Shown: piece by piece, positions 1-64,000 of the stretch
How positions within the stretch are numbered: the first letter of the stretch is position 1
How the letters are laid out: the number at the start of each line of letters is the position of its first letter
IMG/VR virus record: IMGVR_UViG_3300011008_000028
DNA length: 64,000 nucleotides
DNA from: a virus
Lineage: Duplodnaviria > Caudoviricetes
Reading direction: 5' to 3' (one strand)
The notes under the pieces: model-generated
The model's database searches: none
The model's input: only the letters and a program-made list of their open reading frames with translations
What the model was told of the DNA's origin: nothing
Position numbers and translations under genes: made by a program

Positions 1-110
1 ATCACGGTGCTAAGGATGGTGCATTCGGTTGCTCCCTGAATGATACTGTGTCTCGTTCCTACTGGACTTGTGGCGCCCGCCTCTCCCTGAAACCGACCGG
101 TGTAGTATAG
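1..110 (+). CDS. 3' end of a DGR-type target gene (C-type-lectin-fold variable region), truncated by the window edge
   Basis: Frame 3 reads HGAKDGAFGCSLNDTVSRSYWTCGARLSLKPTGVV*, resembling the GAF..N..S..W..G.R C-terminus of DGR target proteins. Two other copies in the window differ only at codon positions 1-2 of NNY codons. A 30-bp palindrome follows. Confidence 0.75.
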   Translation, partial: HGAKDGAFGCSLNDTVSRSYWTCGARLSLKPTGVV

Positions 111-122
111 TCCAAGACACTG

Positions 123-152
123 TGTCCAGCCCAGGCATGCCTGGGCTGGACA
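123..152. repeat. Perfect 30-bp palindrome downstream of the VR (candidate DGR target hairpin/terminator)
   Basis: TGTCCAGCCCAGGCA|TGCCTGGGCTGGACA lies 12 nt after the VR stop codon, between convergent genes. Confidence 0.85.
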
Positions 153-155
153 TGT

Positions 156-443
156 TCATTGAACTGTCAAGATTTCGACCTTAGTACCGGCAATATCATA
201 GCCGTTGTAATTCCACTGATACTTGTCTGAGCGGTACTTATCAGGCACGCAGTTTTCAGTGATGTAGAATTTGATCTCATCTATACTACGCTGAATAGAT
301 GCCTGCTGTTTAAGTAGAGTATCATATTTAGTAGGCTGATCTGCAACAGCTGCAAGAATTCTGTCATTCACCGCCTGCTGTGCCATGAGATCGGTTAATT
401 TTTTAGCCATATCCTCATGTATATCAAATGTATCTACTACCAT
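156..443 (-). CDS. Hypothetical protein
   Basis: 95-aa ORF with AGGAGG SD upstream. Confidence 0.7.
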   Translation of the reverse strand: MVVDTFDIHEDMAKKLTDLMAQQAVNDRILAAVADQPTKYDTLLKQQASIQRSIDEIKFYITENCVPDKYRSDKYQWNYNGYDIAGTKVEILTVQ

Positions 444-456
444 AGTATTCCTCCTA

Positions 457-1419
457 TCATAAGAGTTTTATGAGCTCCCCGCGTAAGCTCTTGATGTTTT
501 TGTGCTCCTTGACTATTTCAGATGCCGAGATGTTGACAATGTTATTTCCATTGAGTAATGTCATTATCATAAATAGCAGATACTCAATGTTATCAACGGC
601 AAGGGTAGCAGGAGCATAATAGTAGTTGGTCCAAGACCCAAGGAAGGAACCCAGTGTCATATTCTTCATTCTGGGTGAAGCCGTCTTTACCAGATTCAGC
701 ATGTCTGTCAATGTTGCAACATTTGTATCATCATACTGTTTCGTGATATCAATCAGCTGTGTTTCATCCAAGAACTTGATATGAGACTTTGCCAAACGGT
801 CAAGGTTCTCTGGGCTGTCAGATGCATTCATCACCCGTTCCAAGAAGAATCTATTAACCCAATACTGCACGGTATCGAGAATGATCTTCTCTGCAGCAAT
901 AGAATAATCTCTATTGAGAATTCGAACAACGAACTTCGAATAGAGATCCATCAGTATCTTCTGTAGGTACTGAGAAGTGGCCATCATGGTGTAGTTCTTC
1001 TTAAGGCCATTGGCCAGAACAGCTCCTGTGAGGAGATCTCGGAGTATGGAAGGCTCCATGGAATATGTCCCATCACGTGTGATTCGGATATACTTATCTA
1101 CGAATATGTATGTTACATACTTCCCACCTTTCTTGAATGTAAGGAAAGGAATTGCTTGTGTGATTGACAATGATGGAACGTTGTTGTACACCAGTACAAT
1201 CTCATCACTGTCGAATTCTTTCATTGCTGTCCGAACAATGCTATCAGTGATCTGGCGTACAGAGATGTATGCTGCTTCGATATCTTCCATCGTGAGATGC
1301 TTTGCACTCTTGATTAGATCTATTGCCTTTTCATGAGTCTTCTTATTCGGATCAATGTTGTCAATTCCTTTAAAAACTTCCGAGTCCATAAGACTCGATT
1401 CGTTTATTACAATAGCCAT
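457..1419 (-). CDS. Hypothetical protein
   Basis: 320-aa ORF with AAGGAG SD, in an operon-like run. Confidence 0.8.
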   Translation of the reverse strand: MAIVINESSLMDSEVFKGIDNIDPNKKTHEKAIDLIKSAKHLTMEDIEAAYISVRQITDSIVRTAMKEFDSDEIVLVYNNVPSLSITQAIPFLTFKKGGKYVTYIFVDKYIRITRDGTYSMEPSILRDLLTGAVLANGLKKNYTMMATSQYLQKILMDLYSKFVVRILNRDYSIAAEKIILDTVQYWVNRFFLERVMNASDSPENLDRLAKSHIKFLDETQLIDITKQYDDTNVATLTDMLNLVKTASPRMKNMTLGSFLGSWTNYYYAPATLAVDNIEYLLFMIMTLLNGNNIVNISASEIVKEHKNIKSLRGELIKLL

Positions 1420-1442
1420 ATGTTTCAGCTCCTTTTTAATTG

Positions 1443-1715
1443 TTATGGCTTTGTCGGTGGGATAGGAGCACCGGGTCCCTTGGGTCCAGGTTTCTTGGGG
1501 TTAGTCGCACCCTCTGCAGCAGGTGGTTCTGGAGCCTTGTAATGGTTATACAGTATCACGAATGCTTCTTCCATTCCTGATCCACCTACATGTACCAGCT
1601 GGGTATTCTCGATCTTCGTTATCATTCCTGGTGCGGAACCCAGTGCCTGCAAGAACGCGTTGATTTCTCCTTCGATCCGGTCCTGTGGAGCTCGGATTAT
1701 TTTTACAGCCATCAT
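1443..1715 (-). CDS. Hypothetical protein with Pro/Gly-rich tail
   Basis: 90-aa ORF overlapping the exonuclease stop (ATGA coupling), GGAGG SD. Confidence 0.7.
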   Translation of the reverse strand: MMAVKIIRAPQDRIEGEINAFLQALGSAPGMITKIENTQLVHVGGSGMEEAFVILYNHYKAPEPPAAEGATNPKKPGPKGPGAPIPPTKP

Positions 1716-2650
1716 TTGTCAAATACCTCCAATGAATCATTTTGTTGTGGATACAACCCAAAATACATTGTGTTACCTAAGGATGCTTCCAGACCATACT
1801 TGATCATATTATTCTCAATTTCATCATATACAGGAACGTGCCTATGGAGCATGTCTTCCGTAAGATTTATTTGAGAATAATCTCTAATGATAGTTACCAA
1901 GTCTCTCATCAGAGGAATATCATTTTGACCTGCAACTAATAGGTCTCGTAAATGGGGTTTAATATATTGGAGATTCGAGTAGATGTTTTCAATTGATCCA
2001 AAGTGTAGCATCAACTCCATTGCAGTCTTCTTGCCAACACCACGTATCCCAGGGATGTTGTCGGCTCCATCCCCTTGGAGTATCTTAAGATCTATCCACT
2101 GTCTTGGAGTGAGGTTGTAAATCTCTTTCATATATTCAAGATCAATCAGAACGTTATCCTTAGGAGAAAGGATGTTTGTGTGTTCAGTAATAAGCTGGTA
2201 CATATCACGGTCGGATGAAACGATTACGGAATCGAACCCATTCTCATCTCCCCATTTGGATATCATACCAACAATGTCATCTGCCTCAAATATCTCATTG
2301 CTAATACGGGCAAATCCAAGCAGTTCATTCAATGTTCGTATAATTGCCATCTGTTGACCGATGTCTGGGTCAAGTGGTTTACGTTGGGCTTTGTAAGGTG
2401 CATACATCTTCCTTCGGAATGTCCTAGCTCTTCCAAGATCCTCCCCTAACACAAGATACTTTGGGTTGAATGCTTCTTTCAAAAGTCGTAAACGGGAGAA
2501 GAAAATTAGAACTGCATTCACATTGTAGCCCGCACGATTTACTTCAGGTTTCGAATACCAGCCGGAGTATGCAACATTGGCAAAGTCTATAATGAGTATT
2601 ATAGGTCTCGAACCGAAATCCGTTTCTTTTACCTGCATTATTCCTTCCAT
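1712..2650 (-). CDS. 5'-3' exonuclease / flap endonuclease (PolA N-terminal / T5 D15 family)
   Basis: Motifs IIDFAN, FRRKMYAPYKAQR, EADD, SSDRDMYQL and LQGDGADNIPGIRGVGKKTA (H3TH). Confidence 0.92.
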   Translation of the reverse strand: MEGIMQVKETDFGSRPIILIIDFANVAYSGWYSKPEVNRAGYNVNAVLIFFSRLRLLKEAFNPKYLVLGEDLGRARTFRRKMYAPYKAQRKPLDPDIGQQMAIIRTLNELLGFARISNEIFEADDIVGMISKWGDENGFDSVIVSSDRDMYQLITEHTNILSPKDNVLIDLEYMKEIYNLTPRQWIDLKILQGDGADNIPGIRGVGKKTAMELMLHFGSIENIYSNLQYIKPHLRDLLVAGQNDIPLMRDLVTIIRDYSQINLTEDMLHRHVPVYDEIENNMIKYGLEASLGNTMYFGLYPQQNDSLEVFDK

Positions 2651-2664
2651 TCATATCACTTCCT

Positions 2665-2919
2665 TTATAGTGGAATCATATTCTTATTATCAAGCCATTC
2701 AATATTATTCCGTTTTATGTAAAACTTGTATGCTATTTCAGATTCAAATAGATACAGGGATTTATTATGTTTCCAAGGACCATATTTCTTGGAAAGCTCT
2801 TTGCCGGCATTATAAATGTCCTTGGCTTCAATTGTACCGTAATCGACTTCGTTCTTATTCTCATCCAACACGGAATATCAGAATATCCGTAAATCATTTT
2901 TCGCTTCCATTTTTATCAT
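2665..2919 (-). pseudogene. Small gene interrupted by an in-frame TGA at 2878-2880
   Basis: A TATATTAT promoter-like motif, SD and ATG at 2919/2910 give MIKMEAKNDLRIF*YSVLDENK..., in frame with the 68-aa ORF 2665..2871. Confidence 0.5.
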
Positions 2920-2976
2920 CTCCACTCCTATAATATATAAATGAATGAGGAAGGGGATGACCCTTCCTCATTTGTA

Positions 2977-3738
2977 TTACTCATATACGGTGATTTTGAA
3001 TGGCATTGGGTTTCCATTTAAGAATATCGTATCATATGTATGGTCTAGGAGACCATGGGATCCAACCATATTGTCATACCGATCGGTCATGTTTCGAGCA
3101 ATTCCAATCAGTGATCTGTGCTGATATGTTTGGGGTCTTTCATATGTGGGTAATATTGGATATGAGTTCATGATTAATGTATTTTTATCCGCATAATCAT
3201 GAAATGCCGGGAGGTTGTCTTCTTCGGAAAATACTCGGTTCCACCCCATTACATCAGGGCCATATGACTCATATGTAGAATAGGCATCAATGGTTATACG
3301 TATATCCCCATTGTAACCAACTCCATTATCATACATATCTGATACAGGAATTAGTTTACCACTATGGAGTTTAACGCATAAGGTACCGGAGTATACAGCA
3401 AGACCTTCAACATCCGGCTTCTCATTTGTATATCTCATAACGAATGACTTTGGATCCGTACTATAGCCATCGTTAGGTGCCTTTCCAGCAATCTCCACTA
3501 CAACTGGGATCTCTCGGTTATCTCTTAACAATGGGAAATCAAAATACTTGATATCCATGATACGAGTATATACAACCTCAAATGCAGTGATATCACTTTC
3601 AGTAATAGGAGATGGAGAACTTGATGTTCTCCATACTCCATTTACATTTACCCATTCATCGGAAGATCTCCATACACCATTTACACATGTGCTGGGTATG
3701 GTATCACGCCATACACCATTTAGGTTACTAGATGACAT
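2977..3738 (-). CDS. Hypothetical protein, probably tail-fibre associated
   Basis: 253 aa with three N-terminal (V/L)NGVWR repeats, downstream of the large fibre gene. Confidence 0.65.
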   Translation of the reverse strand: MSSSNLNGVWRDTIPSTCVNGVWRSSDEWVNVNGVWRTSSSPSPITESDITAFEVVYTRIMDIKYFDFPLLRDNREIPVVVEIAGKAPNDGYSTDPKSFVMRYTNEKPDVEGLAVYSGTLCVKLHSGKLIPVSDMYDNGVGYNGDIRITIDAYSTYESYGPDVMGWNRVFSEEDNLPAFHDYADKNTLIMNSYPILPTYERPQTYQHRSLIGIARNMTDRYDNMVGSHGLLDHTYDTIFLNGNPMPFKITVYE

Positions 3739-3751
3739 TTCGATCTCCTCC

Positions 3752-4165
3752 TTATGGGCCTACATATTCCCCAAGAGGTTCAGGGATGAACGTACCCTCA
3801 TTCCATCTCTGGTATTCTTCGTATGTTAGCTGGGCAATGTTGACGATCAGAATATCATTGTATTCATCAGGAGCCATTGTCCCAGGAGTACGTTTAACTT
3901 TCCTGGATTCCCTGCGGCACCCGATGAGATACATATAGCCCTCACCTATCTCTTGTTTAGGAGATATGTCACCAGCCTTTTCACGGGTGTACAAATGTAC
4001 CATATTGGATGGATTGAGGAAGTATCTTTCAAGGTTACCCAATCCGATTGAATATGGGTCGACCTCAATTGAAAGACAATCTCTTTCAATTCCTTTGATC
4101 GTTCTGGGACCGCCTAGAATACGTATGCATTCCAATTGGGTTCCATCATTGAATTCCAAATACAT
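3752..4165 (-). CDS. Hypothetical protein (possible tail-fibre assembly factor)
   Basis: The true start is likely ATG 4165 (MYLEFNDG) after an AAGGAGG SD. The longer track ORF overlaps the upstream gene. Confidence 0.65.
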   Translation of the reverse strand: MYLEFNDGTQLECIRILGGPRTIKGIERDCLSIEVDPYSIGLGNLERYFLNPSNMVHLYTREKAGDISPKQEIGEGYMYLIGCRRESRKVKRTPGTMAPDEYNDILIVNIAQLTYEEYQRWNEGTFIPEPLGEYVGP

Positions 4166-4178
4166 TTCATACTCCTCC

Positions 4179-7100
4179 TTATGCGAACTGGAACCAGATC
4201 TCACCGGTTGTGCAACCAACAGGTTTATCTGCAGAAATGGTGATGTTTCTAACAGCTTTCTGATCAATTGCAGCCGACTTGACTGTGGTACTTGTAGGAA
4301 GAACGATTGCATCTTCAAGCTTCTCAGATGTAACTGCCTTATTTCTGATCTTAATTGTTGTAACAGAATCGATTGCCAGCTTATTGCCTGTAATGGACAG
4401 GTCGGCCAGCTTCCTCGATGTAATCGATCCATCAAAGATGTGGGATTCGGTGATCATCGGTTCAAGCTTCAGCTTATTTGCTCCTATGGAGTGATCTGCA
4501 ATCTTGATTCCGGTGATGGAGTAGTCGGCAAGTACACGATTGTCAACGGAAAGATCATCAAGCATGCTGTTGTTAACAGTGAGCCATTCAGGCTGACCAT
4601 TCTCATTGTATACACCCAGTACTCGGTTTGCCATCGATACAGGGCCAAAGAGATCGGCTGTGATTGAACCAGGATCGATCATATCATGAGTGATCTTGGT
4701 CCATTCTGGATCCGTGTTGGCTTCAGTTACAGCAAGAATCATATTATCGAATCTAGATGTAAACAGTTGCTGACCGGTAACTGCACGATCATCGATGTAC
4801 TCTGTGATTACAGCCTTAATTCCAAGCTCGGCTGTTTCGGGAACGAATCTGAAGTCGGAGAAATCATACTTCTCCACCGTCTTCGGTGTTACGGTTCCTC
4901 TTACAAGAGATTCAATTCTGCTGATATCAATAGGAGCATATTCCCTGTCTTTGATCAGAAAATGACCAGAGCCGTTTGTTATACGAACACCTGCATCATA
5001 CATATCAAGGAATGTAGTTGCATCGAACCGTTCGATCAGATTTCCATATGCATCCTGAAGATCAGGTCTCTTTTCCGGTGTAGCCGTACCATTGATCAGC
5101 TTCACAGCGATGGTATCTGAGATTGCCATGATATAACGATACAGATGTTCATTATCTTCTTCGACATTGACTCCATATGTTACTTCGATAGGAGACGACT
5201 CAATAGGATCTGCTTCTCCTCTTACAATTGCTCGGATACGTTCTATCGAAATAGGTGTGAAATACTTATCGCCTATCATAGTACCTGCTGTTTCAATTGC
5301 ATCAGGCATATCTACTTTAGGATCGAACTCAGTAAAGAGTTCAGTATCACCATAATCAGGATAGAAAGAGTATCTTGCAATATCTTCATCTGTTTCGGAA
5401 TCAGTGGACATAATCTCAACTGTACCATCAGATTTCAGATATACAGCAGGCTCTGCTTCCTCATCATCCATCTCGAATATCAATTCACCATTGATAAGTC
5501 TCGGAGTCACGGACGAAGTGGGATCTGCCCATCCCTCTTCTGCTTTACAGAATGCTTCAAGTCTGGATTCATCGATTCTAGATATTACAAGTCCGTCAAG
5601 TTCAATATCCGTTGGCATTGCTTCAGCAATTGCGCCATCATTCAGTATACTCGATATCACCGCTGTATCAATAGGAAGAATGTAAGATCTATCTTCATTA
5701 TTTCCGTTATTGCAGCAGCAACAGCCAGAACCCGACTGATACGAGTCTTCGTCCAGATTAATGAGAAGAGGATCTTTCTCATCCGGAAGTGTATAAGTTC
5801 CTCTTATGAGGGATTCGATATGCTGAATCGGAATTGCTTGTAGTGTATGGCCGCCGTATGTAACCGTTCCCGTTCCTTCGTATGTCGCCGTATTGTTTAC
5901 GATTGCATCCAGGTGGCTGTGTGCAATAGCACCCAACTCATTCCCATTGAATGTGACCGTTCTGGTTGTGTTCAGCGGTACTGTTCCTTCAATTATATCC
6001 GCAATACGATTATCAGGGATATCATCGATATACAACTCTCCAGGATGTTCAGTAAGCTCAAGAGGATCAATCTCCTCAAGACATTTAACTTTCTCCTTGA
6101 GAGAATCATTATATTCATCAATTGCTTCAGCAACATGTGTCTTTACCCACTGAACGTCAGGTATCAGATTTCCGTTACCATTCAGATCAGAAGCGATCTT
6201 GGGAGGACGTACTTCAATCGAAGGTGTTCCAAGAAGCTCAACAGAACGATCAATTTTGTCTGATGTAACAGAACCATTTTCAATCATTCCTTCCGTAACC
6301 TGAGTGAACTTCGGTGTACCATTTGCTTCTGTAACACCAATCACTCTATCCGCTACAGGAGATGTTGTGAGCTTATCAAGGGTAATATAATGGGTAGGGA
6401 TATCTGTCCATAGGGTAGTGATGTTCCCAGCTTCAATAAGCATCTGTCTTACAGTGTTACGTACCCACGCTGTATCAGCAATGGTATGATCATCGGAACC
6501 TTCTGTAGGATGTTCGGTTATTGTCGGGCTTCCATACAGAGTCAAATTCTCTGCAAGCTTTCTGGATGTGAAAGTGTGATCTGCAAAGAATTCTTCTGTG
6601 AGCTTAATGTAGTCGGGATCAGATCCAGGTCTGATAGCACCGAGTACTACATGATCATCTGTAGGTATCCACATCTTACCAGGGGTGATAAGATGATCTC
6701 GAAGCATTTCAGTTTCGATCTGTACCCAGCCAATGGTGTCATCGTCTTTACCGATACCAATCACAACGGATTTGGTATTGGGCTTGAATAGTTTGTCAGG
6801 CGTTACTGATTCCGATGCAAGCTTGTCATCCGTAACGGCACCATTTCGGATATTCTCAGTATCAACAGAATTCAACTGAAGATGTTTCTGAGCTATCGAC
6901 ATAGGAAGAAGATTGGTTGTATCAAATGTGATTTCACCAATCATATCCGATGTTATCTTGGTCCATACTGGTGCTGTATTGGGAGTTGTTACGGCAAGCA
7001 CCATATTTGGATCTGGTGATGTAAACATCTTATCACCTGTAACAACTCTATTCCCGAGCATCTCTGTGGAAATTTTCGACCATGTTGGTGCGTAATTTCC

Positions 7101-9434
7101 TTCACTGTATGTGAGTACAGTGTGAGATTCATCCGGGTTCTTCATCTTTGTCGGAGATATAGAATGATCAGCAATTACGGACTCAACGATTGCTCCAGCA
7201 GCTATCATTGCTGCTGTAATCTTTCTATAAATAGGATGACCTTTATCAGGACCAACAGCTAGTACAGAATTGGCCATATCAGACTCGAAGATATTCTCCG
7301 ACTTAACTTCGGATATACCAATCTTTTGTCCGGTAACTGCTCTATCGCCCAATTTAGAAGTTACAACTGAGCCATTTGCAAGTTCATCTGATGTAATAGC
7401 AGATGCAGCAATTGCCGCTGTGTTTACAGCTTCCGGCTTAATCATATCAGATGTAAGCTGTACCCATTCAGGGTCGCCATTCGTCTGAGTAACTGCAAGA
7501 ATACGATTCTTAACATTGGATGAGAAGAGATGCCTGCCTACTACAGATCTATCGGGGAGATCATCGATAGTGTGATGTGCTAGAGCATATCTAACCCAGT
7601 CTGCATCAACAACTTCATTTCCTGTAGCAGCATATTCAGGAGTATTCTCAAGAGTAGGTGTACCGGGGAAAGATGTGTCATCTGCAAATTCTCTACCTGT
7701 AAGAGTTCCAGATTTAACACTTCTACTTTCAATAGTATCCGAAGCAATCTTATGCCCAGTAATTGTATTATCGGCGATCTTATCTCCGATTACTGCACCA
7801 TTGGCAATCTTGTCCGTGGTTACTGCAAGATCGGATATCATATCCGTAACGATCTTTGTCCATTCTGCATCGCCATTTGCCGTCTTTACAGCCAATACAG
7901 CATTCGCAATTGGAGATGTAAAGATATTACGGCCAGTGATTGTATGGGTATCAATCTTACCTCCAGTAATCGTACCATTGGCAATCTTATCAACCGTAAC
8001 AACACCTGTGCCAAGGTTCATAGTCGTAATCGTAAGATCTGCAATCTTATCACCAGTAAGTGTCTTATTGGCAAGAGCAGAACCGGCAACTCCACCGTCA
8101 CGAATCTCATTGCTGGTAATTGACTTAGGCAGAATTTCAGCCTTGATAGCATTGGCTTCTGTTATGGTAACCTTGATATGGGTTCCATTATATCCCAGAA
8201 ACTGTCCAAGTACTTCACGAAGATCTATGGATGTTTGATTACCATTCAACTCCTGAATTATCAGAGCATGATTAGTATTATCTGGGATGATCTCATCGAT
8301 AAGACCATCAGTTACTATAGTAACTCCTATGGTGGAAGTATCATTGTATGTGATATCAAGTCTACCATTGGACTGTGTATACTGGATATCTGTAACATAT
8401 TTCAGATCTCCAACCAGACCGGTGATGGAGCCTATCAACTCATTCAGTTGATCAATTGCAGCCTGAGTAGATCTGGATATTGGTTTGTCAATATCGGCTG
8501 TGTTATCCACATTGCCCAATCCAACCTGGGACTTGGTTACACCGTGTGGGTTATTGTTGTTATTGAGATGATTTTCATACTCCGTAATATCAACGGCACC
8601 TATTTGTGCAGGTGTAACGTTGTGAGGATTATTAGTATCATTGATATGAGAATATACTCTAGAGGCAAGAGGAGAATCATCCAATTCATCCCAGATATGG
8701 TCAATTCGATCGACCAATTCATTATGAGCCATGGTAATACCTGCCTGGCTCACAAGACCTTCTCCATCGGTCCCCAGTTCATCATATATAGTAGGTCTTC
8801 CGACAATACGATTCCACAGAACCCTGAATACAGATGTATCTGTATCTTCACTGCTGACGGTCAGCTCATCGTCTTCGATGGTAAAGAAGAACTTGGTTAA
8901 TGCCAGATCAAATGCAGTCTCATTGGAATCTACGATCAGATACCCGTTATCATCAATGAAAAGATTGGGATAGAAGTCTTCATCTCCGGAATACTCTATG
9001 ATCAATTCTCCATCCTCATTGACATAGATATTGAATAGATCATTTGTGTATCCATCATTCGGAATAATACCATATGAACGAAGTAATGCACCTACAGCCC
9101 TCTCAGTAGGAATCTTGTAATCAGATTGCTCTCCACCATCATATGGAATATGAGTACTGATTTCGATACTACCAATTGCCCCGGCGATTCCTCCATATGT
9201 AATCAGGTTATTTGCAGGCTTGGCCGGGATGATATTCTGTTTCCCTTCGAAACGTTCATCAATCTCTTCAAATGCCTGTGTCAATGTCTGACTATGCTCA
9301 TCATTCATATCCTTTCTTACGGCATTGAATACTGTGATCGGATATGTATACTTATAATTCAAACTCGGAGGAGGTGATGGATTAGGGTCAATCCAAACCC
9401 GAGACTGAATTATTTCACTTCCAAGATATGCCAT
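4179..9434 (-). CDS. Large repetitive tail-fibre-like virion protein (1751 aa)
   Basis: NNPHxVT/VGLGNVDNTAD fibre motifs, many TxDKIAxxAV decamers and about 10 copies of a ~31-aa LFTS..N.VLAV....P.W..IT.DMI repeat. The N-terminus is paralogous to the ORF at 63051. Confidence 0.75.
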   Translation of the reverse strand: MAYLGSEIIQSRVWIDPNPSPPPSLNYKYTYPITVFNAVRKDMNDEHSQTLTQAFEEIDERFEGKQNIIPAKPANNLITYGGIAGAIGSIEISTHIPYDGGEQSDYKIPTERAVGALLRSYGIIPNDGYTNDLFNIYVNEDGELIIEYSGDEDFYPNLFIDDNGYLIVDSNETAFDLALTKFFFTIEDDELTVSSEDTDTSVFRVLWNRIVGRPTIYDELGTDGEGLVSQAGITMAHNELVDRIDHIWDELDDSPLASRVYSHINDTNNPHNVTPAQIGAVDITEYENHLNNNNNPHGVTKSQVGLGNVDNTADIDKPISRSTQAAIDQLNELIGSITGLVGDLKYVTDIQYTQSNGRLDITYNDTSTIGVTIVTDGLIDEIIPDNTNHALIIQELNGNQTSIDLREVLGQFLGYNGTHIKVTITEANAIKAEILPKSITSNEIRDGGVAGSALANKTLTGDKIADLTITTMNLGTGVVTVDKIANGTITGGKIDTHTITGRNIFTSPIANAVLAVKTANGDAEWTKIVTDMISDLAVTTDKIANGAVIGDKIADNTITGHKIASDTIESRSVKSGTLTGREFADDTSFPGTPTLENTPEYAATGNEVVDADWVRYALAHHTIDDLPDRSVVGRHLFSSNVKNRILAVTQTNGDPEWVQLTSDMIKPEAVNTAAIAASAITSDELANGSVVTSKLGDRAVTGQKIGISEVKSENIFESDMANSVLAVGPDKGHPIYRKITAAMIAAGAIVESVIADHSISPTKMKNPDESHTVLTYSEGNYAPTWSKISTEMLGNRVVTGDKMFTSPDPNMVLAVTTPNTAPVWTKITSDMIGEITFDTTNLLPMSIAQKHLQLNSVDTENIRNGAVTDDKLASESVTPDKLFKPNTKSVVIGIGKDDDTIGWVQIETEMLRDHLITPGKMWIPTDDHVVLGAIRPGSDPDYIKLTEEFFADHTFTSRKLAENLTLYGSPTITEHPTEGSDDHTIADTAWVRNTVRQMLIEAGNITTLWTDIPTHYITLDKLTTSPVADRVIGVTEANGTPKFTQVTEGMIENGSVTSDKIDRSVELLGTPSIEVRPPKIASDLNGNGNLIPDVQWVKTHVAEAIDEYNDSLKEKVKCLEEIDPLELTEHPGELYIDDIPDNRIADIIEGTVPLNTTRTVTFNGNELGAIAHSHLDAIVNNTATYEGTGTVTYGGHTLQAIPIQHIESLIRGTYTLPDEKDPLLINLDEDSYQSGSGCCCCNNGNNEDRSYILPIDTAVISSILNDGAIAEAMPTDIELDGLVISRIDESRLEAFCKAEEGWADPTSSVTPRLINGELIFEMDDEEAEPAVYLKSDGTVEIMSTDSETDEDIARYSFYPDYGDTELFTEFDPKVDMPDAIETAGTMIGDKYFTPISIERIRAIVRGEADPIESSPIEVTYGVNVEEDNEHLYRYIMAISDTIAVKLINGTATPEKRPDLQDAYGNLIERFDATTFLDMYDAGVRITNGSGHFLIKDREYAPIDISRIESLVRGTVTPKTVEKYDFSDFRFVPETAELGIKAVITEYIDDRAVTGQQLFTSRFDNMILAVTEANTDPEWTKITHDMIDPGSITADLFGPVSMANRVLGVYNENGQPEWLTVNNSMLDDLSVDNRVLADYSITGIKIADHSIGANKLKLEPMITESHIFDGSITSRKLADLSITGNKLAIDSVTTIKIRNKAVTSEKLEDAIVLPTSTTVKSAAIDQKAVRNITISADKPVGCTTGEIWFQFA

Positions 9435-9574
9435 GATACCTACACTCCTTTCTTAATAATTAGCTAAGTTCGGTAACATTAAAGAAGGGTTTCAACCAGA
9501 GATTAACAAGCGGGCAGCAGACTTGTCCTGAATTTGAAAAATTTAAATGTTTATAATAAAGGAGGAAATTCATT

Positions 9575-10186
9575 ATGGCAACGAATCCCGTATATCAATT
9601 CCTTGATGATCTCGGAACTCAGGAGTTCATCAGGGTTGTACTTGAAGTAGCTGAAGAGAACTTCGACGATCAGATGACTACCGTAATCAATACAAACTCT
9701 GCTACAGATGAACTCATGCCTACAGCAAAGGCAACGCTTACTCTGACAAGACAGCTTGAGAATCTAATCCAGGAGATCAGTGATACCAAGCTCAAAGGAG
9801 CTAGACTTGTTCTGGATTACATGAGAGGCAGAGAAGGATTGCAAACAGTATTTGCAGAGACACAGGCCGAAGCACTTACTCATCTGAATTTCGTATTTGT
9901 GACGGGTAACATTTCAACTGTTACTGTGCCAAGATCTGATCAGCTGTATTTGCAGCATGATAATGCATCCGATGTAACGTGGAATATGTATGTACATGAT
10001 GCAGCTAAAGGATGGATATGTGTAGGTGAATCCAAATATGATCTTTTGAATTACTGGAGTAAGGGTGAAACCAATAGTTTGATTGAAAGATTCTACACCA
10101 AGTATATCCAGAAGATTACAACAGATGAAATCAAGACGGTTATTAAGAACGCCTACTACACCAAGATACTTCACAGAACGGCATGA
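9575..10186 (+). CDS. Hypothetical protein, paralog family A
   Basis: Shares YQFLD.xG and YLQHD...W.MYV...W...G.....NYWSK motifs with 10257..11138 and 11225..12466. Confidence 0.75.
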   Translation: MATNPVYQFLDDLGTQEFIRVVLEVAEENFDDQMTTVINTNSATDELMPTAKATLTLTRQLENLIQEISDTKLKGARLVLDYMRGREGLQTVFAETQAEALTHLNFVFVTGNISTVTVPRSDQLYLQHDNASDVTWNMYVHDAAKGWICVGESKYDLLNYWSKGETNSLIERFYTKYIQKITTDEIKTVIKNAYYTKILHRTA

Positions 10187-10256
10187 GCAAATATACAGGT
10201 CCCTCAATGAGGGACCTGTATAAATTGCCGTTTCAGAGAGTTACGCCGTTACTGAC

Positions 10257-11138
10257 TTATGAAAGCCAAGAATCGAGGTAGCTGGAATCACCAGAGAACG
10301 GATCAGTTGCATTGAACGCAGCCTGAACCTTAGCCTCGATTGTAGCACCCGTGATCTCATCAAGAATGAGGTTCTTAAGAGCATTAACGTCTGCATCAGT
10401 CTTACTCCAGTAGTTAGCAAGATCAAGAGATGTGTCGCCAACTGCGAGCCACTGGTTGTTGCTGTAAACATACAGTGTGTATGTGTTATCAGTTACAGTA
10501 CCAGCTGCGGAGAAGATAGTGTCGTTCGAAGCGAGTTCTGTCTCAGTTACGGTAAATACGCCGCCGGACTCAGTAGCCTTGAAGTACTTGTTCTGGGTAG
10601 CGTCATAGTAGCCGTAGTAATCACCTGTACCGTCGTTCGCTGTAGCATTTGCGCCCTGAGCTGTCTTGAGATAGCCGTCAAGACCTACCTTGGGAGCATC
10701 ATCATCATGCTGGAGATAGATAACGTCCGAAGCAGGCTCTGTAACTTCTGTAGCGATCGGGCCCTGTACTACCTGGTAGGTGAGGTGTGTAAGACCAGAG
10801 ATCTCAGATCTTACCTGAGCGATTTCGCCCCATACTGTACCGTCGTTCGCGGTAGCATCAGCCTCTGTACCGATAGCGGCATCAAGAGCCTTGATCTTGC
10901 CAAGGATTGTACCGTCGTTCGCTGTAATAGTAGCATAGTTGCCGATGTTGCCGATCAGGCTGAGTATAGCCTTAGCGGAAAGTACGTGTGTGTCATCTGT
11001 ATAAGATGCCGCCGCAGGACCATCTGCTACATACCCAGTAATTCTCTGCTTGATACGAGTGTTGACCGCCTTGAGGAGGTATGTGGATACGGACTGAACC
11101 CCACTCTCATCAAGGAAAAGGAACTTCTCTACTGCCAT
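10257..11138 (-). CDS. Hypothetical virion-type protein, paralog family A
   Basis: FLFLDESG N-terminus and YLQHDD ... GDTSLDLANYWSK motif; SD present. Confidence 0.8.
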   Translation of the reverse strand: MAVEKFLFLDESGVQSVSTYLLKAVNTRIKQRITGYVADGPAAASYTDDTHVLSAKAILSLIGNIGNYATITANDGTILGKIKALDAAIGTEADATANDGTVWGEIAQVRSEISGLTHLTYQVVQGPIATEVTEPASDVIYLQHDDDAPKVGLDGYLKTAQGANATANDGTGDYYGYYDATQNKYFKATESGGVFTVTETELASNDTIFSAAGTVTDNTYTLYVYSNNQWLAVGDTSLDLANYWSKTDADVNALKNLILDEITGATIEAKVQAAFNATDPFSGDSSYLDSWLS

Positions 11139-11224
11139 GATTAATCATCCTTTCTGTATGGCAAATTTGTATTAATACATTAACCCTTTCGTGGGTTTAC
11201 TTACTTTGTTGGAATTAACCGAGG

Positions 11225-12466
11225 TCATCCTAACTCGGCTCCGCCGCCTTCAGTCGATCCTTCACCAGCACCTGATCCGGGCTCGTCATCGTTGAATTCA
11301 TCTTCCTGAGATCCTGCATCAGCTGTGTATGTAACCGTTACGATTACATTGTCATTACCCATGGTACCAGCTACGACTGCCTGATCAGGTGTGAATCCTA
11401 CAACTTCCGGAGAAGCTACAGAATACTCAGCCTCTTCAGCAACGAGTTCGAGATGGGTTGCAGGTGCAGTGAATCCTTCGGGTCCTTCATATGCTATAGA
11501 AAGCAGATGCTGAGGATTATCGATGTCATCCACTATTTCATACGTAACATTTCTTACGATGTCAGCAGTGCCCATTGTACCTGTTACTGTAGATACTGTA
11601 GGATAGTATACCTCTCCACCATCAATTGTAGGAGGAACGACTGTGTAGGTGTTCAACTCAGGAACTTCAGCCGTGTAAGGTGTAGCTATCGGAGTTCTTC
11701 CATCTGGATAGAGAAAGTTCACAGTGAGATTGTGCTTAGGTGCGAACAGATTTGTTTCAGCATATGCTCCGTCGAGTATAGTCTGAATCGTTGTAAGCGG
11801 GATAGCATCCAGATCAGCTTCATTGACCTTATCGGCGAGATCATCAAATGTAGGAAGTGCATCTACAGCTATCTGCAGAGCATCCAGATCATCCTGACTA
11901 GCTTTGGTATCAACTGTAGCGGAAAGTGTCGTCACAGTATCTTCGAGATCAGCAAGATCTGCTGCTACAGCATCAAGAGAATCCTGGGAAGCCTTGGTGG
12001 CTACACTGTTTACAAGATCATTGATACCGAGAACATATCTCATGGATGCAACATCTGCTTCAGACTTGGACCAGTAATTGTCAAGGTTAACTTCGGTATC
12101 ACCAAGGTTAATCCATGTACCATTCAGATCTCCATTTGCAGGATCGTCATCGACCCAAACATAGATCTGCCACTTGGTATCATTCTGGTCGTCTCTCTGC
12201 CAGTAGATGGTGTCAGCAGAACGCTGTGCCAGCGGTACCTGCTCGTTGATGTTACCCGTGATGGTCTTGGTCTTAAGATGCTTGCTATTAACGATTGCGC
12301 GATATACCGCAGCAGCCGAAGGAACATGCATCTCATCGCTGTTGGAATTCACAGTAAGAGTTATACGTTCGGAGATTCTGGTATTAACAACACCGAGAAT
12401 ACCCTTAATAAGCTTCTGAAGACCTGTTTGATCAAGGAACTGATACTGACTATTTATATCCGGCAT
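11225..12466 (-). CDS. Paralog family A protein with two C-terminal MucBP-like domains
   Basis: YQFLDQTG...NYWSK, then a coiled coil, then two LxV/IxY..G....P.....Y.V..P...G...V.GTMG....V.Y modules. Confidence 0.7.
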   Translation of the reverse strand: MPDINSQYQFLDQTGLQKLIKGILGVVNTRISERITLTVNSNSDEMHVPSAAAVYRAIVNSKHLKTKTITGNINEQVPLAQRSADTIYWQRDDQNDTKWQIYVWVDDDPANGDLNGTWINLGDTEVNLDNYWSKSEADVASMRYVLGINDLVNSVATKASQDSLDAVAADLADLEDTVTTLSATVDTKASQDDLDALQIAVDALPTFDDLADKVNEADLDAIPLTTIQTILDGAYAETNLFAPKHNLTVNFLYPDGRTPIATPYTAEVPELNTYTVVPPTIDGGEVYYPTVSTVTGTMGTADIVRNVTYEIVDDIDNPQHLLSIAYEGPEGFTAPATHLELVAEEAEYSVASPEVVGFTPDQAVVAGTMGNDNVIVTVTYTADAGSQEDEFNDDEPGSGAGEGSTEGGGAELG

Positions 12467-12513
12467 GTATTGTCAACTCCTTTCATAGATTTTTGATTCT
12501 TTAAAGAATCTGC

Positions 12514-12951
12514 TTAAAGTGTGGGAGCAGTGGCTGTTGCCGCGGCACTAACTGCAGCTGTTATAGCAGCTTCAGAAATAACCTCGACATCAACACTTGC
12601 AGTCTCTTCACCGCCGACATTGACAAAGCCGGTAGTCTCATCTACCCAGATATACGGTGTAGCAATTGTAGAAGTTCTGGACTTTCTTACAATGTACAGA
12701 GTCTTGTTGTTGGGTGTGATTGAAGCATCAGCAGGATCACCACTCGCAATAACAAGCTGAGTGAGATGATTGAGACTCTTAAGAGCGGTATTAACAGCCG
12801 CTGCAGAAGGTGTATGGTTCGCATCAGAGTCGTCGTTTATTGTATTAACGATACGCTCAGCGATACGAGCATTGGTAACACCGAGTATCTCCTGAACGAG
12901 CTTCTGAACACGTTCCTGGCTTACGGCTACCATTGTCTGAGAATCAGCCAT
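12514..12951 (-). CDS. Hypothetical protein, paralog family A
   Basis: QKLVQEILGVTNARIAERI...SDANHTPSAAAV is similar to the N-terminus of 11225..12466. Confidence 0.75.
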   Translation of the reverse strand: MADSQTMVAVSQERVQKLVQEILGVTNARIAERIVNTINDDSDANHTPSAAAVNTALKSLNHLTQLVIASGDPADASITPNNKTLYIVRKSRTSTIATPYIWVDETTGFVNVGGEETASVDVEVISEAAITAAVSAAATATAPTL

Positions 12952-13016
12952 ATGCTTATTCCTCCTTATAATTTATTTATAACCCCAGATGTCTCATCTG
13001 GGGTTATATACAAACT

Positions 13017-14543
13017 TTAGAGATCCACTCTTGTGGCATCATCGGCATTATTAACCGCTTCAAGTATATCATCTTCAGTGATTAATGTTACATCAGGTCT
13101 AGCATCATCTCTAGCCTGTTTCTCCTCAAGAACCTGAATCTGTCCCTGAATTGCAGCAATCATCGCAGTAATATTCGCAATTTCTGCACTATGATCTGTA
13201 CCACAGTCACAGTTGGGCTTAAGCGGAGGAGTAGGACCAGTAGGAAGCAGAGATGGATCGGTAACTTCCTCTTCGTCTCCTGTCAATTCCTTGAGCTTCA
13301 GCTGTAAATCATGAAGAGTTGTAAGAAGCGTATTAATTGCCTCATTCTGTGCGTAGTCAGTAGTGGACGGTCCTGACATCGGCGGAGGCGGAGGAGGACA
13401 TATGGGAGGGTTGTACTGGGGTTGCTGACCACAGCTGCACTGATTATTTTGCTGAGTATTGGAGAATGTCAACGGGTATGTAGGCGAACCTATAGGAGCC
13501 TGAAGTATCTGACATATCGTAGTAGTATCATTTACAACGATAAGATCATTTTTCCATATCGTAAACTTCCAGATGATCCGATGTCCGGGGTTAATGCGGA
13601 ATGTCCTATTTACCTGAACATTCCCACACTGCATCTCCATTACCTTGGTAGCATTGTCATATATTTCATTCTCATGAAGTATAGCCGTCTGCCCACCTTC
13701 ATCAAAATGATAGAACCTGCTGAATGCATACCAGCTATCAGGTATAACATACTGATTCGGCTTTCCAATATATGGATCTCCGATTCTGTGCTGACACTGC
13801 ATTTGCTTATGGTAGTTATACATATCAGCCTCGCTCATGTTGCAGCAGGGACGACATGCATATGGGTCGGGATATTCACACATGTTGTAGTTCTCCACGG
13901 GATATCCGACGATGGATGATGTCACCTTCGGAATTACAGGGTTTACTTTGACATATTCATACGCCAGTTGAACATTCGTAATCCGCAGATTCATTGGAAC
14001 GGTTCCATGTGTAAATTCATTGATCGTAGAAACCAATGTCGAGGAGAAGTTTGCAATGATGAAGTTATCATTGATATTCCCGGAATTAATCAGGATGAAC
14101 AAGTTTCGTTCATTGATGTGGAATGTTTCTTGAGCGGATCTGATAATGATTCCGGTTACCGCATTCTCCAGACGGTAGTTAACACGAATCAGAATTCCCT
14201 TCCTGAGGACGGGAAGTTTTGATTCCATCTTCAGCTTCTGGTTGGCAATCAGATTCTGTACAGATTCGATCTGTGTGGAATTGCCAATCGGCTTCAGCGT
14301 TCCATTGGAATCTTTGATGATATCATTGATACAGATATCGATGATGGCGCGCATCGCTTCCGTCTGATCGATATTAATCGATGATTCGATTATGGATGGA
14401 TCAATCTGTTGGAATGTTTCACGATCGACATATTCTCCCAAGAGATATGGCACCCCATTCAGATTGATGAATGCGTTTGTATGTGTTACCGATGATACAT
14501 CGGTATTCATATTGCAGCATGCACACTGACTCATATAAGGCAT
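13017..14543 (-). CDS. Hypothetical protein with Cys/Pro-rich segments
   Basis: 508-aa ORF with AAGGAG SD and an AAC-N7-TAA motif upstream. Confidence 0.75.
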   Translation of the reverse strand: MPYMSQCACCNMNTDVSSVTHTNAFINLNGVPYLLGEYVDRETFQQIDPSIIESSINIDQTEAMRAIIDICINDIIKDSNGTLKPIGNSTQIESVQNLIANQKLKMESKLPVLRKGILIRVNYRLENAVTGIIIRSAQETFHINERNLFILINSGNINDNFIIANFSSTLVSTINEFTHGTVPMNLRITNVQLAYEYVKVNPVIPKVTSSIVGYPVENYNMCEYPDPYACRPCCNMSEADMYNYHKQMQCQHRIGDPYIGKPNQYVIPDSWYAFSRFYHFDEGGQTAILHENEIYDNATKVMEMQCGNVQVNRTFRINPGHRIIWKFTIWKNDLIVVNDTTTICQILQAPIGSPTYPLTFSNTQQNNQCSCGQQPQYNPPICPPPPPPMSGPSTTDYAQNEAINTLLTTLHDLQLKLKELTGDEEEVTDPSLLPTGPTPPLKPNCDCGTDHSAEIANITAMIAAIQGQIQVLEEKQARDDARPDVTLITEDDILEAVNNADDATRVDL

Positions 14544-14597
14544 CTCCTTTCATATATGATTTGACTCCGTGTGTTACAGAACTGTTTCTTGGGTACT

Positions 14598-15818
14598 TCA
14601 CTGCATCTGCAGTATGTATCGGATAATATAAATGATGATTGGAGTATATAGAAACACATCACGATGATCTATACTGGATAATAGCGCATCTCCTGTAAAC
14701 AATGAGACATCGTGAATCGAGATGTTTGGTTTATTGATGAATTTCCATATCAGTCTCTCATAGTCATTAGTTGTCTCAGGTTCCGCAGGATCCAAGAACA
14801 TCAGGAACTGATCATCATCGAATAATGTCAATGTAGTCATCGGCCCCCGTTCAGAATTTGACAACGGGTAGATGATGTGTACCCCAAGATCTCCCCATTG
14901 TACAAAAGAAGAATATGCATAAGGAGATACGTCCAGAGTGAAGTATGGGAACTTGCTAAGAAGACGCAATGGTGCTCCCATTTCCAGCCAGTTGTATACC
15001 GAGTTATTATAATACCTGGGAAGCTGCGGTTCATTTAACTTTTCATGCAGAATGATTACCTGAGGTGAATTCTGGTAATTCATCAATGAGTACTTGGCAA
15101 TGAACTCATTCCCACACATGTCGAATACATCCATCCCAGTCTGAGGATCCCTGAACAGGAAGCAGTTGTGTCTACTATTGTAGAACATTGCTCGGTATGA
15201 CTGAATCATCTTATTCATCATCTCTGTAATCTTCCCACGGAGGACGAAGTCATCTTCCTTGATGATCGGGTTCAGATTTGTCCCGACTTGATTCAGATCC
15301 ATGTGGTATTGATTCACAACTCTCTGTCTCAAATTCTGGATGGTCTCATGAGATGTTGATTGCAGTCTGTATGTGATTTTGTAATATCCATCAGGTTTCA
15401 TGGTATCGTAATCTACTCTGGTAACCATGAATAAATTTTCCATCTTCAGATGTTGAATGATGAATAGGTCATATGGCTTTGGAACAATCAATGATGGGAT
15501 TATGATACATTCCCCTTCAACGTTGATATCTTCGATCTGCTGTTCATCTGTACCTTCGGGCTTTGCCTGATTAAAGCCATGAAGCGGGAAATTATGAATC
15601 TCATTATAACGCAACGGGGCCTTGGTACCAAACAGCTCTTCAATGTCCTGGAGGCCTCTATCCACCGTAGAGGAATTCTCATCTTGAGAAAAGTATGTGA
15701 CGAGCATTGCTCCATTCTCGGTGTACTTATTCACAGCCGTTTTAAGACGTTCCTCGAACTTGAATATGTTGCCATCGATCATTGTCGCTTCATCAAAAAT
15801 AAGTTGTGCCATATTCAT
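14598..15818 (-). CDS. Hypothetical protein, possibly virion structural
   Basis: 406-aa ORF with SD. The function is inferred from context only. Confidence 0.7.
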   Translation of the reverse strand: MNMAQLIFDEATMIDGNIFKFEERLKTAVNKYTENGAMLVTYFSQDENSSTVDRGLQDIEELFGTKAPLRYNEIHNFPLHGFNQAKPEGTDEQQIEDINVEGECIIIPSLIVPKPYDLFIIQHLKMENLFMVTRVDYDTMKPDGYYKITYRLQSTSHETIQNLRQRVVNQYHMDLNQVGTNLNPIIKEDDFVLRGKITEMMNKMIQSYRAMFYNSRHNCFLFRDPQTGMDVFDMCGNEFIAKYSLMNYQNSPQVIILHEKLNEPQLPRYYNNSVYNWLEMGAPLRLLSKFPYFTLDVSPYAYSSFVQWGDLGVHIIYPLSNSERGPMTTLTLFDDDQFLMFLDPAEPETTNDYERLIWKFINKPNISIHDVSLFTGDALLSSIDHRDVFLYTPIIIYIIRYILQMQ

Positions 15819-15908
15819 TCTCCTTCCTACAAAAGTAAATCAAAGATTATAACCTGGTCGGAAAATTGTTCAACACCCGGACCCATTGGTCCGGGTGTTG
15901 TCTTGCCA

Positions 15909-16199
15909 TTAGATCATGTCGTCTCCGAATATGTATTTCATCCGCTCAAGGTTAATGTCACATAATTCTTCAATCATACTTGGAATAAAGCTTAATTCCA
16001 TATCCAACGCCAACCTGTCGTTAGGATGTTTCTCGAGTATGTTGCTGCATATCTTGTGTAGCTGGAGAATCAGCTCAATGCAGCTATCAACTTTTGCATC
16101 CAATACTTGCTGCTGTAGCATGCCATACAATTTCCACAAATCTGTTTCGTTACACGGTGTAACGGTTTTAGGGACTATCATCTTTAAACACCTCCTCAA
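15909..16199 (-). CDS. Hypothetical protein (start probably about 18 nt further in)
   Basis: ORF with a GAGGAGG SD inside its first codons and a TATATTAT motif upstream. Confidence 0.6.
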   Translation of the reverse strand: MRRCLKMIVPKTVTPCNETDLWKLYGMLQQQVLDAKVDSCIELILQLHKICSNILEKHPNDRLALDMELSFIPSMIEELCDINLERMKYIFGDDMI

Positions 16200-16351
16200 T
16201 TTATTTTGTGTATATGAAATCCCTTATACCAAGATAATATATTAACAAAAATTGTAGTTATGCGATTGTAAAAAGAATATCATCCCCGGGAATTCCCGGG
16301 GATGATATTCAAACGAAAAGGAAGTCCCAATGGGCGTAGATGTGTTGCGAG

Positions 16352-16732
16352 TTATTTAGATATAGATATCAGCTGTTGACGGATATGTTCCATCTCTTTC
16401 CGTTTGGTCATGATATATGCTTCATACATCAGCTTATCCGCAGGATTAATGGAATTAGATCTATTCAGAATTACTAACAGATCCAAACCCGTTTCAATCT
16501 GGTGTTCTATATCTCGTATGCGATTTATATTTTCGATGTTGAATTCAGTTTCAGCAAGGTCATCAAAGAGTGTGTCCAGATCCATTCTTATCCATTCAGG
16601 ACTTTGTACTTCAAACAATGGTATTTCCACCCCTTTCTTATGAGTTAACTCAATGTCAACAAAAAAGAGTGTATTGGGTGGTATATACCACCCAATACCA
16701 AAACAAGATTTATTCATGAAATCATATAGCAA
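16352..16732 (-). CDS. Hypothetical protein (start uncertain)
   Basis: 126-aa ORF; an internal AAGGGG SD suggests a shorter product. Confidence 0.5.
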   Translation of the reverse strand: MLYDFMNKSCFGIGWYIPPNTLFFVDIELTHKKGVEIPLFEVQSPEWIRMDLDTLFDDLAETEFNIENINRIRDIEHQIETGLDLLVILNRSNSINPADKLMYEAYIMTKRKEMEHIRQQLISISK

Positions 16733-16767
16733 AACTCTCTAGAGGTATTGAGAGAGTTTGACGAGAA

Positions 16768-18072
16768 TTAGTCACCAACTACTTCAGGGATATCCGTTGT
16801 AGGAGGTGTTATGGTGTGCTCTTCCGTAGTAGTCTTGGGAACAGGGCATTTGCCGATGAACTGATCTTCCAGACCAATTACAGATGTTGTGATCTCTTCA
16901 CGTTCCTGATCCGTCATCACAGACTTTCTGATGAAACGATCAAGAGCAATCACCATGCATTTGATCTTGGTTACGTCGTCCTGCTTGCGGAGATTTGCAA
17001 ATGCTACGAAGGTCATGAAGTACAGCACAAGCACACCTTGGTTGGGCCAGTACTTTTCTTCCAGCTGTTTGTTCTCGAACTTGTTAAGCTCAAGGACAAT
17101 CATCGGAGAGATCTGCAGAGTTTCAAGCTTACTCTTGCAACGGTTGTGGTAATACAGCACCTTGTTGGCATCGGACAGAGCATTGATGATTGCCTTTGCC
17201 TGAGATTCATTCACTGGTTCTCTTAACCACTTCAGGTACTTCCAGTAGTAGTACTTATCGATCTCAGCGATCTTCTTCGCCCTGAGTTCAGGATCCTGTT
17301 CTGTCTCGGCAAGTACACGCTGCATCGCGATAGTTGCCTGCTCATTCTCCTCAAGGAGTCTGGAGTACTGCTCGAGTACAACACCGTATTCTTTCTTCAT
17401 GCTGGTGAGCTGGAAGAACTCGGAGCATGCTTCATGTATACGGTCTTTGGTGATGTCGAATGTGAAGCCGTATATTCCCTGGGTCTTATCAGGGAAGATC
17501 TTCTCGACATCCTCTTCAGTGAGTTTATTCAAGCCGTTCATGTAGTCCCAGTTACGATCTTCCTCTTCGGAAAGATTCTCGGGTTTGGGGTCACAGTGCT
17601 CAGAGTTGAAGATACCAAGCTCTGTCATCTGCTTGTCGGTAAGACCATAGTCCTTGGCAACAGCAAGCCAGTCCTGATTCATGATCTTCACGCCATCTGC
17701 AAGAGTGTGGAGCAGATCATCAAGCTGCTTCAGCTGAGATTGTGTGAGATGCTCATGAGCATTCTCATCCAGGAGGTCAGGTCTCTCCGTCTTCTCTTCT
17801 GTATCTGTGGTATCAAGTGTTCCTTCTTCTCCTACGGGTACTTCACTGCCCTCCATGGGTTCTCCAGCACCAGCAGCTTCCTTCTCCTCAGTAAAATCAA
17901 TTTCCTGAGATGAGTTGTTCGCCTGCTGTTCGTATTCTTCGATAGTCATACCTGTATTTATCGGCATGCCATTCTCTTCTCTATGAAGATATGGACTAGT
18001 GATATTGCCTGATTCGTCCCCCATCATAAACAGCTCAGGGTTATTCCTTACCGGAATCTTGTTGATATTCAT
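16768..18072 (-). CDS. Hypothetical acidic protein
   Basis: 434-aa ORF with AAGGAGG SD. Confidence 0.8.
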   Translation of the reverse strand: MNINKIPVRNNPELFMMGDESGNITSPYLHREENGMPINTGMTIEEYEQQANNSSQEIDFTEEKEAAGAGEPMEGSEVPVGEEGTLDTTDTEEKTERPDLLDENAHEHLTQSQLKQLDDLLHTLADGVKIMNQDWLAVAKDYGLTDKQMTELGIFNSEHCDPKPENLSEEEDRNWDYMNGLNKLTEEDVEKIFPDKTQGIYGFTFDITKDRIHEACSEFFQLTSMKKEYGVVLEQYSRLLEENEQATIAMQRVLAETEQDPELRAKKIAEIDKYYYWKYLKWLREPVNESQAKAIINALSDANKVLYYHNRCKSKLETLQISPMIVLELNKFENKQLEEKYWPNQGVLVLYFMTFVAFANLRKQDDVTKIKCMVIALDRFIRKSVMTDQEREEITTSVIGLEDQFIGKCPVPKTTTEEHTITPPTTDIPEVVGD

Positions 18073-18083
18073 GGTTATCCTCC

Positions 18084-18539
18084 TTATGTGTCTTCTATTA
18101 TTTCAACTAGTGATTCTTCGAATAGTTTGTTAATACCCATCATGGTGACATGAGTAATGTACCAAACGAAGTATCCGTCTGTAATCACTAGAGATTTCCG
18201 GTCTACATTATCCAAATTAATGGATTCTTTTACTCGGGTAGCAGTATCTGCAATGAGATTCTGTATCATTGATCTCAATATATTGTCTTTATTCTTTTTA
18301 CCCATCATGAATTCTTTAAACATGATATTGCAAGTAGGAGCAATGATACCATCTATGTATTTGAGGTATTTATCTGTATACTCGAGCTTGTATGTGAACT
18401 GATCAGGACTTTCTGCAAGTGTATTGGTTATCAATTCCTTGTAGGAATCATGATATCTATTATCCCGCAACACCTTTAAGCAGGTCATGGTCAACATTAA
18501 CATCACAAGCCCGAATATGATTGCAAAAATTATTTCCAC
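18084..18539 (-). CDS. Hypothetical membrane-anchored protein
   Basis: GTG start after AAGGAGG; N-terminal hydrophobic helix IIFAIIFGLVMLMLTMTCL. Confidence 0.7.
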   Translation of the reverse strand: MEIIFAIIFGLVMLMLTMTCLKVLRDNRYHDSYKELITNTLAESPDQFTYKLEYTDKYLKYIDGIIAPTCNIMFKEFMMGKKNKDNILRSMIQNLIADTATRVKESINLDNVDRKSLVITDGYFVWYITHVTMMGINKLFEESLVEIIEDT

Positions 18540-18608
18540 CTTAATTCCTCCTTGATGAAGAGAATTTCCATACGGATACTATATAGTATCCGTATGGAAT
18601 GAAATTAA

Positions 18609-21600
18609 TTATAGTATTTCAGATGAGAATAACTGCAGATTGTCCTTGAATATCTTGACTATATCATCTGTGAGGTGCTTCTTCTTGAATGGAAGATTCT
18701 CTATGATGTAATCCCATATGTCATCAACATCATCAATCATATTAGGATTCTGACGAAGATATTTAGACAGTGTCTTGTGCAGTTTCTTCAAGTAGTACAT
18801 CTGCATTGTTGTACAGATGATGATACCTTTCCCGACAGGATATTCTATCGAATCGGACAGGTGTTCTGGTTCGCCAATGAATTCATCTTCATTGTCTATT
18901 GTTTCCATTTTGACCCCGAGACTCTTTAGCCTGGTCTGCAATATTTGGGCGGTTCTAGATGTGAAGTAATTCGGGATATTATACGTATTATCTTCATCAT
19001 CTATAATTGCCTCATACATAAATCTTCTTCCATCGATAGAAGATCTGTATAATACAGTTGCTAAAGCGAAGTCTTCAGGCCGTACGATTATTTGGAAATT
19101 TGGTGTTTCATCGTATTGTCCCCAAATCTTTCATATGAGGGTGGACTATATCTTCATACTATACTCTGATACCGAGTATACTATGCTCCCCACTTCCAAC
19201 TTCGTTCTAGGGCATTCCACTCCCTAGATGATCCTGAATAAGGACTGTACTCTACTGACACTGTGTATGGTATTTCACCAATACTAGTGTTGGTCGATAG
19301 TCTCTGAACGTTACAGTCATAGACTGTCTTCGCTGCGGATTAGCCAATCCAGGGCGTTGTTACGATCCGTACGGCGTTATCCGTACTGCTGCCAGGCATG
19401 TCACCATACCTGCGCCGTGTCCCTGGCTCTTTTCCACTCACCGAATCGTCATTGTCTTCGGGCCGTTCACCAGACGGCCCGACACATTTCTGTGTTCACT
19501 ACGTCTCCGTAGTAGATGAGACTATATCATTACCTGTTACCAGGTACACACCATTTCCCATTATGGGGCGGCATTCCGTTACCGCCCCGCCTCCAGTGGT
19601 GATTGAGGGGTACTCTACTGGCTACATTGGTACCGTATATACGAATACCGTAGTGGTTCGATAGTCGTTGAAGCTTCTACTTATTTTCCTTTTTGAATTT
19701 CTGTCGTAATCTAGATATATACTTTCTTGTACCTCGGGTATCTTCCATCCCCAGTTTATTGATGATATCGGTAGAGTCCATGATACCTTCTGCAAAGAGT
19801 TGATGAATCTGGTAACTTCTCTTTTCCGTTATTGATTCATCTCTTTCAAGACCAGGAATATTATACTGGTTGGATATGTAACGGTGAGCTTTTCCGGCAC
19901 GGATTGCATACACTATCCCAGCAGAAATACCCACCTCTGTAGCAATGATACCAGGTGCCATTCCCTGTTCCAGCAGTTTGCATGCTTCATGTATCTTCGC
20001 CGATTCTGTTGCCTTCTGCACTTCAGGGAGATCAAGACCATGGGTTACTGACTTCCATTCTCCTCTATATAGAATACCGATTACGAATGATTCCGTTACA
20101 CCCAATTGGGCTACGATGTCTTTGATCTTCATACCTTCCTTCGCCAGTTTGACAACATTGATTACATCTTCCTCAGTATGTTTGGTTGAAGTACCACGGA
20201 TACCAATATTCCCGATTCCATTGATGGCCATTTCCTCTCTGGTGGTCCATTCCAGATTCTTGTACCAGTTAAGCCATCTTTGACCATTCTTATGGAATAC
20301 TTCGGGTTTGTCATCGGGGTTGGGAACGAACAGCTGAGCAACCATCCGGTGTACAGGTATCTGATGGTATTGACCATCGATCTTGATATTCGCTGTCAAG
20401 ATACCGGCTCTGTTCTCCCGGATATCAACTTTGCTATTCTGCTTCCAGTTATGTACCTGGCCGATGTTGGAAACTTCATAGTTGGTTTCTTTACCTTCCC
20501 ATGAATATCTTTTCCATTCCGGTTTAGCAAAGTCCTTCATATATGCATTCACGAATCGTCTTTCAGCAATGTCAAGTACATCATACGGTTTCCCGTATAA
20601 CCTTTCTGATGTCTGATTCTGTATCTTTTCATAGAACTTTTGAACGCCCATTCATATCACTTCCTTTCTTCTTTTATTATATATCCAGAAATTCATAAGT
20701 AGCTTGCCTGCGGATTGTCCCTAATTAACCCGTTTTTACCATCCGTAAACCATTACGTTTACTACTGCACAGAATATCACTATTTGCCGTGGTAGGATTA
20801 ATACTTTCAGGGTATCCCCGCAATTAGATGTGTTTATAGCCGACAGATTCTTCATCGGCTTCGTTGACCACGGTGCCCTCCCGCTCTTGCTATCCCCTGA
20901 TTTCTCAGGCAGAGATTCGTCAGAGATTGCACCGGATGATCGAACAGAGAATCCTTTCTCGCCAGATTGTTTGAGCATCATGAAGTACTGATATCCAACA
21001 TAGTGCTCACCAAGTGGGACATCCCTTCCCCACTTCTTCTTAGGAAAGAATACATGATATGGGCTAAATATTTCCCCATACTTTTCATATACTTTAATGA
21101 TTGAATCACGTAATAGCCAGTCGTTATTGAATGGCTCCCAACGAATGTAGATGCCGTTATCAGTACGCAGAGTTCCATCACGGTTGATGGATATGCAGTC
21201 TTCAATGAACTTCTTCTTCTTGTAATCAGACAGACCAGCATACAGTTCTTCCAGTTCGGCTCCCTGCTTCGGATTCAGTATGGATATGACATCAAATATG
21301 AATTCCTTCTGCTCTTCCACAGTAGGAAGTGTTGCGGCATGTTTCCTGGTACGGTCCGCAATGAACGTAACGGAGCCTTCATCCATTACCATTGGAATCG
21401 TTCTGTTAATGATCGCCAATGGGTTGGTGATAGCATCAACACGTTCAACATTGCCTACAGGGTGTTCAACACCATTCTCATCAATGACAACCTTATCAGC
21501 CAAGTATGGCATGTCTTCGTCTTTCCAAATCTGGGAGACGACAGTTTTGTTCCCGGCCCTTCCTGTGATCTTGCGGCCCACATTAATAGGCATCTTCTGA

Positions 21601-22703
21601 CGTATCAGAATTTCCACCATGATGTTGGAAAAGACGGAATCATTCCATGCCCATACGGCCTGGGTATCAAGATAGTTCATTGCCGTTCTCATCCACCTAT
21701 GGATCTCCTTATCTACCTTGGCAGGATCAGATGCCTGTTTCATGATAGACTGACATGTCTTGTAGACCTTGGTATAGAACCATCTGGCATCATTGTAGTA
21801 CCGCATTACCTGGGCATTGACTTTGTTGACCTTCAGGTTAGGATTGTTACAGTATACATTGATATCGATGACCTCTCCCTCGCCATACAGAATATGATCT
21901 GACTGCATGTTGATATTACGTAATGAGATATCGCGCATATCGGAGAACATCCTATTCTCAGATACAGTACGTGTTGCGGCAATGATACCGTTAGTAACAA
22001 CATCGCCAATGTCTGGCAATCCCTGATACTTACCATCTGAACCATACAAATTCAGGAGTACAGAATTCTCTGACAGGGATATTGTTTTGGCAATGACATT
22101 GTTACATACCATCCTCTTGGCGAAAGACTCCGAGACAACGATTGCATCATCCTGTACCGCCGGATGTACGGCAAATAAAACTCTTCCATTCAGACCGATC
22201 CCGACATTCCCATACTTGTCATACGACGTGGATGATGTGAGCATTGTGCCCGGTGGAATGACTTCACCAATTTCCAGAGCATCGATGGTCTCATTGTTAT
22301 AGTCGAAGCCAAAATTCTCCGGAAGATTCTCCGTCTGCTTCCGTTCGACAACGATATACGAATCATCTTCTCTGCAATGTAAGAAGTACAGGGCAAAATA
22401 TGATTTCCCCTTGAGGAGTTCATTGTACTTCTTGCAGATATCGATGACTTCATATTCTTTGTCCGTCTTGGTGTAGAATGACGAGAACTCGCCCGAAATG
22501 TTCTCCTTTCCATCATACAGGAAAGGGAACTCGGGATCATCGATAGCCAAATGCTGGGAGTGATGTTTAATGTTCATGGTTTGGCGCATTATGTTATTTG
22601 CTCCGGCGAAATCGCCTTGCCCAATTAATGATAACCTCTTTTTCCCAACAAGCTCATCATTCTTCTGCTTCAACTCTTGGATGAGGTTATATTTCTCCCT
22701 CAT
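18609..22703 (-). CDS. Phage multisubunit RNA polymerase beta subunit, C-terminal part; spliced from exons 22703-20854, 19449-19436 and 19111-18609
   Basis: Beta motifs QDDAIVVSE, GRKITGRAGNKTVVS, DMPY and NPLAIINR. Joining the three exons restores an in-frame KPI-RFGE-YETPNF (cf. bacterial RFGEME) and continues to LKSLGVKME. Confidence 0.88.
19112..19435 (-). mobile_element. Group I intron 2 (no ORF; apparently lacking 5' P1-P3 elements)
   Basis: Q AATCCGCAGC, R TTCAGAGACTA, S AAGATATAGTCC, and a terminal G before exon 3. An in-frame TGA means it cannot be read through. Confidence 0.8.
19450..20853 (-). mobile_element. Group I intron 1 (IA-like) carrying an HNH ORF
   Basis: P1 AGCCGAU/GUCGGCU with a U.G pair at the 5' splice site. 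P element AATTGCGGGGA, Q AATCCGCAG, R TTCAACGACTA, S ATGATATAGTC. P3 ACACATC/GGTGTGT, P10 with exon 2, terminal G. Confidence 0.9.
19677..20651 (-). CDS. Intron-encoded NUMOD4-HNH homing endonuclease-like protein with C-terminal HTH repeats
   Basis: YEVSNIGQV (NUMOD4) and HRMVAQLFVPNP...HKNG...N...NLEW. The ORF lies between the Q and R elements of intron 1. Confidence 0.85.
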   Translation of the reverse strand: MGVQKFYEKIQNQTSERLYGKPYDVLDIAERRFVNAYMKDFAKPEWKRYSWEGKETNYEVSNIGQVHNWKQNSKVDIRENRAGILTANIKIDGQYHQIPVHRMVAQLFVPNPDDKPEVFHKNGQRWLNWYKNLEWTTREEMAINGIGNIGIRGTSTKHTEEDVINVVKLAKEGMKIKDIVAQLGVTESFVIGILYRGEWKSVTHGLDLPEVQKATESAKIHEACKLLEQGMAPGIIATEVGISAGIVYAIRAGKAHRYISNQYNIPGLERDESITEKRSYQIHQLFAEGIMDSTDIINKLGMEDTRGTRKYISRLRQKFKKENK

Positions 22704-22872
22704 ATATACCATTCCTCCTTTTAATATATACAACTGGTTCAACTGTTTGATGACAGTTGAATTAATTGTTATACCCATAATATATAAATAAAAATGGTAT
22801 ATCCCATCCTCCAGATGGAGGATGGGATATACACTATATATTGTATTATTCGTTGAAAGGAGAATAATCCAA

Positions 22873-23952
22873 TTATGCGTTCTGAGCAAAACCGTCCCAG
22901 TTCTCCTGAACAGTTCTGCCAGGCTGACCAGCCAGCTTGCCATCGGTCATAGACTTCAGGCCAATTGTTCTGGTAATCGGATCGTTCGTAGTAGTAAATA
23001 CAGGAACGTTTCCGATATTTGTACCTGTAGCAGAATCCACCGGCACAGAACCAAGGGATCTTGCAAACAGCTGATCCGAACCCTGACCATATACAGCATC
23101 GCCAAGCTCGGGGTTGAAGTTCAAGCTGTTAGAAACGATACGGTACTGCTTGAGCAGATCGTTCGCTATAGCATTGATAATCGCACTCTGATATACAACG
23201 CAGTTGAACTGGATATCATATGTTACGTTATCATGCTGGCCACCGGCATCCATATTGAGGGCATTGCCGGAGTTGATGTTAGTGGGATAACAGTCGGAGA
23301 GAAGAAGAGCACGCTCTACCTGAGCACCGGATCTGTCATGAAGTATATATATGAATTCACATGTATGCATTGCTTCATTGAACGCGATACCGTTGTCAGA
23401 CTCGCCGCTTCTTGCGAAGAGACGCTTCTCTATACCCTGCTGGTCCTTACCACCACCGATCCAACCACCGTAGTGAGCAAGACCGGAGTTCGGGTCACCT
23501 ATTGCACGCATCCAGTCGGAAACGACTGTATGAACGAGCGAACCATTCATTTCGAATACGGAGATCGTGATCGATTCTGTGGTATCCTTCATAATGGTAG
23601 GTGTATTGAACTGACGACCAGCGAAACCACCCTGAATCGGAGTAGCAGCATTCTGGAGCTGAGTATCCCCGAAGCCTGTAACCGAACGGTTCATATATTC
23701 AAGCATGTGCTTGAACTGGGTGAAGAGAGACTGGCTGTTATACAGGTCATCGCCGCCTGCGAACATCTTTGCGATTACGTGAGGGACTCTGACCATGAAC
23801 AGACGACCGAACTGGTTCATCTGAGGACTATAGTTCATTAACGCATGATGAGTCGCGTTAACACCACCGACAAACTGGGAATACTTGGTAAAGTCAGGAG
23901 CATACACCTGACGAGCACCAGTTTGAGATGTAATTACACTAGCAAGTGCCAT
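22873..23952 (-). CDS. Putative tail tube protein
   Basis: Directly downstream of the sheath; beta-rich, with ITISVFE...W and YPTNI...YDIQF patterns typical of tube proteins. Confidence 0.65.
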   Translation of the reverse strand: MALASVITSQTGARQVYAPDFTKYSQFVGGVNATHHALMNYSPQMNQFGRLFMVRVPHVIAKMFAGGDDLYNSQSLFTQFKHMLEYMNRSVTGFGDTQLQNAATPIQGGFAGRQFNTPTIMKDTTESITISVFEMNGSLVHTVVSDWMRAIGDPNSGLAHYGGWIGGGKDQQGIEKRLFARSGESDNGIAFNEAMHTCEFIYILHDRSGAQVERALLLSDCYPTNINSGNALNMDAGGQHDNVTYDIQFNCVVYQSAIINAIANDLLKQYRIVSNSLNFNPELGDAVYGQGSDQLFARSLGSVPVDSATGTNIGNVPVFTTTNDPITRTIGLKSMTDGKLAGQPGRTVQENWDGFAQNA

Positions 23953-23966
23953 TCTGATTCACCTCC

Positions 23967-26453
23967 TTAATTATACTTCGGCTTGTTAATGTTAATCTCG
24001 AGGATTACGCGCTTAACAATGCCTCTGAATGCAACATCGCAGTAGCAGTGCATGATGTTGCGTGTCTGTTCCCATTCGTCCGCTTCGAAACGGATATCGA
24101 TGTCCTGAACAAGAGTTCCGATCCAAGGACGGTAGATTGCCATCTGTGCATCGGTGTAGCCCTTACGAGCCTCCGGTTCATTCCATTCATACAGATATCC
24201 TGTGCATGCCTTGTCAAGACCCTTCTTAAGAGCGTTGAGGACACGTACATTGGATTCTTCAAGCAGATCAGAAGCCATCGATACGCCTGCCTTGAGAGAA
24301 GCAAGGTCAAGCTGACGGGTGTTCTGGCAGCTACGCTGAACAATACGACCTTCATTTCTGATGAGGTAGTAGTTGATTCTGTAAACGTAGAGCTCTTCCT
24401 TAACATCCCAGTCGATCAGATCTATGTTCGGTCTGAATGTATCGCGGATCATCTGGTTTGCAGCCTGCATAGGCTTATTGCGGTTAATAGCCTCAAGCTG
24501 AGCATAGAGGTTAACCCAAGGCTTATTCATGCCGTATCTTACGAGATGAGGAATCAGATGTTCTGCCATGAAGTATGTAGCAGTTACAGTGATTCTCTTA
24601 CCGGTGTAAGGATCAAAGATCTGGTAGTAACCAAGATCGATGGAGCATGCACGGCCGATGAATTCTTCAAACATCTTGATGATGTTTGCGATATCAGCAG
24701 AAGCATTTACAGCGCTGAAGCCAACAAGGCCGCAGTCGAACTGTGCAGACATACCTGCACCGTAGTCTTCCTCTCTGTTAGCAATGGTCATACCATTCTT
24801 GCAGCGGAATTCAGTAAGTTCGAAAATAGCCTTCTTAACGTTCAGATCTGTGAACTCAAGTGCATCGCCTGTTCTTGCTGTGATTGTAAGTGCATCATAG
24901 TCATCATCTGTAAGTACAGTAGAGTTGCTGTACATTGCCTGGATGGAATCGTCCCATTCGAGATCAGTGCTCGATGTCAAGTTGTAGTTGGCGTCGAAGA
25001 TGAAGTCGAAGTCCATCTGTGCCGGAGAAAGAACCTTACGATCCTTTTCACCATGGAATGCTTTAACGTACTCACGAGAGAGAAGAAGTTTAAGCTCTGC
25101 TTCAGAAGGAGCTCTTGTAACGCCGTTAACAGTGATCTCCTGGAAGTCACCGTCATGACCGCCGTACATTCTCTGACCGCCAGAAGCGGTAATATCGATA
25201 CCGTCGTACTGATCATCGTCAACGAATGCTTCTTCGCCAGCATCATATGTGATGTTACCATTGTTGCTGTTGATCTCTACTACCTTGTATCTCCATCTGA
25301 AGCCACCCTGGTTCTCATCTGCCTCAACAAGTACAGAAGCACCAACAGCTGCTTCGTTCCAGTTTGCGATGTTCGTAGGAATACGAGCCGCAGTTCTTAC
25401 TGTAAGATCAGGAGCCACATAAGGGCCGGATGCCTTCTCGGTGTAGTTCTGATAGTACGGAATGATCTCATTCTTACGTGTGAAGATCTTGTAACCGAAC
25501 AGAGGATCGAATGTCTCTCTGGTCAAACCAGAAGCATACGTGAAGTCGGACTTCTGGTCATCTGTAGGTTCGATCATCGTGAGATACTCACCGTTCTCTT
25601 CTACGATATCCTTGTAGAAGTTATACAGTGTCTCGAACGAATCTTCGAACGGATAGATATAGATCGGGCAAGAGCCGGTAGGATACTGATCCAGAACATC
25701 AGATATGAGCATGCTGAGGTAATTACGTGTTGTCTGATACAGCGAACCAGAGAAGATGTTGGTCATTCTCGGACCTGCTGCATAGTTAACAACGAGACCC
25801 CACTTGTACATCTTGAGGCTGTATTCCTTCTCAGCTTCAGGATCACGTCTTACTGCGATACCATATCTATTGCCGTACTTACCACGACCTATAGATCTGA
25901 TGTATGCAATCGGGACTGTCATGTAGCCAGTCTGTGCATCCGGAACAAGAGACTCATAACCCTTCGCAACTTCATAGATAGCTTCATCATTAGTTGCACC
26001 ATCGGTAAGGGTAGGCTTTGCAGCATATGCGATGCTGAACTTGATTTCCATTCTGGAGAGACCAGTTTCCTGATCAAGTGAATCTCTCTCATTGCCCTTG
26101 CGGAAATGAGCGAGAAGTATGATGTTCGCATATGTAGCATTGTCCGGAAGGACTCTGCAAAACCAAACGTTGGTAGAACCATTGAACAGGAGATCTGCCT
26201 GAAGAGAGGATTGACCATACTTCTGGAAGTTGCCCTGACCAAAGAGAGCTATCTTAGTCTGGAGATCGCTAATGCGAACGAAACAGTTATCGATACCCTG
26301 GTCGGCACCTGTAACTACACACACCGCATAGGGTTTGTCAGTAGGATCAACCGGGGTAGCTGTTGCCTCATCGTACCACGTGTTATCAAAAATAACCGTG
26401 TGCACGTGAGGGTGCGCGTAATAGGGAATTATGCGTACGCTAGTTTCATCCAT
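23967..26453 (-). CDS. Contractile tail sheath protein
   Basis: 828 aa, with N-terminal LFG...KYGQ...FCRV and C-terminal ESNVRVLN...YEWN...DVAFRGIVKRVILEINI sheath signatures. Confidence 0.85.
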   Translation of the reverse strand: MDETSVRIIPYYAHPHVHTVIFDNTWYDEATATPVDPTDKPYAVCVVTGADQGIDNCFVRISDLQTKIALFGQGNFQKYGQSSLQADLLFNGSTNVWFCRVLPDNATYANIILLAHFRKGNERDSLDQETGLSRMEIKFSIAYAAKPTLTDGATNDEAIYEVAKGYESLVPDAQTGYMTVPIAYIRSIGRGKYGNRYGIAVRRDPEAEKEYSLKMYKWGLVVNYAAGPRMTNIFSGSLYQTTRNYLSMLISDVLDQYPTGSCPIYIYPFEDSFETLYNFYKDIVEENGEYLTMIEPTDDQKSDFTYASGLTRETFDPLFGYKIFTRKNEIIPYYQNYTEKASGPYVAPDLTVRTAARIPTNIANWNEAAVGASVLVEADENQGGFRWRYKVVEINSNNGNITYDAGEEAFVDDDQYDGIDITASGGQRMYGGHDGDFQEITVNGVTRAPSEAELKLLLSREYVKAFHGEKDRKVLSPAQMDFDFIFDANYNLTSSTDLEWDDSIQAMYSNSTVLTDDDYDALTITARTGDALEFTDLNVKKAIFELTEFRCKNGMTIANREEDYGAGMSAQFDCGLVGFSAVNASADIANIIKMFEEFIGRACSIDLGYYQIFDPYTGKRITVTATYFMAEHLIPHLVRYGMNKPWVNLYAQLEAINRNKPMQAANQMIRDTFRPNIDLIDWDVKEELYVYRINYYLIRNEGRIVQRSCQNTRQLDLASLKAGVSMASDLLEESNVRVLNALKKGLDKACTGYLYEWNEPEARKGYTDAQMAIYRPWIGTLVQDIDIRFEADEWEQTRNIMHCYCDVAFRGIVKRVILEININKPKYN

Positions 26454-26514
26454 GATAATTACTCCTTTCGAATAAAATTGTCAATATATGATTTTCATCA
26501 TGGGTCTTGGAGAC

Positions 26515-26527
26515 TTATTACAGTGTT
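26515..26527 (-). promoter_or_regulatory. Putative late promoter AAC-N7-TAA upstream of the tail sheath gene
   Basis: AACACTGTAATAA; the same spacing occurs at 9479-9491, 14574-14586, 33961-33973 and 46682-46694 (all minus strand). It resembles the AR9 late consensus AACA-N6-TA. Confidence 0.45.
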
Positions 26528-26550
26528 TTTAGACTCCGAGCCCAATGAGA

Positions 26551-27264
26551 TCAGTAATGGATAATCTTTTCCAGAGGACTTTCAGGCTCCTCAATATTCT
26601 TTTCAGAATTAAGAATTCCATTTGATATCATTGCACCGATATCTTCAAACACCATACCAGAGAATGTTGATAGTTGCTTAACAACTTCTCGAACATTTCC
26701 TGTTACATAATCGTACCCATTCGGATTGTCCTGCATGCCATACAGCTGCCCGTATCGTTTCTTGACATCATTCGGGTTTCTGTGCGTTGCAGCAACAATC
26801 ATCTCGTATATGGCAGAGGGAACCTTGTAAGATATTCCAGATATCTGGAGATTTTCCCACCATATGTCCATGATGTTAGCGTAGTTAATGGTATCAGGAA
26901 GTTTTCCTCCCATTACACTGGCGAGGAAGTCATTTGCAACTTCTCGTCCCTTAGGCAGTGACTGGTGCATGATGTGCGAATCGGGAAGATACTCAAGACA
27001 CAGTGTATCAACCATCCTGTCTTTGATCTTGATTATGTCATTCTTCGTGTTATATACATTGAATTCCATGGTGACAGGAACGTTGAATAGACATATCTCA
27101 TTTGGTGCATCTCCGTTGAATGTCCGGCAATATACCAAACCAAATGCTTCAACGGTAGCGCCATGATTAATAGCGCTACCGGAATCGAAGTAGTCTTTCG
27201 GAATATGAATTTCAAAGTATTCCTTGCAAAAAATTTTACCGTTCTCGGCATAGAGAACTCCCAT
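26551..27264 (-). CDS. Putative RNA polymerase beta' C-terminal fragment
   Basis: GISYKVPSAIYEMIV and STFSGMVFEDIGAMISNGI...ESPLEKII resemble beta' region H (HIEVIV; SFLSAASFEET...ENII). Split RNAP subunits are typical of jumbo phages. Confidence 0.55.
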   Translation of the reverse strand: MGVLYAENGKIFCKEYFEIHIPKDYFDSGSAINHGATVEAFGLVYCRTFNGDAPNEICLFNVPVTMEFNVYNTKNDIIKIKDRMVDTLCLEYLPDSHIMHQSLPKGREVANDFLASVMGGKLPDTINYANIMDIWWENLQISGISYKVPSAIYEMIVAATHRNPNDVKKRYGQLYGMQDNPNGYDYVTGNVREVVKQLSTFSGMVFEDIGAMISNGILNSEKNIEEPESPLEKIIHY

Positions 27265-27290
27265 AGTTAGGCATCTCCCTTCAAAGATGA

Positions 27291-29453
27291 TTACAGATAC
27301 GTCGTTCCATTTACCATGTCGAAGAAGTATGGACTGATCGAAACGGTGTTAGTCAATGGGTCTTCATTGTAATTCTGCGTTACGGGATCATCATAGAAGT
27401 TGAATGTTGTTTCCAGAGTCTGTAGCTGAGCTTCACGGGCAGCAATTGCCTCTTTCATGATTTCATCATATGTCGGGATATGCTCACCCTGAGGAGACAG
27501 TATCTTGTCCATCTCCTTATTGAATTCATTATCAAAACGATCATCCTGAGGATGATGTTTGAATGCTTCAATCGGATGATCTTCTTTGAAGATTCCAAAG
27601 AACGGTAGATTGTCTCCAACGTAGTATACATATAACGCATGAAGATATGACATCAGACAGTCATCATGCTGTCCTTGATCGGCAGCAATCTTCCCACTTG
27701 GATATCTGATGAGGGCACATATGTCGTTGACCAGATTCTCCGTTGTAAGAGATTCAATGTATTCTTCGATCTGCTGGAAGAGCAATTCGAACATCGCCTC
27801 ACGTACCTTGTGTGACAGGAACTGACCATACTTCTGTGTCTCTTTTGCCAGATCACGTAGTTCTCTATCTGAAGGATCAGATTCAGAAAGATCTTCAAGT
27901 TCATTCTTCGCCTGATTCCAATACAGATTATTTTTGATACGTGTCTCGGCAAGATTCTGAATCAGGTACTGGCCTACACTGTTTCTCTCGATGCATAGTA
28001 CGGCTCGAGGAATGTAGTCTTCGACTAATGCCTGCAACATTCGTGCTGCATTGGGTCCGGTTAAGTATGGTGATTTAAACTCGGCCGCAACCATCAGGTT
28101 CCATGGGTTGACAATGGTAACTGCAAAGTTATCTCCCTTGATAGAGTCACCGCCTGCAGGGTCAATACCAACCAGGTATGGGATTTCAGGATCGAGTTCG
28201 TTATTGAATCCATATGCTCTACGAGCACCATGCTCATATGTTTTGAATAACCACTTTCCACGGATGAGGATATCCGAAGTGGATTTACGCATGTTGCTGA
28301 TCAGGTAATCAATATCATCTGCAGCGATCGGGTTCGATTTGCTACCGTGGGTACGCTGTAACAGAATCTCACGACGTATCGTGTTCTTATCACCTGAGAG
28401 TTTGAACTGCTCAAGTACCCAGTTGTAGTTCCGACGTAACTGGAAGTATTGATATTCGATGTATATAACATCGATAACCTCACGGTCACTGTCTTTATGA
28501 GATGCATGATAGTCTTCGATGAATGCATCCTTGTACTGTTGGATTTCTTCCTCGGTCATATCATACATACGTTCCGTCCATGGTATCATGGACTGGATTA
28601 TTGGTAGAGCATCTCTACCTACCTTCGTATCAAGGTCTCCGGGCGTACATGAGAAAAGTCTGCAGAATGCAGTCCCAGCTGCTTTTGCGTTTTCGGATGC
28701 TGTCTTGAATAGCGGAGCCGAGTTTCCCAGGATCTCTGGGAAGAATAATGTATGTTCCGCTTCGTCGAAATACAGGATTTGGCCAGATCCACCACGTCCT
28801 AGACCCTGTGCAGCAGCAATAGAATTTGCCTTCGGGTGTGTGTTGATTTTATTTCTGCGAACATTATTCTCCAGAGTCTTTACATTCTGAATACTCTTTT
28901 TGATCTTTCCATCATCGGAAAGATAGTTTTTGAATTGAAGCCACTTAGGTAAGCATTCAATATCATTCTTCAGGTCAAGAAGGTTCTTCTGAGTGTTTTC
29001 GGTTTCCTTCCCGAAGAAGTGCATAGTACAGTCATGGGACAGCTGGAATGCCCATTGAATTGGTCCGGCCAACGTTCCCGTCGTCTTGTATGTCTGACGT
29101 GGTTCACACAGACAGTTGTCTTGATGTCGGGCAAAGCACCATGCGGATGCAGCAAGTCCCCTATGTAAACACATTGGAACTACACCCATACCTGTACGCA
29201 TGCGTACTGCAGTACGCATGAAGTACCACATGTTCTGGCTATACTCCATGAGCAGGGCTTCTACTTCCTGCTTGGTGATGTTGGGATTGAATGGGTCGAT
29301 ATCCGCTACTCGAGGATTCTTAATCTCGAGCATGAAGTAGTAATTCTTAATACCGCGATTCTTCAATTCCTGTGCCGTCATTAAGAATGACGAATTCTTA
29401 TCTGGAGTAAAATCGTAATACTTATTTCCGATTTTCTTGATAATACTTTTCAT
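27291..29453 (-). CDS. Terminase large subunit
   Basis: Walker A variant PRQTYKT, GRG motif, Walker B YFDE, nuclease GIDPAG, IERN and HDDCLM. Confidence 0.9.
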   Translation of the reverse strand: MKSIIKKIGNKYYDFTPDKNSSFLMTAQELKNRGIKNYYFMLEIKNPRVADIDPFNPNITKQEVEALLMEYSQNMWYFMRTAVRMRTGMGVVPMCLHRGLAASAWCFARHQDNCLCEPRQTYKTTGTLAGPIQWAFQLSHDCTMHFFGKETENTQKNLLDLKNDIECLPKWLQFKNYLSDDGKIKKSIQNVKTLENNVRRNKINTHPKANSIAAAQGLGRGGSGQILYFDEAEHTLFFPEILGNSAPLFKTASENAKAAGTAFCRLFSCTPGDLDTKVGRDALPIIQSMIPWTERMYDMTEEEIQQYKDAFIEDYHASHKDSDREVIDVIYIEYQYFQLRRNYNWVLEQFKLSGDKNTIRREILLQRTHGSKSNPIAADDIDYLISNMRKSTSDILIRGKWLFKTYEHGARRAYGFNNELDPEIPYLVGIDPAGGDSIKGDNFAVTIVNPWNLMVAAEFKSPYLTGPNAARMLQALVEDYIPRAVLCIERNSVGQYLIQNLAETRIKNNLYWNQAKNELEDLSESDPSDRELRDLAKETQKYGQFLSHKVREAMFELLFQQIEEYIESLTTENLVNDICALIRYPSGKIAADQGQHDDCLMSYLHALYVYYVGDNLPFFGIFKEDHPIEAFKHHPQDDRFDNEFNKEMDKILSPQGEHIPTYDEIMKEAIAAREAQLQTLETTFNFYDDPVTQNYNEDPLTNTVSISPYFFDMVNGTTYL

Positions 29454-29557
29454 CCGTATTCTCCTTTCAATAGTATTTAAGATGGGCGTAAAGATATATT
29501 CTATTCGTAATAAGTATTCAACATTATCTTATTAAATCAAAATTGGAGGATGAAAAC

Positions 29558-30598
29558 ATGTTGAAATCAATTTTATTCACTCATGATGATATGGACGGAT
29601 GTGGATGCAGAGTCGTCTATGAGATTGCCCACCTGTACGAAGAAAAGGGCAAAGACTATGACGTCCTGAACTGTTCCAACAACAGTCTGGATGAAGACGT
29701 ATTAAAGGAGCTTAATTCCGGAAGAATTAGTCCTGAAACAACAATTGTCTTCTTTGCAGACCTGTGTGGAAGACCAGAGACATTGGAACTGCTGAAGTCT
29801 AAATCATATGATGTCAGAGTGTTTGATCATCATAACACAAATCTTCATGCATTAGAAACATATCCAAACGCAGTCGTAATGGAACGGAATGAGGCCGGCA
29901 AGAAGGTATCCGGCACTTCCTTATTATTCCAGTACTTCAATGCATATGCACTGGAACATCCGGAATGGGAAGGATCCAAATATTTCAACGACAGTACGGC
30001 AATTAACATGAACCTCTTCGGCACATTCGTTGATACGGTAAGATCTTACGACACATATGAATGGAAGGAAACGGGGAACGTCAGGGCCAAGGAACTTCAG
30101 ACCCTGTTCTTCATGCTGGGTATTGAAGCCTTCTGCGAGCAGTACGTGAAGCTGATACAGGATAAGGATGAAACGAAACTCATTTCCGATCATGATATGA
30201 TCTTCGTCCGGAACAAGATCAACCTGGAGCAGGCAATCATTGACAGATTCACAGTCAATGATGTAATCCCGATACAGTTATTGGGAGATAAAGATCAGAA
30301 AATGCATGACGGATGTATGGTAATCTCCACTAAGGGAGCAACGATGTCTGAACTTGGCTATCAATTCCTGGAGAAACATCCTGAGTTCGAATTCATTGTT
30401 GGCTTCAATCTCACATACCCCGGGCATGAGGTTTCCTTCAGATCAAGAACAGGACTTGTTGATACCGGGGTTGAATTTGCGGCTCGTATTGGTGGAGGTG
30501 GACATCCTGAAGCATCCGGTGCACCTCTCCCCAAGTCGGCACTTAATGATCTCATCAACATATTCATGAATACTCTCATCGGGTACTACTCACTCTGA
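29558..30598 (+). CDS. DHH/DHHA1 family phosphoesterase
   Basis: THDDMDG, FAD, FDHH, SFRS and GGGHPEASG motifs; ATG at 29558 after GGAGG. Confidence 0.9.
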   Translation: MLKSILFTHDDMDGCGCRVVYEIAHLYEEKGKDYDVLNCSNNSLDEDVLKELNSGRISPETTIVFFADLCGRPETLELLKSKSYDVRVFDHHNTNLHALETYPNAVVMERNEAGKKVSGTSLLFQYFNAYALEHPEWEGSKYFNDSTAINMNLFGTFVDTVRSYDTYEWKETGNVRAKELQTLFFMLGIEAFCEQYVKLIQDKDETKLISDHDMIFVRNKINLEQAIIDRFTVNDVIPIQLLGDKDQKMHDGCMVISTKGATMSELGYQFLEKHPEFEFIVGFNLTYPGHEVSFRSRTGLVDTGVEFAARIGGGGHPEASGAPLPKSALNDLINIFMNTLIGYYSL

Positions 30599-30611
30599 TC
30601 CTAAAGACAAC

Positions 30612-30645
30612 AAAAGAAAAGGCGGATACGTCCGCCTTTTCTTTT
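30612..30645. terminator. Bidirectional intrinsic terminator
   Basis: AAAAGAAAAGGCGGA-TACG-TCCGCCTTTTCTTTT after the DHH gene. Confidence 0.8.
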
Positions 30646-30671
30646 CATTGGTCCTATCATTCTCCCTTCCG

Positions 30672-30778
30672 CGGTCGGTTTCAGGGAGAGGCGGGCGCCA
30701 ATATGCCAGTAGGAATGAGACACAGTACTATCCAGGTCGCAACGGAACCACACCGTATCCCGCCCGCCGATTTTTATA
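30672..30778 (-). repeat. Orphan DGR VR-like cassette (copy 2, internally deleted) with 32-nt leader
   Basis: 76 nt match VR positions 24-99 with 11 mismatches, all at codon positions 1-2. Bases 30747-30778 are identical to 41701-41732. Confidence 0.85.
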
Positions 30779-30834
30779 TGACTTAAAATATTAGATAGAC
30801 GACCATCCGGGCATGCCCGGATGGTCGATGTTTA

Positions 30835-33800
30835 CTACCCTTCATATCCATGCGGATATTTTATATCGATTAGAGGCCTCTCATTCGGACGAATTATCTT
30901 TACCTTCATGATATTGTCATAACACTGAAGAAGTTGAGTCCGTAGCGATTGCAGATACGGAAGAGAATGTGGTACGACGTACTTTTTACTTCCGACTTCC
31001 AGAAGTTCGATATACCATTCCACAATCTCCAGTTTCGACAGACAGTACGATGCGATCATCATCTTATCATTCGCATCCCGTATGGAATCTGTCTCGATGG
31101 AAATATACGCCACCAGATCTCTCGGAATCTTCTTGAGCTTCTTCACACCGAACTTCTCATATATTATTTTCAGATCATGAGAAGCCTCATCCATCGCATG
31201 GATATCAACGTTCTCCGATTCAAACTGATGTCTGTACTGCTCCAGCTGGAGTCTGTATCCACCATTATACCATGTCTTGAGCGCTTCTGCTACATTTGCT
31301 ATACTGGAAGCATTCTCTGTTATATCACATGATTCTCTGAGGTGATATACAACCTCCTGCAAATCAGAGATTATCTTCTGCTTTTCTTTTTCCGGAGCAG
31401 CATACTTGGTGTAGATATTCCGGATGAAGGTGTTGATAATCGCAATATCCTCCTTGGAAATGTTGAATACAGATGTGGTACTCATCTCAACATTATCAAA
31501 TGAGAATAACATCTGGAGAGGAACGGAAACAATTCCAGACAGCTTGGTTGTACTGATGAGTCTCTTCATCTCCGTAGGAAGTCTCATGACTTCTCCCATT
31601 ATCTTCTCCGAGTATTTCACAACTCCTACATCATAGTACTTCACGGCTGCTCTGAAAAAGTTATATGCATCATCTCTATTCTGGATGCTTTTGAAAGTAT
31701 CTGCAGACATTCTGATTCTGATATCAGGCGATCTGTGCAAGAACCCGGTTAGAGATTCTCGACCGGAAGCGAATCGGGATATGAAATCCATGGTCATTGG
31801 GGGAATTTTGAACTCGAATATGGATCCCTTTGCTTTGGGGTCGATCGTGATCTGAAGTTTCCGGTAGCCTTTCACCCATGACCCGAGCAGGTTCTTCGAA
31901 ATGATATTCGAGAAGATGTCAGCTGTATACTGATTCACCTTCTTATCTTTATCATTTATGATGGACTGGGTTACAGTCCCAAGTGTTCTCTTGGCCGCAG
32001 CAGGGCTAAGATCTGTATTGTATTCAGTGTTATCCGATTCATATATCGGGTCAAATATCACAACAGGTGTTGTTGATTCCATTTCAACGCCCTCCTTTAT
32101 TAAAGAATTTGAGATAATAGACTGAACAAATCTAGTGCGTTCACGAGTTCTTTTATCGGGAATAATGTTCGTTTCATTCATAGTAAGGATTGTATCGTAC
32201 ATATCTTCTGCTTCTGCAAGACCTTCAAACTCCGGGTTGTCATATAACACATTAAATCCTTCTGATATATACCATGCCAGAACAGTTGGAAACATATCCG
32301 CGGGAGTATAATGTGTATTTCCTGATCCATTCTCTATATATGATAGAGATTTTGCTTCTCGATAGATATCCATAATATCGAATGCACAATCATCATCAAT
32401 CAATACACATTCTTTGATTTTCGATGGTTTGTATCGGTTTACAATGTCATTTTTGTAATGTGATGCCCATGCACCCATATTCATATCATCAGAAGTTTTA
32501 TTGGAATCAATCTTTCCTCTGACTGAATTCTGGAGTCGGTATGCTTTCATCAGCTCTCGATCCCATATCAACTGGGTTGTTTTGTACTTATCCTCCCCAC
32601 CAAGTTGGTTTTTGGTATATGTTTCGATCTGCACTTCAGGAATAGACTTTACACTAGCCTTGAATCTGTTGATAAAAGCTGGGGAAGATACCATATCCAT
32701 GAATGATACTTCTTGACCCAATGATTTAGATACATTATCTATAGTCCTGGAAACAATTCCAGACATAACCCCAACCATTCTTACAGATTGTAAGGATTGT
32801 CCGTCTCTTGTAGTAATTCCGTGCACTTTGAGAGCATGTGTCCGGAAGTCAATATGCCCCCATTGTTTGATCTTCTCTTTCAGCTTTTCAATGCCAGACT
32901 TTGATTTGTTATCAAATTCTGCATTTGTTACAGGTGTTTTCCTTACAACTCCTGCAAGTTCAGCTGCAGTACGCTTGATATTGTCGTCTGACACAGCGTT
33001 GATTTGTTCCGGATCCAGTTCAAATTGTACTGCAACTTGCTTCCCTGTATTAATATCAAACCCAATACGGTAGCAATATTTCAGATCATTCTTTGGTCGT
33101 GGTGTATGTGCTTCGTTGATATTCATCCATGATGCTAGTTTGTTTGCATATTCAGTATCTAATTTCAGCTGGTATGTTTCTCCGATTGCCAATGTCTTAC
33201 ATACCATTTCTCTACGCACGGCTTCACTTATCACATTAGCATCTTTGAAACTAATTTCTCCATTGATGGATGTAAGCTCTATGAATCCTAAAACATCTTC
33301 ACCGTTCTTACGAATTGTTACCAGACCTGTATCTGGATTCACCGTGTTCAGACATTCGGTAAGAGCAATGATTGAGGTCTGTAACCCATATGGGAGTTCA
33401 TCAATCCCTGCATATGTATACTCAAGGGATTCATACACCTTTTCGGGACGTTTGATTTTGGTATTCTTTCCTTCGAACTTTTCCCATATCTGTTTGGCAA
33501 CCTTCGACTTGGTCCAGATATCAAATCCTTCGAAGTTCTCTCCATGTTCCGACTCACATGTCAGTGTCACATCATACTTGCGTCTGATCTTTGTCCGTAG
33601 TGCAACATGTGTGTTACGGATGAAGCCGTGAAACATTTCTTCATCTTCGGTATTGCGGTTGTTTACAGGATGTCCTGTTACCTGTATCATGCAGCGATAA
33701 CGTTTCCCCTTCTTATACACCCGGACAGAACCACACAGGGTCCCATCCTTGGGCTCCACTAGGAATTCATCCAGTAACGTTTTCACACGAGGAACATTCC

Positions 33801-33933
33801 GAATATCATCATAGAATGATCTCTTCATTTCGGAATTACATGCATCAACGATCATCTTATGAACTCCCATTATCTTAATCTGGATATCTTCTGGAAGATC
33901 CCCAAGATATCCATCTCTGATTTCTTCAGCCAT
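30835..33933 (-). CDS. Large putative internal head/virion protein (1032 aa)
   Basis: Lies next to the major capsid gene, has many hydrophobic-x-E-[A/S] motifs, and shares a ~200-aa module with 46918..50574. Confidence 0.7.
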   Translation of the reverse strand: MAEEIRDGYLGDLPEDIQIKIMGVHKMIVDACNSEMKRSFYDDIRNVPRVKTLLDEFLVEPKDGTLCGSVRVYKKGKRYRCMIQVTGHPVNNRNTEDEEMFHGFIRNTHVALRTKIRRKYDVTLTCESEHGENFEGFDIWTKSKVAKQIWEKFEGKNTKIKRPEKVYESLEYTYAGIDELPYGLQTSIIALTECLNTVNPDTGLVTIRKNGEDVLGFIELTSINGEISFKDANVISEAVRREMVCKTLAIGETYQLKLDTEYANKLASWMNINEAHTPRPKNDLKYCYRIGFDINTGKQVAVQFELDPEQINAVSDDNIKRTAAELAGVVRKTPVTNAEFDNKSKSGIEKLKEKIKQWGHIDFRTHALKVHGITTRDGQSLQSVRMVGVMSGIVSRTIDNVSKSLGQEVSFMDMVSSPAFINRFKASVKSIPEVQIETYTKNQLGGEDKYKTTQLIWDRELMKAYRLQNSVRGKIDSNKTSDDMNMGAWASHYKNDIVNRYKPSKIKECVLIDDDCAFDIMDIYREAKSLSYIENGSGNTHYTPADMFPTVLAWYISEGFNVLYDNPEFEGLAEAEDMYDTILTMNETNIIPDKRTRERTRFVQSIISNSLIKEGVEMESTTPVVIFDPIYESDNTEYNTDLSPAAAKRTLGTVTQSIINDKDKKVNQYTADIFSNIISKNLLGSWVKGYRKLQITIDPKAKGSIFEFKIPPMTMDFISRFASGRESLTGFLHRSPDIRIRMSADTFKSIQNRDDAYNFFRAAVKYYDVGVVKYSEKIMGEVMRLPTEMKRLISTTKLSGIVSVPLQMLFSFDNVEMSTTSVFNISKEDIAIINTFIRNIYTKYAAPEKEKQKIISDLQEVVYHLRESCDITENASSIANVAEALKTWYNGGYRLQLEQYRHQFESENVDIHAMDEASHDLKIIYEKFGVKKLKKIPRDLVAYISIETDSIRDANDKMMIASYCLSKLEIVEWYIELLEVGSKKYVVPHSLPYLQSLRTQLLQCYDNIMKVKIIRPNERPLIDIKYPHGYEG

Positions 33934-34063
33934 TGTATCATCTCCTAATGTAAGGTCAAATTATAAAGTCGTTGACAATGAATGGAAATAGTACCGGGGA
34001 TTTCTCCCCGGTACTATTTCATTTTACATAGTATGGAAGTCTCACTATGACTAGTTGGTGAAC

Positions 34064-35959
34064 TTATCCGCCGATGGAGCTAACCGGAACAGTTGCTGTC
34101 GACCAAGGAGCACCAGAACGCTTTGTCGGGGCCTTAGAGTAAACAAGCTCACTGTTAAGCATAACAAGATCCGCACCGATGAACTGAATCGAGATATCCT
34201 GGAATCTCGATGTAGCAGTGATGATGTTGAATGCACCAGCCGGAGCAAGAGGAGACTGATATGCAGTCTGGCTCTGCGATGTGAAGAGGTGAGATGTATA
34301 CTTGAGGTGCTTGTTGCTCATGTGCTCCGGATCAGTCGGATATGCATATACATGGAGTACAAGCTCACGCTTCGTAACTTCATCACCTGCTCTGTTGGTG
34401 TAGGTTATAGGCGCTTCAGTGTAAGCATCGTAGAGGTTGGAAGCAACGATACGTACGTTAGCACCGATACCTGTAGCGAAGCCGTAGGAGCTATTAACTG
34501 TAACGCCGGATACAGCTGTACCAGGAGTGGTCTTCCAGTTAACGAACTCTTCGATCATAGCAGTAGCCATCGGGTTACCTACGATTATGAAGCTCAGACC
34601 TTCAAGCTTGGTATCTTCAGAAAGCTGGCTTATCATAGCCTTGAGCTTGAACTGAACAGCGCTTGCCATGAACTTGAACGGATCACCGGCATACCCATTA
34701 GGAGCCTGGAGATCAGCGAAGTATGTCTTAGCAACGGATTCGAGATCCAGCGGGTCTGTTATAACGCCATTGTACTTCTTGAATTCGTCGTTAAGGAACT
34801 GGATAACCTTCTGGTTCTCGAGCATCTCCTGAACCTTAACTACTTCATCAACCATGCGGTTGTAGTAGTTAATATCAAGCAGAGCAGCAGCGTCTTCGAT
34901 CTCTTCGATCGTGAAAGGCATCTGCATACGAGCGCCGTCTTCGATGTTGAATCTGAGGACACGTCTCTTCTCGCGTACGCTTATCGATCTGAGGTTCTTC
35001 TCGTTGGAGAGATAGCCTTCGAATACGAGGCCTTCAACCTGACCAGTTGTGCTTGCAGCACTTACTGTACCATTCTGGTAGTCAACCTGACCGAGGATTG
35101 TATCCTTGATCTCGGTGCCATTGTGAACGAAGTTCAGCTTGCCGTTCAGGAAGAGACCGCCTGTAGCGAAGTCGATTGTGATACCATTGTCACGGAGCAT
35201 GATTGTTTCGCCGTCAACAACGATACCCTTTATCTTGAACGCCCAAGAGAGCGTATCAACGCCGGGTGTGCCGGTTGTAAGATTGCTTATGATATCATAG
35301 TTGGTGAGTCTGCCGTTCTCGAACATAACAGCCTTCTCTTCAATTGCGAGACCCTTAGCAGCATCCCACATCTCCTGCCATTCGCCGGTGAACATGCAGC
35401 GAGGATACTCAACTTCCTTGGTAGGATCGTTGTTATCAACGATGAATGTTGTACGAACGTGCTTGGAGATCGAAGGTGTCTTAACAACCTCAACTTCGAT
35501 AATATCCTTGATTATGGAGTGAATGTACTGCTTAACGAGTACAGGGAACTCCAGCGTGGATATAGGAAGGTATGCCGTTACAGAAGCAGCTTCGTTAAAC
35601 GCCTTAACCTGGATATCCCAGATCTGGTCGAGCTGGTTAGCAGTAGCCATGATATGAGGATCAACAGTACCCGTCTGAGTGTTCTCAGCCATTACTTCGA
35701 GTTCCTTCTTTATCGGGGAGAGGAGATCCTCCTTATACTGCTCCATGAATGCAGGGTCGCGCATCTTCTCGTGATCCTTCTTAATATCTACCTGCTGTGT
35801 ATCTCTGTACTGTTCCGCAAGAGCATCAAATGCTTCATCAAATGTACGGAGTTCGGTACCGGTGGATACAAGACCGCCAAAAGAGCTCTTCGTAGGGACC
35901 AATGTCGCTGCAGTGTTAGCGTCAGCGGCCTCATAGAACCAGCTATCTTTTCTTGCCAT
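34064..35959 (-). CDS. Major capsid protein precursor
   Basis: 631 aa with strongly biased codon usage. An N-terminal propeptide ends around FNEAA. Size and position fit jumbo-phage capsid proteins. Confidence 0.7.
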   Translation of the reverse strand: MARKDSWFYEAADANTAATLVPTKSSFGGLVSTGTELRTFDEAFDALAEQYRDTQQVDIKKDHEKMRDPAFMEQYKEDLLSPIKKELEVMAENTQTGTVDPHIMATANQLDQIWDIQVKAFNEAASVTAYLPISTLEFPVLVKQYIHSIIKDIIEVEVVKTPSISKHVRTTFIVDNNDPTKEVEYPRCMFTGEWQEMWDAAKGLAIEEKAVMFENGRLTNYDIISNLTTGTPGVDTLSWAFKIKGIVVDGETIMLRDNGITIDFATGGLFLNGKLNFVHNGTEIKDTILGQVDYQNGTVSAASTTGQVEGLVFEGYLSNEKNLRSISVREKRRVLRFNIEDGARMQMPFTIEEIEDAAALLDINYYNRMVDEVVKVQEMLENQKVIQFLNDEFKKYNGVITDPLDLESVAKTYFADLQAPNGYAGDPFKFMASAVQFKLKAMISQLSEDTKLEGLSFIIVGNPMATAMIEEFVNWKTTPGTAVSGVTVNSSYGFATGIGANVRIVASNLYDAYTEAPITYTNRAGDEVTKRELVLHVYAYPTDPEHMSNKHLKYTSHLFTSQSQTAYQSPLAPAGAFNIITATSRFQDISIQFIGADLVMLNSELVYSKAPTKRSGAPWSTATVPVSSIGG

Positions 35960-36027
35960 GTTTCATCAATTCCTTTCTGTTATGAGTTAATAAAAAATTT
36001 GGTGTGCGGATTTTACAGATATGTTTC

Positions 36028-36636
36028 TTACTCCTTTATCCCATTGCGGATAATGTTGTCGAAACTGTCATTGAGCAACTTGAGTAAATTCACAGCCTTA
36101 TTGAAGAATAACAGATTCCGAGAGTAGTTCTCATCAGCAAATGTATTCTTCAAATAGTTGCGTAAATTCTCCTCAAGAGTTGCTAATGATTTGACAATTC
36201 CGGCCACATCCGCAGAAATAGTGTATAATATGTCGGAATTGTTTTTGATACTTGTCTGCTGTGAAGCAATCTGGTTTAATAACGACAAGAATCGTTTGTA
36301 CAACGTTTGATTCATGATTGCACTAACTTTCTCATCTAAACCAGCTGGAGCCGAACTGCCTTCAGGCTCATCTCCTGTATCATCCATGTCCCCAGTATCG
36401 AAATCATCTGCCATGTCAGGCGGATTATCATCGACCGGCGGATCAGCACTGAAATCACCAGCATTATCTTCCCCAGGTGACCCCTCAATCGCTGGAGGAT
36501 CCTCTGCAGGTGCATCAGGCGGATTATCATTTGATGCGTCCATGTTGGCATCCGGAGCTTCCTCATCTTCAGGAGCTTCGATTAAGTATCTCTCAAATAA
36601 GGATAATTCCTGTTGATTACTCATATTGTCGGTCAC
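36028..36636 (-). CDS. Hypothetical acidic protein (possible scaffold)
   Basis: D/E/P-rich disordered N-half and helical C-half; directly upstream of the capsid gene. Confidence 0.65.
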   Translation of the reverse strand: MTDNMSNQQELSLFERYLIEAPEDEEAPDANMDASNDNPPDAPAEDPPAIEGSPGEDNAGDFSADPPVDDNPPDMADDFDTGDMDDTGDEPEGSSAPAGLDEKVSAIMNQTLYKRFLSLLNQIASQQTSIKNNSDILYTISADVAGIVKSLATLEENLRNYLKNTFADENYSRNLLFFNKAVNLLKLLNDSFDNIIRNGIKE

Positions 36637-36648
36637 TCCTTGAGTGTA

Positions 36649-38679
36649 TTATATCATATTAACAACATTTTTGTTTCCGGCAACTCTCCAAAGTTTCTTT
36701 TTGAGCTCCGTTTGAAAACGCATTAATTGATATTTTGCTTGATAATCATTTTTCTGTTCAGCATCTTTGATCTTTTCTTTGATGATTTCCTCTTCTTGCT
36801 GAAGTTCGAGGATCATCTCATTCTTTAGTCTCTGCTCCTTCTTAGAGTTTTTATTATGACTAAGAATTCTGATTCCAAGCAAGAATGGATTCAATAAAAG
36901 ACCAGCTTTGAATAATGCCCCATCTCTAATAGATGTATGGAGAGCTTTGATCAGATTCATTCGCTCTTTAGGTTCCGCAAGGCGTTCTTTGATCTTCGTC
37001 TCTTTAGTGTCATTCCAGCTGGTAATCATATTGTCAACCCATTGTTTAGTACGTTTAGCTGGTTTCACAGCAGCACGGCCAACATTGACGACATTTTGAA
37101 CACCCTTCTTGGCATGCTGCTGAACTTTAGTAAACTTTCGATCAATATCCATCAAAACATCTTTGATAGGATGATCAGACTCGGGTTTATCTTTATCTGC
37201 TGAACCAACCCGATCTTCTTCATCATCACTCCATAAATCATCTTTAGCCGCCTCACCTACCGGCTTAGCGGCTTCATTAAAAACCTCTGGTATACCCAAA
37301 TCCAATTCCCATGGTTGTTTCATGGATTCTGTGTTGATCGAATCATCGTTTTCGTTGTTATCATCCTTAATAACAACCTTTGGTTTTGGCATTCCGTCAT
37401 TATGAGAATTTACATGTTTATCAGAAGAATGATCATCAGTTTGATTGAATGAATGATCATTCTTATTGAGAGAATTCTGATAAGTATAATAGTAGTAGTT
37501 TACCGGGCCAGATGACGTTTGATTGGATCTAGGAGGATGTTCCTCATCACTAATGTCATCAGTAATTGATGTGTCACTTGGTGTGGAAGCCGGTTTATCA
37601 TCTTCATCCGGATGTTTGTAATCATCCAGATCTTTATCACTTTCCGGTTTGTCTTCCTTTGGTTCTTCTTCACCCCAAGAAGTGATGTCATGATTTCTCT
37701 TTAAATATGGAGCTACAGTTGAATGCTTCTTATCAGAAGTTTGTGCCATCCAGGCAGGAGCTTCTGTCTTAGGTTGTGGGAGCATTTCTGCAATATCAGC
37801 ATCTGATTCTGTATTAATCTGATTTATTTCTTCACACAATTCAGTCAATACTTTTGAAATGTGATCAGTATCCATACGGATTTCATCTGACCACGTCAGA
37901 TAGTACTCGTAGAATGAAATCAGATCATGAAGAGCATCAATCTGTTTCTGTGTGTATTCATACACGGCGTCTTCATTTCCCATGATCATCGCCTCACGGA
38001 AAACTTTCTGGTGTTCTTTATGCATATTGGATACGATCATAAATGCACATTCATTCATGAATATCTCGCCGGTTCCAGTTCTTCTCAGTCCGATAATGAA
38101 TTGATTAGCCAGAGGAGTGAGATTCATATGGGACCCAATGTATGTTTCCAAATGAGGAACTGCCATATTTGGGCTGTATGGTTGGCGACTCACTCGTAAA
38201 GCAGTTATGTATGCATCTGGGATGGCACACTCGCCGAACTTCTGGAGCATACCTGATGCAAGATATCGATTCTGCTTTCCTTTTGTCATTCCGTAATAAG
38301 TATTGATGTAAGGACGAACATCATCAGGTCTGTAATACTCAAACATCATGAATCCCTTGATGTTATCTTGGCGGAATTCTTCCAGGAACTTCTTTGCTTC
38401 TTCATATGAATGAGTATCCACTTTGGCGTCTTTGGCCTTCTCCAGGCTGGTGGTTACACATTCATACACGGTATCATATGCAGCAATTGGAAGTCCCCAA
38501 TATTCGATAAATGGGATCAACGTGTTTATGCCAGTCGAAGATTGAATGATATATTCTAACTGGGCGACATAATCACGAGGAGATTCAAGTGCTTGTTTAA
38601 CTGCTTCAAGATAAGCAGAAACATCGCTTTCTGAACCGCTATTTTTCGCGGCCAGAAATAGAGATTTTATATCAATCAT
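36649..38679 (-). CDS. Hypothetical putative head protein
   Basis: The likely start is ATG 38679 (MIDIKS) after AGAGG. Acidic central region and coiled-coil C-terminus. Confidence 0.7.
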   Translation of the reverse strand: MIDIKSLFLAAKNSGSESDVSAYLEAVKQALESPRDYVAQLEYIIQSSTGINTLIPFIEYWGLPIAAYDTVYECVTTSLEKAKDAKVDTHSYEEAKKFLEEFRQDNIKGFMMFEYYRPDDVRPYINTYYGMTKGKQNRYLASGMLQKFGECAIPDAYITALRVSRQPYSPNMAVPHLETYIGSHMNLTPLANQFIIGLRRTGTGEIFMNECAFMIVSNMHKEHQKVFREAMIMGNEDAVYEYTQKQIDALHDLISFYEYYLTWSDEIRMDTDHISKVLTELCEEINQINTESDADIAEMLPQPKTEAPAWMAQTSDKKHSTVAPYLKRNHDITSWGEEEPKEDKPESDKDLDDYKHPDEDDKPASTPSDTSITDDISDEEHPPRSNQTSSGPVNYYYYTYQNSLNKNDHSFNQTDDHSSDKHVNSHNDGMPKPKVVIKDDNNENDDSINTESMKQPWELDLGIPEVFNEAAKPVGEAAKDDLWSDDEEDRVGSADKDKPESDHPIKDVLMDIDRKFTKVQQHAKKGVQNVVNVGRAAVKPAKRTKQWVDNMITSWNDTKETKIKERLAEPKERMNLIKALHTSIRDGALFKAGLLLNPFLLGIRILSHNKNSKKEQRLKNEMILELQQEEEIIKEKIKDAEQKNDYQAKYQLMRFQTELKKKLWRVAGNKNVVNMI

Positions 38680-38743
38680 ATTATTCAACCTCTCTTCTAA
38701 ATTTGTCGAATTTAATAAATGGTGAGAAAGGAGCCGTATTTCA

Positions 38744-46917: not shown

Positions 46918-49900
46918 TTGATATTTATGAAGATAGATAATTCTCGAAATGGAGCCATTATGAGTGGCAAGTGGTCCAAACCAGGATCAGGCTTTTATAA
47001 TGCATTGATAAAAGAAAACAATGCACTTGAGTTGATTGAAGAAGCATATCTGATACATGGAAAGATCGCTACCAAGTGGCATCCCACTCCACTCTCTAGA
47101 TCCGGGTGCAAATATCCTCATCATGCAATCAAGAATGGTAAGCTGGTTGTGTCGGCACCTGGTGTGAAGGCTGCATATGCCAGAGCTAAACAGATGGGCA
47201 TATATAAAGGTGATATTAAACGTCATCTTGATTATCATTTGAAAGAGCTGGGTCTGATGGATAAGAACGGTGTTCATTATGAAGAAGCCATGGAAGAAGG
47301 ATTCCGTTTCGTCGAATCTACCATAGATGGTGTATTGGGAACCCATCTTGTTGAAGAGGAAGACAAGCTGAATGGCATCAAGATTCCATTCACCGAGGCA
47401 GTGAACCTGGCGGATCCCACTGGCGAGAAGCAGCAGGAATGGTTAAAGAATCATCCTGCTGAACAACATGATCTTTCTGAATATATCGATGAATCAATCG
47501 AAGATATTGAGAATTGGATGAGTAATATAGTAACTGAAGGGTGGAATGCTGTAAATGAGTTCGATGATAAACACAGCCCTGCTGCATTCGAGAAGATATT
47601 CGAATCAACTGGATCTGAAACTCTACTTCCTAGTATACATACTCCATCCCAGTTATTATCATATATGAGCAATATCAACTATGGATGGATTAGTAAGAAT
47701 GGTGAAATGTATAAAGATGCAGATGATGGAGACTTCTTCAAAGATTACACATTACAGTCACCATTTGAACTTATCAAATCCAGGTATGGAGTATGCTGGG
47801 ATCAAGTTGAATTTGAACGTCAATGGTTTATTGATAATGACTATAACTTTCGGACGTACTTCCTAGTCATTGATGATAACGAGAATAAACCCTCCCACAC
47901 ATTCTTGATATATCAGGAGAATAACAAGGTGTACTGGTTTGAGAATGCATGGTATGATCAACGTGGTATCCATGTATTCAATTTATTGTCTGAAGCAATG
48001 CGTGAAATCATCGATAAATTTAACAAATTCAATCATAATAAAACTAACGATGTATATCTTTATAATCTCCCGAAGATGCCGACTGGAACCAGCTGTGAAG
48101 AATTCTACCGAATCGGAACCGATTCTAAGAATCTACTGAAGCATATTCAGATGTCGGAAGTGATCAAGGAAGCATGTGAAGATAGTGATATCGAGAAAAA
48201 GTGGTTTATCATATCTGATGATGGAGTTGATAACTGCTGCATCAAAGTCAAAGGGTATGATAAACCAATGAGGGGAAGATCATCCATGATTACTCTCAAA
48301 CTTGACTCAGATGAGGATAAGTGGTATGTGCTCTGTAAGAAGAATACAGACGACTATGGTGTACCCGGCGGCGGCTGGAATAAGGGAGAAACACCTGAAC
48401 ATGCTGCTGTTAGAGAGCTTCATGAAGAAACTCTTTCCAAAGTCAAAAACGTAAAGAGAATGGGTACCCTCATTGAATATCATGATACTGTAAAAGACTG
48501 GGTCAAGGAACATGTTCCAAACAATGATGAATGGTGGTATGGATACTACTCGGCCGTATTCGTAGGAATATATGACGGAGAGTTCAGAGGCAAAGTCAAG
48601 GCCGAAGATCGGGAATCCGGTTATATATGGAAGAAGGTGGATTCTAAACTCATGAAAGAATTTCCCAAAGAATATCAGGATGCAATCAATGATTATATCA
48701 ACAAAGAGCATCCATTCAAAGAATCAGTGTTTAATGAAAAATCTCACGGTGAATTGAAGTATTGCTATCGAGTTGGATTTGATATTAAAACCGGCGAAGA
48801 AGTATGTGTTCAATTCGAAATTCCTAAGGATGATAAAGAGTTTGTACAGGATGTGGGCGATCCGAAACTTACTCGAAACACATATAATGATTTAACTGGT
48901 CATGATATACCTGATCATCTATTGAAGAAGATTCATACTAATGCAGTCGACTCTGTCCGGAAGACTTTCAAAAAGTTAGGTCATATCGATTTTGTCACGA
49001 AGCCAGCGAAGGTTATATCAATCTTTACCCGAGATCATCGATCTTTGAATCATGTTGCGATGATAGGATTATTTAGCCAGAGAGTCATTGATATTCTGAA
49101 TAATTTTGTGCGAGATCCTAATTATGGCAAAAAGATTATTGATGAATATCGTAAGAAGACAGGCGATCCTACATCTCAGCCTCCTTCTGCAGAGGTTCTT
49201 TGTTCCCCTTTGATGAAGGCATATATGAAACGGGAACTAGCGTTGAACGCTTCTGGGACCGAAGAATACACTGTTAACCAGCTTGGCGGCGACGGCAAAC
49301 ACAAGACCACGAAACTTATATGGGATAGAGATGTATTTATGTCTTATAAATACACGAATGCCTTTAGAGGTTTCATGGGAGATCGTTCGGCAGGTCGTGG
49401 AGAAAACTCCAAAGACAAGCTTGATATGTTTACCAATAATCTCAATAATAAATATCATAAAACACCTGAAGAGAAAAATGCTTATAAGAGTACTATAGAA
49501 AGTGCAGTATTCGAAGAGTTCCTCAAAGATGCATCTATGTCAGATGGTATTCTCGATCTCTGCTCTATTATGGAGAGCATGGTATCTATTGAAGGTATTC
49601 ACCTTGGTGGGATTGAAATCACTGCTAATAACCCGAGCAACCCACACCGATTCATTTATCGTGAATCGTATATAGCAGATCCCATAGATCTCGAGAAGAT
49701 GTTCTTCGAGACCGGAACCAACTTCCGGAATTTTCTGATCACAGAAAATTCTAATCTGTTCACAGAAGCTGAAAATGATCCTCCTCCTGTAGATGATACA
49801 GAACAGCAGAAACCTACTTCAGATGAAGAGCAGTCTGCTGAGGAGGATCTTTCCAATAAAGGAGATGAAGAAGATGGAATGGTTGATGGAACCAATACCG

Positions 49901-50574
49901 GAGGAACTCAGACCGTTAGCGATAACTCTAGTGATGATATTGGTGATAATTCTGATAACATTCCCACTGTGGAGCCTGATCCTGGCAGCGATTCTGGTGA
50001 AGATGGAGGATCACAAGAACCGCAAACTCCAGAAGAAGAACCACCGGTAATCAAAACTCCAATCTCCAGACCAAAACAATTCGCCTCCCAGGAAAAGGAT
50101 AAGAACGGCGTAAGACGTAAGAACCTATACATTGAATTCATTAGATGGGCTAAAGATTACAATAGCAAGAACATCTTCGGATCCAACTTTGATAAAGACA
50201 TATTCAATGGATCATACCCGTTCGTGCCTGAGGAAATGAGATACTTCTATCGATTGGCTGATCCCACCCTATGTATCCTTTCTGGTGGTTTAACCTTCTT
50301 CCCCGTAATCCAGCTGCGAAAACTGAATTCAGAAAATAAACATCTGGATCAGTATATGATCTTCGCTGCAACGGATAATGATCTTCGTCTATTCAATCGG
50401 GAAGATGGTAGGGTATATCTGGCAACCGTTCAAAATGGTGAGATTACATTAGCAAAGCCATTGGCAAACACATTCGATACATATATTCAGATCATGATTG
50501 ACAAGGGAGATATCCTGAACGGACCGAGAGAGGATACAACTCTCGAATATGTAGAGGATATAGATAGTATCTAA
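46918..50574 (+). CDS. Multidomain putative virion protein (transglutaminase-like, NUDIX, shared module, SMI1/KNR4-like C-terminus)
   Basis: GVCWDQ...HTFL...WFE; NUDIX box GGWNKGETPEHAAVRELHEET; LKYCYRVGFD module shared with 30835..33933. Confidence 0.75.
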   Translation: MIFMKIDNSRNGAIMSGKWSKPGSGFYNALIKENNALELIEEAYLIHGKIATKWHPTPLSRSGCKYPHHAIKNGKLVVSAPGVKAAYARAKQMGIYKGDIKRHLDYHLKELGLMDKNGVHYEEAMEEGFRFVESTIDGVLGTHLVEEEDKLNGIKIPFTEAVNLADPTGEKQQEWLKNHPAEQHDLSEYIDESIEDIENWMSNIVTEGWNAVNEFDDKHSPAAFEKIFESTGSETLLPSIHTPSQLLSYMSNINYGWISKNGEMYKDADDGDFFKDYTLQSPFELIKSRYGVCWDQVEFERQWFIDNDYNFRTYFLVIDDNENKPSHTFLIYQENNKVYWFENAWYDQRGIHVFNLLSEAMREIIDKFNKFNHNKTNDVYLYNLPKMPTGTSCEEFYRIGTDSKNLLKHIQMSEVIKEACEDSDIEKKWFIISDDGVDNCCIKVKGYDKPMRGRSSMITLKLDSDEDKWYVLCKKNTDDYGVPGGGWNKGETPEHAAVRELHEETLSKVKNVKRMGTLIEYHDTVKDWVKEHVPNNDEWWYGYYSAVFVGIYDGEFRGKVKAEDRESGYIWKKVDSKLMKEFPKEYQDAINDYINKEHPFKESVFNEKSHGELKYCYRVGFDIKTGEEVCVQFEIPKDDKEFVQDVGDPKLTRNTYNDLTGHDIPDHLLKKIHTNAVDSVRKTFKKLGHIDFVTKPAKVISIFTRDHRSLNHVAMIGLFSQRVIDILNNFVRDPNYGKKIIDEYRKKTGDPTSQPPSAEVLCSPLMKAYMKRELALNASGTEEYTVNQLGGDGKHKTTKLIWDRDVFMSYKYTNAFRGFMGDRSAGRGENSKDKLDMFTNNLNNKYHKTPEEKNAYKSTIESAVFEEFLKDASMSDGILDLCSIMESMVSIEGIHLGGIEITANNPSNPHRFIYRESYIADPIDLEKMFFETGTNFRNFLITENSNLFTEAENDPPPVDDTEQQKPTSDEEQSAEEDLSNKGDEEDGMVDGTNTGGTQTVSDNSSDDIGDNSDNIPTVEPDPGSDSGEDGGSQEPQTPEEEPPVIKTPISRPKQFASQEKDKNGVRRKNLYIEFIRWAKDYNSKNIFGSNFDKDIFNGSYPFVPEEMRYFYRLADPTLCILSGGLTFFPVIQLRKLNSENKHLDQYMIFAATDNDLRLFNREDGRVYLATVQNGEITLAKPLANTFDTYIQIMIDKGDILNGPREDTTLEYVEDIDSI

Positions 50575-50629
50575 AATCTGGGTAAATATATATTCTTCTA
50601 TAGAATATAAGGAATGGAGGAACTTGCCA

Positions 50630-50695
50630 ATGGGACCTGAAACAGGTAACAGAGATATGAATGACACAGACGTGGTCATTCAAGACGAGGAATGA
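50630..50695 (+). CDS. Putative 21-aa acidic microprotein
   Basis: TATATTCT motif, GGAGG SD, MGPETGNRDMNDTDVVIQDEE*, followed directly by a hairpin. Confidence 0.4.
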   Translation: MGPETGNRDMNDTDVVIQDEE

Positions 50696-50737
50696 AATAT
50701 ACGACCCCGGGAATCCCGGGGTCGTATATTTTTTGTA

Positions 50738-52993
50738 TTATCGAGTAATTGTACCGGCGATTGGTACCCAACCAGGTTTCCGATATCCGTAACCGAATGC
50801 AGGATCACTCTTAGTTGCACTATTGTAAACGAACTGCACACCTGTTGCGACATTGATATACAACACATTTTCTGTGATGTCAATGATTTCAACTTTTGAT
50901 GTTACAGGGTTTACCCACTGAGACGTGAACCGTCTGTTCTCGGCAGGATCAATCTGATCCTTGTGAATGTACAACATTGATGCTGCATTTGGATTGTTTG
51001 TAACAACACCGTCTGAATTTCTTCTCATGAAGTCGAAGAAGATGTCCAGCATGAACTTGTAATAGTTATTGAAATTATTGGTGTCGGTATTGCTGAATAG
51101 GAGAGCCTTAATATCGCACGGCCTTTCAAGACCCATCGGCCCTTGATCAACCCATTTGCCTGTGAACACCTGTACTCCATCTACGATTTCATATGATGGA
51201 TTCTGTGTATTGATTACATATCTGAATAGGTGGACTTGCACACCTGCTGTTGCATTTCCACCGTGTTCATACAGAGATGTTGTAGATATGGTTGAATCGG
51301 TTTCAGGGCCACCCTTACCCGAGTTGATTCCGGAATATGCAGGGCCTGCTGCAGTGGACCTTACACCTACAAGGCCACCTTGCGTATCAGGAAGATTCAC
51401 ATCCGACCAAGGTGTTGAGTTATCTGACCTAACTGTAGGTGTGATATCTACATACGCATACAGATTATTTTTGATCTGGGATGCCGTGCAGACGATCTCC
51501 GGAGTAGCGTTGATTGCCAGCTTTGCTCCTCTTCCCACAGACGTGGTGTTTATGAATTCAACACCTACTCCATGTGTGGAAGGATCTTGGTCATACACAT
51601 TCTCTTCAGAAGGAACGAATACTCCTCGTTGAATATCACCAACGGCTCCTACACTTGTTACTTTGAATACGAATGAGTCATCACCGAATGACCATCTTAG
51701 AATATCTCCAACACGGTATTCTCTGCCGGCAGATACAATATCGATTGAAATCCCAGTCACAGGGTATTTGATGTCAATTCGGTTATATCTCCACTGGTAC
51801 AGCTGAGAACGGTCAAATGTATTCAATGACCCATATGATACCGGCTCAATGCCTTGAACAGCCAATTCCATGTTTGTTGGATTCATCGGTTCTGCCAAAT
51901 ATGAATCAGGATATACTTCCCGATTGTACCAGTTCGAACTCCAACGTCCATCCATGATGTAGTAATTCACAGGACGTCTTGCACCTGGGTTCTTGGCATT
52001 GGTTCGTGGAACCTGTTTCTGACGCAGCAAATCTACCTTTTCCAGTTCCTCTAAAGATCTGAATATCCCTGGAAGGTATCCATCTGCATGTGTTAGTCCA
52101 GAGAATGAACTTCCTACGTTATATGAAGAGATTGTATCACCTTTGCGGTCATTCATTGGATCGGCTTGGGTATTCTTCTTGATCATTCCGTCTCCCTCAC
52201 CATATCCATCAATGCCATTTAAACCAACCCTGATATTGGCTACATAATTTCCTTCGATATCTTTAGAGATCTCAGGATACAAGAATGTACGGTCATCAAG
52301 GTTATCGACAACATATCTATTCGAATGGGTAAAGTTGTTATCCGAATGATGGTAATCAGGATCAGATACATAGTCCAGATCATTGATAAGCTGTGTAGTT
52401 CTTGTAGGAATATCACCGATTCGAGCAACGGTTCTTTCCGGAAGTCGGGTATCTGCACTTCTGGATTCATTATTTACATATACCGGATCATCATTCGTAA
52501 ATGCATAGATACGCCCGTCTACAGGGTCGAACAGCATTGCCGCACTACGTTCGGTAGTATCATTTGTCATTTCCCCAGATGAATTCAGTCCATATCCATG
52601 TATATCAGGAATGGTTGCCGTTGTACCGATTACAACACGATTTACGATTGTTTTCATAGATGATTCCGATATCGCCTTGTCCCATTTAGTCCAGCTGTGT
52701 GGAATTCCGAATAGACCGGAATCGATGTTTACTCCAGCATAGCCCGGAATTGCTCCATTGTCTGGGAATGTACGGATCTCCATACGCTGGTAGTATCCAC
52801 CATTATGGATTTGAGAAGTGTATCTGAATAGTCTTTCTGAATCATAGTAATCGCTATCTTTATTTACTTTGAGATGCCATGTCAATCTTTCCTGTCGCAG
52901 AAGCTGTCTTAATCCGTCTGGGTTAAGATAGCGCAGGATTTCTCGAGGAGTTACATTTAACTCCTCGCCAGATGGCAGAATTGTGTTAGACAT
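50738..52993 (-). CDS. Hypothetical, probably tail/baseplate-associated protein
   Basis: 751-aa ORF, beta-rich, with SD. Confidence 0.7.
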   Translation of the reverse strand: MSNTILPSGEELNVTPREILRYLNPDGLRQLLRQERLTWHLKVNKDSDYYDSERLFRYTSQIHNGGYYQRMEIRTFPDNGAIPGYAGVNIDSGLFGIPHSWTKWDKAISESSMKTIVNRVVIGTTATIPDIHGYGLNSSGEMTNDTTERSAAMLFDPVDGRIYAFTNDDPVYVNNESRSADTRLPERTVARIGDIPTRTTQLINDLDYVSDPDYHHSDNNFTHSNRYVVDNLDDRTFLYPEISKDIEGNYVANIRVGLNGIDGYGEGDGMIKKNTQADPMNDRKGDTISSYNVGSSFSGLTHADGYLPGIFRSLEELEKVDLLRQKQVPRTNAKNPGARRPVNYYIMDGRWSSNWYNREVYPDSYLAEPMNPTNMELAVQGIEPVSYGSLNTFDRSQLYQWRYNRIDIKYPVTGISIDIVSAGREYRVGDILRWSFGDDSFVFKVTSVGAVGDIQRGVFVPSEENVYDQDPSTHGVGVEFINTTSVGRGAKLAINATPEIVCTASQIKNNLYAYVDITPTVRSDNSTPWSDVNLPDTQGGLVGVRSTAAGPAYSGINSGKGGPETDSTISTTSLYEHGGNATAGVQVHLFRYVINTQNPSYEIVDGVQVFTGKWVDQGPMGLERPCDIKALLFSNTDTNNFNNYYKFMLDIFFDFMRRNSDGVVTNNPNAASMLYIHKDQIDPAENRRFTSQWVNPVTSKVEIIDITENVLYINVATGVQFVYNSATKSDPAFGYGYRKPGWVPIAGTITR

Positions 52994-53092
52994 TTTAACC
53001 CCACCTTTTTATTGATATATTTTACCTGTGAATGGTACGATTATAAAAGCAGTTGAGTCGTACTGTTTATTATCATTATCCAGAAAGGAAGT

Positions 53093-53830
53093 ATGAATAT
53101 GCAAATTAATTTACCTGATTTATTGAAACGACCATTGTTCATTGTATTCGAAGGTGTAGATGGAATTGGAAAGTCGACACAGGTAGAGTTGCTGAAGAAA
53201 CATCTCGAAGAAGAGGGTTTTAATGTAAGTACAACAGCAGAAGCCAAGGGAACACCATTGGCTGATGTAATCCGTGCTGAATATCTCTCAGGCAAACGGG
53301 ACGTTAATAACCTAACCAATGCGTTTTCATTCAGTGCAGATCGCTATGATCGCTTCACTAACACGAACGGTGGTGTTATTCAGAGACTCAAATCTGGCCA
53401 GTCGGTGATTGCTGACAGATGGATTCATTCGTCAATGGTATACTCAGCAATCCAATATACGGATTATAAGGAGATAACGTCCTGCATGCAGTTAATGAAG
53501 GACGTGAATATGCCGCTTGCGGATAGAGTTATGGATGTGGCATATCTGCTCGAATTCCATCTCAGTACAACTGAGATATCTGAATTGGTCAATAGAATCA
53601 ATGAAAGATCTGATAAACCTCAAGAGATTTACGAATCACGAGATCAAATATTAAAACAAGAGTCGCTATACAATCATGCCATAAGAGTATGGACACAAAA
53701 CCGTATTTACGTGAAAGTATCTGTCAATGAATCTGCTGAAGAGGTTCATAACAAGATATGGGATTATCTTACAAAACGAATACTTCATATAGCCACAATC
53801 GATTATGAAGATAATCATGTTATAGTATGA
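53093..53830 (+). CDS. tmk: Thymidylate kinase
   Basis: FIVFEGVDGIGKSTQ P-loop, ADR, VIADRW..SS. Confidence 0.88.
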   Translation: MNMQINLPDLLKRPLFIVFEGVDGIGKSTQVELLKKHLEEEGFNVSTTAEAKGTPLADVIRAEYLSGKRDVNNLTNAFSFSADRYDRFTNTNGGVIQRLKSGQSVIADRWIHSSMVYSAIQYTDYKEITSCMQLMKDVNMPLADRVMDVAYLLEFHLSTTEISELVNRINERSDKPQEIYESRDQILKQESLYNHAIRVWTQNRIYVKVSVNESAEEVHNKIWDYLTKRILHIATIDYEDNHVIV

Positions 53831-54852
53831 AAGGAAATACAATTATGAATATCATCAATCAATCAGTGAAGCTAATCGAAAAACCGGAATTTGCAGATCG
53901 TATGAGTGTACTTAAGTACATCGAGAAGATCGGTCGTGTATGTTACAAGTCCGAGGACAAGATCACAGATGAGTCCTGTGTGAAATTCGTCAAGATGCTC
54001 CGTGACAGGAAGCACTGGGCAATGCTGGAACATTTCATATTCACTTTCGATGTTCCGGAAGCAGCGTTCGAACTATATCGATATGCGTTATCTACGATCA
54101 ATGATGCGAATTTACAGAAGTTCTCCAGATACATAAACACATCAAAGTATTTGGATCCGGACAGCGGAATGCATTTCTTAATATCTGCGTCGGCTACCGC
54201 ACTTAACAATATGCTGCATATCCCAGGGGTGAGCATTGCAGTGATCAATGCTCTGGCAAAGAGATTGTGGGAAGAGATCCCGGAACTTATTCTTCCTAAT
54301 GAAGATCCTGCCAGACGGGCTGACTTCGATAATGCAGATACATCTGGGTTTGTAATAATGCAGCCACATAACGTGTCAAAATTGCCGTTGAATATCCGTA
54401 TTCAGCACGACTGGTTCACGGCATTCTTTATCACAAATAGAGGGGTAACCCACGAGATAGTGAGACATCGTCCCTACTCTTTCGCACAAGAGAGTACACG
54501 CTATGTGAAATACGGTGATATGACTGTAATCAAGCCTCTGATCAATTCATCTACTACAGCAGATGAAGTTGAACTTCAGAAGTATGCAACATGGATACAT
54601 GCAATGGAAACGGCCGAACAGTCATATGCCAAACTTATCGATCTTGGAGCTAAGCCCCAGGAAGCAAGAGGCGTTCTTCCGAATGATGTCAAGACGGAAA
54701 TCAACATGACAGGACGTCTTGAATCATGGCCTCATTTCTTCAATATGAGATGTGACAAAGCTGCTCATCCCCAGATGAGGGAAGTTGCTTTATCCCTGTA
54801 TGATCAAGTCCATGCGGCAATGCCTGAAATATTCCCTGAGAAGGAGTGGTAA
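53827..54852 (+). CDS. thyX: FAD-dependent thymidylate synthase
   Basis: HWAMLEH, THEIVRHR..SFAQESTRY, EARGVLP, R...AHPQMR. Confidence 0.93.
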   Translation: MKGNTIMNIINQSVKLIEKPEFADRMSVLKYIEKIGRVCYKSEDKITDESCVKFVKMLRDRKHWAMLEHFIFTFDVPEAAFELYRYALSTINDANLQKFSRYINTSKYLDPDSGMHFLISASATALNNMLHIPGVSIAVINALAKRLWEEIPELILPNEDPARRADFDNADTSGFVIMQPHNVSKLPLNIRIQHDWFTAFFITNRGVTHEIVRHRPYSFAQESTRYVKYGDMTVIKPLINSSTTADEVELQKYATWIHAMETAEQSYAKLIDLGAKPQEARGVLPNDVKTEINMTGRLESWPHFFNMRCDKAAHPQMREVALSLYDQVHAAMPEIFPEKEW

Positions 54853-55207
54853 TATGTACGAAGCTAAAGAACACGAGAAGCTTTTCGGTGTTCGTCCTAT
54901 CGGAGTGAAGTTCATATGCCCATTCTGTAATGAGGGTGAGATGAAGTCTGATCTTGACAACCCAGAACGTATGCCTCATATGTTCCCTCACAAGTGTACA
55001 AAGTGTGCTAAGACAATGCAACTCAACAAGGTATACCCATATATTGAATGGGATGAAATCACCGAAGAAGAGACTAAGAATGATTTCGTTGATGCACTGA
55101 ATGAGGTAATGGGAAAGTTCAATACGTTAATGGAACAGAAGGAGGCCAATCATGATACACATGACGCAACCGGAATTCATATGGAAGATGAAGTCGAAGG
55201 GGATTGA
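54853..55207 (+). CDS. Zinc-ribbon protein
   Basis: CPFC...CTKC; the start is MYEAKE after AAGGAG. Confidence 0.7.
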
Positions 55208-55460
55208 TGTCGTTCAACGTACCGATACAGTTGTTCAGGCAGTACTTGCACCAGATGTGTTATTGGAGCATTATACAACATATGCTCTAGGAACTCTGGT
55301 TCCAGGAAGTAAAACAATGATAACACTCATACTTGGGGAACTTGGTACGGAAACAGAAGTTGACTACCCTGTTGACAACGATCTCAAGCAGATTGATTCC
55401 ATATTGAAGATTCATGAATCCAACGGTACGGTGGATGACTATCGTAAATTATTCTATTAA
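55152..55460 (+). CDS. Hypothetical protein
   Basis: 102-aa ORF with AAGGAGG SD. Confidence 0.65.
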   Translation: MIHMTQPEFIWKMKSKGIDVVQRTDTVVQAVLAPDVLLEHYTTYALGTLVPGSKTMITLILGELGTETEVDYPVDNDLKQIDSILKIHESNGTVDDYRKLFY

Positions 55461-55498
55461 ACAATGCACCCAGGTTGAACCTGGGTGCATTTCTTTTG

Positions 55499-57307
55499 TT
55501 ATCCTGAGTATGTTGAAACTTGTATGAGGTCTCTGATACGATCTGCCATTCCATCTGCCAGGTCATTGGCCATCTCGGAGTTCTCCAGATCCTGCTCGAT
55601 GAAGTTACCCTTTTCATCTGTCTTGATACCCATGTATGTTTGCAATGCATTAAATGATTGCTCACGTTGTTTGGTATATGTATCCATGCTGGGAACAAGC
55701 CCTGACAGATTTGCCATGTAATCATTCAATGTTTCATTAAACATGAATGATGCAGGGTCTGATGCAGGAGATATGCTCATAGCATTGTAAAGCTCCGTAA
55801 TTGTAAACTTTACTTGGACATCCAATGGGAATCCATGTACGGATATTCTGTTACCGTTTGGATTTTTAATGATATCCATATTGGTTATCATTCCAAGTTG
55901 ACATGTACAAGTTCCAGGTATGAAGGCCTGTACGAGGAATGGGGAGGTAAGGCTGTTTGCAGATACCATTCTCGGTGCAGTTAATGCAATGAGATGCATA
56001 AGTGGCACTATGATATGTAGATAGTAATTATACACATCCCCATATGGGGTGGATAAGTTCACAGTGAAGTTGTAGTCCATCTTGGAGTTAGATGATTTAT
56101 ATATTTTTGGATATATCATCTTTTGACCTTTAAGAGAGTTCAGTGCTCCATTGAACATGTTATGGACGAAACCGCCTGTAGCCGGTTCAACCAAACCTGC
56201 AACGAAGTCTGTTACGCCTGTAGCTGCATTTCCCAAGAATGAAGCCATATCATCAATCAATCCCGTATCAACATTGGAGCCGGTCATGAATGCAATCTCT
56301 TGACCAAGGCCCTGATTGATTCCATCGAGAGTTGCTTCAATCTGAGAATCGGCAACTTCATTTGTTAAGTTCTCGGAGAAAGAGCCGGGTTCGACCATGA
56401 ACATTACGGCAGTTACTTGTTTATCGAGCACGCCTTTAATCGTTTTTCTTGTAACGGCATCACCTATATTTGAGATTGCTTGTTCAGCGCTGTCTAAGAA
56501 ATTAGCCGTGTTCTCCCCCATTATTGATTCCAAATCTCCATCTCCTCCTCCCAGGCCTAATGCACCTGCAATGGCAAGAGCAGTATTCTTGACAGCAGTG
56601 TCAATTCCCCCGCCCAGTATCGTTCCAATTGCAGATGCAGTTGATCCAAGAAGAGTAGAATCAGACATGTCTTTTAATTCCTCTAGGGCATTCTGAGGAT
56701 TTACGTTATTCAACATTCGGTAATTTTCCCATTTGAATTGTTTGAATTCTTCCAACTCTGTAGTGCTAGCATTTGATACTGCTCCTGCAGGGAAATCTTT
56801 ACCAGATGTAAGAGTTAGGAAGCATGCCATACTTCTGCACATATAGTTGACATGCGACATATACTTCTTAAATTCGGATTTGAATCCAAACATTCTGCGT
56901 TGCAGCTTCTTACCTGCTGAAAAGAAGGTGTCTTTCATCAACTGGGTTACGGTACTATCTGCGCTTCCACCGTCCGAAGCATCACTTACGATAGTACGAA
57001 TCAAATCTGCGAAATCTTCTTCCTTACCCATGTACTTTGGAAGGCCAGGTTTAATATGAAGAATCGGGCTGTTAAGCATAATATTCTTAAGATACTGATT
57101 CCCTAGATTCGGGTTTATTTTTCCAATTCGTTTGTCAACGGAATTCATCAATTGGAACGGAGCACCAAACAGTCGGTTTGTGTAGTTTTCCAGGAATGAT
57201 TGGCTCTCATGCAAACCGGCGCCTGTATCTATATTCTGACCATGGATAGGTTCAAGTGAAGTATACTCATTGAGTAGTACTTGTTCCATATCTGCCATTA
57301 TTATCAA
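55499..57307 (-). CDS. Putative baseplate/tail-hub structural protein
   Basis: 602 aa with a YPKIY.SS...YNFTVNL...SPFLV...GMITNM.I...P.DVQVKFTI.EL tube-initiator-like pattern. Confidence 0.6.
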   Translation of the reverse strand: MIIMADMEQVLLNEYTSLEPIHGQNIDTGAGLHESQSFLENYTNRLFGAPFQLMNSVDKRIGKINPNLGNQYLKNIMLNSPILHIKPGLPKYMGKEEDFADLIRTIVSDASDGGSADSTVTQLMKDTFFSAGKKLQRRMFGFKSEFKKYMSHVNYMCRSMACFLTLTSGKDFPAGAVSNASTTELEEFKQFKWENYRMLNNVNPQNALEELKDMSDSTLLGSTASAIGTILGGGIDTAVKNTALAIAGALGLGGGDGDLESIMGENTANFLDSAEQAISNIGDAVTRKTIKGVLDKQVTAVMFMVEPGSFSENLTNEVADSQIEATLDGINQGLGQEIAFMTGSNVDTGLIDDMASFLGNAATGVTDFVAGLVEPATGGFVHNMFNGALNSLKGQKMIYPKIYKSSNSKMDYNFTVNLSTPYGDVYNYYLHIIVPLMHLIALTAPRMVSANSLTSPFLVQAFIPGTCTCQLGMITNMDIIKNPNGNRISVHGFPLDVQVKFTITELYNAMSISPASDPASFMFNETLNDYMANLSGLVPSMDTYTKQREQSFNALQTYMGIKTDEKGNFIEQDLENSEMANDLADGMADRIRDLIQVSTYSG

Positions 57308-57386
57308 CTCCCTTGTCGAAATTAACTATCTAGTTATCTGGGCGGTACGAATGAAGACACCCGGGATTTCCCGGGTGTCTTCATGG

Positions 57387-58274
57387 TTAGCCGAGTATAG
57401 AAGTGCCGTCTGTGTTTGCATTTTCCACAAGGTATGTGATTGCGGATTCATTGATCACAATACCATGACCTGTGCGGATCACCTTTGCAAATTCGGTGAA
57501 GGGTTGTGCAAGATTGAGTGCTCTGTTCATCTCGTACATGGTTGCTTCACGAATTGCAATGTTAAGAAGATCGTCTTTATGAGTATGCTCTACATTTTCC
57601 TTGAGATTCTTCTGGAGATAGTCAAAGCATGCGAGAACAACGGACTCACCAACAGGAGTATCCGGAGTATCAAATGTCATATCATTCTTCTCCTTCTCAC
57701 CTTCAATGAGCTCAGATACATCATTCACGATCTTTGCAATGGTCTTCTTCTTAAGTTCATCGACGAAAGATTCGTAATCCCCGTCCTGCTTGATATCAAC
57801 CAGCTGGCTCTGGATATCATCTGTATCTTCGCTGGGCTCATCTACAGTCGGAAGCTCTTCGTTGTTGGCTTCAGCATCCTTAAGCTCTTCTTCAGCTTCT
57901 TTCAGATACACATCTCCAATGAGATCTGTGTTACGAATTACGAACTCAAGCATTGGTGCCTTGGTCTTCTCATAGGCAGACGTAAGATACTGTGTCGGGG
58001 AATCACCCTTTACAGCAAGCATCTTGTCGACATCATCTCTGAGAATTCCCATGTGACCCGCCTTCCATTCATCATCCAACGGAAGAATCTTGGCATAGAT
58101 ATCCAGTATGATATGCTTTCTGCACTTGTCCTTGAGAGCAGCGCAGTTATCTCCACATACCTTATGGAACTGAATTACCTGGTTCTTAGGGAATTCGATC
58201 GGCTGAGCAGGCTGGTCCTGATTTAAGTTTGCCTTAAGTGTATCGTAAAATTGTGTGAGAGTATTAGGTTCCAT
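57387..58274 (-). CDS. Hypothetical protein
   Basis: 295-aa ORF with GGAGG SD. Confidence 0.75.
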   Translation of the reverse strand: MEPNTLTQFYDTLKANLNQDQPAQPIEFPKNQVIQFHKVCGDNCAALKDKCRKHIILDIYAKILPLDDEWKAGHMGILRDDVDKMLAVKGDSPTQYLTSAYEKTKAPMLEFVIRNTDLIGDVYLKEAEEELKDAEANNEELPTVDEPSEDTDDIQSQLVDIKQDGDYESFVDELKKKTIAKIVNDVSELIEGEKEKNDMTFDTPDTPVGESVVLACFDYLQKNLKENVEHTHKDDLLNIAIREATMYEMNRALNLAQPFTEFAKVIRTGHGIVINESAITYLVENANTDGTSILG

Positions 58275-58310
58275 TATTACACCTCCATGGGTTATTTGTT
58301 ACTAAGGTGG

Positions 58311-61070
58311 TTAGACCTCCTCGGTTATTTCGATCGAGTCAATATCTGCTCTGATTATCTCAGGTACAGCATTTTGTAGCTGATACTGATTCATATCAGA
58401 TATCGGATATTTAATGAATATACTTTGCATATTCGCATCCCGATCATTAAATCCTAAGAATCGAATGTATTTTACATTCGGATGGTTGGTATAGATGTTA
58501 TGAATTACATCTGATGCATGGATATCAGTGTTGTCCGAATTCAATGCTTCAAATGTTTTGATGATTTCATTCTTCACATCTAATACTGTTTGAGTATACA
58601 ATGATCTGTCATATACAGCAATACGCAGTTTCACATTGACATACACATTGTCCAAAAGCAGTGTGGAATTCCTGAGGACAGGATCCCCATCCATAGGACC
58701 GATGTAATAGTTGGAAGATCTGCCATATGTGTTATACAGCTTCATATCAATGTAATCATTCCCGTTCAACTTGTTCAAAACAGGCTTCATTGCAGCATAC
58801 TGTGTTGAGAATGCCGTCACGAAGTATTTCATCTTTTCCTCATCCAACGGGATATCGTATCTCAACATTGGGATCATCGATGCATTGATTACATATGACC
58901 CATTTGACCCTTCAAATGAAATCGTTGATCTCATCATTGTCATTGGGTTATACAACACCAATGACCGGTGATCATTCCGGAAACGGTTTGTAATCATATA
59001 CCCTGCATATGTTGGGTTATCATACAGGGTAGTTGTTGAAGGATGAGCTGGGTCATCCATCAGGCATATGAAGCTGAATGATGCTTCTTCAGCGTCAATG
59101 AATACCTTGCCTGAGTTTTCCCTATCATCAGTGATCAGAGATATCATCCCAGAGGTCTTATTGAGATCAACTTCCATCAACATATCGGAACGCAGATTAT
59201 CTGTAACTGCAATATCACATGCAAACACATATGATCCAGAGCTACGTTTGGTGACAGGCGTCATCTCAATGTAACCAGTATCACCAAACTCATCCGTTCT
59301 GCATACCAATACCAATCTCAGATTGTTATCAGACTGCTCTGTCTCACCTTTCAAAGACTCGACATATTCCATTGATGTATCTGAGGTTACTGTAGGAACA
59401 CATATGACTTCAATGTGATACATGTTGTTATGCTTATTGGACAGAGTACGCTCAATGCTGAACTGAGCGAGCTGAAATTGGTAGAATGAAGTTGTATTGG
59501 TAATCTCATCTTCCGGCATCGATGTATGATCTATCAGGTAATTATAGTTCTGACTGATGTTCGGATCTCTGTATATTCGGATGAAGAATGGGTTTACGAA
59601 TATGAACGGTCTGGAGTCAGTGATAACCGGAATATCCGTGTCTGAGATCATTACATCTGGAATCATCTTCACAGTGTTTCTGGATACTGAATTTTCAGTA
59701 TCGTTGTATTCCCAAAGATGGCCGGGCTTAATGATGAATTCATTTGCATTTCCGTTGCTGTCGTAATTCACAATGTCTGCTTCCGCCTGCTGCACAACGA
59801 TGTTCAGGGTATTCGTAGGATACATGTAGCTGTCATCGGTTATGGCAATGAACTGGGAGAAGAGACGGCCGGATGGATCATCCCTGCGCTTGAAGAAAGT
59901 TGCCTTTGTCCCATATCGTTTAGCATAGTTTTCAAACCACATTTGAAGATCGTTGTCTGTTGTCAACACGTTTGTCGTAGTATATGCCAGGTGGATATCA
60001 TCACGCAACTGCTCAATATCTCCCTTGTCGGCACCGATTACGGATGCACTATAACAGAATGCATTCATTCGGGTATCATCGTTGTATGAATACCGTTCTC
60101 CCTTTGTGACGTCCAATGCGGTCTTGCTATTGTATGAATTGAAGTTTGCACTCTTTCCGTTACATGTATAAATAGTATACTCAACTTTGGAATTGAACTC
60201 CGGTGCCCAATATCCTTCATTGCTACAGAATGAAAGAGCAATAGTATAGTCATCGATGAAATGATACCAAGCAAATGGCTCTGTATCTGCTTTGGTATAT
60301 TGAGGCTTAAGCTTCATAGGAAGTCTTTGTCCGGATGGGCTGATGTATATCAGATCAAGACCCGCAATTTGATTCACCCATTTCAGAATAATGTCTGAGT
60401 TGGTCGTCAGTGTATTATCTGTAATGGATTCATCATCTATCTTCCTATCGAACTGCTGTAAGTTCACAAACAGTACCAGCCATCCGATGCTTGTTACAGC
60501 ATGCTTGATGAACTTGGTTGTATTATTTGCAATTACACAAGGTTCATCTGTATTATAGTATACATTGAAGACCCTTTTCCCATCGATGTACGTGAAATCG
60601 ATATAGATGTCGTAGTTCGGACGATACTTAGATTTGTCTATAACGATTGCTGTATCGCGATCGAGAATGTACCTCATCGTACTTGTATTGGGAACAGGCT
60701 GGGCAAATTCCAGAACATCATCCAGATTCAGTTGCAGAGCAAATGATGCAACAGCTGGTGTTGCAAATGTATAGCCCAGTTCAAACAATGCACCGTGGGC
60801 ATATATCGAACTTGGCAATTGAGCTTTGGTAATGAATGATTCATTCATCATCAATGCTGCTGTGGCAACAGAGTCCTCGATTCCCTGAGATACATACTCC
60901 GCATGTATACCATTCAATGATAAGTTTGAATTACTTAGGATAAGATCTGGGAATGCCTTGGCAATAAGCACTTCTTCCAGATACTCTTTGATTGCCATAT
61001 TTTCCGTATAATTACGGATTATTACATCATTATCTCCAATTTTCTCCAACATCTTATCATCTCCTCTCAT
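58311..61070 (-). CDS. Putative baseplate wedge protein
   Basis: NESFITKAQLPSSIY..G...GY...PA, Y.CNG..AN and G.D...IEQLR...VLTTDNDL resemble T4 gp6/baseplate-J-like wedge motifs. Confidence 0.7.
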   Translation of the reverse strand: MRGDDKMLEKIGDNDVIIRNYTENMAIKEYLEEVLIAKAFPDLILSNSNLSLNGIHAEYVSQGIEDSVATAALMMNESFITKAQLPSSIYAHGALFELGYTFATPAVASFALQLNLDDVLEFAQPVPNTSTMRYILDRDTAIVIDKSKYRPNYDIYIDFTYIDGKRVFNVYYNTDEPCVIANNTTKFIKHAVTSIGWLVLFVNLQQFDRKIDDESITDNTLTTNSDIILKWVNQIAGLDLIYISPSGQRLPMKLKPQYTKADTEPFAWYHFIDDYTIALSFCSNEGYWAPEFNSKVEYTIYTCNGKSANFNSYNSKTALDVTKGERYSYNDDTRMNAFCYSASVIGADKGDIEQLRDDIHLAYTTTNVLTTDNDLQMWFENYAKRYGTKATFFKRRDDPSGRLFSQFIAITDDSYMYPTNTLNIVVQQAEADIVNYDSNGNANEFIIKPGHLWEYNDTENSVSRNTVKMIPDVMISDTDIPVITDSRPFIFVNPFFIRIYRDPNISQNYNYLIDHTSMPEDEITNTTSFYQFQLAQFSIERTLSNKHNNMYHIEVICVPTVTSDTSMEYVESLKGETEQSDNNLRLVLVCRTDEFGDTGYIEMTPVTKRSSGSYVFACDIAVTDNLRSDMLMEVDLNKTSGMISLITDDRENSGKVFIDAEEASFSFICLMDDPAHPSTTTLYDNPTYAGYMITNRFRNDHRSLVLYNPMTMMRSTISFEGSNGSYVINASMIPMLRYDIPLDEEKMKYFVTAFSTQYAAMKPVLNKLNGNDYIDMKLYNTYGRSSNYYIGPMDGDPVLRNSTLLLDNVYVNVKLRIAVYDRSLYTQTVLDVKNEIIKTFEALNSDNTDIHASDVIHNIYTNHPNVKYIRFLGFNDRDANMQSIFIKYPISDMNQYQLQNAVPEIIRADIDSIEITEEV

Positions 61071-62989
61071 TTAGATTTAAATAGATTCGTATCACTACGG
61101 ACACTAGCAGTATCTTTTCTGAACTTAAGACGGATGGATTCAATATCCTTCCCGCTGCTGTATACATGGTTATTACCCTTGGCCATTGTTGGTTCCTTTT
61201 CAATAAGCTCGATGTATGGAGCTCCTACTAATGGCCTTGCACTTCCAGGTAGGAAATGATCATATGATTGATCCCATGTAACACCACCGGTGATTCCTGC
61301 GGCCTGATTGAATTCCATTAATGCAATAGGACTTAGGTCTTGTTTGAATGAATATGCAAAGGATATATCAAGCTTAGGGGTACCTTGATCACCGCCCATA
61401 TCAAAGCCTAAAGCAGAAGCACCTGTTGTTAGAGGGAATATACCATAGTATTTCGTCCAATACAGAACATCTTCTCCATCAGGTCCTACTTTAAATACAT
61501 ATGCAGAAGCAGCATAGTCTAGAGCTTTATCATGTACATGACAGTGTTTTCCGGGTATTGTCAGAGGATATGTTTCTCCTTCCTTCGGTCCATAGAATGG
61601 AACCATTGCTCCCCTAGATACATTGTCGATATAAGTTATCCATAATTTGATTAGATTGATTATGGAATAATCATTAGTTTCATTGAAAGTGCAAGAAAAT
61701 TCTCCAGCGAATCTTCCGGTATATCCATCTCCATATACCATCTTATGATCGTTCCATGACTTTCCAACCTCGAGTTTGTTAAGCCCTTCAGAAGTAAGCT
61801 GGAATGATGTACACTGGTTGGATAGTAACATATTGAAGTTATTTCCATCTTCCATCTTCTCTCCATCACACAGTAATCTTATCAGATCAGGATGACGACG
61901 GTATATCATTTGCACCTCGCTCTGTTTACTAACCTGATCAGCAACATGACTTGCATCGTCCATCAGATATAAATCTGGTCTGGTGAAGAAGACATGTGTG
62001 AATGTTCTGTTATGAGCTAATCCAAGGTCAGGCGTCTTGAAACGGTTATACATATAATATTTCACGTTTCTTTCCAGATCAGGATTACCATGAACCTGAA
62101 TGCCGTATTGCATATGAACTTTAGTTAGCAACTCTTCTAGACTTTTAGCAGGACCGGATTTAAGTCTAGGATCATTAGGGATGAAACGGTAATCATACTT
62201 GGCAGCATTACTGCCAGATGGGCCCTGTAATAGTACAGGATAGTTATTACCGTTTTGGATCAGGGTCTTATCCCCGTTGAGCATTTCTTTCTTTCGACCA
62301 CTTTCTTGCCATGAAGTTTTATGCTTTGCCTGATACACAGGATACCTTTTCATGTTATGCGGCGTCGTAGCATACTTACTGGGCTTCACAGATACCTGCT
62401 GATATGTAGGAGTAGAACGATCTGCATCACCTGAAAACATTGAAGAGGATATCTTGGCAGTTTTAGGCCAACTTACTTTTGTTTCTTTACTGGATTTGCC
62501 AGCAGTACTCTTTCCACCTTTAGCCCAGTTAGAACTTTTCTTGGATGGAGCATATGCTCCTCCCCCTTTACCACCAGCAGTGGTACCGTTCTTCTGAGCT
62601 TCTTTCATTGCAGCCGCAGCTAGTTCAAGCATCTTTGTTGCAGCCGACTTCATCTTTTCTTCACCGCTCTTAGTTGGAGCAGGTGGCTGAGGTTCCTCAG
62701 GAGGAACTTCTACTTTTGTCTCATCTGTTTTATGGACATTCGATGCAATGTCCTGAGGCTGTACTTGCCATACAACAACCCCCGAGTTTGAACACACAAC
62801 CTTGGTCACCTTCTGAGGAAGACCAAACTTTCCCCCGGTTGACCATTCTTCTACTATATTAGTTACGGTGGCCCATAATGGACCTCCTTCACCATACATA
62901 CTTCCAGCTTTAGCAGTAACACCATTTGTGACATCCATTCCGCTTGCACGGATTTGGACTCTATCGCCTACTTTAACGCTGTCAGCCAT
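61067..62989 (-). CDS. Putative tail-tube-like/baseplate protein with N-terminal SH3-like domain
   Basis: The likely start is MADSVK at 62989. A Lys-rich linker leads to a C-terminal HVFFTRPDL...FSCTFNE...W..YI...YGIFP...ISFAY tube-like domain. Confidence 0.6.
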   Translation of the reverse strand: MADSVKVGDRVQIRASGMDVTNGVTAKAGSMYGEGGPLWATVTNIVEEWSTGGKFGLPQKVTKVVCSNSGVVVWQVQPQDIASNVHKTDETKVEVPPEEPQPPAPTKSGEEKMKSAATKMLELAAAAMKEAQKNGTTAGGKGGGAYAPSKKSSNWAKGGKSTAGKSSKETKVSWPKTAKISSSMFSGDADRSTPTYQQVSVKPSKYATTPHNMKRYPVYQAKHKTSWQESGRKKEMLNGDKTLIQNGNNYPVLLQGPSGSNAAKYDYRFIPNDPRLKSGPAKSLEELLTKVHMQYGIQVHGNPDLERNVKYYMYNRFKTPDLGLAHNRTFTHVFFTRPDLYLMDDASHVADQVSKQSEVQMIYRRHPDLIRLLCDGEKMEDGNNFNMLLSNQCTSFQLTSEGLNKLEVGKSWNDHKMVYGDGYTGRFAGEFSCTFNETNDYSIINLIKLWITYIDNVSRGAMVPFYGPKEGETYPLTIPGKHCHVHDKALDYAASAYVFKVGPDGEDVLYWTKYYGIFPLTTGASALGFDMGGDQGTPKLDISFAYSFKQDLSPIALMEFNQAAGITGGVTWDQSYDHFLPGSARPLVGAPYIELIEKEPTMAKGNNHVYSSGKDIESIRLKFRKDTASVRSDTNLFKSK

Positions 62990-63050
62990 GGGAAACCACC
63001 TCCTAATAATATTTAACATTAATGAAGAGTAAAGGAGGTTGGGCTGAATT

Positions 63051-64000
63051 ATGAGTGAATTAAGAAATAAACGCGTCCAAGTAATCCGTACATATATCGA
63101 TCCTACTGCACCGTCCATACCGGTGTATGATTACGATGAAATATATCCGGTTACTACATATGACGCAGTCCGGAAAACAACGGACGAATATTCAACCACA
63201 CTTACAGCCGAGCTTGAAGCAATATACAGACTGATTTCAGAGAAACAGGAAAAGGTCTTTGGCGGAACAAATGGTACACTCATGACATGGACAACTTCTG
63301 CCGGTGTCATTGGTGAGACCGAAATTGTTCGTACCATTGCATCAGAGCCATCTGATCGTTCGTACAAAAAAGTTGTTTCGGAGCGAGCAGCGGGTGCAGC
63401 ACTTGATCTCAAGGTTGGGTATACTGATTTCAATTCTCATGTTCGAGATGGTGATATTCATATCACTGCTGCAGAACGTAGCAGATGGAATGAAATGACA
63501 CCTATCTCTGCGTTCAGAGAACACAGTGGAGATTCTGATATTCATATTACAGCAGAAGAACGGACAGAATGGAATGCGAAAGCATCCCAGTCCGATTTTG
63601 ATTCTCATCTTGCGAATAAGAATAACCCACACTCTGTAACAGCTCATCAGATCGGTGCATATACCCGTTCTGAAATTGATGAACTCTTTGCCAATATCAG
63701 AGAGACATTCTTCAACTACAGAAACATCCAGTATGATGACAGACGGAATATTGCAACATTGGAAGAATATGATCCTGAAGCATGGAATCCGAACTACGTC
63801 CTAGCATATGGAGATGCTCTACCTGAGCCTTCTAATACAGCGTTGACGTATTTCGCCCTTCGTCCATTGACGGACTACTCTCTGAATGAGACTCAGGACT
63901 GTACCATCTGGATGAAGAAGCCGGGTCTTGCATGGCAGAACGTTGGTCTTGTTTCAATGGAAGCTGGAGACATGGTTATCCGTTATCCAGATACGACAAT
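63051..64000 (+). CDS. Tail-fibre-like protein, truncated at window end (not in the ORF track)
   Basis: ATG 63051 after AAAGGAGG gives MSELRNK...YIDPTAP...YPVTTYDAVRK...DIHITAAER..WN x2...NNPHSVT. Paralogous to the N-terminus of 4179..9434. Confidence 0.8.
   Translation, partial: MSELRNKRVQVIRTYIDPTAPSIPVYDYDEIYPVTTYDAVRKTTDEYSTTLTAELEAIYRLISEKQEKVFGGTNGTLMTWTTSAGVIGETEIVRTIASEPSDRSYKKVVSERAAGAALDLKVGYTDFNSHVRDGDIHITAAERSRWNEMTPISAFREHSGDSDIHITAEERTEWNAKASQSDFDSHLANKNNPHSVTAHQIGAYTRSEIDELFANIRETFFNYRNIQYDDRRNIATLEEYDPEAWNPNYVLAYGDALPEPSNTALTYFALRPLTDYSLNETQDCTIWMKKPGLAWQNVGLVSMEAGDMVIRYPDTT

Follow-up and report, generated by a model that had tools for sequence, protein, structure and literature searches.

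Two predicted group I introns flank a 14-nt micro-exon at the RFGE motif of a jumbo-phage RNA polymerase beta gene

The window, which is the whole 64-kb stretch of viral DNA analysed here, carries on its minus strand a gene for an RNA polymerase (RNAP) beta-like protein (C-terminal half) that appears to be split into three exons by two predicted group I introns (Table 1). The upstream and longer intron contains an open reading frame (ORF) of 324 aa for a predicted HNH homing endonuclease. Reading the minus strand from 21400 to 18600, we found that exon 1 ends in ...AAG CCG AT, i.e. ...AAGCCGAT, and that the first bases of exon 3 are ATGAAACACC. The three exons, when joined by script, gave one open frame (...STKPIRFGEYETPNFQII...) that runs to the stop codon of exon 3 and encodes KPIRFGEYETPNF across both junctions, a segment that is nearly unchanged in 64 uninterrupted homologues. 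As judged from this join and from the homologue alignment, the precise removal of both introns restores the conserved reading frame, and for this protein sequence the junctions are unique.

Table 1. Positions in the window of the exons, the predicted introns and their structural elements
Feature	Position	Strand	Remarks
Exon 1, RNAP beta-like (C-terminal half) gene	20854..22703	-	Called start Met to last base U at 20854
Intron 1, predicted group I (IA-like, with P7.1/P7.2)	19450..20853	-	1404 nt; terminal G at 19450
Predicted HNH homing-endonuclease gene	19677..20651	-	324 aa; P6 loop of intron 1; phrog_59
Intron 1 P3	20833-20827 / 19552-19546	-	7 bp; hand-assigned
Intron 1 P4	20822-20816 / 20715-20709	-	Paired with classical Q element; hand-assigned
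Intron 1 P6	20705-20697 / 19682-19671	-	Encloses the ORF; hand-assigned
Intron 1 R	19671-19662	-	Forms P7 with S; hand-assigned
Intron 1 P8	19545-19532	-	GUAA loop; hand-assigned
Intron 1 S	19528-19520	-	Forms P7 with R; hand-assigned
Intron 1 P9	19515-19497	-	Hand-assigned
Micro-exon	19436..19449	-	14 nt; third base of Ile codon, Arg-Phe-Gly-Glu, first base of Tyr codon
Intron 2, predicted group I	19112..19435	-	324 nt here (45-nt-deleted form of a 369-nt intron); terminal G at 19112
Intron 2 deletion junction	19430..19431	-	45 nt present here in L099 (4045-4089) and L101 (3770-3814)
Intron 2 Q	19340-19334	-	Window copy
Intron 2 R	19309-19298	-	Window copy
Intron 2 P3 3' strand	19191-19186	-	Window copy
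Intron 2 P8	19180-19160	-	Window copy
Intron 2 S	19152-19144	-	Window copy
Exon 3	18609..19111	-	166 codons plus stop; stop at 18609

Exon 1 matched the Pfam family RNA_pol_Rpb2_6 (PF00562; E 4.6e-14) and phrog_3295, 'RNA polymerase beta subunit' (E 1.8e-81). The latter match covers profile positions 27-612 of 698; therefore, the called ORF lacks the C-terminal end. The exon 1 product shares about 70% identity with its homologues, and exon 3 shares 63% identity with residues 616-780 of one uninterrupted homologue, P0010. Compared with solved structures, P0010 matched chain C of the AR9 RNAP 7S00 (E 2.6e-68) and phiKZ gp71 in 7OGP; the PIRFGEYETPN segment is aligned with 'pvrignmeisn' of AR9, with the motif opposite 'vrignme', and both sequences conform to R(F/I)G(E/N)xE. 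Among cultured phages, those with the closest beta subunits are the Bacillus phages PBS1 and AR9 (~30% identity), along with other jumbo phages. Based on these comparisons, we conclude that the predicted product is the beta (C-terminal half) subunit of a jumbo-phage multisubunit RNAP of the non-virion type, and that by sequence its nearest solved relative is the corresponding chain of the AR9 non-virion enzyme. The RFGE segment is what we take to be the counterpart of the RFGEME motif in the beta subunit (RpoB) of bacteria. Exon 3 found no match among GenBank phages by megablast or tblastn, and a scan of viral contigs with the single protein was likewise empty.

In a large protein collection, the homologues fall into two classes. 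In one, which comprises about 60 proteins (772-804 aa), every member has (K/T)P(I/V)RFGEYE(T/S)PNF at the aligned position and then continues with the exon 3 sequence; the other comprises about 55 proteins (616-668 aa), which diverge from the consensus within these 15 codons. An earlier sequence-only reading of this DNA had placed the exons, the micro-exon and the introns at coordinates that all proved correct on the minus strand, and its observation that a U ends both 5' exons and a G ends both introns holds as well. The in-frame join K-P-I-R-F-G-E-Y-E-T-P-N-F that it had proposed was confirmed, the peptide being (nearly) invariant in about 60 full-length homologues, an agreement that exceeds chance by far, and in the comparison that it had suggested, an alignment with intron-less jumbo-phage beta subunits, the spliced protein matches.

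The same reading had anticipated that gene callers would report a wrong C-terminus and a separate 136-aa ORF, and this is what the public calls on a sister contig contain: a 655-aa product with a wrong tail, the 324-aa HNH gene and a separate 136-aa ORF. The ORF listing of the window comprises a 735/655-aa ORF running into intron 1, the 324-aa ORF within this intron and a 136-aa ORF in exon 3. This last ORF represents only the last 136 codons of exon 3, from a Met at 19019, and we found no in-frame ATG, GTG or TTG upstream of that position in the exon. In this phage family, automatic annotation cuts an essential polymerase subunit short and creates a spurious 136-aa orphan gene; approximately half of the homologues on record are mis-called likewise.

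The predicted secondary structure of intron 1 is that of a complete IA-type group I intron. Its P1 consists of seven contiguous base pairs (20860-20854 with 20844-20838) with a U.G pair at the splice site, and guide positions 20850-20846 form a 5-bp P10 with 19447-19443, i.e. bases 3-7 of the micro-exon. The sequence-only reading had described this P1 and the 5-bp P10 correctly, while the 'GT/AC' pairs that it added to the P10 do not stand, those bases being already used in P1. Hairpins resembling P7.1 and P7.2 lie between P7 and the P3 3' strand. The pairings of the core were assigned by hand because the 5' half of the Rfam alignment came from the interior of the ORF. Against Rfam RF00028, intron 1 reached 28.7 bits through its 3' half (E 7.8e-5 on 2.1 kb; gathering score 50), a low score because the model cannot bridge the 975-nt ORF that splits it and took a false 5' half from inside this ORF. 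The true 5' half alone gave 14.8 bits, a truncated P4-P6 match under the gathering score, and an ORF-less relative inserted at the same site in L042 gave 59.6 bits.

The 324-aa ORF matched the HNH endonucleases of phrog_59 (E 2.9e-30) and, weakly, the Pfam families HNH_3 (21.7 bits; cut-off 24.8), HTH_7 (29.6 bits) and NUMOD4. Furthermore, introns of related loci contain ORFs to which it is homologous from end to end. These matches point to an I-HmuI-like HNH homing endonuclease with HTH modules, whose endonuclease activity is predicted from sequence, and intron 1 is probably mobile.

In addition to the elements listed in Table 1, the window copy of intron 2 has P6, P7.1/7.2, P9 and the terminal G. 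On the other hand, a search by eye and by script found in this copy no guide for the micro-exon end (the best pairing being 2 bp), nothing to pair with the P3 3' strand and no J3/4-P4 element. As written, the window intron 2 cannot recognise its own 5' splice site, because it is without a guide and without the 5' strands of P3 and P4.

Exact-sequence look-ups retrieved sister contigs from ENA ERZ3810914 (L099/L102, 41.7 kb) and JGI 3300010998 (L100 and L101); the record of this phage comprises only three contigs. By blastn, L099 and L101, which come from two samples other than that of the window, are 100% identical to it over 5 kb, except for 45 extra nucleotides between 19431 and 19430. The gap is present in the window only and is flanked on both sides by 100% identity; therefore, the window intron 2 is a deleted copy. 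The 45 nucleotides comprise 7 nt for P10, the complement of the first seven bases of exon 3, a 6-nt guide, GCUCAC, that pairs with the micro-exon end including a U.G pair (P1), the sequence UUAAA, the P3 5' strand CUCCUU (whose partner is the GGGGAG at 19191-19186), the J3/4 sequence UAAUU and the P4 5' strand. The full form found in L099 and L101 thus has one continuous 13-nt guide forming a 6-bp P1 and a 7-bp P10, which is the exact complement of the ligated junction, the obligatory wobble excepted; therefore, both splice sites of intron 2 are fixed independently. A centroid fold of the full form recovered P1 and P4. Moreover, every other real intron in 98 related loci contains the module 'guide - UAAA - P3 - UAAUUGC - GGG'. 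The sequence-only reading had suggested a check with group I models, and its outcome was divided: full-form intron 2 (L099) exceeds the RF00028 gathering score of 50 with 55.4 bits (E 1.8e-13), and the window copies stay under it, intron 2 with 21.1 bits and P3 absent, intron 1 with its ORF splitting the model.

We found no microhomology at the breakpoints of the 45-nt deletion. L100 starts exactly at the right-hand breakpoint and has an 80-nt overlap with the end of L101; therefore, the assembly graph of that sample branches at this node. The sequence comparisons suggest that the window copy of intron 2 reflects either a fault in the assembly or consensus or a deletion allele incapable of splicing, at roughly even odds between the two. 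The exact junction patterns of either intron 2 form were not found in IMG/VR. In practice, small deletions or chimeric joins may occur in contigs that span these repeated introns.

Alternatively, the deletion might be a real circulating allele of a viable genome, from which intron 2 would still be excised with a 5' module supplied in trans by RNA from elsewhere in the genome, by transcripts of a co-infecting full-length genome or by the GCUCACC in the HNH gene (19889-19883). If true, this would make intron 2 a natural, bipartite group I ribozyme of a phage, a prospect that we consider very unlikely. Exon 3 is intact and conserved, and the start of L100 at the right-hand breakpoint, where the assembly graph branches, would also suit such an allele. 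The most suggestive sequence is a perfect 7-nt complement of the micro-exon end within the HNH gene, preceded by GGAAAA as at the start of intron 2 (GGAAAAGCUCACC at 19895-19883). However, this 13-mer encodes G-K-A-H-R, part of the conserved G-K-A-H-R-Y motif of the endonuclease family (GKAWKY and GKSHKS in relatives), so that coding explains it, and since the sister contigs hold the real guide we rejected it as a coincidence. Regular-expression searches and an nhmmer profile of 60 modules agreed in recovering only the 5' module of intron 1 in the 64 kb (E 9.7e-5 with nhmmer), and a weak match of this type at 19985-19967 was dismissed, as it encodes a conserved CKLLE motif. Nor could the 5' half of intron 1 serve the core of intron 2: its P3 5' strand cannot pair with the P3 3' strand of intron 2. 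A P1 hairpin that Rfam aligned inside intron 2 was also discarded, because its product would be out of frame. Furthermore, of the 49 Q/R candidate sites in related loci, those that represent other real introns all have a P4 5' strand of their own, and the 45 nucleotides missing here are simply present in two sister contigs.

The motif is a frequent target of insertion in related phages. Among the best 120 homologue clusters, it is intact in 64 and broken in 56, at seven or more points within approximately 15 codons: after KP(I) in 17 clusters (site 1, that of intron 1), after RFGE in 14 (site 2, that of intron 2), after RFGEYE(T/S)P in 16 (site 3), upstream in five, after RFG in two, and after PIR and after RFGEYE in one each. 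These counts bear out the insertion hotspot that had been postulated from the window sequence. Tandem layouts recur as well. Introns at sites 1 and 2 enclose a 14-nt micro-exon in L021 (a 265-kb contig) and L032; introns at sites 1 and 3 leave 25 nt in L042/L043 and L024; an intron at the upstream site is combined with one at site 2 in L054 (25 nt) or at site 3 in L033 (37 nt); and in L014 introns after RFG and after Tyr reduce the micro-exon to 6 nt, encoding Glu-Tyr. Both members of the ORF-less tandem pair in L042 lie over the RF00028 threshold, the second with 60.1 bits. The L032 and L054 metagenome contigs appear chimeric, with unrelated exons downstream of the intron cores.

Across loci, changes in the guides accompany synonymous changes in the exons. 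The paired guides at site 1 are GUCGG for exon CCGAU and GUGGG for exon CCCAU; those at site 2 are GCUCAC, GCUCUCC, GUUCUC and GUUCAC for exons GGUGAGU, GGAGAGU, GGAGAAU and GGUGAAU, respectively. We regard this covariation as the strongest support at the sequence level for the notion that these introns are functional.

Considering all the above results, we estimate a probability of roughly 0.88 that two independent group I introns are inserted, and spliced out, 14 nt apart in the (I)RFGE(Y)E codons of this jumbo-phage RNAP beta C-terminal-half gene. The estimate is based on sequence, homology, pairings, covariation and covariance-model scores, from which we infer splicing itself. The central proposal of the sequence-only reading, namely two group I introns around a micro-exon encoding the invariant RFGE, is in this sense supported by homologues, guides and cores. 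We give little credence to the possibility that the gene is unspliced, with the subunit made as separate polypeptides of 655 and 136 aa and the intron-like sequences being relics. Jumbo-phage RNAP subunits are already split among several genes (PMC7598289), and gene callers do find separate ORFs here. Yet such a subunit would carry a wrong 37-aa tail after KP and lose RFGE, and it would also lack the stretch of 30 conserved residues that separates RFGE from the Met at 19019 and that has nevertheless been kept intact; the guides fit both exon ends exactly and co-vary with the exons, and the ribozyme cores are intact. Hardly credible is the idea that the tandem layout was assembled chimerically from two strains, of which one has an intron at site 1 only and the other at site 2 only. 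That L032 and L054 apparently run into unrelated exons does indicate that assemblies of such loci can be unreliable. However, a 14-nt spacing is too short for a k-mer join without real spanning reads, the order intron 1, micro-exon, intron 2 recurs in three independent contigs that stem from two or more other samples, and the 265-kb contig L021 has the same layout.

Assuming that both introns are spliced, the guide of intron 1 would hold the end of exon 1 in P1, with the U.G pair at the cleavage site, and bases 3-7 of the micro-exon in P10. An exogenous G would cleave between 20854 and 20853, and exon 1 would then be ligated to the micro-exon past the terminal G of the intron. The full 369-nt intron 2 would use its 13-nt guide to pair with bases 9-14 of the micro-exon through P1 (6 bp) and with the start of exon 3 through P10 (7 bp), thus joining the micro-exon to exon 3. 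Inclusion of the micro-exon would be favoured over its skipping because the introns differ in guide as well as in P3 helix; in engineered tandem introns, differing guides and P3 helices favour exon inclusion (PMC10136302). Skipping would join ...CCGAU to AUGAAAC..., giving AUA UGA and hence a stop codon. The sequence-only reading had also called for ordered splicing, and this part we do not retain: P10 of intron 1 and P1 of intron 2 occupy micro-exon bases 3-7 and 9-14, respectively, and no order of removal is imposed because these helices do not overlap, do not compete and can coexist.

Tandem introns around a micro-exon are a known phage arrangement; what differs here is the subunit and motif concerned and the well-populated hotspot. 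The closest parallel is orf142 of Staphylococcus phage Twort, in which group IA2 introns 2 and 3 surround a 23-nt exon (Landthaler and Shub 1999, as summarised in PMC10136302). As in Twort, two related phage group I introns lie in tandem in one protein gene and a very short exon is recognised by both. Unlike the Twort case, a tail gene, the exon here has 14 nt and belongs to an RNAP beta motif, the upstream intron carries an HNH gene, and the two introns differ in guides and P3 helices; exon skipping is reported there as observed, whereas here it would lead to the stop codon. The same paper cites the Coxiella burnetii 23S rRNA, where two group I introns likewise flank a short exon, of 34 nt; that is a bacterial rRNA gene with introns of different subgroups, in contrast to a phage protein gene.

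A second line of comparison is offered by the PhiPA3 gp210 intron in the virion RNAP gene gp211/209, for which endonuclease activity and a competitive benefit have been demonstrated experimentally (PMC11620839). In both cases, an HNH-bearing group I intron interrupts a multisubunit RNAP gene of a jumbo phage where the encoded motif is highly conserved. The PhiPA3 intron is, however, a single one, in another subunit and motif and with experimental proof, whereas the activities of the two introns described here are predicted from sequence. Intron-rich genes have also been described in gut jumbo (Jug) and crAss-like phages, where metatranscriptome reads confirmed splicing for about half of the predicted introns (PMC12880540). 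In these uncultured large phages, as in the present one, numerous group I introns and HNH genes break up essential genes; that study covers terL, nrdD and DNA polymerase genes, and micro-exons in an RNAP beta motif are not described in it.

The approximately 45 nt encoding one invariant polymerase motif host at least seven distinct intron insertion points, with micro-exons down to 6 nt. This hotspot provides a compact natural data set on the competition between homing endonucleases and group I ribozymes for a conserved target and on the ways in which neighbouring ribozymes prevent exon skipping. Outside phages, fungal mitochondrial genes contain tandem group I modules, mini-exons and pseudo-exons (PMC12308204). 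The likeness extends to adjacent group I modules that are few to 18 nt apart and to exon-like duplicates at intron ends, although the fungal introns are organellar, carry LAGLIDADG genes and are in some cases spliced as one unit, whereas each full intron described here is equipped with all the helices that it needs. Near the 3' end of intron 2 we noted an exon-like 11-mer (19130-19119), which is in part the usual 3'-terminal GAAGAU motif of the family, and a possible alternative 3' site after G 19132, whose use would give an in-frame product without RFGE.

Comparison of the related loci revealed that the codons of the conserved GR(H/A)GNK motif in the RNAP beta-like gene constitute a second intron hotspot. 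In many of these loci the insertion lies directly after ...IVG, and the intron found there often carries an HNH gene; the RNAP beta-like gene of the window has no intron at this motif. A micro-exon even shorter than the 14-nt one of the window was found in the related locus L014, where it is flanked by an intron after RFG and by an ORF-bearing intron after Tyr, each of the two introns showing a 6-bp guide match.

Features of the window and of related loci (P0010, uninterrupted homologue of the RNAP beta-like protein)
Feature	Location	Strand	Remarks
Second hotspot, GR(H/A)GNK motif	L005 7143-7569, L007, L008, L010-L014, L031-L048		~residue 380 of P0010
6-nt micro-exon GAGUAU	L014 8080-8400		Glu-Tyr
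Perfect guide for the 14-nt micro-exon, mimic in HNH gene	window 19895-19883		encodes GKAHRY
P4-like AAACUGCUGGAAC, mimic in HNH gene	window 19985-19967		encodes CKLLE
Array of six tRNA genes	window 44046-44588	plus	Rfam tRNA, 55-67 bits

Within the HNH gene of intron 1, two stretches mimic intron elements, and the peptides that they encode are both conserved motifs of the HNH endonuclease family.

The deleted intron 2 of the window (19112-19435) is 324 nt long and, since this is a multiple of three, the micro-exon and exon 3 share a frame even when unspliced; in-frame stops are numerous in this intron. Its 3' tail contains an 11-nt copy (19130-19119) of a variant of the RFG-coding exon, identical to the L005 exon, which may be the fossil of an earlier insertion or may have arisen by chance. 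Use of G 19132 as the 3' splice site for intron 1 would yield an in-frame product, with KIWGQYD replacing RFGEY.

In L032 (3990-6638) and L054 (3100-3994), the sequence 3' of the introns inserted after RFGE is not exon 3 of the RNAP beta-like gene. In L032 there are also three intron cores that are nearly identical to one another. Both contigs are likely chimeric metagenome assemblies running through repeated introns.

Follow-up and report, generated by a model that had tools for sequence, protein, structure and literature searches.

A DGR is defined by a VR that lies inside a protein-coding target, and surveys filter for this arrangement and search only near the reverse transcriptase (RT). 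The locus near 30.7 kb of a Caudoviricetes virus record (IMGVR_UViG_3300011008_000028; "the window" denotes the whole stretch of 64,000 nucleotides analysed) raises the question of what a VR-like sequence is doing outside any gene. An earlier note had described it as an orphan, independently diversified VR allele and proposed captured cDNA as its origin. Our own reading, to which we assign a probability of about 0.62, is that the locus (cassette B2; 30596-30778, minus strand) belongs to a dispersed family of DGR VR cassettes, as a non-coding copy shortened at its 5' side, and is a candidate recipient of cDNA made from the template repeat (TR).

Anatomy of the cassette at 30.7 kb

Read along the minus strand, the locus and its 5' neighbours comprise the following features:

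30832-30837, minus: stop codons TAG TAA of a 1032-aa open reading frame (ORF; 30835-33933, minus), just upstream of B2
30800-30827, no strand assigned: perfect 28-nt palindrome with a 12-bp stem and a GCATGC centre, directly 3' of these stops
30747-30778, minus: leader of 32 nt, beginning with a TATAAA box, identical to 41701-41732
30694-30747, minus: TR-homologous variable segment of 54 nt, corresponding to positions 37-90 of the 90-nt TR core
30672-30693, minus: invariant GC-rich 22-nt element (putatively IMH-like), found in six copies and not in the TR
30646-30671, minus: B-type tail of 26 nt, common to B2 and the sister-contig cassette B1
30612-30645, minus: 15-bp hairpin from the hairpin scan, with A and T runs on its flanks (bidirectional terminator-like)
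30596-30611, minus: last 16 nt of the B2 unit, conserved with B1

The quoted cassette sequence was checked against the window letters on the minus strand and reads as given. A 23-nt GC-rich core, for which zero chance occurrences are expected, is found exactly three times in the window (72-94, plus; 30677-30699 and 41567-41589, minus). As a third VR allele, B2 (30672-30747) differs from the copy at the window start by 11 mismatches, as had been reported, and by 11 from the copy at 41.6 kb (41562-41637; a 76-nt repeat with 86% identity), in both cases at codon positions 1-2 only. The direct fusion to a shared leader was also borne out, the 32 nt being 100% identical in the two copies, which lie 11 kb apart. 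The internal deletion relative to the 41.6-kb copy is real, while its size is 63 nt (41638-41700) and not about 64 nt; it is in-frame, has one T common to both sides of the junction and removes positions 1-36 of the TR core together with 27 nt of the leader. The tail at 30646-30671 is distinct from the one common to the other two window copies, and a scan found both structures between which B2 had been placed, the terminator-like hairpin and the palindrome.

Several internal pairings were noted. Within the leader, GGCGGGCG is an exact reverse complement to CGCCCGCC of the 3' element, and a small hairpin arises where AGGGAGA in the tail pairs with TCTCCCT in the 22-mer. The larger hairpin at 30612-30645 begins 55 nt past the start of GGCGCC, which places it in the range also seen for the hairpins of all sister copies. 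The palindrome is probably the hairpin of the 1032-aa ORF gene and thus a 5' neighbour of B2. Its core GGCATGCC does recur in the hairpin at 120-147, as the earlier note had it, but cassette specificity of this core was rejected since an unrelated G2 hairpin (G2:108210-108250, core at G2:108231) carries the same core, which points to a house style of phage hairpins. In this phage, gene ends repeatedly carry long perfect hairpins with GGCATGCC at their centre, whether or not a cassette is nearby.

B2 does not form the 3' end of a target gene, as an in-frame TAA lies upstream at 30832-30834. B2 is covered only by a 50-aa frame that starts with GTG and has no ribosome-binding site, AAGGAGG being the one used by real genes here; B2 therefore appears to make no protein product. 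Recoding of stop codons was considered and rejected, since translation table 11 gives a coding density of about 89-90% with long ORFs and in-frame stops that include TAA. At 30778-30840 (minus), the 1032-aa ORF ends in GGG TAG TAA, a strong hairpin comes next, and an in-frame GGG is found 24 codons on in the leader, followed by the VR. This likeness to the take-off and landing sites of translational bypassing is probably a coincidence, because the other cassettes have no co-oriented upstream gene. An assembly artefact was likewise rejected: independent assemblies place B2 and its sisters in the interior of long contigs, between unique flanks.

Template repeat and reverse transcriptase on sister contigs

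The window, which encodes a terminase, a major head protein and a DnaB-like helicase, contains neither a TR nor an RT. Searching IMG/VR with the core motif yielded three contigs of one phage:

G1: 71.5 kb
G2 (IMGVR_UViG_3300011008_000071): 118.7 kb, 99.99% identical to G1 over the longest common block
G3: 4.8 kb, carries the RT

On these sister contigs, a 547-aa ORF ends in a VR and represents the target gene, with the VR in the 3' end of a protein-coding gene; the consensus of this VR is identical in three samples. The TR (L001:4166-4256) lies 380 nt downstream of the 547-aa ORF and is followed by a 369-aa RT (RVT_1, E=1e-21) with a YMDD motif. DGR RTs usually show SQ at a motif that reads SH here. 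Two other large phages with related RTs, one of 120.8 kb from the same sample and one of 76 kb that is complete, have one TR and one VR each; near RT relatives with 58% identity, no recognisable TR or VR was found in the stretch read.

The window and G2 share no long nucleotide matches. However, their tetranucleotide correlation is 0.985, above that between the halves of either contig, and their GC contents are 42.1% and 41.3%, respectively. The last 77 nt of G2 equal positions 1-77 of the window. One sample yielded both a contig of the window type (L104) and the RT contig G3, two contigs that end at the same base, and both contig types are found in sample 3300010998. G2 lacks a capsid protein and a terminase and was rated 44% complete by CheckV; the contig of the window (168-178 kb according to the protein collection) and the 118.7 kb of G2 add up to about 287 kb, which fits this estimate. 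Thus, the window very probably follows G2 in one jumbo phage genome, a link that rests on the repeat overlap and not on a spanning read. Look-ups on both flanks of cassette D, which sits at this junction, gave only contigs that break inside D.

The contig ends near cassettes (window 1, the ends of L104, L005 and G2, and the start of G1) lie exactly 99 nt from the point at which two repeat copies diverge, so that they represent de Bruijn breaks at repeats and not biological ends. This 99-nt k-mer signature of the assembler makes contigs start inside VRs.

Searches for further relatives covered several collections. The region had no match in the phage GenBank collection, a metagenome scan for the 21-mer gave one chance match on an unrelated 1.6-kb contig, and IMG/VR scans with the B2 leader and the B2 tail gave no further relative. 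Exact-protein look-ups with the DHH protein (two starts), the 1032-aa ORF, the terminase and the cluster member P0112 returned nothing. Elsewhere in the window, a 1751-aa ORF (4179-9434, minus) contains several families of 30-68-nt internal repeats; its only match on G2 is 45% identical over 66 aa, and it likely encodes a fibre or another repetitive structural protein.

Differences from the template fall almost entirely on adenines

We compared the alleles with the 90-nt TR core, which contains 27 A. The differences are distributed as follows:

B2: 9 at adenines, 0 elsewhere
C2: 9 at adenines, 0 elsewhere
C1: 17 at adenines, 0 elsewhere
B1: 15 at adenines, 2 elsewhere
Target gene (A = D): 13 at adenines, 1 elsewhere
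Total of five independent alleles: 63 at adenines, 3 elsewhere (63/66)

Against an expectation of 30% at adenines, the exact binomial probability is about 1e-29. In B2, 9/16 template adenines are substituted and 9/9 differences fall on adenines, so the description of an orphan, independently diversified allele without a gene holds. The adenine bias in all alleles suggests that each was written by adenine-mutagenic reverse transcription of the TR.

Retrohoming would leave differences from the TR at adenines only, while the outer flanks diverge in the ordinary way. Accordingly, the templated parts of B2, C1 and C2 show zero non-adenine changes, whereas the paralogous tails are 81% and 67% identical (19-33% diverged), with compensatory changes in the stems. 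Adenines outside the TR-homologous part are unchanged, which makes reverse transcription of whole cassettes by the DGR RT unlikely.

A dispersed family of VR cassettes

Besides the TR, direct reading of the contigs gave a family of seven VR-like copies:

A, G2 near 10.6 kb: real target gene
C1, G2 23.3 kb: orphan
B1, G2 71.6 kb: orphan
E, G2 92.2 kb: orphan, without the 22-mer
D, G2 end and window 1-99: probably orphan
B2, window 30.7 kb: orphan
C2, window 41.6 kb: orphan

Two of these lie in the window beside B2:

41505-41760, minus: C2, with full-length leader and VR, 22-mer, its own tail and a 13-bp hairpin
1-147, plus: 3' part of D, with VR, 22-mer, tail and a 13-bp hairpin; the contig begins inside D

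C2 lacks a start codon and is preceded by an in-frame TAA. It adjoins a 506-aa ORF (41850-43370, plus) with a PemK/MazF-like toxin domain (E=3e-7) and a weak D5-like primase/helicase signal, a combination that is an unusual fusion. Window positions 1-99 had served in the earlier note as the VR of the gene, a status for which we found no support: the probable upstream half of D on G2 contains an in-frame stop and offers only an ATG without a ribosome-binding site, so that D is probably an orphan as well. VR repeats that break assemblies at fixed k-mer distances can be mistaken for the VR of a target gene, as happened with D.

The copies share a common architecture. The 22-mer stands directly 3' of the TR homology in six copies, including the VR of the target gene, and ends in T instead of G in one of them. 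The hairpins of these six copies have stems of 12-15 bp and start 51-60 nt past the start of GGCGCC, and their sequences are all different. Leaders are 95-100% identical among copies, with leader types and tail types occurring in mixed combinations. A 9-nt 5' block and the 22-mer, both of which are not in the TR, are kept in every copy that retains those positions. Homing alone is insufficient to account for this pattern because the 22-mer and the leader are conserved though not templated by the TR.

B1 and B2 agree in their tail, in the position of the hairpin and in the last 24 nt, with an overall identity of 81% and compensatory changes in the stem. Their similarity stops at the stop codon of the convergent gene, a DHH phosphoesterase next to B2 and an unrelated 205-aa ORF next to B1 on the sister contig; orthology of B1 and B2 was rejected on account of their unrelated neighbouring genes. 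Two pairs of copies carry identical alleles. D equals the target-gene VR (A) over 121 nt, including all 14 mutated positions, and this identity ends exactly at the limits of the common homology; B1 and E are identical over 74 nt. These two pairs indicate that alleles are also copied at the DNA level, that is, by gene conversion. Cassette E (G2 92180-92340, reached via L013) has the second leader type and the VR of B1, and ends three bases before the limit of TR homology. It looks like the sole cDNA-type or dead copy in the family.

B2 as a candidate recipient and the origin of its deletion

According to the reading we prefer, a phage of ~287 kb would have one TR and one RT, located on the preceding contig at a distance of about 40 kb upstream from B2. 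B2 would offer the machinery a target-like 3' anatomy consisting of TR homology, a recipient-only 22-nt element and a strong hairpin about 25-27 nt further on. By analogy with BPP-1, a non-coding locus with TR homology and IMH-like and hairpin signals should be hit, and B2 would be, or recently have been, a recipient of adenine-mutagenised TR cDNA (mutagenic retrohoming). Homing may still be occurring at B2, and loss of the 5' TR homology may have lowered or abolished its competence as a recipient. The identical target consensus VR in three samples and the two identical cassette pairs argue that homing is infrequent and is accompanied by copying at the DNA level. We consider the cassettes more likely to be tolerated by-products (pseudo-targets) than functional parts; a function of the cassettes is nevertheless possible, given that the 22-mer and the structure of the hairpin are conserved. 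If the cassettes are live recipients, the DGR machinery tolerates or exploits non-coding targets.

The 63-nt deletion is, in its simplest form, a faulty homing event: the cDNA would halt one base before a template adenine and be joined to the leader via one-base microhomology. Such an origin in reverse transcription seems preferable to replication slippage and makes the idea of an RT template jump, put forward in the earlier note, plausible. Sister copies have comparable lesions on their 5' sides; B1 in G2, for instance, lacks 21 nt and has a 2-nt filler at the junction. All three junctions that lie inside the TR homology (B2, and A and B1 in G2) are located one base 3' of a template adenine, for which the chance probability is about 3%; junctions next to adenines are what would be expected if the RT stalled and the product was then misjoined.

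Two further deletions were observed among the sister contigs. In G1, 137 nt of C1 are missing at 48439/48440 compared with G2 23153-23289, between two GGCG repeats, which joins the TATAAA box to the 22-mer; the two genomes are 99.99% identical and come from different samples. The target gene in G2 shows a 33-nt in-frame deletion upstream of and into the VR that is not found in G1 (L001:3660-3692 vs L003:~975). Two other contigs end at its junction base, and the deletion may therefore be in part an assembly effect.

Alternative explanations

If the orphans were a silent archive, they would store VR alleles and exchange them with the target gene by gene conversion, the DGR writing and recombination shuffling and recalling. 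Identical alleles do not arise from independent mutagenic homing, and the identity of D to the target-gene VR over 121 nt up to the homology limits, like that of B1 to E over 74 nt, supports conversion, to which the mixed leader and tail types and the retention of the non-TR 22-mer and 9-nt 5' block can be added. However, B2 without its 5' homology arm would be a poor donor, a recombination-proficient phage should convert repeats of >100 nt in any case, even if no function is selected, and the two related large phages manage with one VR. We therefore regard the archive as unlikely. The same holds for a two-tier system, in our view an improbable arrangement, in which a single DGR would write alleles into gene-less cassettes as well as the receptor-binding gene and conversion would move the stored alleles. 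Quite unlikely is a small structured RNA, that is, a TATAAA-driven transcript of ~170 nt up to the terminator in which pairing of GGCGGGCG with CGCCCGCC would loop out the variable segment, so that the DGR would diversify an RNA. Predicted folds of B2 and C2 do close the leader on the 3' element (Z-scores of -3.97 and -2.08), and the second leader type also pairs with this element, with the register shifted. C2 and D are located in divergent or unoriented intergenic regions, so that an own promoter would be required, and TATAAAA is 3.6-fold enriched in intergenic DNA. A sigma-70 scan, however, gave no promoter for the cassettes, and Rfam gave no match over 30000-42500 at E up to 1, with two weak chance matches elsewhere. 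Furthermore, the terminator supplies much of the fold Z-score, independent leader types are too few for covariation, and the variation tracks positions 1-2 of AAY codons, as follows from a TR that specifies the scaffold of a protein and not an RNA.

Two explanations would leave B2 outside the present activity of the DGR or turn it into a copy of the template. B2 could be what remains of the 3' end of a second target gene that has since decayed, a pseudogene now beyond the reach of the DGR. It is in fact in frame with the upstream 1032-aa ORF, after its TAG TAA, and the leaders translate to Gly-rich strings as found before VRs. We find a relic very unlikely, since at least five orphan copies sit in unrelated contexts, some of them opposite to both neighbouring genes, and the 1032-aa protein has no similarity to the target protein. 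Moreover, the TR-homologous part shows no non-adenine changes next to tails that are 19-33% diverged, and the leader matches that of a copy 11 kb away at 100% identity. Hardly credible, finally, is the model of the earlier note, according to which B2 is captured TR cDNA and its tail the template-side IMH*/spacer. The allele is adenine-mutagenised as this model demands, and E, which stops short of the TR homology limit and has no 22-mer, indicates that cDNA-like copies may exist. For the only TR found, however, the model is contradicted: the TR flank from L001:4257 onward matches the 3' side of B2 at just 7/48 positions in register, and the tail is common to the orphan B1 (81%). Allowing for changes at adenines, the best match of the tail between the target VR and the RT was 19/26, a value equalled or exceeded by 417/500 shuffled tails. 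B2 also carries the 22-nt element of the target VR (30672-30693), which has no counterpart in the TR and is incompatible with a simple TR cDNA; counterparts of the leader, 22-mer or tail were absent from the 400 nt upstream and 330 nt downstream of the TR.

Comparison with known systems

For the DGR of the Bordetella phage, it has been described (PMC3240598) that the IMH together with a downstream hairpin is sufficient to target a heterologous gene, that the structure of the stem matters and its sequence does not, and that upstream sequence is dispensable. B2 resembles the BPP-1 mtd VR (Guo et al. 2011, PMC3240598) in being a near-repeat of the TR that differs only at template adenines, in having a recipient-only element at the 3' end of the homology followed by a hairpin with a conserved structure and a non-conserved sequence, and in that a DGR-type RT adjoins the TR in what is very probably the same genome. 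In contrast to mtd, B2 lies outside any gene as one of several dispersed gene-less copies and has a conserved, non-templated leader. The GC-rich stretch common to TR and VR is only 6 nt here, and the hairpin follows the recipient-only element at a distance of about 25 nt instead of adjoining it.

Remote or multiple DGR targets are known from Trichodesmium and other cyanobacteria, where they are protein-coding genes or paralogues, some of which keep only remnant TR-VR homology (PMC7517822, PMC8867640). As in those genomes, a single RT and TR would serve several dispersed VRs in our phage, whereas the extra copies here are intergenic units of 110-220 nt without a start codon or ribosome-binding site. 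Full-text literature searches found such remote and multiple protein-coding targets and remnant paralogue homology and no gene-less dispersed VR cassettes; in the literature searched, there was also no described genome in which most VR-like copies are intergenic and yet keep recipient signals.

Retrocopies of non-LTR retroelements are typically 5'-truncated, with a constant 3' end and varying 5' junctions. The cassettes share the constant 3' end and the variable 5' junctions, including the 2-nt filler in one sister copy, but no target-site duplications were seen here.

If the cassettes exchange alleles with the expressed gene, a system regarded as purely random would gain a layer of memory, and if the two-tier reading were true, they would constitute a heritable archive of past specificities, comparable to a bank of pseudo-V genes coupled to a retroelement. 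In the pilS/pilE system of Neisseria and in the pseudo-V genes of chicken, partial copies of a variable segment, without a promoter or outside any gene, are found at scattered genomic sites. Our phage resembles these systems in that one copy is identical to the expressed allele, and it differs from them in that a retroelement, and not recombination alone, writes the variation.
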